Shown here: in pieces, positions 1-44,980 of the stretch
How positions within the stretch are numbered: position 1 is the stretch's first letter
How the letters are laid out: each line of letters starts with the position of its first letter
From: Promethearchaeia archaeon
GTDB lineage: Archaea; Asgardarchaeota; Lokiarchaeia; Sigyniarchaeales; SOKP01
Reading direction: 5' to 3'
Length of the DNA: 44,980 nucleotides
Assembly: GCA_029856125.1 (NCBI GenBank)
Contig: JAHQWJ010000038.1
Span: 1-44,980, forward strand
The notes under the pieces: model-generated
Seen by the model: only the letters and a program-made list of their open reading frames with translations
What the model was told of the DNA's origin: nothing
Databases searched by the model: none
Position numbers and translations under genes: made by a program

Positions 1-2
1 TG

Positions 3-941
3 CGCGGATGGGTTGGAACAAAATCAGGACTCGGAGTATTTACGAGAGTTGCCACAAAACTCTTTCCATATCCGTGCGATGTCGAATATGTTCTGAAGGG
101 TCATTCTCCAATCTATGATTTTAAGATTCCCAATTTTATTCGAGCATATGTGATGGATTGTAAAAATTTTAAACATTTAGAAAAATCTCTTTTAAGAATT
201 GAAGAAGAAGAAATCGCTTTCATTTGTAGTCATATGTCTAGTTACGCTATTATGGCAATTTTCTCTTATACTATCGAAAGTTTAATTGATAAAATGGCGT
301 TTGGAAGTATGAAAAGTCCCTTATTAGTTGTAATTGCTGCTCGTACAAAACGGGAATTTGATTATAAACAGAAAGTTATGAGTTATGTAATGGAAGAACT
401 TAACCTAATCAACATTATAGGGACTAGATACATACCAGAATCACTCTTTTACGCAGAATGTTTGCGGACAAACCTTGGATACCACGGATTTATTGCTACA
501 GGTGGGTTTCAATCAGCAAAAGGTCAATGTGATTCTGCTGCTTTGTGTTTACGAGCAGAAATGAGAAATATACCATTGAAGCAAAAATATATTGAAAAGG
601 GAGTAATAGCTAACGATTTTGGAGAAGGAGCGTGGATGACATCTTATGAATCTGGACATTTTTTCCATATGGAAGCCCCTACTTTCTTTGATCAAACGAA
701 TGTGGAGAGTGTAAAAGGAATGGGTGAATATATGGATGAAAGCAATCAAATGGATTTAATTAAAAACTTAGGAGTGCCATTCTTCATAGAAGGAGATAAA
801 TTGCATAATCATTGGGGACCCCATTTGATGAATTATCATAAATGGCTAAGAAAAATCAAAGAAACCTTCGATCCTAATGGAATTTCAGACTCTGGATTTT
901 ATATTTCAGGTAATGAAGGAGGCTTAGAAAAGCGTGAGTGA
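3..941 (+). CDS. FAD-linked oxidoreductase (VAO/PCMH family), C-terminal part; 5' truncated by the window edge
   Basis: Frame is open from position 3 (RGWVGTKSGLGVFTRVATKLFPYP, like the G-x-LG-I/V-x-T-x4-KL end of the PCMH FAD domain). Ends with the family-typical KIKETFDPNGI. Confidence 0.75.
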   Translation, partial: RGWVGTKSGLGVFTRVATKLFPYPCDVEYVLKGHSPIYDFKIPNFIRAYVMDCKNFKHLEKSLLRIEEEEIAFICSHMSSYAIMAIFSYTIESLIDKMAFGSMKSPLLVVIAARTKREFDYKQKVMSYVMEELNLINIIGTRYIPESLFYAECLRTNLGYHGFIATGGFQSAKGQCDSAALCLRAEMRNIPLKQKYIEKGVIANDFGEGAWMTSYESGHFFHMEAPTFFDQTNVESVKGMGEYMDESNQMDLIKNLGVPFFIEGDKLHNHWGPHLMNYHKWLRKIKETFDPNGISDSGFYISGNEGGLEKRE

Positions 942-1341
942 CTCTAATATAGTGTTAAAGGAACCAAGAGGTTTTGCGGGACTTATAGCCAACATTATGA
1001 ACCCTTTGAATAAGGATCCTAGATTTATACAAGTTTTTAAAAACACTAAACGTATAATTCTTATAAATGCTACAAACCTACATTACGCTGCTTTATTAAC
1101 CATTGATAACGGTTCTTTAAAAGTCGAAGGCATTCGAAACGAACCAGAATCAAACCTTAAAAAAGAAGTAACTGGGTGGAATGGATATGTTGCGATGGAT
1201 ACGCAAATATTTTTGGGTCTAGCAACAAAACATTTATCATTAATTAAACTTGGAGTCAAAATCCTCAGATCTAAAGTAAAAATGAGAGGGATTTTTAAAC
1301 TTCTCGCATTATTAAAACTATTAAAAATATTAACAGGGTAA
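934..1341 (+). CDS. SCP2 (sterol carrier protein 2)-like lipid-binding protein
   Basis: 135 aa. Pattern LTIDNGSLKV...VAMDTQIFLGLATKHLS...ILRSKVKMRG matches the SCP2 fold. Overlaps the upstream gene by 8 nt. Confidence 0.65.
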   Translation: MSDSNIVLKEPRGFAGLIANIMNPLNKDPRFIQVFKNTKRIILINATNLHYAALLTIDNGSLKVEGIRNEPESNLKKEVTGWNGYVAMDTQIFLGLATKHLSLIKLGVKILRSKVKMRGIFKLLALLKLLKILTG

Positions 1342-1346
1342 AAATT

Positions 1347-2393
1347 GTGACAGATAAGATTAAAGAGGTATGGTTGGGTCCTGGAAAAAAGGACGGAACC
1401 ATTCGTGATTTTAAACCGGAAAATGATGGATTGCATATAGACATGAACAAAAGAGGAAATTTTGAGTGGTGGTATTTTGACGCTCGTCTTGATAATGGAT
1501 ATATGGCAGTGGGTTTTTTCAGGGCAAAACATGAAAGAACAGGGAAAACTGGAGTAGAAATAACAATTTATAAACCAAATGGTGAAAAAATACAGAAAAT
1601 TTTTGATTATGAACGTTCTGACTTAGTAGCAACAAAAGAAAACGCAAACGTACATATAGGAAAGAATTACATTAAGGTTGATTACACTAATGAAAAACTG
1701 CCAGCATATGAGATCTTTTTGGATGAAGGTGATCTTGGGATTCATCTATTTTACACACCTAAATTAAGAGGTTGGATGCCTGGTGAAGGATTTACAGAGT
1801 TTGGAACCTTAGGACAGTTTGGTTGGGCTGTAGCAATTCCTCGTGCTGATGTAAATGGAACAATAAAAATTGACAACAATGAAATAGAGGTGAAAGGTAT
1901 TGGATATCATGATCATAATTGGATTACCTTCAATTTAGTTAGAGTTGTAGAATATTGGCATTGGGGACGAATATATTCAGATAATTTTACAATTATATAT
2001 GCTTATATCAAGTGTAATAAGAAGATGGACAACTATCCAATAAACATACTAATGATTGCAAAAGGTGAAGAAATCATTCATAGCACAGGGGAATTTGAAT
2101 TCATACAAAAAGGATTTACATACAATGAAAAAGCAGGGAATAAATATACAAATTCAATAACATTCAAACTCTCAGATCGTCAATCTATTTCTCTAAATGT
2201 TCAAAAAATTATCGATGCTGATAATTTATTATTTGAATTAAGCCCTATTCTTCGTTTTCTAGCGAAAAATGTCTTGAGAATTAAACCAGGGTATTTTAGG
2301 TTGAAATCTGAATATTTAATCGATTATTTCCACCAGGGTAAAATCTATAAAGAAAAAGGAGATACCTTACACGAGATGGTAATTGTAAAATAG
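1347..2393 (+). CDS. CrtC/AttH/tocopherol-cyclase-like lipocalin-fold protein
   Basis: Hallmark motifs FEWWYFDA, GIGYHDHNW and WHWGR. Confidence 0.75.
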   Translation: MTDKIKEVWLGPGKKDGTIRDFKPENDGLHIDMNKRGNFEWWYFDARLDNGYMAVGFFRAKHERTGKTGVEITIYKPNGEKIQKIFDYERSDLVATKENANVHIGKNYIKVDYTNEKLPAYEIFLDEGDLGIHLFYTPKLRGWMPGEGFTEFGTLGQFGWAVAIPRADVNGTIKIDNNEIEVKGIGYHDHNWITFNLVRVVEYWHWGRIYSDNFTIIYAYIKCNKKMDNYPINILMIAKGEEIIHSTGEFEFIQKGFTYNEKAGNKYTNSITFKLSDRQSISLNVQKIIDADNLLFELSPILRFLAKNVLRIKPGYFRLKSEYLIDYFHQGKIYKEKGDTLHEMVIVK

Positions 2394-2528
2394 ATTATTT
2401 TTCGTCTAAGGCTTTTTTTGCATATAATCTCTGTCTTAATTTTATTATTCTAGTATAAAGATCTATTTTTTATTTATATATAAATACTTGAATAAAGAAT
2501 TCATAGTAAAAAAAATCAAGATTTAGGA

Positions 2529-3146
2529 ATGATTCAATTGAATTACTATGATGAAGAATCCACCTATTGCGAGGAAATAACTAAAATAACTGAGAACAGG
2601 ATAACTGAGCTTTCTCGTCAGTTACAAACTTTTTTAAACAATAAAAAAGCAACGATTCGTGCAATTTGTAGTGATTTTGGAAACTCTCCTAATCTCTCTA
2701 GTACAAATTCAATTCATAAATGGGAAGAGGAACTGAAGTTGCGAATTCGGGATTATACGAGCTATTTGAAAAAAAAATTGCTACCAAATGAAGATTTTAA
2801 ACTTAAATTTTTATGTTTAGCAGAAACCGCGAAATCCTCCCCAAATAGTGTAGAAACTAAATTATTTAAAGAATTTTTGAGGAATAAAATAAGATTATGG
2901 CAAATTTTGCACATTCTTTCTGGATTAGAGATTCATCAGAGACCTCAATTATTAAAGTTAGTAATAAAAACATTAACTCAATTATGTTATGATGAAAAAG
3001 AATTAAACGAAATTATCCCCGATTTTTTTAGACAAATTCAATTGAATTATGAACAATTAGATCAACAATTTGAACAATTAAGTTTAGTAAAAAGCAAAGA
3101 ATTCAATAAAAATAATAAAAAAAGAAAAGTGATGGTAAGAGCCTGA
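2529..3146 (+). CDS. Hypothetical helical protein, upstream partner of the HNH protein
   Basis: 205-aa ORF with ATG start, 47 nt before the next co-oriented gene. No family recognised. Confidence 0.6.
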   Translation: MIQLNYYDEESTYCEEITKITENRITELSRQLQTFLNNKKATIRAICSDFGNSPNLSSTNSIHKWEEELKLRIRDYTSYLKKKLLPNEDFKLKFLCLAETAKSSPNSVETKLFKEFLRNKIRLWQILHILSGLEIHQRPQLLKLVIKTLTQLCYDEKELNEIIPDFFRQIQLNYEQLDQQFEQLSLVKSKEFNKNNKKRKVMVRA

Positions 3147-3193
3147 CAGAATCTGAAAATCGAGCAACTCGAAAGGGATTAAAAGGAGATAGA

Positions 3194-5461
3194 GTGGCAA
3201 TTTGTCCGAAATATGGCTGTCATACTGTTGAAAAGTTGAAACCAGCGAAATTAGGGATTTTTAGTATCCGTAAATATCCTAAATGTAAAATTCATAAAAT
3301 GTACTTAGTTTTTGTAGAAGAATTTATCGGAGATTTCCTTAAATCGGTAAATGCTTGTTTGTTTGATAAAACAGCTTTACCTCCAAAAAATTTACTAAAT
3401 ATGATTAAACTATCAAATCCTGAAATTTATTCATCTTTTTACAATAGATGGCTCTATTGTTCTCCTATGGGGAGAGGGGCTGATGAGGTTCATAGATATA
3501 TGGATTCCTTATCAAGAGCTTATATAAAATCACTCACCAAAAGACAACAAAAATCAATTCAAGGTGATATTTCATCAAAAAAGAGAGATAAGCTGGTTAT
3601 TCTTGGCTTTAAAAAAATTGAAATGGAATTTATTGAATTCTTAAAGAAGATATATGATATTTCCGAAAGTTCATATAATATAGAAGAAATAAAACGATTT
3701 CCTCAAAAAGCAAATTTGTTAATCCAACAATGGTTGGAGGACTTCTTAAATACTATTATTCCAAAAAAATGTGAAAATGAAAAATCGGCTGAAGAATGTA
3801 AAGAAAATTGTACACTTAGTATGAAAAAAAATGAATATGATCAAATACTTCAAGCAAGAACTTGTGTGCTATTAATAGGAAAATCTCCCAACGATATTTC
3901 TATAAAAATTTCGGCATTCGAGCTTTTTATGGCTTATCGTGATTTTCTCGATGCGGGATTATGCGAAAACTTAGACTATAGCGAAATTGTTATTCCTAAA
4001 GATGAAGCAGAATCAAAAATACAAAATTTAAATTCTAAATCTTCTAACATTCAAAAGTTAAAAGAAGAAATCCGAACTATTGACTGGGAAATGGTTTCCT
4101 CAAATTGGATAATAGAATACCAAGCTAGACATTCTGAACCATTAAGAAAAATATTACTAAATCCGAAGAATAATTGCTCTAAGGATATAAATCCTTTATT
4201 CAGGCATAAAGAATGGTTATGTTATCTTTATAATGAGAAAGACTTGAGTTATAGACAAATTGCAGAAATTTGTGGCGTGGATAAAGGGACTATTATTTAT
4301 TGGGCAAAAAAGCATAATATACCCAAACGAGAATATATAGGGAGAGAATGGGTGGACCCACGCGGTTATACTCGTGTTTACGCTCCCAAGGGGTACTTTC
4401 ACCCCGAACTAAAACCCCTTGATCGAGGAGAGGGAAGATTCATACGAAAAAAACATCAGATAATAATGGAAGATTTTCTTTCAAAAAATCCCCAGTTAGA
4501 AATCTCAAAAAAATATTTGATAGATGGAAGATATCTTAAAAGTGAGTGTCGGATTCATCATATAAATTTTAATAAACTAGATAATAGAATAGAAAACTTA
4601 TGGATTTTTGAGGGTCAGAAGGAACACTTCAAGTCTCTTGAAAGTTTGTATAAATGTTTTAGTGATCTAATAAAATTGTCTATATTAGTTTTTGAGGATG
4701 GTGTATATTCTTTAAGAAAGAATTTCAATATAGAAAAATATTCTAGAAATGAGATAAACGAGATTTTAAAACCGAGAGGAGAGAATTTATATAAGGAAAT
4801 CAATTCGGTAAAAACAGAAATAATAAAAATTGACTGGAAAAACTTGTTTACAAATTGGACAGTGAAATATAGACAGAACCAATTTAAACCATATGTAAAT
4901 ATCCAATTAGATCCATACTCTGATTGTTCAGAAAAAAATCCTTTATACCGACATAAAGGATGGTTAGATCGTATAGTGAACGATTTAAAGTTTAATTTAA
5001 GTGATTCCAGGCTAGGAGATTTATGTGGAATTACAAAAGATAAAGCAAGAGGATGGCGTGATAGATTAGGTGTCTCAAGAGGTAGGAATTGGGGTTTTAA
5101 AAGATATCTCAACGAAAAAGGGCGCGTATTTATAAAACCAGAACGATATTTGAATCCTGTAGCTTTAAGAAACAAAGGATGGATATTCGAGCATCGGTAT
5201 ATTATAGAAAAATATTTGAAATCCAATACTACTGCCATGCTTGCGATTAAGTGCTTGGATGATTATGAATATTTAAAGTCGGATATAATAATACATCATA
5301 TTAATTTTGATCCCTCTGATAATAGAATAAAAAATCTCCATATTGTATTTTCAGAGAGTGAGCACAAGACTTTAGAGTTTTCTCTTCTTAAATTCGTGGA
5401 AGAATTGCTAGAAACTAAACAAATTAGATTTCTAAATGGAAAGTACCAAAATAGTAATTGA
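3194..5461 (+). CDS. Multidomain protein: N-terminal Cys/His (Zn?) domain plus two tandem HTH + HNH endonuclease modules
   Basis: N-terminal CPKYGC...CKIH. Two copies of IDW...NPL(F/Y)RHKxWL...LSxxx(I/L)xxxCG (HTH)...HHINFxxxDNRIxNL...EH (HNH). GGAG just upstream of the GTG start. Confidence 0.8.
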   Translation: MAICPKYGCHTVEKLKPAKLGIFSIRKYPKCKIHKMYLVFVEEFIGDFLKSVNACLFDKTALPPKNLLNMIKLSNPEIYSSFYNRWLYCSPMGRGADEVHRYMDSLSRAYIKSLTKRQQKSIQGDISSKKRDKLVILGFKKIEMEFIEFLKKIYDISESSYNIEEIKRFPQKANLLIQQWLEDFLNTIIPKKCENEKSAEECKENCTLSMKKNEYDQILQARTCVLLIGKSPNDISIKISAFELFMAYRDFLDAGLCENLDYSEIVIPKDEAESKIQNLNSKSSNIQKLKEEIRTIDWEMVSSNWIIEYQARHSEPLRKILLNPKNNCSKDINPLFRHKEWLCYLYNEKDLSYRQIAEICGVDKGTIIYWAKKHNIPKREYIGREWVDPRGYTRVYAPKGYFHPELKPLDRGEGRFIRKKHQIIMEDFLSKNPQLEISKKYLIDGRYLKSECRIHHINFNKLDNRIENLWIFEGQKEHFKSLESLYKCFSDLIKLSILVFEDGVYSLRKNFNIEKYSRNEINEILKPRGENLYKEINSVKTEIIKIDWKNLFTNWTVKYRQNQFKPYVNIQLDPYSDCSEKNPLYRHKGWLDRIVNDLKFNLSDSRLGDLCGITKDKARGWRDRLGVSRGRNWGFKRYLNEKGRVFIKPERYLNPVALRNKGWIFEHRYIIEKYLKSNTTAMLAIKCLDDYEYLKSDIIIHHINFDPSDNRIKNLHIVFSESEHKTLEFSLLKFVEELLETKQIRFLNGKYQNSN

Positions 5462-5465
5462 TTTT

Positions 5466-6128
5466 TTATTTTTTATTCATTGCCTCTTTAGAATATAATC
5501 TTTGTTTCAAAGTGACTGTTCCAGTATCAATATCATGTTCTACCAAATCTACATTTGCTAACTCCTGTATTGCCCTTAAAACATAAGCACCTCCAATTCC
5601 TGTTGTGTTTTTCAATTCTTCCCGTGTCATTACCTTCCTTTCACCATGGAGCACTTTTAAAACCTGGTAGTGGGGTTGGCCCTGCCAAATCTTTTCCACA
5701 AGAACTCGAAAAATGGATAGTAGTGCTGTTATCCTTTCGAAATCTAAATCTTGAGACTCAGCCTCTTCAGCTAATTTAGCAAATTTTGCCAGTTCGATCT
5801 TAACTTTTTCATATTCTTTTAATAAACGCTTTTGCTCTTCCGTCATAGTTCCAATTTTCTGATCTCTTTCTTGTTTTTCTAATTCAAGTTTTTGCGTTTC
5901 TTGTTCCAAAATCTGTTTGTCTTTCTCCAATTTCGCTTTTTCTTGCTCTAGTTGAACTTTTTCCATTTCAAGCGTTTTTTTATCTTGACTTAGTTGCTCT
6001 CTATCTTTTTCTAGTGTGATAAGTTCTGTTTTAGCAGTTTCTAAAACTTCTATAAATTGTTTGAAATTATCCTCAACAGATCGTAAGGAGCTTTCAATTA
6101 TTTCTGTAGCACTTTTTTTTTCCGACAT
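5466..6128 (-). CDS. Coiled-coil protein with C-terminal winged-helix domain
   Basis: Regular heptads (LEKDREQ LSQDKKT LEMEKVQ LEQEKAK LEKDKQI LEQETQK LELEKQE), then a wHTH-like segment (MTREELKNTTGIGGAYVLRAIQELANVDLVEHD). Confidence 0.7.
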   Translation of the reverse strand: MSEKKSATEIIESSLRSVEDNFKQFIEVLETAKTELITLEKDREQLSQDKKTLEMEKVQLEQEKAKLEKDKQILEQETQKLELEKQERDQKIGTMTEEQKRLLKEYEKVKIELAKFAKLAEEAESQDLDFERITALLSIFRVLVEKIWQGQPHYQVLKVLHGERKVMTREELKNTTGIGGAYVLRAIQELANVDLVEHDIDTGTVTLKQRLYSKEAMNKK

Positions 6129-6284
6129 TAGATTTCACAATAATGATTTTAATTAATAATTATAAGTCAAATTAAAATATATAACTTAGATATAGTATAA
6201 AATACTATAATAAAAAAATAAACTCCTAATTATCCTCAAAAAAGTTCAATTTCAAGATAATTTAAACAAGAAATGTAATTAGTC

Positions 6285-8021
6285 ATGGAAAGTATAGTAG
6301 ACAAGAAAGATTTGCGGTTCTATAAAAGAATGATCATATTGATCATTCTGTTGGTGATTTCTCTTTCCTATTTAGCTTACGATAGATCCGTAAGTTATAC
6401 TCGATATGAAAGGATCGATTTTCAATCTTCAGGCGCGACTTTGTACGCTAATTTATACATTCCATCCAAGAGCTTGGAATTTCAAGAAGAAAGACCATTA
6501 TTAATTTATTGCCACGGAATTGGTAGTCAGAGAGATTTTGATTTGAGGATTCCGATCGAGTTTTCTAAAAGGGGTTTTTATGTAGCGGCTTTGGATTATC
6601 AAGGCCACGGAGAGAGCGGTGGAAATATCTTAAATATTGATCCAGTCACCAATAAACCTGCTCTTGCTCAAGATTGTACAAACCTTTTAAATAAACTTGA
6701 GACATTACCCTTTTATTCAAGTGTAAATGCTTCTCAGATTGGCTTGATTGGACATTCATTAGGAGGATTTGTGGTTCTTATGAATCAAGCGTTAGACCCT
6801 CGATTCAATGTTACAGTTGCTTGGGCTCCTTTAGTGAATTTCGATCCTAACCGTCTTCCTGTCATTCAACCAGGATACGAACAATATATCCCGGCTAATC
6901 TTCTAAATAAAACTAACACGAATAATCTGTTGGTCATAATGCATGTTGATGACGAGGCATTACGTTTCGAAGACCAAGCATTAGTAGCCCAGAATTTAAC
7001 TGGTTGTGAAGTAATTAATATAACAGGACCATTATTTGGAGGGAGACATCAGTTATTCTCAGACGTCGTTATTGTCGAATCAATCAAATGGTTTGAATTA
7101 AATTTTTTTAATTCAATTTCAATCAACGGACCTATAAACATAACCTTTATTGTAAATTACATTGTGCTATTTATCACTCTAATTTTATTAGTGTTCATCG
7201 TGCTTTCTCTGATTTCTTACACCTCCAAATTTATTCCATATAAAAAGGAAGGCCCTCCTATCGAACTCGTTAGAAAGGTAACGACATTATCAAAAATTAA
7301 AGACAAAGCAGTAACAACTAAACAAATCCTAAAAATCGTGTTCTATACAACTATTTTTCTTCTTAATTGGGAGATTTTTGAAAGAGTATTTGGTTTTTTT
7401 GGTATTTTTTTAGCTTCGCTTAATATTACTGTAATATATTTTACTGTGAAGATAATACTCTACTTGCGAAAATTAAGGGAAGATGAAATAAAATTTGATC
7501 TAAACCAGATTAAAACTTTAATCAAATCAGAGTTCCAGTTAAAATATTTATTATACGTGCTTCTATGTAATTTCTATTTTATAGCTATATATGTAATCTT
7601 CAGCTATTTTTATCCATTTGCATTTATGTGGCCTTCCAATTTTTTTAACACAGTTCTAGCAGCTGCTGTGTCCTTCCCAGTATATTTCTCTTTGGAACTA
7701 TTATACAGAAAAGCTATATATCCACAACTTACTTTTTTAAAAGAGGAACGCAAAAAAACAATGTGGATGGTAATTATAGTTTTGTTCGTAAATATCAATT
7801 TGATGATGTTGACATGGACTTGGGCATTCTTCCCCTCTGTTTTATTTATGTACTTAATATTTCTATATGCAACTATTCAGAATACATTAATTTATGAAAA
7901 TACTCAACGATTTAGCACAGTAATCATAAGCTCCTTTGCTTTAATTCAGCTTTTCTTCGCTGCCGTAGTCTCTAACGCCTTAGGTATCGGTTCTGCTTTA
8001 CACTTATTTGTTCAACTATAA
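6285..8021 (+). CDS. Membrane-anchored alpha/beta hydrolase with C-terminal multi-TM domain
   Basis: N-terminal TM/signal segment, HG oxyanion motif, DYQGHGES, GHSLG nucleophile elbow, later Asp and His candidates, several hydrophobic helices at the C-terminus. Confidence 0.85.
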   Translation: MESIVDKKDLRFYKRMIILIILLVISLSYLAYDRSVSYTRYERIDFQSSGATLYANLYIPSKSLEFQEERPLLIYCHGIGSQRDFDLRIPIEFSKRGFYVAALDYQGHGESGGNILNIDPVTNKPALAQDCTNLLNKLETLPFYSSVNASQIGLIGHSLGGFVVLMNQALDPRFNVTVAWAPLVNFDPNRLPVIQPGYEQYIPANLLNKTNTNNLLVIMHVDDEALRFEDQALVAQNLTGCEVINITGPLFGGRHQLFSDVVIVESIKWFELNFFNSISINGPINITFIVNYIVLFITLILLVFIVLSLISYTSKFIPYKKEGPPIELVRKVTTLSKIKDKAVTTKQILKIVFYTTIFLLNWEIFERVFGFFGIFLASLNITVIYFTVKIILYLRKLREDEIKFDLNQIKTLIKSEFQLKYLLYVLLCNFYFIAIYVIFSYFYPFAFMWPSNFFNTVLAAAVSFPVYFSLELLYRKAIYPQLTFLKEERKKTMWMVIIVLFVNINLMMLTWTWAFFPSVLFMYLIFLYATIQNTLIYENTQRFSTVIISSFALIQLFFAAVVSNALGIGSALHLFVQL

Positions 8022-8164
8022 AGAAGGAAAAATTAAATTTTTGTTTTTTTTTCATTTGGGTTTCATTACCAAATCCTTAATTAAGTATTAGTAATTACTA
8101 GAAAACAATTTTTATACAATTTTAAAATAAATAATCTATCAACTTTATTACAACGGATTTCAAA

Positions 8165-9412
8165 ATGTCTGGGAAAGAGCGATCAAATAGTTTAGCTAAA
8201 AAAAAAAAAAGACTTATATTCGGCGTTTCAATTCCTGTTTTCTTAATGGGATTGGTCTCCTTATTTACCGATATTTCTAGCGAAAGTATTCAAAGTATTT
8301 TACCACTATTCATATTCGAGATTGGGGGAAGTGTTCTAGCTTTAGGAATAATCTCCGGAATCACTAATGCTATAGCAAATATCCTCAAAGGGATAACTGG
8401 ATGGATGAGCGATAAAATTAATCGAAGAAAACCCTTTATAGTGGCAGGATATTCCTTGTCAAATCTTTCGAAACCATTAATTGGGTTGAGTCCCTCATGG
8501 GAAATGGTATTAGGTCTTAAAACAACAGATCGTATAGGTAAGGGTCTAAGAACCTCTTCGCGAGATACTTTGATTTCTTATTACGCTGAGAAAAAAGGAA
8601 GAGCGTTTGGGTTACATCGTGCTATGGATACTTTAGGTGCGGTTTTCGGATCTCTACTGGCTTTTATCCTCTTGTATTTTGCATGGACTTACTCGCAAAT
8701 AATATTCTTTTCGATAATTCCTGGATTAATTGCTATTGCTCTTATTCTCCCCGTTAAGGACATTTCTTCCCGTGAATTAGTCAAAAAGTCAGGAATGAAA
8801 AGCAAAAAAGAAAGAATGGAAAAAATTGATAAAAATTTTATAAAACTAATTGTTATTCTAGGAGTAATTGAATTCGCAAGTTTAGATGTCGTGTTTTTAA
8901 TACTTAGGGCGGCAGATTATGTTCCTGTAGACTTAATTTTTCTTATACCCATTTTTTATCTAATCTTAAACTTAGTCTATACCATTTTTTCCCCTATAAA
9001 TGGTTCTCTCTCTGATAAGATTGGAAGAAAACCTGTAATTGTTGTGGGATTGTCGATCCTACTAATATCGTGTATAATATTAGCGTTTCCCATTCAAGTT
9101 TCGCCATTTTCAATAGTTTTAATTATTATAATATATATCATGCACGGTTTTTATCTTGCTTCAGTAGATCCGATTTCGAGAGCATATATCGCAGATTTAG
9201 CAGGTAAAGAAAAAAGGGGCCGTGCTTATGGATATTATTATTTTTCAGTCGGATTTATAAGCATGGTGGAAGCTTTAGTTTTTGGATTTATATATAGTGT
9301 TTTTTCGTATACTTGGGCGTTTATCTATATATCCATTTTATTAGCTGTATGTATTGTTATTTTTACAATAACAGATTTTTCAAAAATAATAAAAAAAAAA
9401 GTTGAAACATAA
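8165..9412 (+). CDS. MFS transporter
   Basis: About 12 TM helices. MFS motif A twice (GWMSDKINRRKP, GSLSDKIGRKP), DRIGKGLRT, RGRAYG. Confidence 0.92.
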   Translation: MSGKERSNSLAKKKKRLIFGVSIPVFLMGLVSLFTDISSESIQSILPLFIFEIGGSVLALGIISGITNAIANILKGITGWMSDKINRRKPFIVAGYSLSNLSKPLIGLSPSWEMVLGLKTTDRIGKGLRTSSRDTLISYYAEKKGRAFGLHRAMDTLGAVFGSLLAFILLYFAWTYSQIIFFSIIPGLIAIALILPVKDISSRELVKKSGMKSKKERMEKIDKNFIKLIVILGVIEFASLDVVFLILRAADYVPVDLIFLIPIFYLILNLVYTIFSPINGSLSDKIGRKPVIVVGLSILLISCIILAFPIQVSPFSIVLIIIIYIMHGFYLASVDPISRAYIADLAGKEKRGRAYGYYYFSVGFISMVEALVFGFIYSVFSYTWAFIYISILLAVCIVIFTITDFSKIIKKKVET

Positions 9413-9436
9413 AATACTTCTTCTTTCAAATTGTAT

Positions 9437-10702
9437 TTAGGCGGATATCCACAGTTCCGCTAAGTAGATTAAAACTTCTGAAGCTTTCTGCAAAGCAAGC
9501 GTTGGAAGATGCTCTTTCCTTGAGTGAAAAAGTGATCCTCCAGAGAAGATATTAGGGGTGGGTTTCCCCATTTCGCTTAATTTCGAACCATCGGTCCCTC
9601 CCCTAATCGCATGGATCTTAATCTCCAATCCTGCCATCTCTATAGCCTTTTTTGCTAAATCCACAACTTCTTTTTTAGCTTCAATAAAATGCAGCATATT
9701 CCTGTATTGATGTAGAAATTCTATACTAACTTTTAGACCAGGATATTGAAATTCGTACAATTCTCCAAGTTTTTGTAGGTATTCCATTCTCTTCTGATTA
9801 TTTTTTTCTTCATAATCCCTAATTATTAGTATAGCATTTGCTTCTTCTACATTCCCACTTAATTCTGATAAATAATAAAAACCTTCTCTTTCTTCTGTGT
9901 GTTCTGGTGACTCATAATCGGGTATTTCACTGAGATATCGACTCGCTATGTGTATTGCATTAATTAGAAGATTTTTGGCATAACCGGGATGTACACTGAG
10001 TCCTGTAAATTTAATTTTCGCTTTCCACGCATCAAAACATTCAAATTCTAGTTCTCCCATTTCTGAGCCATCTAATGTGTAACAGAAATCAGGTAACCTT
10101 TCTTTGTTTATTTTTGAAGTTCCTTTTCCAACTTCTTCATCAGGCGTAAAACAAATCATAACAGGACCGTGTTTTAACTCTGGAAATCTTTTCCACGCCG
10201 CACAAGTGGCCATAATTTCTGCGATCCCAGCTTTATCATCTGCACCTAGCAAGGTATCTCCTTCAGATGTAATTATATCTAAACCAATATACTCCATTAG
10301 TTTTGGAGAATCTTTTGATGTGAGTTTAATATCCGGATTACTAGCAAATTCTATCACACCACCGTCATAATTTTTGTGAATGACAGGTTTTACATTTTTG
10401 CCGCTAACTGCTGGGGATGTATCGATATGAGCTAACAAACCAATCGTTTTAACATCTTCCAATCCGGTACTCGCAGGTAAATTACCGTAAACGTACCCAA
10501 ATTCATCGTGTACTACATTTTCTAAGTTCAATTCCATTAATTCTGATGCTAAAATTTTACCTAAATCAAATTGATTTTCCGTTGATGGGTTAGAGTTGGA
10601 ATGCTCATCTGATGTAGTCCATATTTGAACATACCTAAGAAACCTATTCAATGCCTCTTCGTGCAAGAATTTCTTTATTTCTTCTGATAACATAATAATC
10701 AC
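9437..10702 (-). CDS. pepT: Peptidase T (M20B tripeptide aminopeptidase)
   Basis: RFLRYV, AHIDTSP, LLGADDKAG, FTPDEEVG, HPGYAK, IRGGTDG, FHS. Confidence 0.95.
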   Translation of the reverse strand: MIIMLSEEIKKFLHEEALNRFLRYVQIWTTSDEHSNSNPSTENQFDLGKILASELMELNLENVVHDEFGYVYGNLPASTGLEDVKTIGLLAHIDTSPAVSGKNVKPVIHKNYDGGVIEFASNPDIKLTSKDSPKLMEYIGLDIITSEGDTLLGADDKAGIAEIMATCAAWKRFPELKHGPVMICFTPDEEVGKGTSKINKERLPDFCYTLDGSEMGELEFECFDAWKAKIKFTGLSVHPGYAKNLLINAIHIASRYLSEIPDYESPEHTEEREGFYYLSELSGNVEEANAILIIRDYEEKNNQKRMEYLQKLGELYEFQYPGLKVSIEFLHQYRNMLHFIEAKKEVVDLAKKAIEMAGLEIKIHAIRGGTDGSKLSEMGKPTPNIFSGGSLFHSRKEHLPTLALQKASEVLIYLAELWISA

Positions 10703-10758
10703 GTCTTCTATAGTTATAATACATTCTAGAATTATTTTTAATATTATAACTTATTTAT

Positions 10759-11556
10759 TCATTTTCCCTTGAATTTCGGTTCTCTTTTTTCTTTAAATGA
10801 CTTCATACCCTCACCAAAATCGTACGAAGCAATGTTTTTACAATACAATCTAAACTCGTGGTTCAAAGAAGAAGGTAGTTCGTTATACTGAGAAAAATTC
10901 AGCATATTTTTATTGTATCCTAAACATTTTGTAGGCAATTTTGCTATAGATTCTATAAATTCCTTAGATTTTTTCTTAAATTCTGAAAGGGGATAAACTT
11001 TGTTAACCAAACCAATTTTTTCTGCTTCAAATGCATCGAGTTGGCGTCCGGTTAAAATTATTTCTGTTGCTCTAGCGAAGCCTATTAACCTAGGGAGTAG
11101 CCAACTTGCTCCGCTCATTACGCAATGAGCCCGTTTAACTCTTTGATCCCCAATTTTCAGATTATCTGCTGCTAAGCGAAAATCACAAGATAAAGCCAAT
11201 TCAAACCCTGCTCCTAGACAATACCCTTGAAGTAGTGCGATAACGGGTTTTTGAACTTCTCTAATTAATTGAATAACTCGGTGATGTGGTAGTTTTGAAC
11301 CGTCGTCTAAGGGTTTAAACTTAACGCCTTCAGGCCCCATACTCTTTAGATCGTCACCAGAACTAAAAGATTGATTATTACCCTCAATAACTAAAACACG
11401 AATCGATTTATTCTTGAAGTTTGTTTCTAATATCTGTATTATTTCCATCATTAAGGGAAAGTTTAGAGCGTTTAGTCGTTTTGGACGATTTAAGGTAATA
11501 GTACCAATTCCTTCCTCGATTTTAAAAATGACTCTCTTAAATTCTTGTTGTCCCAT
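10759..11556 (-). CDS. Enoyl-CoA hydratase/isomerase (crotonase family)
   Basis: ITLNRPKRLNAL, FSSGDDL, KPVIA..GYCLGAGFELALSCDFR, FKEKREPKFKG. Confidence 0.93.
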   Translation of the reverse strand: MGQQEFKRVIFKIEEGIGTITLNRPKRLNALNFPLMMEIIQILETNFKNKSIRVLVIEGNNQSFSSGDDLKSMGPEGVKFKPLDDGSKLPHHRVIQLIREVQKPVIALLQGYCLGAGFELALSCDFRLAADNLKIGDQRVKRAHCVMSGASWLLPRLIGFARATEIILTGRQLDAFEAEKIGLVNKVYPLSEFKKKSKEFIESIAKLPTKCLGYNKNMLNFSQYNELPSSLNHEFRLYCKNIASYDFGEGMKSFKEKREPKFKGK

Positions 11557-11699
11557 AAATACTACCTATTTAAAAATAGTTTCAAACTAATTTCTATTTA
11601 AAATAATTTGTATTTTATACCTATAAATATCATTCCATCTACCAAGAAATCTCACAACCTCAGTAATAAAAAAAAAAAGAAAAAATTTGATTACATTCA

Positions 11700-12302
11700 T
11701 TACCAAATTTCAAATTTAGCGTCTAACTTAGCCCCAAAAACAATTAAATAAGGAATTAATAGGTCCCAAAGGCTAGTTAAAGCATTTAGGAGGATTACTA
11801 ATACTATCCATAATTCTAAACCAGAAGCGCCATAAAAACTTAGATATACCATGATATTGAGAATAACCATTACAATTATCCTAAAACCTGTACCAAACAA
11901 ACCATAAATTACGTAATTCTTGACCTTCTTCAAAGATTGACTTTTTCGAATGCTTTCTTTACGTTTACTAAATTTAAGTAGTAAAATGGGAATTATTATT
12001 AACGAAAATGTAGCTGAAAACTTCATTAATGGGCCAATCGGAGCAAAAGGATCAAAGGGCATCAGAATTACTGACCCAATTCCGCAACACAATACTCCAG
12101 CTAAGGGACCAAATATTAAGAAGCATGTCACCCAGATGATTGATACGGGGTCGAAGTAGGCAAATCCTTCTGGAGTTCGTGGTAAGTATGGAACTACAAA
12201 AAGCGACAATATTAAGGAAAGAGCGCTGAATAATGCTGCTCCTGAAATTTGTAAAACGAATTGGGACGATTTTGACATATGAGATTCTTTTTCTTCTAAC
12301 AT
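11700..12302 (-). CDS. ECF transporter S-component-like membrane protein
   Basis: AALFSALSLIL (AxxxA) first helix, YFDPVSI, FGPLAG; 5-6 TM helices in about 200 aa. Confidence 0.75.
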   Translation of the reverse strand: MLEEKESHMSKSSQFVLQISGAALFSALSLILSLFVVPYLPRTPEGFAYFDPVSIIWVTCFLIFGPLAGVLCCGIGSVILMPFDPFAPIGPLMKFSATFSLIIIPILLLKFSKRKESIRKSQSLKKVKNYVIYGLFGTGFRIIVMVILNIMVYLSFYGASGLELWIVLVILLNALTSLWDLLIPYLIVFGAKLDAKFEIW

Positions 12303-12568
12303 CTGCTTACTCGTTTATTATTAATTTAAAATGTATTTATTGAAAAAGTAAATATAAAATTAAATTTAAACAAATGGTTAAATGTCTTTTTTCTGATCGT
12401 GAGACATATTTCCATTTTAGATTAAAATTGACTCGCTTAACAAGAATTGTGAATATAATTTATTGGAATTACGCGATAACTTTAGCATTCTTAGTATACT
12501 AACTTAAAAATTCCAGTTAATTATAGTACATACCTACTCAAATTTGGAGATTTGTCCCCAATCAAATT

Positions 12569-13939
12569 TCATTTCAATAGTTTTTTCTCGCTCGCATCAA
12601 ATTCAAACCAATCGCTTAATTCCTTTAGTTGTTTTCTTGAAGTTCCACTTAATAATTTTAAAAAAGGAATAAATTCTTGGACGACTTCAATATCTGATAC
12701 TTTGTACTTTTTTTGAATTTTTTCTACTAATAACCTTTCATTTGCTGACAATGAAAAAAAACCAGTCGAAGTGAATCTTGGAAACGAAATTCTATGAAAT
12801 CTTTCATCAGGAGTTCTATGTTTTCTAGATAGAACAACGCCTCCAGCAAAAAGATCGTAAAAATACGGTAATAACGACCAATATTGATTTTTGCGGATTC
12901 TTCCAAAAATTTCATCAGCCAACGATAGATTTTCATAAGCGTTGGCAATTTCGCTATTTAGTCTTATATAAGAAGTTAGGTTTTCGTTAATCCACTTGTA
13001 TAAAAAATTGTAATCTACATCTGATTTATTGGTTACATCTCGAGCTTCTCTTAATGTATTTACATTTTGAAACAAAATTTTAATTAGAGAAAAGATTTCT
13101 TCTGTGCTATCTCTGTTCAAATTTAAAATTAATTCTTTAGTGTTTTTATCTAAGGAGCCCTGGCTAATACCTTGTAAATCGTTAATAACGCCTCGTAAGT
13201 CTCCTTTGTTTTTTTCGATAATTAATTCTAATTCTTTTTCACTTATACCCGAAATATGTTCTTTGACAATTATCTTTCGGGTAATCTTCATTACTTCATC
13301 ATCCGGTAATGAATTTACTTCATATCTTTTAATTTTATTGTAAAGCGATTTAAGAGATTGTTTGTATTCGTTAGAACACATTATGATCGGAAATTGAGTG
13401 GTTTCAATTAAGCTTAATATCGTAGGGACGGCACCTCTATCAGTAACTCCATATAATCCATCAATTTCATCAATCAAAATTAGTTTCTTTTTGCTTTGCA
13501 CCACAAAATCCATAATTCCACGAGATTTGGTAGTTTCTCTCAATTTTGATTCTAAAGCTCCTTTAGTTCGAGTATCTGAAGCGTTCGTTTCTATTACTTC
13601 CATATTTAAATCGTTAGCTAAAGCATATGCTATAGTTGTTTTACCAATTCCTGGAGGGCCCTCAAGTAAAACTGCGGCCTTATCAAGAGGCAGCTTCTTC
13701 TCGTCTTTATGCTCTTTCTCTTCGTGGGTTCGATTGTGTGTTCTAATTTGTCGGTTTATCTCATTGATTTTTTCTTTTTCTTTAAAAAATGAGATTACAA
13801 ATTTTCTTAAATCCTCAATTAGATCGACTTTCTGACGACCCACCTTTGCAGTTGGAAATGCCATATCTCTAGTGAATTTTGGCCTGTACTTTTCTACCCA
13901 TGGCATTTTCTCTGTTTTTTGTGCTACCATAAAATTCAC
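12569..13939 (-). CDS. rfcL: Replication factor C large subunit
   Basis: PWVEKYRP, GPPGIGKTT, ETNASD, LIDEID, GDLRGVIND, WINEN, LSLAD; no SRC motif, as expected for the large subunit. Confidence 0.92.
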   Translation of the reverse strand: MNFMVAQKTEKMPWVEKYRPKFTRDMAFPTAKVGRQKVDLIEDLRKFVISFFKEKEKINEINRQIRTHNRTHEEKEHKDEKKLPLDKAAVLLEGPPGIGKTTIAYALANDLNMEVIETNASDTRTKGALESKLRETTKSRGIMDFVVQSKKKLILIDEIDGLYGVTDRGAVPTILSLIETTQFPIIMCSNEYKQSLKSLYNKIKRYEVNSLPDDEVMKITRKIIVKEHISGISEKELELIIEKNKGDLRGVINDLQGISQGSLDKNTKELILNLNRDSTEEIFSLIKILFQNVNTLREARDVTNKSDVDYNFLYKWINENLTSYIRLNSEIANAYENLSLADEIFGRIRKNQYWSLLPYFYDLFAGGVVLSRKHRTPDERFHRISFPRFTSTGFFSLSANERLLVEKIQKKYKVSDIEVVQEFIPFLKLLSGTSRKQLKELSDWFEFDASEKKLLK

Positions 13940-14986
13940 CTATAATACTTCTGAAAATTGACAGATTTTTGCCAATAAATGTGAAATCTGAATATCAGTA
14001 TCCCTCCCGTCAATAGCTCTAAAATCTGCTTCAGCTATAAAATTTATCAATGTTGTTCTTGAGTATGTGCTCAAGGGTAGTTTCGCTAACTCAGTTAACA
14101 TTATTTGAAACATTTCTTGTGAAGAAAATTTATAACTAGATTGAATTTTGCGTGATAATTCTCTTGCTTTACGAAAATCTCCTTTAAAACACATTATTAG
14201 AAGACTTTTAATCATATCATTTTTGGAATTTGATAAATTTTCATACAATTTGTCAACATCGATATCATTTCCACTAATGGAACAGATTTGTAACAAATCT
14301 ATAGCATTTGATAATTTACCTGCTGTTATTTTATAAAGCGTTCTAATTGTTTCTTCATCGATTCTTAAAGTTTCTTTCTCGGCTATAGTTGATATTAGCT
14401 CCTCAAACGAATGGAAGTCAACTTGCGATATAAAGAAAACTTGACATCTACTCATAATAGGATCTATTATCTTTGACACCTTTGTTGTTATCAAAATCAT
14501 TCTACAATTCGTTCCATAAATTTCCATTAATCTACGAAATGCTTGCTGATTCGAACCTAATGAGTCGAAATCTTTTACTATTAAAATTTTAAATGGGACA
14601 TCTCCTAAAACTTTTAACTGTATAAAAGGTTTAATCTTAATCCGAATAAGAGCTGGAGTAGTAATTTTTTTCCCAGCTATGCTTCCTATTTTGCTTGTGG
14701 ACACATATGCTTCAGACCTAGCCTGTTTCATCTCTTCGCTTGTTAAAGGGACATTAGCGTATACTACTTTTGAATTAGCGTCATAAAATTTCCCCAAGAA
14801 TTCTTTCGAAAACAAATCTGCTGCAGTAGTCTTACCAATGCCTTTTGAACCTACGAATAACAAGTGAGGAAAGTTCCTATCGTCAATAAAGTTCTTTAAC
14901 CTTTCTTTAACGTCATTTCGGCCACAAATCTCGTTTAATGATTTAGGCAGATATTTTATACGCCAGATTGGGCTGTCTGAAAGCAA
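13940..14986 (-). CDS. Replication factor C small subunit paralogue with degenerate Walker B
   Basis: WRIKYLP, PHLLFVGSKGIGKTT, Walker B reads ILIVKDFD, QQAFRR, IIDPIMSRC (Arg finger kept), AEADFR collar motif. Confidence 0.85.
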   Translation of the reverse strand: MLSDSPIWRIKYLPKSLNEICGRNDVKERLKNFIDDRNFPHLLFVGSKGIGKTTAADLFSKEFLGKFYDANSKVVYANVPLTSEEMKQARSEAYVSTSKIGSIAGKKITTPALIRIKIKPFIQLKVLGDVPFKILIVKDFDSLGSNQQAFRRLMEIYGTNCRMILITTKVSKIIDPIMSRCQVFFISQVDFHSFEELISTIAEKETLRIDEETIRTLYKITAGKLSNAIDLLQICSISGNDIDVDKLYENLSNSKNDMIKSLLIMCFKGDFRKARELSRKIQSSYKFSSQEMFQIMLTELAKLPLSTYSRTTLINFIAEADFRAIDGRDTDIQISHLLAKICQFSEVL

Positions 14987-15008
14987 AATCTTCTTATCCT
15001 CGTTTAAA

Positions 15009-16007
15009 TTATTCTTTTTCTTTGATACTACTTTTTATCAAATGACTGATTAACGACATTAATTGGATTCTTTCATCTGCTCCCTGGCTTATTCTATAAT
15101 CAACATCTCCAAAGTACGATAATGTCTTGTTTAAATATCCTGGTTGAATATCCAGTTCATTTAGGCTTCCAATCATTTGTCTTAAAAAGTTTCTAGCATC
15201 CAAGGTTTGAACTGTTTCTAGCGTTTTTCTCGATCTAATTAAGTTTTTTGATCTAATATTTTCCAATAATTCGTTTAAAGTTGAATTGTCTAAAAACCCC
15301 GAAACCTTTAAAATTTCGTTTGAATCTAGATTTTTCAATAATTCCAAAGCAACCGACATCTGTAAAGCGTTAATAGCTTTTCTTAAATCGCCACCTGATA
15401 TAAAAAAAAGAGTCTCATAAAATTTATTTTCCTCTGTTTGAGGGATGTTAAGATTCTCTTTTTTTGCGATAAATCTTAAACGTTCTATGACTTTATCCTT
15501 AGATAGGTTAGTAAATCTAAATACTGCGCATCTTGATATAATAGGATCAATTATTCTATTGATATAATTGCACATTAATATAAATTTAACATTTAATGAT
15601 GATTTCTCAATAATTCTCCGTAATGCTTGCTGAACTTGATTTGGGATATTATCCGCTTCGTCTAGAATAATCAATTTCAATGCGTTTCTCTCAAGAGCCA
15701 AATTCTGTGAGACAAAATTTTTTATAACGCTTCGAACATAGTTCATTCTCACTGTATCTGAAGCGTTTAATTCTAATACATTAGAAAAATAGTTTTCCTT
15801 TTTGATCGCATGTTTAGCAATTATTAAGGCTGTGCTCGTTTTACCAGTACCGGCGGGACCCGTAAAAATCATATGGGGCATGTTCCCCTTTGACACAAAC
15901 TCCTTTAGGTTTTCGACAGCAAGGTTTTGACTTACAACTTCCTCAAATGTCTGAGGGCGATACTTCTCTACCCATGGCGATTCTAAATCAATCAAAAGCT
16001 TACCCAT
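15009..16007 (-). CDS. rfcS: Replication factor C small subunit
   Basis: PWVEKYRP, GPAGTGKT, LELNASD, ILDEAD, QQALRR, SRC, GDLRKAIN. Confidence 0.95.
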   Translation of the reverse strand: MGKLLIDLESPWVEKYRPQTFEEVVSQNLAVENLKEFVSKGNMPHMIFTGPAGTGKTSTALIIAKHAIKKENYFSNVLELNASDTVRMNYVRSVIKNFVSQNLALERNALKLIILDEADNIPNQVQQALRRIIEKSSLNVKFILMCNYINRIIDPIISRCAVFRFTNLSKDKVIERLRFIAKKENLNIPQTEENKFYETLFFISGGDLRKAINALQMSVALELLKNLDSNEILKVSGFLDNSTLNELLENIRSKNLIRSRKTLETVQTLDARNFLRQMIGSLNELDIQPGYLNKTLSYFGDVDYRISQGADERIQLMSLISHLIKSSIKEKE

Positions 16008-16022
16008 GATTCTATTATGTTT

Positions 16023-16499
16023 TTAATCATCAAGGTTTTCTTTAGAGATATCGAGCTCTAAAACTTCGTATTTTTTTTTAAAATTCATTCTAGCATAGAG
16101 ACTTGCCGCTTCTTTTGCTTTTTCTTTGATATTTACCTTAATTTTTTCGACTTTAATTTTCTGCAAGTGTTCAATAGCTTTTTTAACCAGTAATTCACCT
16201 ATCCCCTGTCCTCGATATTCTTCCATTAGATATACCTGCTTAATATAACCCTCAGAAGTGCCAAATGGGTCAATTCTCAACTCTGCGATGATCATCCCGA
16301 CGACTTCATTATCTTTATCCTCGTCTATCGCTATTAATATCCCGTGTCGCTGTAAAGGGTCGTAGAGACGTCTTCGAATTCCCCAGTCAAACCTTTTCAT
16401 ATCGAATGTATCGCCAAATCTTGATATTAATAATTTCATAAGTCTCTCAAGTGAATCAATTTGATCTGGAGTCGCATTTTCAATTCTAATATTATTCAT
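16023..16499 (-). CDS. GNAT family N-acetyltransferase
   Basis: Acetyl-CoA binding motif VYLMEEYRGQGIG and AASLYARMNF. Confidence 0.9.
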   Translation of the reverse strand: MNNIRIENATPDQIDSLERLMKLLISRFGDTFDMKRFDWGIRRRLYDPLQRHGILIAIDEDKDNEVVGMIIAELRIDPFGTSEGYIKQVYLMEEYRGQGIGELLVKKAIEHLQKIKVEKIKVNIKEKAKEAASLYARMNFKKKYEVLELDISKENLDD

Positions 16500-16626
16500 A
16501 TAAAATCAACTAAATGTCTGATAATAAATTATAAATTAATTTCTCAAAATTTATATTTTCTTGATCAACAAATAACAATTGTTATTTACTAATAGGTTCA
16601 AAAATTAAATTTAAAAAGTTAGAAAC

Positions 16627-16908
16627 TTAACGAGCTGAAACTCCATCCCACGCTTTGACTTCAGGGTCTTCATACCCGCATACTGCGCATTTTTGGTTTA
16701 CTTCCCATGCTTCTAAAGCAGGATGTACCCTCGTAAAAAGTGATCCACACTTACCACATACAAGATATTTAGCTCCACAACCATCGCACATTTTTAATTG
16801 ACCTTTTTCAACGAATCGAAACGTCCTCGACATCCAGTCATCGTTAACCAATCGAAAGCTCTCTCCACCACATTGAATACAATGTTTTCCATCAAATTCA
16901 GAAGCCAT
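16627..16908 (-). CDS. Small zinc-ribbon protein (four CxxC pairs)
   Basis: CIQC, CDGC, CGKC, CAVC in 93 aa. Confidence 0.8.
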   Translation of the reverse strand: MASEFDGKHCIQCGGESFRLVNDDWMSRTFRFVEKGQLKMCDGCGAKYLVCGKCGSLFTRVHPALEAWEVNQKCAVCGYEDPEVKAWDGVSAR

Positions 16909-17034
16909 TTTTTTTACCTTTTTTTGATTTTGCTTATATAGTAAGATAAATAGAGTGAATATTTAAAGAAATAAAGTATTCCACATTTAAAATTGCTTCG
17001 AAAATGATAAAAAAAAAGAAAACAACTAACAAAT

Positions 17035-17364
17035 TTACATTTCTAGTTTTTTATTTGTTCCCGTTGTAGCCCCTTCAGGGTTAACTTTTTCCAGTTCAAC
17101 AATTAATTGATAAACTTTGTCGTCCTGCAATGCTTCTCCAAATTTTATCAGCATTTCTTTTGAACCAACAAATAAGCCTTTTCTTTTCATTGGTTTACCG
17201 TCATCTTTTAATGGATTAATTTCAAGAAATAATAATGATGGTCTAGTTTTAGTCGCAGGGACCTTTACTACAGAAACTCCAGGCACAGGAGTGTCCATCT
17301 TTTCCCAATCAGCTCCATTTTTTAGGTGGGCTTTTAACTGAGTTTCAATATCTGCCATATTCAA
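17035..17364 (-). CDS. Small hypothetical protein
   Basis: 109 aa, globular-looking (WEKMDTPVPGVSVVKVP...LEINP...KRKGLF), with an upstream TATA-like element. Confidence 0.7.
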   Translation of the reverse strand: MNMADIETQLKAHLKNGADWEKMDTPVPGVSVVKVPATKTRPSLLFLEINPLKDDGKPMKRKGLFVGSKEMLIKFGEALQDDKVYQLIVELEKVNPEGATTGTNKKLEM

Positions 17365-17396
17365 TCATCCTTTTATTTTATATTTTTTTTAATTAT

Positions 17397-17445
17397 TATG
17401 TGTTACATATAAGACATAACATATATACTATATGGCATATATAAA
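17397..17445 (-). promoter_or_regulatory. Candidate TATA box and operator-like short repeats upstream of the 17364 gene
   Basis: Minus-strand TTTATATA at 17438-17445; palindrome TATATG-G-CATATA at 17429-17441; ACATA at 17405, 17414 and 17419. Confidence 0.35.
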
Positions 17446-17643
17446 GTTTTTGGTAGCGAAATATTGTTAGATAATCTTAAAAGCGAGCAGACAAAAATCT
17501 AAAATTGTATCAAAATCGTGGATTGATGTCTAATTTTAATTCGTCGGATTACTTGGGGTCGATTTCCACTAAATGCTTAAATATCACCTCGGTATATATA
17601 ATTTTATAGAAAAAGCAAGAGTTTTTCTAATTAACTCAGATAT

Positions 17644-17871
17644 GTGGTGATTAAAATAAAATTAATTTCAGTAAATTTACCAGAATCTTATCTTAAGGTC
17701 CTTGAAATCCTTGTTGTGGAGGGTAAGTTCCCAAATCGTAGTGAAGCTATTCGTGTCGGAATTAGGGATTTAATAAGAACAGAATATCTTATAGAGGAAT
17801 CAGTAAAAAGAAATATGAGTCCTAGTTTAATTCAATCTGATATTGAAAATGAAATTCAAGAAATTATATAA
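17644..17871 (+). CDS. Ribbon-helix-helix (CopG/Arc/MetJ) transcriptional regulator
   Basis: KLISVNLPESYLKVLEILV...FPNRSEAIRVGIRDLI is a typical archaeal RHH. Confidence 0.9.
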   Translation: MVIKIKLISVNLPESYLKVLEILVVEGKFPNRSEAIRVGIRDLIRTEYLIEESVKRNMSPSLIQSDIENEIQEII

Positions 17872-17899
17872 TCTTCATCTTCTTTTTTTTATTTTTTAT

Positions 17900-20800
17900 C
17901 TACAAATCATTTATTCTTTTTCTTCTCTCTTCTCGTCTTTTAGCAATTTTAGCTCTAAGATCCTCTTCGTCTAATTTAGGAGAAACTTTTTTCACTTCTG
18001 GTTCTGGAGTCTTTTTAATGTCTAATTCTCTCTTATAAATGTTTATCTTATCTTCAATTTCAAGGATGTATCTTTTTCCTATCTTCGTTTCAGTTAAGTT
18101 AAATAAAGCTTCGTTTAATTCTGTTATAGCTTTCATAAATAAATTATTTGACAATGAGATTTGAGCTTTATCTAACGCCTGATATGCTAACCTAAATTTA
18201 TCGAAGTTCTCATCTCTATCGAGATCAGCCTTAGTGATAATTGGAACCTGACTAGCGTTTTCCAACACTTCGATTTGCTTATTCATTTCTTTGATCATTT
18301 TATCTTGATCTGTATTTTCTATTTTCTCGATGACTTTCCTTAGTGCTAATATTCCCTCGTTGTATTTTAAATTTTTAATAATCTGATTAGCTTTGTCACG
18401 TTCTTTTTGGATTAATTTTTCCCTCTGTTTCTTCTTTTCCTCTTTTCTTATGTGATCAAGTTCTTTTTGATTTTCTTCGGCTTCCTTTAACAACTCTTCA
18501 AGCTCTTTTTTCTCTTCTACTTTCTTCTGCTGGTATGCTTTTAGCTTTTCTGTTTGTTTCATTTCTTTTTTGAGCGTAATCATAAGATCGTTATTTATCC
18601 GGCTAACCTCATGCTCCCATCCAATCTTTTTGAACAAGTCTCGTCCCATTATATATTTCTCATAGGCTTCTTCGAACCTTTTATCGTCTTTTAATTTAGT
18701 TCCTGCTTCTAACAGCAAATAAGCTTTATCAGAAATTTCTTTCTCTCTTTCCTTTTCCTCTTGAATAGCCAATAGTTCTCGTCTTCTCTGTTCTTGCTGT
18801 AGATCGTGTAAATCTTTAGCTTTCGTAATTTGTTCTTCAAGCTGAGCTTCATTTCTAATTTTTTCAAGTTTCTTCTGGGCTAGTAATTTTTCCTCACGTT
18901 CAAGTCTTTGCTTTTTCAGATTTATGGCGTTAATGGACTCTTTAGTCATTTTACTGCCTTCTTGCCAATTTATTTCATCAAATATTTGTTGACTTTCTTT
19001 GTAAAACTTAATAGCTTTGTCAAAATTGTTTTGTTTCAACTCTCTTTTAGCGAGGTCCATAAAATTAAAAGCTCGTTCTTTTTTAGATTCATATTTCGCT
19101 GCTCTTTTTCTTTTTTCTTCAAGTTCCTTTATTCTTAACTGTGAGAGTTCTTCTTTAACCTTTTGTGCCTCTTGTACTTCTTTTTCAAAGTGTTTAATTT
19201 CTTCTTCTTGTTTAGCGGCCCGTTCTAATTCTGAAGCTCTTAATCGCTTAACTTCATCAAGTTTTTTTTGATAATAATTAATTGAGTTTACTAATTGATC
19301 TGCTTGTTCAACCCAGCCAATTTTTTCAAAATCGAGTTTTGCAGTTTTGTATATCTGGATAATTTCTTTGTATGGAGATTCAGCTTTTAAAATTCCTTCC
19401 TTCTTCTTAATTTCGTAGTCTTTAGCCATCTTCTCAGCATGAGTTAACCTATTAAAAATAACTTCAGATTCTTTAGATTTTACTTCTTTTAATTTCTTTA
19501 ATTCATCAATTCGCTTTTCTTGAATGAGGTGGTCATCTTTAGATACCAGAATAGGTGTAGTTTTAGATTCTTCTATTTTTTGTAATTCAAAAGCTCGTAG
19601 GTTATCATCTTTTAGTTTTTTGCTTTCGTAAAAACTTATTGTATTGCTCAATTTTATTGCTTCTTCGCTCCATCCAATTTTCTGTAGCAATTTTCTTGCC
19701 GTTACATACATATTGATTACTTCTTCGTATGGGCTCTGATAGGAAAGAATATCCCTTTTAAGATTTACTTCATAATTTCTAACTGCTTTTTCAGCTTTGT
19801 CAATTAGGTTCATGGCTTGTGTCATAATTTCATCAGTTTCTCTATTTTTACTATCAAGAGCTTCTAGTTCTACTAATTTCAGTTGTTTTATTTCAGTGGG
19901 TGCTTTGAGAGATTCTTCAAATTTTTGCTGTTTTTTGACTTTTTGAATCTCTAATTTGCGCAATCGTTCATCTTTTTGATTCTTCTCGTGATACAAAGTA
20001 ATTTGATTTGAATATATCTCTGCCTCGTCTTTCCAACCTTTAGCATATGCTTTTTTTCTTAAATTTTTATAAATCTCAGCAATTTTTAAATATGGACATT
20101 TTTTATCAAATTGTCCATTCATAATTGCAAGTTCGTATTCTCGAGTTTCTTTTTCAGCATTATTTACTATTTCATCTATTTCTTGTTCGAATAATTGTTC
20201 CTCCTGTTTTTGCTTAGCTAATTCTTCAATTTTTCTTAATTTTTTTTCGTCGTATACAGTTGGTTCCTTTATTGACTGAGCTTTATGATAATCTTCAAAT
20301 ATTTTTTGATCTTGATTTTTCTTAGCTTCAATTTCTCTTATTTTGATCTCCCTCTCAGCTAATTCAGTATACTTCCTAATCTGGCTTGAATATATGGCTG
20401 CATCGTCTTTCCATCCTTTTTCTAGCGCTTTATCTCTAGTGTCAGTATAAATTTTAAGGATTTCGGGATACTTTGAAACAATATTCAAATTTCCCATTTT
20501 AACAGCCTTTTTAAACGCTACTTCATATTCCCGCGCCATTTTATCTGCCAATTTTACAGATTCAGTAAGATTTTCTTTAATTTTCTCAATTTCTATCTCT
20601 TTTCTCTTCTGTTCTTTTAACATTTTTAGTTTTTCGGGTTCAATTTCGGTAACCGCTGGTCCTCTTTTGGTTTTTAAGCCTTCATCGAAAAATTTTTGTT
20701 TTTGAACTTTTTGAGCTTCCATTTGGCGTAATTTCTTATCTTTCTCCCATTTTTCTTGATAAATCTTAATCTGGTTAGTGTAAATTGAGACTTGGTCTTT

Positions 20801-22012
20801 CCATCCTCTTTCCTTTGCTTTATCCCTCACTTCCTCGTAAATCTTTATTACGCGAGGATAAGCACACTCTTCAACTATTCTTCCTTGGTTAATGGCTTTT
20901 TTTAGATTTAGTTCGTATTCTCTCACTAGCTTTTCTGCGTAATCTATCATATCGGTTAGGCTGTTTTGAAAAATTTCCTCTTCCTGTTTTCTCTCAATTT
21001 GTTCTCGTATTTTAGCTGCTTGAGCTTTTTGCTTTAGATTTTCTTCCATGGTTGAGCGTTCAATTAATTGAGCTTTTTGCTTTTTTTTGTCTTCAAGTTC
21101 GTGTTCTTCCCTTGCCCGGATTTGTTGACGTTCCAGCATATATTTTTCTTTATCTCTTTCCACTTGCTCTTTGATATTTTCGATTTTTTTTACTTCATTT
21201 AGCCAATTTATTTCTTTGAATAACGAAATACTTTGTTCAAATAAGCCTAATGCTTCATCAAATTGGCGTATCTTTCTCATTTCTGTAGCTTTTCCAATTA
21301 GTTCATATGCTTGGTTAGACAATTCATTCTCTTTCCTTTTCGCATCCTGATAAGCTTTTATTCTTTTTGCTTTTAACTCTAATTCAGGTGTGGAATTTTC
21401 AGTAGCTTGAATGCCTCCATTATCCTCTTCAATAGGCGAAGCTTTTTGCTTTCTTAAGTAGTCTGCTTTCCTATTGTAGCAATCTTCAATCAATTCATTT
21501 ATTTTTTCTATTTCTAACCTTTTATTTAATTTTTTTAGAATGCCAATGGCATCATCATAAGTATCAAGGGCTTGATCAAAGTTTCTGTTGTTAACAAACT
21601 CTATCGCTTCAACTATAAGAGCATCTGCTTTGTCATACAAATTTTCCTCATCTTGCTCAGATATTATCTCTCCTTGGATGTTTTCAAATACCTCTTCAGT
21701 CTCTAATTCGCGTTTTTTAAAGTTTTCTTCTCTTAATAAATAAATCTCTGAAATTTTCCCATTTAGAGCCTCGACCTCTGAAACTTTATTAATTTGAGTA
21801 TACAAACCAATTGCTTGACGCAAAATTTCGATACTGTCGTCATAGAATTGCGAATCTAATAACGATAACGCATGTTTAACTAGTTCTAACGCCTCAGAAG
21901 CTATTTCATTCTCAATATCCCCCATATCTGAGAAGAATGCTTCTTTTGTCGGATCTGGATCGTTTTCATTAAAATCTAGATTATCATCCCGTTCTCCATC
22001 ACGATTTACCAT
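17900..22012 (-). CDS. Large helical repeat/coiled-coil protein with TPR-like segments and five ~120-130 aa repeats
   Basis: 1370 aa, very E/K-rich. TPR-like FDxAxxxY...W segments at both ends; central repeats A(E/D)KxxR(E/N)YE...Y..I..IY...GW...I..Y. Confidence 0.8.
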   Translation of the reverse strand: MVNRDGERDDNLDFNENDPDPTKEAFFSDMGDIENEIASEALELVKHALSLLDSQFYDDSIEILRQAIGLYTQINKVSEVEALNGKISEIYLLREENFKKRELETEEVFENIQGEIISEQDEENLYDKADALIVEAIEFVNNRNFDQALDTYDDAIGILKKLNKRLEIEKINELIEDCYNRKADYLRKQKASPIEEDNGGIQATENSTPELELKAKRIKAYQDAKRKENELSNQAYELIGKATEMRKIRQFDEALGLFEQSISLFKEINWLNEVKKIENIKEQVERDKEKYMLERQQIRAREEHELEDKKKQKAQLIERSTMEENLKQKAQAAKIREQIERKQEEEIFQNSLTDMIDYAEKLVREYELNLKKAINQGRIVEECAYPRVIKIYEEVRDKAKERGWKDQVSIYTNQIKIYQEKWEKDKKLRQMEAQKVQKQKFFDEGLKTKRGPAVTEIEPEKLKMLKEQKRKEIEIEKIKENLTESVKLADKMAREYEVAFKKAVKMGNLNIVSKYPEILKIYTDTRDKALEKGWKDDAAIYSSQIRKYTELAEREIKIREIEAKKNQDQKIFEDYHKAQSIKEPTVYDEKKLRKIEELAKQKQEEQLFEQEIDEIVNNAEKETREYELAIMNGQFDKKCPYLKIAEIYKNLRKKAYAKGWKDEAEIYSNQITLYHEKNQKDERLRKLEIQKVKKQQKFEESLKAPTEIKQLKLVELEALDSKNRETDEIMTQAMNLIDKAEKAVRNYEVNLKRDILSYQSPYEEVINMYVTARKLLQKIGWSEEAIKLSNTISFYESKKLKDDNLRAFELQKIEESKTTPILVSKDDHLIQEKRIDELKKLKEVKSKESEVIFNRLTHAEKMAKDYEIKKKEGILKAESPYKEIIQIYKTAKLDFEKIGWVEQADQLVNSINYYQKKLDEVKRLRASELERAAKQEEEIKHFEKEVQEAQKVKEELSQLRIKELEEKRKRAAKYESKKERAFNFMDLAKRELKQNNFDKAIKFYKESQQIFDEINWQEGSKMTKESINAINLKKQRLEREEKLLAQKKLEKIRNEAQLEEQITKAKDLHDLQQEQRRRELLAIQEEKEREKEISDKAYLLLEAGTKLKDDKRFEEAYEKYIMGRDLFKKIGWEHEVSRINNDLMITLKKEMKQTEKLKAYQQKKVEEKKELEELLKEAEENQKELDHIRKEEKKKQREKLIQKERDKANQIIKNLKYNEGILALRKVIEKIENTDQDKMIKEMNKQIEVLENASQVPIITKADLDRDENFDKFRLAYQALDKAQISLSNNLFMKAITELNEALFNLTETKIGKRYILEIEDKINIYKRELDIKKTPEPEVKKVSPKLDEEDLRAKIAKRREERRKRINDL

Positions 22013-22159
22013 ATTTCATCAACCTTAAGAAAATCCTTTTTTTTCAAAATTCAAAAAATAAATTTTTTTAAATTAAATAAAACATTTAACGATCAATTTT
22101 AATAACATTTATGAACAAAAACAACTCTCTAAAACCATACTTGGATTGACTAATGCTTT

Positions 22160-22555
22160 TCAAAGTTCAATCTTACCAAGAGTTTTATTTAAATAATCGT
22201 CGCAGACTTTTTCTCCCTCTACTGTTAAAGTCCACCCATTTGAATCCTTTTTAACCAAACGCAGATCTTCTGAACTTCTCAAAATCTCATGAACTTCTTC
22301 TTCAATTTTTTGTATGTTGAAATCAATTCTTAAACTAAAAATAATTTCATCCAAAGGAACTGGACGCCCAAGTTCATCCTCCATCACTCCCAGAGCTGCA
22401 ATTATTTGTTGTTGTTCTCCTATCGCACCCTCCATTTTCATCGATTGCTCGTCAAGTAACCAAGGAAACTTGTCTAACATCTTCTTAATTCCCTTTTCAT
22501 TACCACTTGCGAACATTTCGTTAAATTCTTCACGTATTTTTTTCTTGTTAACCAT
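22160..22555 (-). CDS. Small winged-helix protein
   Basis: C-terminal wing pattern LVKKDSNGWTLTVEGEK after a helical bundle. Confidence 0.65.
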   Translation of the reverse strand: MVNKKKIREEFNEMFASGNEKGIKKMLDKFPWLLDEQSMKMEGAIGEQQQIIAALGVMEDELGRPVPLDEIIFSLRIDFNIQKIEEEVHEILRSSEDLRLVKKDSNGWTLTVEGEKVCDDYLNKTLGKIEL

Positions 22556-22689
22556 GAAAGCACCTTTATTTCTAAAAAGAAAATCCTTTATATAAGTGAT
22601 TATCTTTTATATTAAAGCATTATATAATCTAAAAAAAAATTTATCTTTTTAATCTTAAGTATAAAAAAGCAAACTGATGATTTTAGTAT

Positions 22690-25600
22690 ATGGCAAAAAA
22701 ATCTTGTGATAAACATAAAAAATTTAACTATTATTGTGAAGATTGTCAAGCAATAAATCAATTTACTGAGAAACGATTCAAATACAGCCGTTTTAAAGGT
22801 AAAGTGAGTCACCGAAAATTAATTCTCATTATAATTGTAATTGTTGCTATTGTTATTGCGTTAGTAGTGTTCTGGTTGTGGCCTGCATGGTTTGCGGATA
22901 TACGCCTTAATGCACAATTATATAACAATAAAGCAGGTGGATTAGATTACTTTAATTTCTTTTTCCTAAACTTTTGGTCAACGAATTTCTTATTTAACAA
23001 AACTGCCTTAATCGGAGCTTTTCTAGGAAGCGCAATAATGAGTCTACCTCCTGAGAGAAACCTACTAACACTAATAGGGACAAAATTACGATTTGGAAAA
23101 CCAACTAGATGGAAATCTTTACTATTCTGGTGGACAATCGGATTTGTAATGTTCTATTTTTTGGGTTTACTCCTAAACCTTAATAGTGGAGGTTTTTCCT
23201 GGACAATTTATTTAATTGAAAATGGAGAAATAGTTTTATCGCCCACTCTAATCTTTGATGCATTCAACATAATCTTCAACCAAAACAGCATAGATTTTGT
23301 AACGATTTACATCTACTCTAACTTACTTGTGCCAATAATAACCTTTACAATGGGCGTTATCATATTACGATTAATTCTTAATATTGTAAAGTACGTATAT
23401 CTAAGAAGAAACGATTATTTAGTAATGGGAAATGTTCTAGTTATTATCGGCTTAGTATGTGGATTAGTGTTCGTATATCTTCCTACGCTTTCTTTGGATG
23501 GTGTAAATGTGATTCAAATCCTTTCGCTCATTTTCGGATTTTTCTCGGTTACCGCTTTAGGTGTCATTATTTTTGCATATGGAAAAATGCAATATAAAAA
23601 AGATTCTAAGAACTACAGATTTGTGCCGTATTCTCAAAAAAAGCTGATCCTTGTTATGGCAATTGTAGTCGTCTTTACAATCTCACCATTGATATTCAGT
23701 ATTGGACCGTTGTTAAACTTAAATAACACAGCTGTGTGGACAGAACAACAATGGACAAAAAAATATAAAAGAGAAGTTGAATGGACGAGACTTGCTGCGG
23801 GATTAGATATGTTCGAGGAACGACCAATTGTAAACTTTACGGAGTCATCCACAACTTCAGATGCTTTAATGGTCTCTCAGGTTAGACAATTTGATCAAAA
23901 TTTCGCTGTCCAATACCTTGCAGCTTCGATAGGTTCCACTTTTGAAGGGCTCGCTGATTCTGACATCATTTATATTAATAATAAAGAATACTGGGTTGCA
24001 CCAAAAACGGTTAGATTTTCTGAAATTGCTGGTGACGCTGTCCAGACTAATACAGAATTGTACGATCATGTGGAAGGATTTCTAGCTATGGATACTTTCA
24101 CTGGTGATTTAGTGAATGTAACACTAACATTCAATATTTCTGAGAATTACCCAATATTTTTTGGGGAAAGTGAAAGTGAAAGGTATCTTGAACAGACATT
24201 AGGATTCTTCGAAGAAGGATCACTGGGAGCGTACGATTCTGACATATTACTTAATACAGAATGGTCAAACCAAATTCCTAATAACGAATTTCAATATGAA
24301 GGCGCTCCGGATGGGACCTTAACTGGCATAGAAGGCTTTTGGAAAACATTAAATATCGGATTGTTCGCATACGCATTTGAGACTGAACATCAATACCTAA
24401 TTAATAGAAATGTGAGATCTAGAGTAAGCAATATCCTTCTTCCTCAATTAAGAATTGATAACGATCCATATCTAGTTTTTGATTTTGATCAGGGCAAAAT
24501 GTATTACGCTGTTTCGATATATACTTACATAACTGTTGGTTCCTATGCTCAATCTCCAATATTAAGGTTCTTAGGAATCAGCTTGGTTGATGTGTTAAGC
24601 GGAGAAATGTCTTTCTATGAAAATCCAACTTTAGACACTTCAAATGATCCAACATATCCTCTCTGGAAGATATATATCGATCAATATAATTGGCAAGCTA
24701 CTCCCTCTTGGCTAGAAGAACAATTACGATATCCTGAAGACTTGTTTGAATTACAACTCGAAGCAAATTATATTTATCATGTGCAAAATTCAGTATCTTG
24801 GAGAAGAGCAGACGATTTCCACGAAAGACCTGAGGACGGTGATTTATTCTACATCGAATCTGATTTAGGAGATGGAATTGAATACGTTGGTTTAGATTTA
24901 GTTGAATACAAAGGTCTAACAGCCACTCTTTTAGCTGGAATGTACGTGATAAGGCATGGCACTCATTTTGGTGAAGCTATTTTTTACTATACCAGGGATT
25001 CTGGGGAAAGTCTTATTGGCCCAACAACTGCCAGAGAAACATACAGTTCTGAGGCAACTCAAGAAATTTCCTTGATTTCTGGAGCTCGTAATGGAAATAC
25101 ATTGCTCTATCCAATTGGTGGTTCTATTTATTATTATATCCCTACATATAGCACCGCAGGTAGTCTACAACAATTAAAACTCGCTGGATTCGTTGAGGCT
25201 TTTAGTCGCGAGGTTGGATATGGAGATAACGCTCAAGAGGCTTATGTTAACTTAAACCTGACAGGAATTGAAACGCCGTCTAATCTATCTCTATCCTATA
25301 ATTTTGAGATGGATTCTTCGATGAATCATCCCGAAGACCCGGCTAATTTTGTAATAAATATACAGAATTTAGATACGAATTTTTCTGCTCCGGGTTTGAA
25401 TGTATCAGTAGACCTTTCTATCTATACATCTACAGATTTAAATGTTAGTTACAGTCTAATTTTACCACCGCCATATCTCTTAACGCTCCAAAATACAACT
25501 TATATAGACGGAACTAATACGAGAACTAATTTCACAATCATCGACACAACTTTCTATTTTGGAGAAGGATTGGTTCTGAATGGATTTCTGAATACTACAA

Positions 25601-25692
25601 AGGGAAATGTGATAATTTTCTATAGATGGAATTTAATTGTAAACGGTGTAATGATCTACGAATCTCCGGAAAATCTAATACTAGTATTTTAA
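22690..25692 (+). CDS. UPF0182-family membrane protein with N-terminal Cys/His motif and sequon-rich C-terminal domain
   Basis: About 8 N-terminal TM helices, EVEWTRLAAGL, IFFGE, RNVRSRV...IDNDPYLV, QLRYPEDLF, NGNTLLYP..YYIPTY match my recollection of UPF0182. Confidence 0.82.
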   Translation: MAKKSCDKHKKFNYYCEDCQAINQFTEKRFKYSRFKGKVSHRKLILIIIVIVAIVIALVVFWLWPAWFADIRLNAQLYNNKAGGLDYFNFFFLNFWSTNFLFNKTALIGAFLGSAIMSLPPERNLLTLIGTKLRFGKPTRWKSLLFWWTIGFVMFYFLGLLLNLNSGGFSWTIYLIENGEIVLSPTLIFDAFNIIFNQNSIDFVTIYIYSNLLVPIITFTMGVIILRLILNIVKYVYLRRNDYLVMGNVLVIIGLVCGLVFVYLPTLSLDGVNVIQILSLIFGFFSVTALGVIIFAYGKMQYKKDSKNYRFVPYSQKKLILVMAIVVVFTISPLIFSIGPLLNLNNTAVWTEQQWTKKYKREVEWTRLAAGLDMFEERPIVNFTESSTTSDALMVSQVRQFDQNFAVQYLAASIGSTFEGLADSDIIYINNKEYWVAPKTVRFSEIAGDAVQTNTELYDHVEGFLAMDTFTGDLVNVTLTFNISENYPIFFGESESERYLEQTLGFFEEGSLGAYDSDILLNTEWSNQIPNNEFQYEGAPDGTLTGIEGFWKTLNIGLFAYAFETEHQYLINRNVRSRVSNILLPQLRIDNDPYLVFDFDQGKMYYAVSIYTYITVGSYAQSPILRFLGISLVDVLSGEMSFYENPTLDTSNDPTYPLWKIYIDQYNWQATPSWLEEQLRYPEDLFELQLEANYIYHVQNSVSWRRADDFHERPEDGDLFYIESDLGDGIEYVGLDLVEYKGLTATLLAGMYVIRHGTHFGEAIFYYTRDSGESLIGPTTARETYSSEATQEISLISGARNGNTLLYPIGGSIYYYIPTYSTAGSLQQLKLAGFVEAFSREVGYGDNAQEAYVNLNLTGIETPSNLSLSYNFEMDSSMNHPEDPANFVINIQNLDTNFSAPGLNVSVDLSIYTSTDLNVSYSLILPPPYLLTLQNTTYIDGTNTRTNFTIIDTTFYFGEGLVLNGFLNTTKGNVIIFYRWNLIVNGVMIYESPENLILVF

Positions 25693-25978
25693 TACCTTTT
25701 TTTTTTATCTTTTTTTATGATTTGAAATCGAGTTTTATATTAAAAATTTGTTTTTCCTTATTTCAATCTTGAAGTTAATTGACTATTAATCCAATCTTTT
25801 AAAATCCTTAAATTAAAGAATAACAATATAAAAATATTAAATTTAACATCGACCTAAAATTTCTTTTATAGGAAATAATAAATAGCTTTTTCAAGTTGAA
25901 AATGATAATTTCATAATTTAACCCAATCGATGTTGAATATTATAGTAAAAAAAGGATTAAAGAAGATAAACCAAAAAA

Positions 25979-27144
25979 CTATTTTTTGTGATTCAAAATA
26001 ATTATGATTTGATTAATATCTTTAACTTGTTGCCCATCAGAATTATCAGAAGCATTTTTTAATAGCCAAATGAAATCTTCTTTATTTTGAGCATAAAGTT
26101 CATCTCTTTCAAAAATTTTTTTAAGAAAATTCTCATCAATAAATTTAATTACATTAAGGAGTATTCTTGGAAGATATTTGAAGATCATTCCTCTATAGTA
26201 GTTATGCTCATCAAGAATTTCCCCGAATATTATCTTTCCAAAATTTTCTAGAAAGTTAATTTTAGAATTCTTAGTAAGCTCAATTAAGTCCTTTTGATTA
26301 AAGTATTCAAGCCATCGAAATTTAAATATCATATTTAGACTATCAATTGTTCCATCTTCCAAGATGTGAATTACTTTATCTTTCAAGTTTTTCGTTATGT
26401 AATCTCCTAACTGATAAATGTATTCTTCACATAATTCAAAATTTTCATAAATGCCTTCTTTTTCATGAATAATATAGATTTTTATAAGAGTTTCAAATAG
26501 ATTCGATTTTGGAGAATTTAACAAATCCCTTAAAAATTTGATACAATAAATTTTAATAAATTCAATGAAACGATATAACTTATTTCAGATTCATCGTTTT
26601 TTTCTAATTCATTTAAGATTTTCATTATTAAATCTTGATATTTAAAAAAACGGCCACTTTTAAAAAAAATGTCAGATGAGAATCTATAATTATACCATTC
26701 GTAGAAATGAATTAATGCTCCCAAACTATCATAGTAGATATACATGGTATTTAATAAATCTTCAATAAAGTTTAATTTGGGATTGTCCAATAAAAATATC
26801 GATTCTTTTTCCCATAAATTGCTCCACAAAATTGATTCAAAACAGTCGTAAGTTTAATTGTCAATAAAATATTCTTCAAGAGCAGATTCTATGGAGTTGG
26901 GTTGGTATATCTTAATTAAATTAAATACATTTTGATATTGAGTAGTTTTAATCGAACCTCCAGAAGTATATGGACAATCACATAATTCTTCTAGTGCTAA
27001 TAAACTAATGTCAAAATTTGGATTACTTAATAGCGATTTTAATTGCTCTTCATTAATATTTTTTAAAAAACCCCTATCTATCATATCTTCCAGGTCATTT
27101 TCACTACAATTCATCAAAACATTTAATAAATCCTCATCGGTCAT
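25979..27144 (-). pseudogene. Disrupted helical-repeat protein gene (three fragments; one in-frame stop, one frameshift)
   Basis: 27144-26854 and 26829-26530 are in the same frame, split only by TAA (…IDN*TYDCFESILWSN…). 26524-25979 continues in another frame (KFLRDLLNSPKSN…). All fragments carry an LL-x-N/S-P/S-x-x-N/D motif. Confidence 0.6.
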
Positions 27145-27377
27145 TATGGTCTGCAGGTGGGCAAATGTCTAATTTAATTGTTTTTATTATTAGGTACCTA
27201 AAGAACAACTAATTTAAAATTAATGTAAAAAAGAGAAACAGATTTTTTAGAGATCATCTTTATTGTTGAAGATTATAATGTTAATAATAAATAAATCCTA
27301 AATACTTTAAGTGTATAGTCCTATTTTTTTTTATTTAGTTCCAAAAAAAGAAGTTCAATCCTTTCAATTTTATTTTT

Positions 27378-28112
27378 TTAAGCTTTTGGTTCTTCCTTTA
27401 TGACGGTCAAGAATTTCTCTACTTCGTCTTTTGAGCACATGTGGAATTTCTTATCTTCGGACTTTATATAAGCAAACCTTATGTTTTCTTTGGTTGGCGT
27501 CTCATTAATAGATTCTTTAAGCGCATTCAAAGTAAATTTTACTGTCTCGTCAAACATCATGTTTTCGTTGTAATTTTCTTTCAAGTAGTCTCTCGCTGTA
27601 GCTTCTCCACTACCTAAAGCGTAAGCTTTAAACGATCGATAAATTCCACTTGGAGATGTCGTGTAAATCTGAGGTCCTGCGGGATCAATCGCGATAAAGA
27701 ATAGAGCACATCCGAAAGGTCTTATACCTCCAAACTGTGTGTACTGCTGTTTAATATCAGCCAAAGTTTTAACCAACATGTTTAATCTGACAGGTTCATC
27801 GTAAGTTAAACGAAAAGATTGAGCTTGAACTCGCGCTAAATTAATTAAAGTTCTTGAATCTGCGTGCAATCCAGAAATAGCTACACCAATATGCTCATCC
27901 ACTTGAAACAATTTGTCAATTGAGTCTGCATCAATTAACTTCGAAGGGATTTTAATTTGAGCTGCTAAGCAAACGCAATCTTTTGATTTTACCGCTACTG
28001 CTAAAGTACCTCGTCTTACAGCTTCTAAGGCATACTCTACTTGAAATAAACGCCCTTCTGGGCTGAAAACCGTTAATGCACGATCGTAAGTGCGACCTCC
28101 TCCACCAAACAT
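27378..28112 (-). CDS. psmA: Proteasome alpha subunit
   Basis: YDRALTVFSPEGRLFQVEYALEAV signature, SGLHADSR, YTQFGGIRPFG, ALGSG. Confidence 0.97.
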   Translation of the reverse strand: MFGGGGRTYDRALTVFSPEGRLFQVEYALEAVRRGTLAVAVKSKDCVCLAAQIKIPSKLIDADSIDKLFQVDEHIGVAISGLHADSRTLINLARVQAQSFRLTYDEPVRLNMLVKTLADIKQQYTQFGGIRPFGCALFFIAIDPAGPQIYTTSPSGIYRSFKAYALGSGEATARDYLKENYNENMMFDETVKFTLNALKESINETPTKENIRFAYIKSEDKKFHMCSKDEVEKFLTVIKEEPKA

Positions 28113-28192
28113 AATTTTAACCAGATTTTATTTGATATTTGTACTTAAAAAATTAAATAAGCAATTTTAATTTATTGTTTATACCTTAAAAA

Positions 28193-28834
28193 TTAAATTT
28201 TTCCAGAAGTTTTAAGGATTTCGAGCGTCAGCATCTCAAAAATATCACCTACAGAATCGCTCTCTTTAGCACTTGTTTCAAAATATTTCATAGCATGCAT
28301 TTCATATTTTACAGCTTCTCCATCCTGTTCGGCTACTTCTCTTTGACCTTGTCTTGCCAAATCGAGTTTATTACCAACAACTAAACACGGTTTCTGTCCA
28401 ATAACTTTTTCAACTTCTTCTCGCCATTCTATTAAATCAGCGAAAGACGAACGTCTCGTAAGATCAAACACATAAATTATACCAGTAGCTCCACGATAGA
28501 ATGGAGGTCTCACAAATGAAAAATGCTTTTGGCCAGCGAGGTCCCAAAGCTGAAGTTTAACTTGTAGTTGCGGGTAATTTGCCAATTCTACGGTTTTTGT
28601 GCTGAAATTTGACCCAATTGTCATCATATAACTTTCTTTAAAAGAATTTTCGCAATATCTTAAAACCATGGAAGTCTTTCCGACACCACCATTTCCTACA
28701 ACGCAGATTTTATATATGAACGATTTCGCGTAAATTTGCCTCTGGCTATTTGGATTCGGGCGATCTATTTTCTGATAATTTGGACTCGGGCGGTCTGATT
28801 TCTGATAATATGGATTCGGGTAATCTGACGACAT
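28193..28834 (-). CDS. Rab-like small GTPase (Ras superfamily)
   Basis: G1 GNGGVGKT, switch I YMMTIG, G3 WDLAGQ, FYRGA, G4 NKLD, G5 ETSAK. No C-terminal Cys. Confidence 0.93.
   Translation of the reverse strand: MSSDYPNPYYQKSDRPSPNYQKIDRPNPNSQRQIYAKSFIYKICVVGNGGVGKTSMVLRYCENSFKESYMMTIGSNFSTKTVELANYPQLQVKLQLWDLAGQKHFSFVRPPFYRGATGIIYVFDLTRRSSFADLIEWREEVEKVIGQKPCLVVGNKLDLARQGQREVAEQDGEAVKYEMHAMKYFETSAKESDSVGDIFEMLTLEILKTSGKI
28739..28828 (-). repeat. 3 x 30-nt coding tandem repeat at the GTPase N-terminus
   Basis: Encodes SDYPNPYYQK / SDRPSPNYQK / IDRPNPNSQR. DNA units share tgga(t/c)tcggg and ttctgataat. Confidence 0.85.
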
Positions 28835-29041
28835 AATGCTTCAATTATTTAATTTACAAATCAAACTAAAATATAATTATACAATTACAACTAACTGAAT
28901 TATAAAATTATTCATATTAAATATTATTCCTTTTACAATTAGTTATAATATTATATTATATTCAAATAATAAAAATAATCATATTAAATATTTTTTCTAT
29001 TTTCATCGGAAATTTAAAATAAATTAGGAGAATTTACCACG

Positions 29042-29821
29042 ATGAACGAGTTAAATTCGAAAATTAAAAATTTCGCTCGATTAATCTTAGATGCTAAAAA
29101 CATTGTAGCCTTAACTGGGGCTGGTATGGGGACTGAGAGCGGAATTGCTGATTTTAGAAGTCCGGGCACGGGTTTATGGGAAAAGGTTAATCCCGACGAA
29201 TTTGCTAGTATTCATTCTTACGTATCAGACCCAAAGAAAAACTTGGACTTTATGCTTGAATTAGGTATGGCTATATTTAAAGCTAAACCTAATAAGGGTC
29301 ATAAAGCATTGACTAAATTGCAAAGACTTAATAAGTTAAATGGAATTCTCACTCAAAATATTGATGGATTACATCAAAAAGCACGTAGCAAGAATGTAGT
29401 AGAGTTACACGGAACTGCATATGAAGCGATATGTATGGGATGTGGTAACATCTACCCAATTACACTTATGATTGATCAGGTTAGAAACGGAAGATATGGT
29501 CCATTATGTGAAGCTTGTAATGGTTTATTGAAACCAAACGCAATTTTCTTTGGAGAACCTTTACGTTCGGAAACATTACGTCAGGCAGACAGGTTAATAG
29601 AGGGATGCGATTTACTGATTGTATTGGGTAGTTCATTATTAATATATCCCGTCGCCTTTTATCCAAGAAAAGCACTTTCTTTAGGTGCGAAATTAGCTAT
29701 TATTAACATTCAAGAAACTGATATAGACACTTCAACGGATGTGGTTATTCACGATAAGATTGGAGATGTCTTCCCTCTTATCGTTGACATTGTAAAAAAA
29801 GAAATTGAAGAAGGACATTAA
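29042..29821 (+). CDS. cobB: NAD-dependent protein deacylase (Sir2/CobB family)
   Basis: LTGAGMGTESGIADFRSP, TQNIDGLH, ELHG, CxxC...CxxC, FFGE, GSSL. Confidence 0.93.
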   Translation: MNELNSKIKNFARLILDAKNIVALTGAGMGTESGIADFRSPGTGLWEKVNPDEFASIHSYVSDPKKNLDFMLELGMAIFKAKPNKGHKALTKLQRLNKLNGILTQNIDGLHQKARSKNVVELHGTAYEAICMGCGNIYPITLMIDQVRNGRYGPLCEACNGLLKPNAIFFGEPLRSETLRQADRLIEGCDLLIVLGSSLLIYPVAFYPRKALSLGAKLAIINIQETDIDTSTDVVIHDKIGDVFPLIVDIVKKEIEEGH

Positions 29822-29920
29822 TTACTTATAGCTGTAAATATATCTCCTCACGAATAACATAAATAAAGAGTAATAAATAAAAAAAATTTGGTATTTAAGC
29901 TCTGGAAGTCATCCAGAAAT

Positions 29921-31627
29921 TTATTTTCTCAGGCTTTTCTTATCAACTTTACCTACAGCAGTAAGTGGTAATTCTTCTGTTATTTCTAACAACTTGGGGA
30001 CTTCATACGGGGAACAATTCTCTTTAGCAAAAGCAGTAATATCCTTCTTTAAAGCTTCCTCGTTTCCATCGTAATTATAATCCGCGTCTAATTGTATAAT
30101 TGCTTTAACGATTTCAGAACCTGGTCTATCCGGGTTATCAACGCCTATAGTAGCAACCATCCCGATTGCTGGATGTTTAACTAAAGTATCTTCTAATTTT
30201 GCGGAAAATACCTTAAATCCGCCAACAATTATCATATCTTTCGTTCTATCTACGATCTTAACGTATCCCTCTTCGTCCATTACTCCTACATCTCCAGTGT
30301 GCATAAAACCATCGCTATCAATTGCTTTTTTAGTTTCTTCGGGTTTATTGAAGTATCCTTTCATAACTTGTGGGCCTTTTACGCAAATTTCACCGGCCTC
30401 TCCTAATGGCACATCTTTACCTGTATTAGGATCCACTAACTTAAATTCCTCGTTGTTAAGTGGTAGACCGATACTACCTAGCTTTTTGACTCCCACAGAT
30501 GGATTACTTGCTGTAAGCGGGGATGTTTCAGTCATTCCATATGCTTCGATTAATTTACCTTTACCTACAATAGCTTCGAATTCTCTTTGAGATTCTGCTG
30601 GAAAAGGTGCAGCTGCAGAAACGGCGTATTTTAGTTTCGAATGGTCCAGTTCTTTAAATTTTGGATTTTTCATCAAAATTTGATACAGTGAAGGCACATT
30701 TGCTAAAACTGATGGTTCATATTTAGCCATTTCTTTAATAATGTGGTCTGAATCTCTTGGGTTTGGTATTAAAACTTGACTCCAGCCAAGAAAAATTACG
30801 TTCAAGGTCGTAAATGTTCCTGCGATGTGGAAGAATGGAAATCCTGAAAGAGCTACTCCTTTACCTGCTTCCCAATTAAGCCATTTCTGAAAGATAACTA
30901 TATCAGAAACTATGTTTTTATGGGTTAACATTGCTCCTTTTGGAGGTCCTGTGGTTCCACCAGTGTATTGAATGAATGCTAAATCATCAGGTTTTATATC
31001 TATTTTTGGCAACTCTTTAGAATAGGTGGCTATGATGTCTTTGTGAAAATCCATTACTGTAACTCCTTCTAAAGGAGTAACTTTTCCTTTAGGAATCTTA
31101 CCTATTAATTTTCCTAGCACCTGTTTTATTTTTGGAAGGTATCCTCCTACGCTAGTAGCTATAGCTAATTTTAACTGGGGTATTTTTGAAGCGATTTTTG
31201 TTAATCTACCAGCAAAAATTGCATCTAAAGTAAGTAGTGCGACTTTATTCCCTCCAGTTCCCAAATCGTTCAGTTGATATTGCATTTGAATATCTGAAAG
31301 TAGAGGTGAGACGCCTGAAACAATACAGCCTGCTTTTAGAGTACCAATGATTCCCATTAAATATTCTGGCATATTTGGTAAATTAATACCCACAACATCA
31401 CCGGTTTTAAACCCGTTTTCAATTAGCATATTGGCAAACTGATTTGAAGCCTCGTCTAATTCTTTGTATGTAAAAGGTATCCCCAAATAATCAAAAGCCA
31501 TTTTTTCTGGAAATTCTTCCATAGTTCGTCGAATAGCTTGGGGGTAGGTCATGTCAAACTCTTTAGGGTCAAGATCTTTGACATAACTATCCCAAGATTT
31601 TGTCCATATTTTATCTTTATACGACAT
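29921..31627 (-). CDS. Long-chain-fatty-acid--CoA ligase (AMP-binding)
   Basis: YTGGTTGPPKG, YGMTE, HTGD, DRTKDMI, PLTAVGK. Confidence 0.93.
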   Translation of the reverse strand: MSYKDKIWTKSWDSYVKDLDPKEFDMTYPQAIRRTMEEFPEKMAFDYLGIPFTYKELDEASNQFANMLIENGFKTGDVVGINLPNMPEYLMGIIGTLKAGCIVSGVSPLLSDIQMQYQLNDLGTGGNKVALLTLDAIFAGRLTKIASKIPQLKLAIATSVGGYLPKIKQVLGKLIGKIPKGKVTPLEGVTVMDFHKDIIATYSKELPKIDIKPDDLAFIQYTGGTTGPPKGAMLTHKNIVSDIVIFQKWLNWEAGKGVALSGFPFFHIAGTFTTLNVIFLGWSQVLIPNPRDSDHIIKEMAKYEPSVLANVPSLYQILMKNPKFKELDHSKLKYAVSAAAPFPAESQREFEAIVGKGKLIEAYGMTETSPLTASNPSVGVKKLGSIGLPLNNEEFKLVDPNTGKDVPLGEAGEICVKGPQVMKGYFNKPEETKKAIDSDGFMHTGDVGVMDEEGYVKIVDRTKDMIIVGGFKVFSAKLEDTLVKHPAIGMVATIGVDNPDRPGSEIVKAIIQLDADYNYDGNEEALKKDITAFAKENCSPYEVPKLLEITEELPLTAVGKVDKKSLRK

Positions 31628-31804
31628 TTTTTACATCGATTTCTTTTTGTTTGAATTGTTATTTAAAAAAAGTGTTAAAAAATAGGAATGATTCTTTTCG
31701 ATATAAAGTTTTGAGTTTCACTTTGAGTTTCTAAGAATATTAGGAAATAAGATTTTGGAAATTTAATAAATCTATAAATATAGAAAATAAAAAAAAAAAT
31801 AATT

Positions 31805-33520
31805 TTAACTCTTTCTTAATACCTTTTTATCAATTTTGCCAATTACAGTGAGAGGGAGTTCTTCAGCAATTTCAATAATTTTGGGAACTTCATATGGTGC
31901 ACAATTCTCTTTCGCAAACTTTGTAATATCCTCTTTTAATGCTTCCTCGTTTCCATCATATTCAAAATCAGGGTTCAATTGGATATGGGCTTTAACAATT
32001 TCAGAGCCTGGTCTATCAGGGTTAGGCAACCCAATTAGAGCAATCATTCCAATGGCGGGATGTTTAGATAACACATCTTCTATTTTTGCTGAAAAGACTT
32101 TAAACCCCCCTACGATTATCATATCTTTTGTTCGATCGACAATCTTGACATAACCATCTTCGTCCATTATTCCAACATCACCGCTGTGCATATATCCGTC
32201 TGAATCAATTGCCTTTTTAGTTTCTTCAGGTTTGTTATAATAACCTTGCATTACAATCGGTCCTCTCACGCAGATCTCCCCTGGCTCTCCTAATGGAACC
32301 TCTTTGCCAGTTTCGGGATCAACAAGCTTTAGTTCAACGTTTAAAATTGGCATTCCTACTTTACCCAATTTTTTATTCCCTATGGAAGGATTCATTGTTG
32401 CTACAGGTGAAAGCTCAGTCATGCCGTATAGCTCTAATAATTTCCCTTGGCCTACTATGCTTTCTAAAGCCTCTTGAGATTCTTTCGGAAATGGAGCTGC
32501 CGCTGAAATACATGAAACTATAGCTGAGTGATCTAACCTTTTAAACTTACGAAAATTAATTAAAATCTGGTAGAGAGATGGAACATTTACTAACACTGTT
32601 GGATTATATTTTTTCATTTCGTTAACGATCCCTAATGCATCCCGAGGATTAGCTATAATTATTTGGGACCAACCTAAATAAAGAGCCGATTCAGCCACAA
32701 ATAAACCCGCAATATGAAACATCGGAAATCCCGAGCATAACATCCCTTTTCCTTCTTCCCATTGGAGCCAAGCTCTAATACATAACATACATGAAGCACA
32801 GTTTCTATGACTCAACATTGCACCTTTAGGAGGTCCGGTTGTGCCACCTGTATATTGAATCCAACCAATATCATCCGGAGATATATCAACTGTAGGCAGA
32901 TCAGAAGAATATTTTGCCAAAACATCGTCTTGGAAGTGGAGAACGGTTTTTCCTTCCAACGGTGTGATTTCACCCGAGGGGATTTCTTTTACTGCCTTAA
33001 TTTTTGCTTGATCTTCTTTAGAAAATGACCCAATTACGCTTGTTCCTATTACAAGTTTAAGCTGAGGTAATTTATCGGCAATTTTTTTTAACCTATGTTC
33101 AAAAATTGCGTCAAGGGTGACTAAGGCAACATTTTTCCCTCCTGTTCCAAGATCTTCTATTTGATAGTGCATTTGGACATCAGACATTAGAGGGCTAACA
33201 CCTGAAACAATGCACCCTGCTTTAAGCGTACCTATAACTGAATATATATATTCTGGAGAATTTGGTAAATTTATCCCTACTGCATCTCCCTTTTTAAATC
33301 CATTTTCAATCAACATGTTAGCAAATTGATTAGAATATCGATCTATTTCACGATAAGTAATTTCCAGACCCTGAAACATTAAAGCTATATTATCAGGATA
33401 TTTATCGAATATACTTTGTAGCATTTCAGGATATGTAGTTTCAAACTCTTTCGGATCGAGATCAGTGAGACCTGGGTCCCAATTTTTTCGCCAAAATCTA
33501 CTTTCGTATGGACTTGACAT
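31805..33520 (-). CDS. Long-chain-fatty-acid--CoA ligase (AMP-binding), paralogue of the downstream gene
   Basis: YTGGTTGPPKG, YGMTE, HSGD, DRTKDMI, PLTVIGK; long stretches identical to 29921-31627. Confidence 0.93.
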   Translation of the reverse strand: MSSPYESRFWRKNWDPGLTDLDPKEFETTYPEMLQSIFDKYPDNIALMFQGLEITYREIDRYSNQFANMLIENGFKKGDAVGINLPNSPEYIYSVIGTLKAGCIVSGVSPLMSDVQMHYQIEDLGTGGKNVALVTLDAIFEHRLKKIADKLPQLKLVIGTSVIGSFSKEDQAKIKAVKEIPSGEITPLEGKTVLHFQDDVLAKYSSDLPTVDISPDDIGWIQYTGGTTGPPKGAMLSHRNCASCMLCIRAWLQWEEGKGMLCSGFPMFHIAGLFVAESALYLGWSQIIIANPRDALGIVNEMKKYNPTVLVNVPSLYQILINFRKFKRLDHSAIVSCISAAAPFPKESQEALESIVGQGKLLELYGMTELSPVATMNPSIGNKKLGKVGMPILNVELKLVDPETGKEVPLGEPGEICVRGPIVMQGYYNKPEETKKAIDSDGYMHSGDVGIMDEDGYVKIVDRTKDMIIVGGFKVFSAKIEDVLSKHPAIGMIALIGLPNPDRPGSEIVKAHIQLNPDFEYDGNEEALKEDITKFAKENCAPYEVPKIIEIAEELPLTVIGKIDKKVLRKS

Positions 33521-33780
33521 TTTTAATACTCACATTAATCCATTTTTGATTAAATTAAATTTGTTAATAATTAATACTGACGATATTGGTTATAAAGTTT
33601 TAAATTTATGATCATTAATTTCGAATGTTTACTTGAAAAAGTAGAATTTCGATATTTTAAATTCTACTAAATTGCTGTAATGATTTTTGTCGGCACATAA
33701 AAAGCTTGAAATTACCAATCTTATTTTATTTTTACTTCCACTTTCCTCTCTCTGTCTCCATGAAACGCTGATACTTTTAA

Positions 33781-33828
33781 AGAGAATTACTTTTCTAGCC
33801 GGAGTAATTATCTTACGAAATTTATATA
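33781..33828 (+). promoter_or_regulatory. Inverted-repeat operator next to BRE/TATA of the RadA-like gene
   Basis: AGAgAATTACT-N11-AGTAATTaTCT (33781-33813), then CGAAA TTTATATA (33816-33828), about 70 nt before the ATG at 33899. Confidence 0.5.
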
Positions 33829-33898
33829 CGCTTCTAGCAAATTTTAGAAAATTGTCGGAGTTACACGATTTTAGTTTGAAGGATACTTCACTTAGATA

Positions 33899-34654
33899 AT
33901 GTCTTTCAGATCGGGGTTAAAAGTGTATCGGAAAAACAAGAGCGTTCCCTTAGTTTCGAGCGGCGATTCAAAGCTGGACGCGCTATTGGGAGAGGGTGGT
34001 TTTCATAAAGACTTGGTTTATCTTCTTTATGGAGATAAAAAAAAAACTTCGAACATTTTATTGACCACTTCTGTTATTGCTCAAAAATCTTTCGCTAATG
34101 GCGGTCTTGGAGAGAAAATTAAGGTTGTGTATATTGACGCAAATAATCGCTTTAATCCATATAATGTAAGTAAATTTGCTGTTTCCCAAAATTTATCACC
34201 TCAAAAAGTGCTAGAAAACATCGTTATTGCCCGCGCGTTTACTTGGGATCAAATGGTAGAGCTTCTAGAGAATAGACTCTCCAAACTTGAACAGGTAAAA
34301 GTTGTTTTAATTTCTGGTATTACTACCTTGTTCCAGAGTTACGAAAAACAGACGTTTGAAGATTTACTAAGAGCCATAAATGGGATTAAAGCAATTCTCT
34401 CTAAAACAAGACCATTAATCGTTTTAACTGCACCTTTACACGAATTTTCTCTTTATAGGCCTAATGGCGGAAAAATTCTTTCCCACTTCGGAAGCGTATT
34501 AGTAATGATAAACGAAGACGAGCGATATACCGAATACGTTCTTGTTCAACACCCTTACTTGCCAGAAAATCGCCTTCTAAAATGGAAACCGCGCATTCCT
34601 AAAAGAAATTTGGCAAATTCCACAAAAAATATGTCAATAGATTGTTGGCTCTAA
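33899..34654 (+). CDS. RecA/RadA-fold protein with degenerate Walker motifs (PolB2-associated)
   Basis: VSSGDSKLDALLGEGG, VYIDANNRFNP, VLENIVIARAFT are RadA-like. Walker A reads YGDKKKTS and Walker B reads VLISG. Confidence 0.85.
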   Translation: MSFRSGLKVYRKNKSVPLVSSGDSKLDALLGEGGFHKDLVYLLYGDKKKTSNILLTTSVIAQKSFANGGLGEKIKVVYIDANNRFNPYNVSKFAVSQNLSPQKVLENIVIARAFTWDQMVELLENRLSKLEQVKVVLISGITTLFQSYEKQTFEDLLRAINGIKAILSKTRPLIVLTAPLHEFSLYRPNGGKILSHFGSVLVMINEDERYTEYVLVQHPYLPENRLLKWKPRIPKRNLANSTKNMSIDCWL

Positions 34655-34656
34655 CT

Positions 34657-35067
34657 CTATTCTTTCTTCTTATAGAAGTTAGTATCTTTCTCTTCAAGAG
34701 TTAAAGGATCTCCACCATACTTAACCTTTTTACCTTTATAATAAAGATCTGATTTTTCTTCACAAATTTTATCCCATTTGGAGACCCCTAATTTCTGAAT
34801 CATCAGTAAATTGTAAATCTTAGAATTATGGGGCGCAAAAATCTCGAAATTTACAATTGTTTGTAACTTTTCACATGGAAAATCATTACACTCGAAACAG
34901 AATTCGTGTCCTTTTTCAGTAATACATTGAAAAGTTTTGCACACCGGAAAGTCTAATATTTGACCCTCAAGCGTTCGGCAACCCTTACAATTATAAGCCT
35001 GAACACCTGGACACCTTTTGCAGTAAATTCCACAAGGAGCGTGCCAGTTTTTTAATTCTTCAGTCAT
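34657..35067 (-). CDS. Cys-rich DUF3795-like protein
   Basis: APCGIYCKRC, CKGC, CKTFQC, FCFECNDFPC. Confidence 0.8.
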   Translation of the reverse strand: MTEELKNWHAPCGIYCKRCPGVQAYNCKGCRTLEGQILDFPVCKTFQCITEKGHEFCFECNDFPCEKLQTIVNFEIFAPHNSKIYNLLMIQKLGVSKWDKICEEKSDLYYKGKKVKYGGDPLTLEEKDTNFYKKKE

Positions 35068-35234
35068 AAAAAAAAATGTGAAAAATCATTTAAAAACATA
35101 TTGAGAGAGAAGAAGAAGAGAAACGATTATTTGAGCTATACCAAAAAAATCAGAAAATTTCAGAGGTACTTTTCTTTAAATTTCCCTAAAGACTTACTAA
35201 CGAGATACTTGAAATAATACCGAATGTGTATAAT

Positions 35235-35507
35235 ATGGGACGGACTGTACCTGCTTTTAGACCCGCTTTAGAACACGAAATAGAGAGTTGGAAAGACTTC
35301 AAAAGAGCACTTAGGCCAGAAGATCGAACAATTTTTAATAAATTGATGAATTACGCGAGAATTCATGCTGATGCTGGTAGCTTAGGAGCTCGCCCAATGC
35401 TCTCCGAAATTCTATTTATTTCTTTTGGAATTGAACAAGAAAGGAAAATTGGGCAATTGGAGAAGAAAATCAAAGAATTAGAGGAAATTATAAAGGGAAA
35501 AGAGTAA
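35235..35507 (+). CDS. Small helical protein of the type that precedes polB2 (arCOG07300-like)
   Basis: MGRTVPAFR...WKDFKRALRPEDR.IF..L; ends 2 nt before polB2. ATG at 35235 preferred over GTG at 35226. Confidence 0.8.
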   Translation: MGRTVPAFRPALEHEIESWKDFKRALRPEDRTIFNKLMNYARIHADAGSLGARPMLSEILFISFGIEQERKIGQLEKKIKELEEIIKGKE

Positions 35508-35509
35508 AG

Positions 35510-37918
35510 TTGGATTCGCAAACGACTTTTAATGGGTGGCTTCTCGATGTATCCACGTATAGCGAAGGAGTTATCCTCTGGGTAAAAACCGCAAAAGAAC
35601 AGAAAGTAATAAGAATATACCACCAGTTCAATCCCGAATTTTTCGCTGTTCCTAAAGATGGTGTTGGTAATGACTTAAAGAGAATGCAATATATTCTTAC
35701 TCAAAATCAGAATGTAAAGAAAGTCCGTATCTGTGAAAAATATGTGAAACTAGAGGACCAAGAAAAATCGAAAGTTCTTGGTGTCACTGTTGAAAAACCG
35801 TCAGTGTTCAAGAAAACTATTAAAGAAATCAATAAAATAGGATTATTTACGCTATTTAATACGGATCTCCCAATTACTCAGATGTACTTCTATGTCAACG
35901 ACCTTTTCCCTATGTCTTTTTGCTGCTTTAAGATTAAGGTTGAAAATAGCGGCGGGAAGAACAGTAGCTTTTTGCGCCTTGTTTCTATAGATTTACAAGA
36001 CGATAATGAAGAACTTTTCTACGATTTACCTCCTCTAAGAGCCGTCTGGATAGATGTAAAAATTAATTACCAAGGAATTAAGCCATATTATAACGACCCT
36101 ATTTCCTACGCTGAGATCAGTATAGTTCAGAATGACGAAGACAATGTTCCTCGAGCAGATGGGTACAAAAAACAGAAAATAGTAATTGACAAGAGAAATG
36201 AAGCTGAAATTTTAAGGACCATCAGCAAAGTAATTGAACGCCTTAATCCTGATATTATCCTTACGCAAAATGGGGACGAATTCCTCTTCCCTTACTTGGT
36301 TGCCCGAGCTTCGGAGAATCGAATAACAAAGGAATTCTACTTATCCCGAGATAAGAAACCATTGGCAAAGTGCATCTTCGATCTTTCGGGAGGTTCAGAC
36401 CACTATATGTCCTATGGTGTCATTAGACGGCGTTCAAGAACCCAAGTGTATTTAAGTGGTAGATTTCACTTAGACACGACCACTTATGCCAGTCTTCACT
36501 TTTCTGAAGGTAATATTCCCGGAGTTATTGAAGTTGCCCGTATATCGAGAATTACACTTCAAAGATTAAGTCGTATAACCATCGGGGGAGCGCTTCAATC
36601 AATACAATATTATTACGCTTACAAGCTTGGCCATTTAATTCCTCCATTCAAGAAAAATCCTGAAGGTTTCAGCACTGGAATGGATTTAATAAAAAGCGAC
36701 CGTGGTGGTCACATCTTTGAACCAATAATTGGAGTGTTTGACCAAGTAGTAGAGCTAGATTTTTCCTCAATGTATCCTTCTTTAATGGCCACCTTTAACA
36801 TCTCATCAGAGACTATAAATTGTAAGTGCTGTAAAGACGATGGCACTGGTATAAAGGTTCCGGGATTGGATTTTCATATCTGCACAAAAAGGGAAGGTAT
36901 TATATCAAAATCTATTAGCTTACCACTCAAAAAAAGATTGAAATACAAAGCATATGTGCGCAAAACTGGAAGCGTCCGCTATAACTTCGTTGACATCGCT
37001 CTTAAATGGGTGCTTGTAGTAAGTTTTGGATATTTAGGCTTCAAAAATGCTCGATTTGGAAAGATAGAAGCACATCAGACAGTTTGTGCTTTTTCTCGCG
37101 AGTTTCTCATGCGTTCTGCTGAGATCGCTGAAGAACACGGATGTAGAATTATACATGGAATTGTCGATTCAATATGGTTAAAAGACACAAAAAATCGGAA
37201 CCCCGAAGAATTCGAAGAAATAACGAAGGATATTGCCGAAGAGATAACTAGAAGCGTAGGTATTCCAATGAGTTGGGATGGGCGCTACAATGTAATCGTT
37301 TTTCTTCCCTCATGTGCAGAACCAGACATCCCTGCGCTAAGCCATTATTGGGGGATTAAAAGCGACGGAGAAGCAAAGGTACGAGGGATAGAAGTTCGGC
37401 GTAGAGATATACCGAAGATCGTTAAAGACGCTCAATATGCCTTTATAGATGTTTTTCAAGGTGCAAAGACCACTGAAGAATTTAAGCGAAGAATCTCAAA
37501 AGCCAAGAGCGTGCTCTACCACTACATTGACAAGATAGAGACAGGTAAAGTTTCGCGAGACGAGTTGACAATACGCCAAAGAATCTCAAGAAAACCGTCG
37601 CAATATAAAGTTAACTCGTATCAAGCTGTTGCGGCAAGACAACTAGAACGATCGGGTGTTGTGGTAACTCCTGGTAAAAATGTTCGGTATATTATACTCA
37701 ATGCCGAAGCTGATCCGGAATTTCCTGAGAAGAAAGTGATTCTCTCAGATCTCTACGACGATAAAAAACATCAATACGATCAAAAGAAATATGTCGAACT
37801 GCTTAAAAGAGCTTTTGAGAGTATTTTTCCTTTCGAATTCCCTGAATTAGATGAATTAGTAAAATCAGATCTCATGAGGAAATCTAATCAGAAGAATTTA
37901 TTTAGTTTTATTGAGTAA
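35510..37918 (+). CDS. polB2: Family B DNA polymerase, PolB2/Dpo2 group
   Basis: Motif A ELDFSSMYPS, NISSETINCKCC insert, motif B KWVLVVSFGYLG, motif C HGIVDSIW, KVRGIEVRRRD. Exonuclease motifs degenerate. PIP-like C-terminus QKNLFSF. Confidence 0.93.
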   Translation: MDSQTTFNGWLLDVSTYSEGVILWVKTAKEQKVIRIYHQFNPEFFAVPKDGVGNDLKRMQYILTQNQNVKKVRICEKYVKLEDQEKSKVLGVTVEKPSVFKKTIKEINKIGLFTLFNTDLPITQMYFYVNDLFPMSFCCFKIKVENSGGKNSSFLRLVSIDLQDDNEELFYDLPPLRAVWIDVKINYQGIKPYYNDPISYAEISIVQNDEDNVPRADGYKKQKIVIDKRNEAEILRTISKVIERLNPDIILTQNGDEFLFPYLVARASENRITKEFYLSRDKKPLAKCIFDLSGGSDHYMSYGVIRRRSRTQVYLSGRFHLDTTTYASLHFSEGNIPGVIEVARISRITLQRLSRITIGGALQSIQYYYAYKLGHLIPPFKKNPEGFSTGMDLIKSDRGGHIFEPIIGVFDQVVELDFSSMYPSLMATFNISSETINCKCCKDDGTGIKVPGLDFHICTKREGIISKSISLPLKKRLKYKAYVRKTGSVRYNFVDIALKWVLVVSFGYLGFKNARFGKIEAHQTVCAFSREFLMRSAEIAEEHGCRIIHGIVDSIWLKDTKNRNPEEFEEITKDIAEEITRSVGIPMSWDGRYNVIVFLPSCAEPDIPALSHYWGIKSDGEAKVRGIEVRRRDIPKIVKDAQYAFIDVFQGAKTTEEFKRRISKAKSVLYHYIDKIETGKVSRDELTIRQRISRKPSQYKVNSYQAVAARQLERSGVVVTPGKNVRYIILNAEADPEFPEKKVILSDLYDDKKHQYDQKKYVELLKRAFESIFPFEFPELDELVKSDLMRKSNQKNLFSFIE

Positions 37919-37989
37919 ACAATCCGACTTAAAAAAAATCTAACCATAATCTAGCGACATAAATATTTAATAATCCTTTAATAATCTCA

Positions 37990-37997
37990 TTTAAATA
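37990..37997 (+). promoter_or_regulatory. Candidate TATA box for the structured RNA
   Basis: TTTAAATA about 25-30 nt before the first hairpin of the repeat region. The surrounding DNA is AT-rich, so specificity is limited. Confidence 0.4.
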
Positions 37998-38020
37998 TGA
38001 TCCGCTTAAAATATATATTA

Positions 38021-38762
38021 TTCATACCTTACGGTGTGGATATCGAGAAGTAGTATTAACTCTCAATGATATAACCAATTCGAATACCTCTGGTATAAAA
38101 AATTGGTAAAACTTTCTTTCCTTAACGGAAAGATTATATTTTCGGATATAGATTTGGTTCATTGGTTTTCGGATTAATGATTAAAAAAGTTGCTCATTGA
38201 GACATTTTATATGAAAATATAGAATGAAATACTAGCAATGAGCCTTCGGGCATATTTGCATTTTCTCATATCATGCTTGAATTCATGATCATCGGAAAAG
38301 ATATAGCAACCTCATGAGATGCTACCGAATGTTATCCTAACGGGTACACCATTTCGGTAAATCGAGCTATGCTAGCAATTTCGATTAAATCTCCGGAGTG
38401 ATTCTGACAGGAGGTTTTACAACCAATTGTTTGAATGCATTGAATGAGGACTTTCCTTACATCGTAAGGAATGGCAATATCTCGCAACAAATTCCTCCGG
38501 GGATTTAATTGCTTATTCCTTCGGGTCATGCCTGATTGTGTGATTATAGGAAAAGGTATCGCAATCAATGTCATGCTACCAATTGAAATACTTAACGGTA
38601 TTGAAATTGGAAAAACATACTTCTTTGGAAGTGTGAATATATCTTCAGATAAGGATTAAACGATTAGTTTCCGAACTTATTGAATGATCTTGTATAACAT
38701 TGACACAATACCACGCAAAAACCCTTCGGGTACTCATTGCAACTTCTTGAACCTTTTTTTTT
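38021..38762 (+). ncRNA. Putative large structured RNA made of three tandem ~250-nt units (unknown family)
   Basis: Units at about 38021-38268, 38270-38519 and 38525-38749 share motif order and helices with compensatory changes. Multiple UNCG and GNRA tetraloops and G-U pairs on the + strand. Ends in T9. Confidence 0.8.
38754..38762 (+). terminator. Poly-T archaeal terminator candidate
   Basis: T9 tract just after the last helix of unit 3. Confidence 0.45.
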
Positions 38763-38836
38763 GAAACGAATAAACAATTACAAGTTCTATTACTTAGCCT
38801 TGTTAATTTGCAAAAAAAAAGATTATGAAAAATTAA

Positions 38837-39460
38837 TTATTTAAAAGGTTGTCTTATAACAGTTTTCATAGTTGCAGGATTAGCTTTTCTTGGATCACTT
38901 AAATAGATTTCATGGTGTTTGGTTTTCAATCCGTCAAGCTTGCCTCCTTCTTTCTGAACGAAATCATGCACTTTTTGAACGGTTGGTCCTTCTTCCGAAT
39001 AAGGACCTACATGCATAATTTGAGCCGCTTTACCTTCTTTATATTTTTCAAGTCTAAGTTTAGGAAGCAATTCTGAAAGTTCAGGCTTCTTCTTTTTAGT
39101 TATTGATATTGCTTCATTTATCATATCTTGAGTAATCCAATCTGGTTGCATTATCATCATAGTCCATTTCCACTTATCACGATTTCCGTCTATGAAATCT
39201 TCCATGTTGTCAGCCCACCATAGTCCTTCTAAAGGAGGAACGACGTAATCTTTCCCTATTGCCTTACTTAAGAATTTTGTTTTGAAAGCGATAGGATAGA
39301 GTACTGCTAGAGCGTCTTGATACTCTTTCGAATCGCCTGGTGATCCCATTCCATCAATCATCAAGAACTGCATTTCTGGTACATCTATTAGGACTACTTC
39401 CTTTGGACTTGGTTGGTAAATTTCCTTCATAGATTTCTTGAAATCTATTTTAATCGGCAT
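38837..39460 (-). CDS. GyrI-like small-molecule-binding domain protein
   Basis: QFLMIDGMGSP, YVVPPLEGLWW, WKWTMMIMQP, QIMHVGPYSEE, HHEIYLSDPR, KTVIRQP. Confidence 0.9.
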   Translation of the reverse strand: MPIKIDFKKSMKEIYQPSPKEVVLIDVPEMQFLMIDGMGSPGDSKEYQDALAVLYPIAFKTKFLSKAIGKDYVVPPLEGLWWADNMEDFIDGNRDKWKWTMMIMQPDWITQDMINEAISITKKKKPELSELLPKLRLEKYKEGKAAQIMHVGPYSEEGPTVQKVHDFVQKEGGKLDGLKTKHHEIYLSDPRKANPATMKTVIRQPFK

Positions 39461-39515
39461 GATGTTTTCACTTTCTTATTAAATTAAAAAAAAAGAAAAT
39501 TGTTTTTTTGTTAAA

Positions 39516-40070
39516 TTAGAGAATATAAGGAATCAGAAAGAAGTCTAAAAAGATTGCTACTAAACATATAAATTCCATTATAACCCATAAATTTCTTTTT
39601 ATGCTCCTTAATCCTTTAAAAGATTTCCCTGAATAACTAATTGTATTGTAAATTATAATCATTATCCATGCAACTACCAAAAAAACGATAGGGAGTAATA
39701 GTGCGTATAATAGATGTCCGATAAAGTCTAATAAGTACACGTACCCTAAGATTGAAAATGCGATTATAACTAAAGTAAAACCCATACCAAATGTATATTC
39801 TGCGAAGCTCACGAATCTATTTACTTTGATTTCATCAAAATCTTCTAATTTTAACTCAAACGCCGCCCTTGAATTTGCAGAAACAGAGTTTACAAACAAA
39901 ATAAACGAGACCATTAATAAGAAAGTAACAGTAACAATTCCTCTTGTTGGAGGTACTTGCCAAATTAACGCTAGAATAGTTAGAGTCGCAGCAATCATGG
40001 TAGTACTAAGAACTATCCAATCCCTTACATTTAAAATAGTGTTTTGGCTATTTTCTTCCATCTTACTCAA
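39516..40070 (-). CDS. Hypothetical membrane protein (about 5 TM)
   Basis: Five hydrophobic segments in 184 aa. Confidence 0.75.
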   Translation of the reverse strand: MSKMEENSQNTILNVRDWIVLSTTMIAATLTILALIWQVPPTRGIVTVTFLLMVSFILFVNSVSANSRAAFELKLEDFDEIKVNRFVSFAEYTFGMGFTLVIIAFSILGYVYLLDFIGHLLYALLLPIVFLVVAWIMIIIYNTISYSGKSFKGLRSIKRNLWVIMEFICLVAIFLDFFLIPYIL

Positions 40071-40258
40071 TATGAATGTTGTTTATGTTTAATTTATGTT
40101 TTGAAATAATTATTATAAAATTTCTCTTTTTCATCAAAAATTGTTAATTAATTGTAGTTTTCTTGACTTTTTTGAATTTGTTCAATTAATTGTTCAGAAA
40201 ATTATTCAATATATTTATAAATGAATATTTCATATTAATGATAAGAAGGTGACTAATA

Positions 40259-41218
40259 ATGGAAATAATAAATGAAAAAGATAGAAAAAAATTGATTTTA
40301 GAATCACAAAAATATGGAGGTATAAGCCTACGGCGTCAAAAGTTAAGGGTGCATAAGAATGGGGCAAAATTTCCTATTAGCAAAGCATATATTGATGACG
40401 AACTCTTAGATCCGGAAATTTCCTACACTCTAATTTTGATACCTGAAGTCAAAATCGCTGACCAAACTATAGTCTCACTAACTTTTTTTAAAAGAAGGAG
40501 CGGCCCTCTTATCTACTATTATTATCCTGAGAATTCTTTAAATGCGACAGAAAAGGCTAGTATAATGGATATTATGGTTCAAGTATCTAATGAAAAATAC
40601 TTTATTCACCAATCGAGTAATCTATCTTCATTAAATTATTATTTTGAAATTCACTCTGATTGGGCTCGTGGGAAGAAGGAGATGTTAATGATTAGTGTTA
40701 TCCTCAATACGAAAATCACTAAATCAATTGAAGACATAATTCTTTCGATTTGTATCGATTTTGAAACCGATTTAACATCTATCAAAGATATCTACAAAGC
40801 ATTATATGATAAAGATTTAGACTCATTTTCCGATGAAGAACAATCGGATATAGAAAAAATCAGTAGAATTCTGCGTACGAAAATAAAAGAATTACTTAAA
40901 AAAATAAGAAAATTAGACAGTCAAAAGTTTACTAAGGTTATATTCAGAGGTTCAATGGAAATTGAAAAGAAATTAGACCTAACTGAAATTGCTCAAGGAA
41001 TTCAAGATGCTGAGTTCAATCCAGAGAAGTTTCCGGGGTTAATTATGAAAATTGAGAAACCAAACGCTACAATTCTTATGTTTTCTGATGGTAAATTGAT
41101 GATAACCGATTTGGAAAATCCATCCAAAGTTGATCAAGTGGTTGATATTATTATGGAAAAACTTAAGAACATAGGTATTATAATACCTAAACCAGAAATT
41201 ACAATAGAAAGTACATAA
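40259..41218 (+). CDS. Fusion protein: AbrB-like N-terminus (tentative), uDENN/longin-like middle (tentative), single TBP repeat at the C-terminus
   Basis: C-terminal LDLTEIA...AEFNPEKFPGLIMKIEKPNATILMFSDGKLMIT is one TBP repeat. Middle has LTFFKRRSGPLIYYYYP...NYYFEIHSDWARG. GGTGA ribosome-binding site upstream. Confidence 0.8.
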   Translation: MEIINEKDRKKLILESQKYGGISLRRQKLRVHKNGAKFPISKAYIDDELLDPEISYTLILIPEVKIADQTIVSLTFFKRRSGPLIYYYYPENSLNATEKASIMDIMVQVSNEKYFIHQSSNLSSLNYYFEIHSDWARGKKEMLMISVILNTKITKSIEDIILSICIDFETDLTSIKDIYKALYDKDLDSFSDEEQSDIEKISRILRTKIKELLKKIRKLDSQKFTKVIFRGSMEIEKKLDLTEIAQGIQDAEFNPEKFPGLIMKIEKPNATILMFSDGKLMITDLENPSKVDQVVDIIMEKLKNIGIIIPKPEITIEST

Positions 41219-41388
41219 TAATTAGTTATGATTTAATTAACACTAAAAAAATCAGCATCTTTTTTCTCTCACTATATTGTTAAAAATTAAATTATGATCT
41301 CTCGCTTTCTACTATCCTTTTTAGATGTTATTTTTAGAAAACTAACAGCCCGTATTAGTTTATTATTGTTTCGCGTTAAAATTAAATT

Positions 41389-41571
41389 ATGTCATCAAAA
41401 ATTGTTTCTTATTTTGATTGGGATCGTTCAATAAATCCTCCGGTTCCCACATCTGGTTTTAACACTTCAGCAAAATTAAAGAGTACGAAAAAAACCAATT
41501 TAAATTCAATTGGAATGAGTGATGATGACTTTAAGCAACAACTAAAGAAATGGAAGAACAGAAACTTTTAA
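41389..41571 (+). CDS. Microprotein (60 aa), paralogue of the next ORF
   Basis: Shares FDW...S, LNSIG and KQxLKxWKxxN with 41731-41886. Confidence 0.7.
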   Translation: MSSKIVSYFDWDRSINPPVPTSGFNTSAKLKSTKKTNLNSIGMSDDDFKQQLKKWKNRNF

Positions 41572-41730
41572 AAATTCCTTTAAATTAGCAATTTTTGCAA
41601 TTTTACATTTTAATTCGACTTTTTTTAACAATTTCGATCTATAGGTACGAATTATCCTTAACAATCTAAAGGGATTTAAATATATTTTTTTATGTCCTTT
41701 ACAAATAAGTACAATTTTAATCGATGTAAA

Positions 41731-41886
41731 ATGTCAAGATCAAGTTCTTCTTTTGATTGGGAATTATCATTTCATAATTCCGATAAAAAAGTGAGGATGG
41801 AGTTAGATACACTAAATTCAATTGGAATACCAATTAGTAAATACAAACAATTTCTAAAAGAATGGAAAGAGAAAAATTTATCCTGA
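41731..41886 (+). CDS. Microprotein (51 aa; ORF track starts it at 41692), paralogue of the previous ORF
   Basis: MSRSSSSFDWELS...LNSIGIPISKYKQFLKEWKEKNLS. ATG 41731 aligns with the paralogue's start. Confidence 0.7.
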   Translation: MSRSSSSFDWELSFHNSDKKVRMELDTLNSIGIPISKYKQFLKEWKEKNLS

Positions 41887-41893
41887 AGTAGTC

Positions 41894-44800
41894 TTATGTA
41901 ACAATCTCAGTGAAGTATAAAACAACAAGTAATACCACCCAAATAATCGTTAGAGTTATTAACAGTATCGTAGTATAAAACCTCCACTTTATTGAAATCT
42001 TCTGTTTTTTTTCAATTCTGTAAATATATATTGCAAGTATTGCTCCTAATATAATTATTGAAGATATTATCAGAATTATTCCAAAAATAATTGAAGTTAT
42101 ATATGGTAATATCAAAGCAAATACGAATACGGTAAAACTTATCCAAAGTGTGATAAAACGCTGCATTCTTTGTTTAAAAACTTGATCTAGGTCATCTGTT
42201 TTCTTGGTTGGGAGCAAAGAGATTAAAATTCCTGAAGTCGCTAGACCTGAGAGAGCCGCGTGATCCCATCTTAACAAACCTAAAACAATGTTGGAGAAGA
42301 GCTCTCCTACTAATATACCTGCAATCAAGCAAAAAATAATTCCTATTATTTTAAAGTGCTTTTTTAAGAAATTGAGAGTAGAATAATAGAAACTTAGAAG
42401 GAAATTTTTGAGTTTAATAAGAGCAAATCGTAAATTATCTATAATATTATCTAAGAATCTTTTCAATTCTTCTAGCATAAAAATAAACAAGTATAACATC
42501 GCCCCTACTAATATCCAAGAGAAACTCCATCCATTTGAAGTTAAATTAAGAGTAATTAAGCTTAGTAGCAAGAACATTAATACAGAATATAAGAAGGAAA
42601 GGAATTTGCTGCGTTTAAAAGGTTTGAATAGAGCTAAATTTATTATCATAAAAATGAATAGAGATAGGCACAAGTTTAAAATTAGATTCGGATTAATAAT
42701 AAATTCTAATGTAATAAAAATATCTAATGATAGAAGAGTTTCAATAAAGATAAAACTGGAAATCCTGAGTAAATTTCTTGTCTTATCACTTACAACTTTA
42801 ATATATTTGTCAACGAAGGTTAAAATTAGTAAGATAATAAACGATAGTATCAATAAGTTAAACGAAATATAATAATCTGGATTAATATAATATAAAGGCC
42901 ATGTGATTAAATCTAAGTAGACGATTAGAATTAGACCTTTATTAATCCTTGATGTGTTGGAACTGATAAAATCCCATTCTGATATTAACCGAGATAAGTA
43001 TGCGATTTGTATTATGAAAAGTATTATAGTGATAGGTATTAGATGTGGGAAAAACAATGAAATCCAATCAATGTAGAATAAGATCGAGAAACCTATCATA
43101 ACGATCCACGAAGTGATGATAAAAAACTTCGAGGTTTTCTTTAAAAACTTTAACAAAAACTTATCTAACAAACCAAACAAATGGGTTAGAATACTTAAAA
43201 TCAAAATAGCTATATGGATTTCTACAAATGGGGTCAACGAATTAAAGATGCTGACTATTAGAAAAACATATAAACCTATCCCTAAGTAATTCTGCCTATT
43301 AGTTTTCCATTTTCCAAACATTTCAAGCTTTTCAGGATTCAATTTACTCCTAATATTGAAATACGAGATGTTAGTGTAGAATTGCAGTGATAAAAATATC
43401 AAAATTATATAGAAAAATGAAGTTATTGAAAAACCATATAAATAAATTAAAATCAGAGAAAGAACCCAAGAGCTATTAAAAAAACTTAAACAGTGGACAA
43501 TATCCATATACCCTGCTTTTAAACGCTTTATACCGTAAATTTCTAATATGCTGATTAAGAATAGAATAATCTGAGAAAATAGCAGACTTTCGAAAAATCC
43601 AAAAAATAATCCAAAGAGTCCGAGAAACACGAATGAAGTCTCTAAGTAAACGATAAATACTAAACCTGAATAGATTTTCTTTGTCTTTATAACCCATTCC
43701 TCGCTTTTTATAACACCTTTCGATAAGTATATTGTATAAGCGGTTAGTATAGTTTCAGACAGAATAACTAAAGTAATTCTTAAAAAGTCGAGTATTGAGA
43801 ATGTTCCAAAAAGAGAGAACCAGAAAATGCCAAAAAACATTTGGAACGCTATGAAAGTAGAGAATAGTATAATGTTCTTATATTTAATTTCGATAGTGCG
43901 ATTTAAAAAACCATTTAATAGGAACATTAGCAATGAAAAGACAGAAAGAAAGAAACTCAATGAAGGAATTCCAATTAGTAATGGGTTGTAGGCTAGTAAA
44001 AAGTCAGTCAATAATAGAGAAAGGTAAAAACTAATCACCAGAAAGATAATATTCAGTAGAATTGCTTGCAATTGATTTCTAATTTCCTTTATTCTACTAG
44101 CATCGTATTTAGTTATTCCCTCGATATAGTAAGATAGGTAATATAATGTATAGAACTGTAATATCAAAAATATTACTAAATTTAAAACAAATAATGTTGC
44201 ATCATTTCCTGTAAATTGGGCAAAGTAAATTAATCCACCAATCGTAATTACAAGAAATGCTATGATATTTAACAAATAGGTGATCTTTTCTATAGTTCTT
44301 TTTAAAACATGGATGTCTAATAAAGTAGAGAGGAAAAATATGAAAACGGATAACAATATAGCTCCATAAAAGTAAAGGCTAATATCTATTAACTCCTGAA
44401 TCAATCCAAAACTCAACAAGCCAAGTTCAAAATGCGATAATAGCGACAGAATTGAATCAAATTTCTTCATACCGTAATCCTTTTCAGGCATTTGCTCTTC
44501 GATTTTCTTCACAAATACTACTCTTGATACCGAAAAATAAGCAGAGTAAATTAAAAGTGAAAGTAAAACTATGAAATAGAGAAATTGTATGATGTGGAGA
44601 GATTGAAATAATTCTATCAATACTATAAATTGTAAAGTTAATAATGTTAATGCTAGAGGAGATATATACCGTACAATAAAACGGTATTCATATAATGCTG
44701 GCATAATAATAATTAAATTTACAAATACGAATATCGCAGACGCTAAAAAGATAAATTCTGGCAGGAAAATATAAACTAAAAATGATAAGGTAAGCGATGT

Positions 44801-44980
44801 TCCTATCGATAAAATTGAAAGCGGAAATATTTTTTTAAGAGGTAAAATCATTCGAAATTTGTTAAATACAAGAGTTGACCCGCCAAAAACCGTAATTGCT
44901 AAAGATATAGCGATGAACTCGATATTAGGAATCAATATAAATGTGTTGTAGGTAAATAAGGAGAAATTTACAACTAAAAT
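41894..44980 (-). CDS. Very large polytopic membrane protein, 5' truncated by the window edge
   Basis: Frame stays open to 44980 (ILVVNFSLFTYNTFILIP…). More than 1000 aa of near-continuous TM helices with basic loops; no family recognised. Confidence 0.8.
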   Translation of the reverse strand: MLVVNFSLFTYNTFILIPNIEFIAISLAITVFGGSTLVFNKFRMILPLKKIFPLSILSIGTSLTLSFLVYIFLPEFIFLASAIFVFVNLIIIMPALYEYRFIVRYISPLALTLLTLQFIVLIELFQSLHIIQFLYFIVLLSLLIYSAYFSVSRVVFVKKIEEQMPEKDYGMKKFDSILSLLSHFELGLLSFGLIQELIDISLYFYGAILLSVFIFFLSTLLDIHVLKRTIEKITYLLNIIAFLVITIGGLIYFAQFTGNDATLFVLNLVIFLILQFYTLYYLSYYIEGITKYDASRIKEIRNQLQAILLNIIFLVISFYLSLLLTDFLLAYNPLLIGIPSLSFFLSVFSLLMFLLNGFLNRTIEIKYKNIILFSTFIAFQMFFGIFWFSLFGTFSILDFLRITLVILSETILTAYTIYLSKGVIKSEEWVIKTKKIYSGLVFIVYLETSFVFLGLFGLFFGFFESLLFSQIILFLISILEIYGIKRLKAGYMDIVHCLSFFNSSWVLSLILIYLYGFSITSFFYIILIFLSLQFYTNISYFNIRSKLNPEKLEMFGKWKTNRQNYLGIGLYVFLIVSIFNSLTPFVEIHIAILILSILTHLFGLLDKFLLKFLKKTSKFFIITSWIVMIGFSILFYIDWISLFFPHLIPITIILFIIQIAYLSRLISEWDFISSNTSRINKGLILIVYLDLITWPLYYINPDYYISFNLLILSFIILLILTFVDKYIKVVSDKTRNLLRISSFIFIETLLSLDIFITLEFIINPNLILNLCLSLFIFMIINLALFKPFKRSKFLSFLYSVLMFLLLSLITLNLTSNGWSFSWILVGAMLYLFIFMLEELKRFLDNIIDNLRFALIKLKNFLLSFYYSTLNFLKKHFKIIGIIFCLIAGILVGELFSNIVLGLLRWDHAALSGLATSGILISLLPTKKTDDLDQVFKQRMQRFITLWISFTVFVFALILPYITSIIFGIILIISSIIILGAILAIYIYRIEKKQKISIKWRFYTTILLITLTIIWVVLLVVLYFTEIVT

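Follow-up and report, generated by a model that had tools for sequence, protein, structure and literature searches.

A stand-alone gene for a large structured RNA in one family of Lokiarchaeia

The raiA RNA has a conserved closing helix P1, a variable periphery and protein partners (PMC12968392). The ROOL, GOLLD and OLE RNAs assemble without protein, and ROOL is reported to be abundant yet non-essential (bioRxiv 10.1101/2024.12.08.627333). By behaviour only, these four are the nearest analogues of the RNA described here, referred to below as the Loki RNA. It resembles raiA in monomer size, in its closing P1, in having subtypes that differ in their peripheral stems and in being without an assigned function, while its abundance is only hinted at. 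It differs in that raiA has two pseudoknots (PK1 and PK2) around P3/P4, of which no counterpart was found, and in that it has no Rfam match, carries an archaeal TATA promoter and grows by nesting whole copies. With OLE, ROOL and GOLLD it shares a large, multibranched form and an unclear function, and its 660–730-nt forms fall within their size range; it shows, however, no sequence or model match to them, no detected pseudoknots or kissing loops and no linked partner gene. ROOL and GOLLD belong to phages or prophages and lie near tRNA genes, whereas the neighbours of the Loki RNA are chromosomal and no viral contig matches it.

Other described systems share single features with it. Type III toxin-antitoxin RNA arrays (ToxI, CptI, TenpI) consist of tandem structured units with one promoter and one terminator. 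The Loki units, in contrast, are ~250 nt long and divergent, have no toxin gene after them and are predicted to fold in a nested manner; this candidate was rejected, the downstream gene being variable and mostly convergent and not a same-strand toxin. Alu and B2 RNAs, which have a promoter of their own and end in a U-tract, are modular RNAs that lengthened by duplication of a unit. The Loki RNA is unlike SRP RNA or tRNA, is single copy and sits in a genome without reverse transcriptase, and binding of RNA polymerase by it would be pure analogy.

Archaeal SRP and RNase P RNAs are likewise stand-alone, 250–350 nt long and closed by a 5'-3' helix, but both are encoded elsewhere in the host genome and the Loki RNA is patchy in its distribution. 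The helix 8 motif of SRP RNA and the P4 consensus of RNase P RNA each occur in 0 of 70 sequences; contig C126 carries an SRP-like match that falls short of the cut-off, and RNase P RNA sits on C137. The SRP-like match (C126:190148-190383, minus strand) spans model positions 67–307 only, its Alu part being divergent or missing.

The window analysed is a stretch of 44,980 nt from a Lokiarchaeia (Promethearchaeia) genome, placed by its PolB2 relatives. Between the stop of polB2 (37918) and a convergent GyrI-like gene (38837) lies a gap of 917 bases containing three homologous units, at 38020–38268, 38269–38524 and 38525–38753, with a mean column identity of 71%. BLAST and a covariance model found no further copies of the units in the host genome. 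The features of the locus are as follows.

33899–34654: iRadA, Rad51/RecA match; same module as polB2
35226–35507: small gene of the iRadA-PPB2-PolB2 module, between iRadA and polB2
35510–37918, plus strand: polB2, Pfam DNA_pol_B and exonuclease; third gene of the iRadA-PPB2-PolB2 module; context only
37925–37962, plus strand: two CGAC + A/T-tract boxes, 30 nt apart (37925, 37955); doublet found only here in the genome
37968–37984, plus strand: upstream promoter element TAATAA-N4-TTAAYAR, conserved across 48 aligned promoters
37990–37997, plus strand: TATA box, 22 nt 5' of the predicted start; six of eight positions invariant in 35 homologues
38020–38753, plus strand: RNA gene, ~734 nt, predicted single transcript
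38020–38041, plus strand: P0, the 5' hairpin; missing, single or doubled among homologues
38043–38051, plus strand: P1 5' strand, partner 38742–38750 (3' end of unit 3); GAGAAG invariant in 35 homologues
38052–38233, plus strand: unit 1 body, with P2 (38052–57/38228–33), P3 (38061–69/38194–202) and side hairpin P8 (38203–226)
38074–107, 38115–133, 38135–150 and 38153–185, plus strand: four apical hairpins of unit 1
38235–38242, plus strand: P9 5' strand, partner 38733–38740; units 2 and 3 in the P9 loop
38269–38524, plus strand: unit 2; keeps P0, P2, P3, P4, P8 and P9; own clade across species
38369–38376, plus strand: conserved self-complementary octamer of unit 2
38525–38753, plus strand: unit 3, without P8; own clade; its 3' end closes the whole RNA
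38754–38762, plus strand: predicted U-tract terminator (T9); pyrimidine/U tract after P1 in homologues
38837–39460, minus strand: GyrI-like gene, convergent to the RNA gene; context only

Much of this was already in the first-pass annotation. Its unit starts at 38022, 38271 and 38526 are borne out, as are the TATA box at 37990 and the T9 at 38754. The arms that it assigned to P0, P2, P3, P4 and the last hairpin are present, and P0, P2, P3 and P4 recur in the predicted folds.

The stretch folds better than dinucleotide-shuffled controls, with a z of -7.8 for the whole and -6.0, -4.2 and -3.7 for units 1, 2 and 3. The plus strand, to which the RNA had been assigned, is 35 kcal/mol better than the minus strand (-215.6 against -180.1 kcal/mol). 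Two-sided changes occur at 65 of 93 pairs in the model-fitted alignment and at 53 of 93 in a plain MAFFT alignment; none of 500 shuffles scored as high, and slid controls were about 40% paired. Because relatedness inflates covariation counts, substitutions were mapped on trees, which gave 57, 36 and 52 cases in which a double change within a single branch preserved the pair, where the null means were 3.6, 2.7 and 3.3 and the maxima 10–12, so that the compensating changes noted at first hold. Paired columns are also less variable than unpaired ones in each of the three trimer units. There is almost certainly a real RNA gene here.

No conserved open reading frame is present, the longest frames varying in place and length. 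A small-protein mRNA was rejected as well: an antisense frame of 80 codons is interrupted in several of the trimers and missing from monomers.

As first reported, the RNA matches no known family. A search of Rfam 15 returned chance matches only (best E 0.98 to 9.7, all below cut-off), and the same search on seven homologous loci covering all size types returned one. The RNA is a new class that fails every family test, and the claim concerns the class and not a mechanism; in how it behaves, it may turn out to be another RNA of the raiA/OLE kind. No description of a large orphan structured RNA in Asgard archaea was found in the literature, of which subscription papers were mostly outside reach. 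Since no prokaryotes are closer to eukaryotes than Asgard archaea, the stand-alone RNAs of this group bear on how the scaffold and decoy RNAs of eukaryotes arose.

The gene carries its own promoter. The TATA box lies 22 nt before the first P0 base in 48 homologues, and its combination with TAATAA-N4-TTAAYAR is unique in the host genome; a regulon search there with the upstream element gave best matches inside genes. In two homologues (L092 and L093) the element is displaced by +11 nt, one helical turn. It is probably a helically phased activator site, which would account for the shift. Two CGAC boxes also stand upstream of the RNA in the polB2-linked copies.

A single CGAC + A/T-tract box is a common intergenic motif of the host genome. 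There, 38 of 159 sites are intergenic, compared with 8–9% for two control words in a genome that is 13.5% intergenic, and the motif is a candidate general regulatory motif of Loki archaea.

The gene downstream of the RNA varies among homologues and is mostly convergent. With its own promoter and U-tract, the RNA is a stand-alone non-coding RNA, as the first-pass annotation had it, and not a 5' leader. A riboswitch was rejected on the same ground, no same-strand regulated gene lying 3' of the RNA.

The family was collected by BLAST and then with a covariance model built from 17 units, the kind of search that had been proposed at the outset. By the model, 59 of 135 genomes in the host's Lokiarchaeia family carry the RNA, spread over three of its 13 genera (21 of 42, 37 of 54 and 1 of 6 genomes), as do 0 of 24 genomes from the other families searched in the class. 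With a model of the promoter and 5' end, no credible match came from 77 genomes, among which several are 100% complete, and five of five controls were recovered; one of the 77, G118, carries a copy whose 5' end is off the contig. Other Asgard classes were covered by the promoter pattern only, and absence there is weakly tested: across 400 genomes of the phylum the pattern was noisy, and of 30 loci inspected only the one already known preceded the RNA. Sixteen metagenome contigs contain a family motif, 15 of them with strong model scores, and neither of two pattern scans of viral contigs yielded a contig that the model matched. The presence in 59 of 135 genomes, the lack of hits in other families and the absence from several 100% complete genomes make the RNA narrow in range, common within that range and dispensable.

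The members fall into monomers of ~260, ~345, ~372 and ~660 nt and trimers of ~730 nt, usually with one intact locus per genome. They share a trunk of P0, the closing P1, a three-way junction P1/P2/P9 and then P3 with its side hairpin P8. The invariant bases, nearly all of them paired, lie in P0, in P1 and at the junction ends of P2 and P9. The heads on P3 are exchangeable: the ~260-nt type bears four hairpins, the ~345- and ~372-nt types a five-hairpin junction, the ~660-nt form both kinds of head plus more, and a 192-nt unit two hairpins. The family thus forms a natural series from about 190 to 730 nt on one trunk (monomer, insertion, nested triplication and collapse to a monomer), whose structure and oligomeric state lend themselves to direct tests in vitro.

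The explanation that best fits these properties is a stand-alone gene for a structured RNA that acts in trans as a scaffold or decoy, a reading with about an even chance of being right; that it does so within a protein complex is about as probable or slightly less so. Like raiA or OLE, the RNA would be a structural one, abundant and dispensable, with the invariant P1/P2/P9 junction recognised by a host protein and the multiplied heads adding binding sites or packing surfaces, that is, multivalency. Where the junction is invariant and fully paired and the peripheral domains are free, protein recognition or a fixed packing of helices fits better than catalysis. Neighbourhoods of the homologous loci yielded no candidate partner protein, no gene there travelling with the RNA.

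A less probable alternative is an RNA-only particle, in which monomers would oligomerise without protein and the trimer would be a covalently linked version with swapped P1 strands. ROOL, GOLLD and OLE provide the precedent (bioRxiv 10.1101/2024.12.08.627333). The tandem copies have been retained and have diverged in a fixed order, each P1 3' strand is able to pair with the 5' strand of another copy, and the predicted folds hold many stable tetraloops in addition to the self-complementary octamer of unit 2. Mutual information in 35 long-type sequences, however, gave a relatedness signal only, with no loop-loop or pseudoknot covariation. Moreover, the heads differ freely among subtypes, ROOL and GOLLD far exceed the monomer in size, and no member was found in viral contigs.

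A pseudoknot pairing of the P0 loop is possible in only 12 of 54 sequences and not in the copy of the window. One long-type subclade (comparison of L109 with L082 and its kin) shows complementarity between the P0 loop and the P2-P9 linker, along with a single double change that fits the pairing.

It is also conceivable, at somewhat lower probability, that the Loki RNA is an Asgard counterpart of 6S, 7SK or Alu/B2 RNA, or else an RNA-only particle. By this analogy a very abundant, modular RNA of slow-growing sediment cells would sequester one of the core machines of information processing, be it RNA polymerase, a basal factor or the ribosome. Nesting of its own copies, with P1 strands swapped between them, would raise its valency.

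The three units of the window had been read as tandem and self-closed, possibly as an array processed into three RNAs. A precursor array cut in this way, as in type III antitoxin arrays, is a rather improbable reading. Fourteen close trimers, 83–97% identical to that of the window, and one distant trimer (G127) are available. Units 1, 2 and 3 form one clade each across species, with support of 95–99, and the triplication is therefore old and all copies have been maintained. The trees strongly suggest that the trimer arose once, by tandem duplication, with all three copies kept.

In partition functions of all 14 close trimers, 38043–50 pairs with 38743–50 and 38235–42 with 38733–40; these nested helices have about 8.5 and 6–9 pairs, and the tandem P1 has none. 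Across 13 distinct trimers the nested P1 is paired in 103 of 104 cells and P9 in 104 of 104, with one G-C to A-U double change in P9, so that support for the nested helices is mainly invariance with one clear double change. The tandem alternatives are paired in 82 of 104 cells for P1 of unit 1 and in 63 and 68 of 104 for P9, while unit 3 offers a G-U-rich six-pair helix (72 of 78). The outer P1 and P9 strands keep the family consensus and the inner strands have drifted. The local P1 and last-hairpin pairing first proposed can be drawn in units 1 and 3 and is outcompeted in the predicted full-length fold by long-range pairings between the two units.

The monomer of genome G097 equals unit 1 joined at the P9 loop to the 3' end of unit 3, and the 372-nt type likewise expands at the P9 loop. 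Together with the nested pairing, these forms point to one canonical junction with units 2 and 3 in the P9 loop, and conservation favours one nested fold over three self-closed units. The predicted folds thus make a single nested transcript, one molecule of ~734 nt, the probable form. The free full-length fold is always lower in energy than the units folded apart, and local pairs may be favoured while the RNA is being transcribed. In the distant trimer G127 the nested and tandem folds are both well paired and 8 kcal/mol apart, and the inner pairings, of the unit 1 tail with the head of unit 3 or unit 2, differ among homologues.

Transcription was followed in sequencing runs, 13 of which are on record as RNA and contain the stretch. 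Contigs from four runs of four studies span the region from 38020 to about 38720 and bridge both junctions, and one 501-nt contig (38221–38723) crosses both by itself; the runs were chosen for containing the stretch, and the contigs give no strand, ends or level and may join separate molecules. Summed contig depth in the four runs ranges from tens to tens of thousands over the RNA, compared with 0–10 over polB2 and the GyrI-like gene, although contigs cannot rank genes. Transcription of the trimer in sediments is strongly suggested. In run X7 a contig joins the end of unit 3 (38753) back to its start (38522), which could mean that a relative has a fourth unit, that the molecule is circular or that the assembly is at fault.

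For the precursor array it can be said that every unit starts with its own P0 and folds well alone, that relatives have monomers, that the tandem helices of G127 are well paired and that the X7 contig makes the join just described. Against it, the strands that would form tandem P1 and P9 helices in units 1 and 3 have drifted while the nested partners are invariant, contigs in four of four RNA libraries cross at least one junction, contrary to cutting into three equal RNAs, and no nuclease or toxin gene co-travels.

That the RNA is a mobile or selfish element, or the orphaned scaffold of a guide (TnpB omegaRNA, bridge RNA, retron or retrozyme), is more doubtful still. The RNA gene adjoins polB2 in 26 genomes, lies elsewhere, at several unrelated sites, in 32 and is unplaced in one. 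Its presence beside polB2 requires at least 5–6 changes (PolB2 tree, 46 proteins), and empty sites exist (L035, L059, and a joint of 37919 to 38837 in RNA run X7). Such scattered sites, the patchy presence, the decayed second copies and a trimer 97% identical in another genus would suit a mobile element. On the other hand, one intact locus per genome is the rule, and no terminal repeats, target duplications or variable spacer were seen. The host genome has no reverse transcriptase, and its sole TnpB locus is on another contig and unmatched by the models.

Two genomes hold an intact copy and a decayed second one with an eroded promoter, which suggests that one working locus is retained and that the types replace each other. 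At locus L017:898-1751 (G067) the complete gene occurs twice in tandem, and both copies have a promoter of their own and a doubled P0, in contrast to the single-promoter trimer. The trimer of the other genus, L002 (G046:C86:2839-3590), lies away from polB2; G046 also has a monomer beside polB2, and the L002 trimer there is a recent transfer or a mis-binned contig.

A new ribozyme or ligand-binding RNA, which had also been considered, is very unlikely. The size and branching resemble large ribozymes, the junction has a conserved unpaired A and the long type has conserved internal-loop bases. The invariant bases are, however, almost all Watson-Crick paired; there is no family-wide pseudoknot, no known catalytic core and no downstream gene to regulate.

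Several specific classes were rejected separately. Hammerhead and other small self-cleaving ribozymes and retrozymes appear excluded (CUGANGA in 4 of 70 sequences and no Rfam match), and retron or DRT RNAs have no RVT_1 match in the host genome. For a TnpB omegaRNA or IS200-IS605 remnant, the single TnpB is on C140, where no model or BLAST match was found, and the Loki RNA ends in P1 and a U-tract. Y RNA was set aside on the lack of a TROVE (Ro60) match in the 99% complete host genome. Among guide RNAs, the C box of the C/D type occurs in 5 of 70 sequences and CUGA in 34 of 70, position ignored, and H/ACA features are absent as judged by eye only. No BLAST likeness exists to the 16S rRNA gene present; the 23S gene is not in the assembly.

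The location downstream of polB2 and the multimeric form, both part of the initial description, are true of this locus; the family is mostly monomeric, triplication being the form of one lineage, and the polB2 side is one of several sites. Adjacency in only 26 of the 58 placed genomes indicates that the RNA is not a leader and makes a PolB2 cofactor unlikely. Least probable of all is a role for the RNA in the PolB2 mutasome, as its cofactor or template, or as a damage-induced partner: the RNA lies 100–150 nt behind polB2 on the same strand in most of the 26 genomes, but 32 of 58 carry it elsewhere, most polB2 loci, close relatives included, are without it, it has its own promoter, and other genes sometimes intervene, both sides of the module being cargo hot spots.

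The iRadA-PPB2-PolB2 module has already been described (PMC11791011). The module (window 33899–37918; loci L031–L077) is interrupted by 0.4–4.5 kb of variable cargo, which nearly always includes a DUF3795 gene on the opposite strand. A regular polB2 neighbour is the 184-aa reading frame at 39516–40070 (minus strand), with no Pfam or NCBIfam match. Further along the window, a 319-aa protein at 40259–41218 (plus strand), syntenic in L059 and L065, has a single C-terminal TBP-like domain and an N-terminal part without assignment, and a 1013-aa frame at 41894–44935 (minus strand) has no Pfam or NCBIfam match.

The host genome may hold several orphan large RNAs. The best-folding intergenic stretch in a quick scan is C136:64103-64835 (minus strand; residual z -5.1), which contains two tandem near-copies of a ~110-nt hairpin unit, with a U-tract after each, and is unmatched by family models. 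Multibranched intergenic folds occur at C126:305937-306458 (minus strand), which starts just after a CGAC box, and at C68:30366-30726 (plus strand). Two more stretches, C143:67679-68136 and C25:45805-46220, form closed folds of ~420–460 nt without the promoter element of the Loki RNA.

Follow-up and report, generated by a model that had tools for sequence, protein, structure and literature searches.

The question raised by this locus is what a single half of a TATA-binding protein (TBP) may do within a longer protein. In the window, by which we mean the whole stretch of 44,980 nucleotides analysed here, an intact open reading frame without breaks (40259..41218, + strand) encodes a 319-aa protein made of an N-terminal domain (N-domain), a longin domain and a TBP lobe. 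This work indicates that it is a real, lineage-restricted variant of a one-component regulator and not a TBP substitute. The reading that we somewhat favour is that of a homodimeric, autoregulatory transcription factor of Lokiarchaeia, equipped with a GTPase-binding input and an accessory lobe, and we infer every binding event in it from sequence, conservation, predicted folds and motif statistics.

The fusion is, with near certainty, real and conserved. Its homologues are named as Lokiarchaeota or Promethearchaeota, the tree set holds 62 lobe-bearing sequences, and full-length relatives reach down to 55% identity, the frame of about 320 aa being found in nine species, all of the window's own genus. 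Moreover, a contig of 947 nt from an independent study covers positions 40585-41400, including the longin/TBP junction. Regarding the protein itself, Pfam recognised one TBP repeat and nothing significant elsewhere, and the AlphaFold model consists of three parts, namely an N-terminus which is not resolved as a monomer, a five-stranded domain (68-221) and the lobe (226-318). The chimeric assembly considered by the earlier note was excluded by the lobe-bearing sequences, by the relatives at 55% identity and by the independent contig over the junction. A unique, decaying fusion was likewise ruled out by the 62 sequences, their nine species and the constraint seen in dN/dS. RNA reads, from one run, cover the divergent gene alone and say nothing on the expression of the fusion gene. 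Our search of the literature, which reached few subscription journals, yielded no account of the architecture, of the N-domain family or of its operator, and a weak search for longer fusions (>560 aa) of the same TBP lobe returned none of relevance.

The N-domain gene was found in 35 of 400 Asgard genomes, all of them Lokiarchaeia, nearly all of which have one copy. The lobe was present in nine and absent in 21 of the 30 genomes that scored best. In a quick tree built on the N-domain and longin part, lobe-bearing sequences formed one clade (SH-aLRT 88, unstarred) nested among lobe-less forms, and four changes were required; on these sequences, the lobe was probably gained once and lost at least three times. 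A further, natural in-frame deletion of the lobe was observed as a 241-aa form, represented by ten distinct sequences that fall with 321-aa forms into one 90% cluster; in one example (L115:363-1088), the deletion is joined at a short similar sequence. The lobe-less ortholog L026 retains the same neighbourhood. In one lobe-less clade (L107-L114) the gene lies, as judged by eye, between an IF2-like gene and a gene resembling that of the CCA-adding enzyme.

Several neighbours are conserved in the fused clade. A divergent gene for a membrane protein of 181-184 aa (39516..40070, - strand) shares the intergenic region with the fusion gene and is a possible second target of the regulator; a GyrI-like small-molecule-binding gene lies downstream of it (38837..39460, - strand). 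A gene for a large polytopic membrane protein is the conserved convergent neighbour; in the window it occupies positions 41894-44935 and encodes more than 1,000 aa (about 1,500 in relatives) without a Pfam match. Upstream, positions 33899-37918 hold a cluster of a RadA-like gene, a gene for a small protein and PolB (PolB2-type), and PolB recurs beside the fused clade.

The strongest signal points to the N-domain together with its operator, which lies outside the interval covered by the earlier note. The predicted operator is a phased array (40179..40208, + strand) composed of TGTTCA at 40179-84, TGTTCA at 40191-96 and a degenerate TATTCA at 40203-08, with a period of 12 bp. It precedes a probable TATA box, TTTATAAA (40214..40221, + strand), assigned on the archaeal consensus and conserved in position in the orthologous promoters, and a putative Shine-Dalgarno-like element, GAAGGTGA (40245..40252, + strand); a sigma-70 promoter scan is uninformative for an archaeal host. 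An exact TGTTCA pair, spaced by 11-12 bp, was found at 26 of 29 orthologous loci, which are not independent of one another, and the three others showed one mismatch. This pair occurs independently of the presence of the lobe and spans more than 10 different neighbourhoods. In the host genome, a pair within 130 bp of an ORF start was found in one of 2,954 regions, mismatch allowed, and this region is that of the fusion gene.

It is the N-domain that these boxes track, rather than the longin or the lobe. None of 30 parent longin genes without an N-domain bears even a single box within 200 bp. By contrast, four of six distant N-domain genes without a longin bear five YGWWCR sites each (shuffle p 0.000-0.004), the other two having just one, against a background in which 5 of 3,186 regions have at least three sites; this degenerate consensus was set post hoc, after viewing the sites. 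Consecutive spacings in the genes without a longin were exactly 11 bp in 7 of 16 cases. One ortholog, in genome G123 (L087:1250-1560, contig C235), has lost its start codon and N-terminal helix together with the boxes, and is probably a decaying copy. We consider it quite probable, on such motif statistics, that the N-domain binds the boxes, and the pseudo-palindromic hexamer fits a dimer with two-fold symmetry; the boxes could also be read by a different, unlinked regulator. A wider regulon was not found in the host genome, where TGTTCA pairs number 5 versus about 1.6 expected and the gene's own promoter is the sole promoter case; nor, on visual inspection, could carriers be told from non-carriers by their box counts over 161 genomes. 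Of the lobe-less promoters, 15 of 21 have a further box at about -9, as against none of eight fused ones. This suggests repression by flanking of the promoter, and gives a weak hint that the lobe possibly stands in for the downstream box.

The N-domain itself (aa 1-64; 40259..40450, + strand), characterised through family search, models and dN/dS, comprises a helix followed by a beta-beta-alpha-beta core and is the probable operator reader. It belongs to an independent, mobile family (39 matches up to E 0.001) with many partner domains, being found before longins, acetoacetate-decarboxylase-like domains and others, or behind a helix-turn-helix (HTH). The model based on a 38-row alignment reached a pLDDT of 92 with few self-paired strands, and two copies were modelled as an intertwined homodimer (score 0.70, versus 0.00 for the best of 3 controls). 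Of proteins solved as same-chain pairs, 20 of 30 attained the mark used for this score, as did one of 23 solved as single chains; these counts are rough, given the use of our own alignment. The dimer runs showed at least 98% contact agreement, a partner pLDDT of at least 78 and about 200 contacts, with beta3-beta3' and beta1-beta3' as the modelled strand pairs. This modelling supports dimerisation of the N-domain, without showing it. The N-domain is also the most constrained part of the gene, with a dN/dS of 0.00-0.18 among intact genes, and it includes the conserved basic residues H32, K37 and K42.

The earlier note had tentatively likened this N-terminus to a swapped-hairpin, AbrB-like DNA-binding domain. 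The N-terminus proved to be an independent domain, modelled as an intertwined homodimer, but its assignment to AbrB has weak structural support. No known DNA-binding fold matched the N-domain significantly (best Z 2.4), and it received no significant name from Pfam, PDB sequence, Foldseek or Atlas-feature searches, although such blanks do not prove a new fold. Kinship with AbrB or RIFT-type proteins is weakly supported by a structural hint towards 2d9r_A (Z 2.1, rmsd 2.4, 42 aligned), by weak Atlas cluster matches to MazE (TM 0.46) and DUF2080 (TM 0.40/0.51), and by an AbrB-like Pfam match in one of 38 members (E 0.078). Matches to ribosomal L29e (7 of 38 members), ArlR and FliG were treated as chance. 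On the models, the N-domain is a probable DNA-binding dimeric barrel, and it appears to belong to a so far unnamed family of archaeal DNA-binding domains, whose site can be predicted. Elsewhere in this family, the genes L156-L161 join the N-domain to acetoacetate-decarboxylase-like or BtrH-like (by eye) domains and bear phased YGWWCR boxes; they are often operon-first and divergent from another gene, and constitute an unnamed regulator family.

The single TBP lobe (aa 226-318; 40934..41212, + strand) was defined by Pfam, structure and tree grouping as repeat 1 together with the first strand residues of the repeat that follows. The proposal that the last ~90 aa form one TBP repeat with both DNA-intercalating Phe positions was fully borne out. 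Indeed, PF00352 matched one stretch (residues 231-304, E 5e-19), while the host's own TBP shows two; the model of residues 226-318 superposed on yeast TBP 69-159 (7o4i_O) with Z 15.2, rmsd 1.3 and 91 aligned residues; and the two Phe positions, F258 (41030..41032, + strand; first) and F275 (41081..41083, + strand; second), are kept in 100% and 94% of the family, respectively, in a comparison of 62 lobes. The lobe begins midway in the first strand and ends just into the repeat-2 strand, and the chain thereby closes its own sheet. No second TBP repeat was found after the stop codon, nor any TBP fragment near lobe-less genes. In the tree, the lobe is placed beside repeat 1, and away from repeat 2, of Lokiarchaeial TBPs (100/100), and N254 and K257 occupy positions where repeat 2 has E and V. 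The TFIIB-binding stirrup of TBP is the C-terminal, repeat-2 one (PMC10005294) and is therefore absent from a lobe derived from repeat 1.

The 62 lobes were compared, residue by residue, with 24 canonical Lokiarchaeial TBPs. K264, T271, K279 and T283 are retained in 92-97% of lobes, and the exposed DNA-face residues, these four together with F258 and F275, are 92-100% conserved. The equivalents of K264, T271, K279 and T283 touch DNA in yeast TBP. By contrast, the two central Asn positions, occupied by N in 100% of the 24 TBPs, carry K in 93% of lobes (K226) and S in 81% (S318). Other former DNA-contact positions are eroded, with loss of a basic residue at 269 (N269) and of Thr at 277 (D277), the Gly at 284 is gone in 55% of lobes (D284 here), and the mean net charge is 0.05 in lobes versus +3.8 in canonical TBPs. 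At dS values that reach beyond 1, pairwise dN/dS of the lobe ranged from 0.07 to 0.43, much like that of the longin, which indicates that the lobe is maintained but relaxed. The host genome encodes three two-repeat TBPs and seven TFBs, and a role of the protein as a replacement TBP is unlikely. We slightly favour contact of the lobe with DNA.

Other TBP-derived genes were noticed in these genomes. Two nearly identical tandem TBP genes are present in the host (L003:7075-8487, contig C136 of G000), whose flanks hold two Rab-like GTPase genes and a V4R-like gene; stray lobes may plausibly come from such duplicated tbp copies. A diverged two-repeat TBP of 301 aa, with a long N-terminal extension, adjoins an Hsp20-like gene (L147:1958-2863, G031:C138), and a stand-alone TBP repeat 1 of 115 aa stops soon after the start of repeat 2 (L148:1344-1691, G080:C50).

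The same regulator might carry its lobe as a tolerated passenger, derived from a duplicated tbp and kept as it folds harmlessly. Such a passenger would account for the three or more losses on the tree, for the 241-aa deletion form whose 10 distinct sequences occur beside 321-aa forms, for the lobe-less L026 in an unchanged neighbourhood, and for the erosion of N269, D277, D284 and net charge. We nevertheless hold it to be rather unlikely, considering the longin-like dN/dS maintained over a large dS, the retention of the surface Phe pair and of T271, K279 and T283, and the parallel retention of both Phe in Lokiarchaeial Lrp fusions (see below).

The longin domain (aa ~68-221; 40460..40921, + strand), identified by model and structure search, is of the folliculin/NPRL2/SMCR8 type. 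Its best structural match was the folliculin complex (6nzd_H; Z 13.5, rmsd 2.4, 137 aligned), followed by GATOR1 (8fw5_C; Z 11.6, rmsd 3.2, 131 aligned) and a Lokiarchaeial longin (8yqg_B; Z 11.5, rmsd 3.2, 135 aligned); Lst4, C9orf72-SMCR8 and SEA were also matched, and TRAPP, adaptin and DENND1A ranked lower. The family profile weakly matched NPRL2 (9-41, E 0.48), and Pfam Afi1 matched 6 of 31 members (best E 0.016). A GP motif before beta2 is a hallmark of GAP longins (PMC12290439), as is an Arg between beta4 and beta5 (bioRxiv 10.64898/2026.01.05.697756). Both were found by alignment in 62 of 62 fused forms: G82-P83 lies in the beta1-beta2 loop (40502..40507, + strand), and R137 (40667..40669, + strand), a candidate arginine finger, lies in the beta4-beta5 loop between strands 123-132 and 140-148, as placed by secondary structure and not by residue-level superposition. 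This Arg is eroded in some lobe-less forms. We are highly confident that the fold is that of a GAP-type longin, which may have GAP activity, and we lean towards binding of a small GTPase by the longin in this protein. The host genome holds ~70 Ras-family matches and roughly 45 full-length small GTPases, and no small GTPase gene was found as a conserved neighbour of the fusion loci. The suggestion that the middle of the protein is uDENN/longin-like thus stands for the longin fold, refined to the GAP-type folliculin/NPRL2 class, and for the uDENN-like part alone. A full DENN protein was rejected, the longin ending at ~221 with the TBP lobe directly after it and without cDENN or dDENN.

The longin of the fusion derives from a parent family of ~390 aa, present in nearly all Lokiarchaeia. 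One such parent longin in the host (386 aa; L001:6546-7706, G000:C84) conserves GP and Arg, with a C-terminal part without Pfam match. A more distant paralog (L002:150-1193, G000:C6), with GP and the same Arg-loop motif, is fused to an Arf/Ras-like GTPase and hence joins a GAP-type domain and a GTPase in one chain. The protein as a whole might be mainly a GAP, in which the N-domain merely dimerises longins, as in FLCN-FNIP and NPRL2-NPRL3 pairs, and another factor reads the boxes. This would agree with the dimeric action of eukaryotic GAP longins, with the full conservation of GP and Arg in the fused clade and with the status of the N-domain fold as a prediction. It is improbable, however, given that boxes precede N-domain genes without a longin and are absent before longin genes without an N-domain, and that a TBP lobe makes poor sense on a pure GAP.

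Another role may be considered for the lobe, that of a protein-binding decoy or adaptor, dominant-negative or recruiting, which would bind TBP via the Phe face, or TBP-interacting factors, and make no DNA contact. The concave face of TBP also mediates TBP dimers, and the conserved hydrophobic concave face and lost positive charge of the lobe fit protein as well as DNA binding. Yet the retention of K264, T271, K279 and T283, which contact DNA in TBP, and the imbalance between a single-copy gene and the host's three TBP and seven TFB genes make such a decoy quite improbable. Lastly, the earlier note had proposed that dimerisation rebuilds a symmetric TBP saddle, giving an alternative or dominant-negative initiation factor; the N-domain dimer would indeed hold two lobes with both Phe retained, and the operator array ends beside the TATA box, but this reading is poorly supported and very improbable, as both central Asn are replaced, the lobe's own C-terminal strand (313-318) closes the lobe and fills the site needed for a partner strand, the repeat-1 origin leaves the TFIIB-binding repeat-2 stirrup missing, the charge is 0 instead of +3.8, and the lobe is dispensable, having been lost repeatedly, in a host with three canonical TBPs.

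From a mechanistic point of view, the homodimeric autoregulatory factor may be envisaged as follows. Two N-domains would intertwine into a small beta-barrel, as modelled, and this barrel would read the pseudo-palindromic YGWWCR hexamer, here TGTTCA. Several dimers may then sit side by side on the same face of the DNA, 11-12 bp apart, as far as the BRE/TATA region of their own promoter, and we consider repression through occlusion a little more probable than activation. The folliculin/NPRL2-type longin would bind, and perhaps switch off, a cellular small GTPase, which would constitute the regulatory input. The TBP lobe is probably a later, optional add-on from repeat 1 of a Lokiarchaeial TBP. 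Tethered by the TATA box, it would most likely provide an extra, weak minor-groove contact via its two Phe, and this contact would bend DNA or block the cell's TBP, probably without nucleating initiation. The lobe is likely such an accessory DNA contact rather than part of a rebuilt saddle. A bolder version, which we regard as unlikely, would be signalling from GTPase to promoter without a kinase, in which the GAP longin would respond to the nucleotide state of a GTPase and thereby control a DNA-binding dimer of a new class, its tethered lobes forming, at the neighbouring TATA box, a split TBP specific to this promoter. If true, it would exemplify the reuse of TBP lobes, in Lokiarchaeia, as gene-specific regulator modules.

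The determination of such an architecture offers perspectives beyond this locus. To our knowledge, eukaryotic folliculin and GATOR1 longin GAPs reach transcription only via mTORC1, and Asgard archaea are without mTORC1. In the present fusion, a GAP-type longin is joined to a probable DNA-binding domain whose operator is readable from the genome, and the link between GTPase and promoter is therefore directly testable, with a 30-bp probe and a 64-residue domain. Versions with the lobe, without it and with it freshly deleted occur on the same operator and constitute a natural experiment on a single TBP lobe, whose capability bears on the function of TBP before its duplication.

Comparison with known systems places each part of the protein. 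The longin fold, the GP motif and the beta4-beta5 Arg are shared with FLCN, NPRL2, SMCR8, Avl9/Afi1 and GP-motif Asgard longins, and Asgard NPRL2-like longins were reported to be shuffled into signalling fusions (bioRxiv 10.1101/2020.10.19.343400). Unlike FLCN/NPRL2-type GAP subunits, the fusion has neither downstream DENN nor NPRL2 C-terminal domains, nor a known partner subunit; its longin, a putative GAP, is joined to a DNA-binding candidate and a TBP lobe. With cradle-loop barrels (AbrB/MazE, DUF2080, RIFT-type PhS018), the N-domain shares the beta-beta-alpha-beta unit, a predicted intertwined homodimer and probable multi-site autoregulation. It differs from AbrB in an extra N-terminal helix, three core strands instead of four and sensor-like partner domains, and its beta3-beta3' pairing is closer to the six-stranded RIFT-type barrel (PMC11258233). 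The lobe has the same fold as archaeal TBPs (P. woesei 1PCZ/1AIS, S. acidocaldarius 1MP9 and the host's own three TBPs; rmsd 1.3-1.4 over 90-91 residues) and is 44-48% identical to repeat 1 of the latter, both Phe being retained; in contrast to them, it is single, neutral, fused, optional and fast-evolving, and is without the central Asn pair or the repeat-2 stirrup. Lokiarchaeia also have an Lrp-TBP lobe-Lrp fusion of 412 aa (L146:334-1572, G026:C132), which forms a large family with both Phe at 100% and with lobe-less versions of 318 aa. It likewise carries one repeat-1 lobe in a regulator, with both Phe kept and Asn lost, and differs in the host regulator; on a shared origin of the two lobes, 85 columns gave no decision. 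Finally, single TBP domains were described in RNase HIII, DNA glycosylases and halobacterial TbpA (PMC3597702). Those fusions are ancient and highly diverged, whereas the lobe described here, which is not in that survey, is young, Lokiarchaeial and borne by a probable gene-specific regulator.
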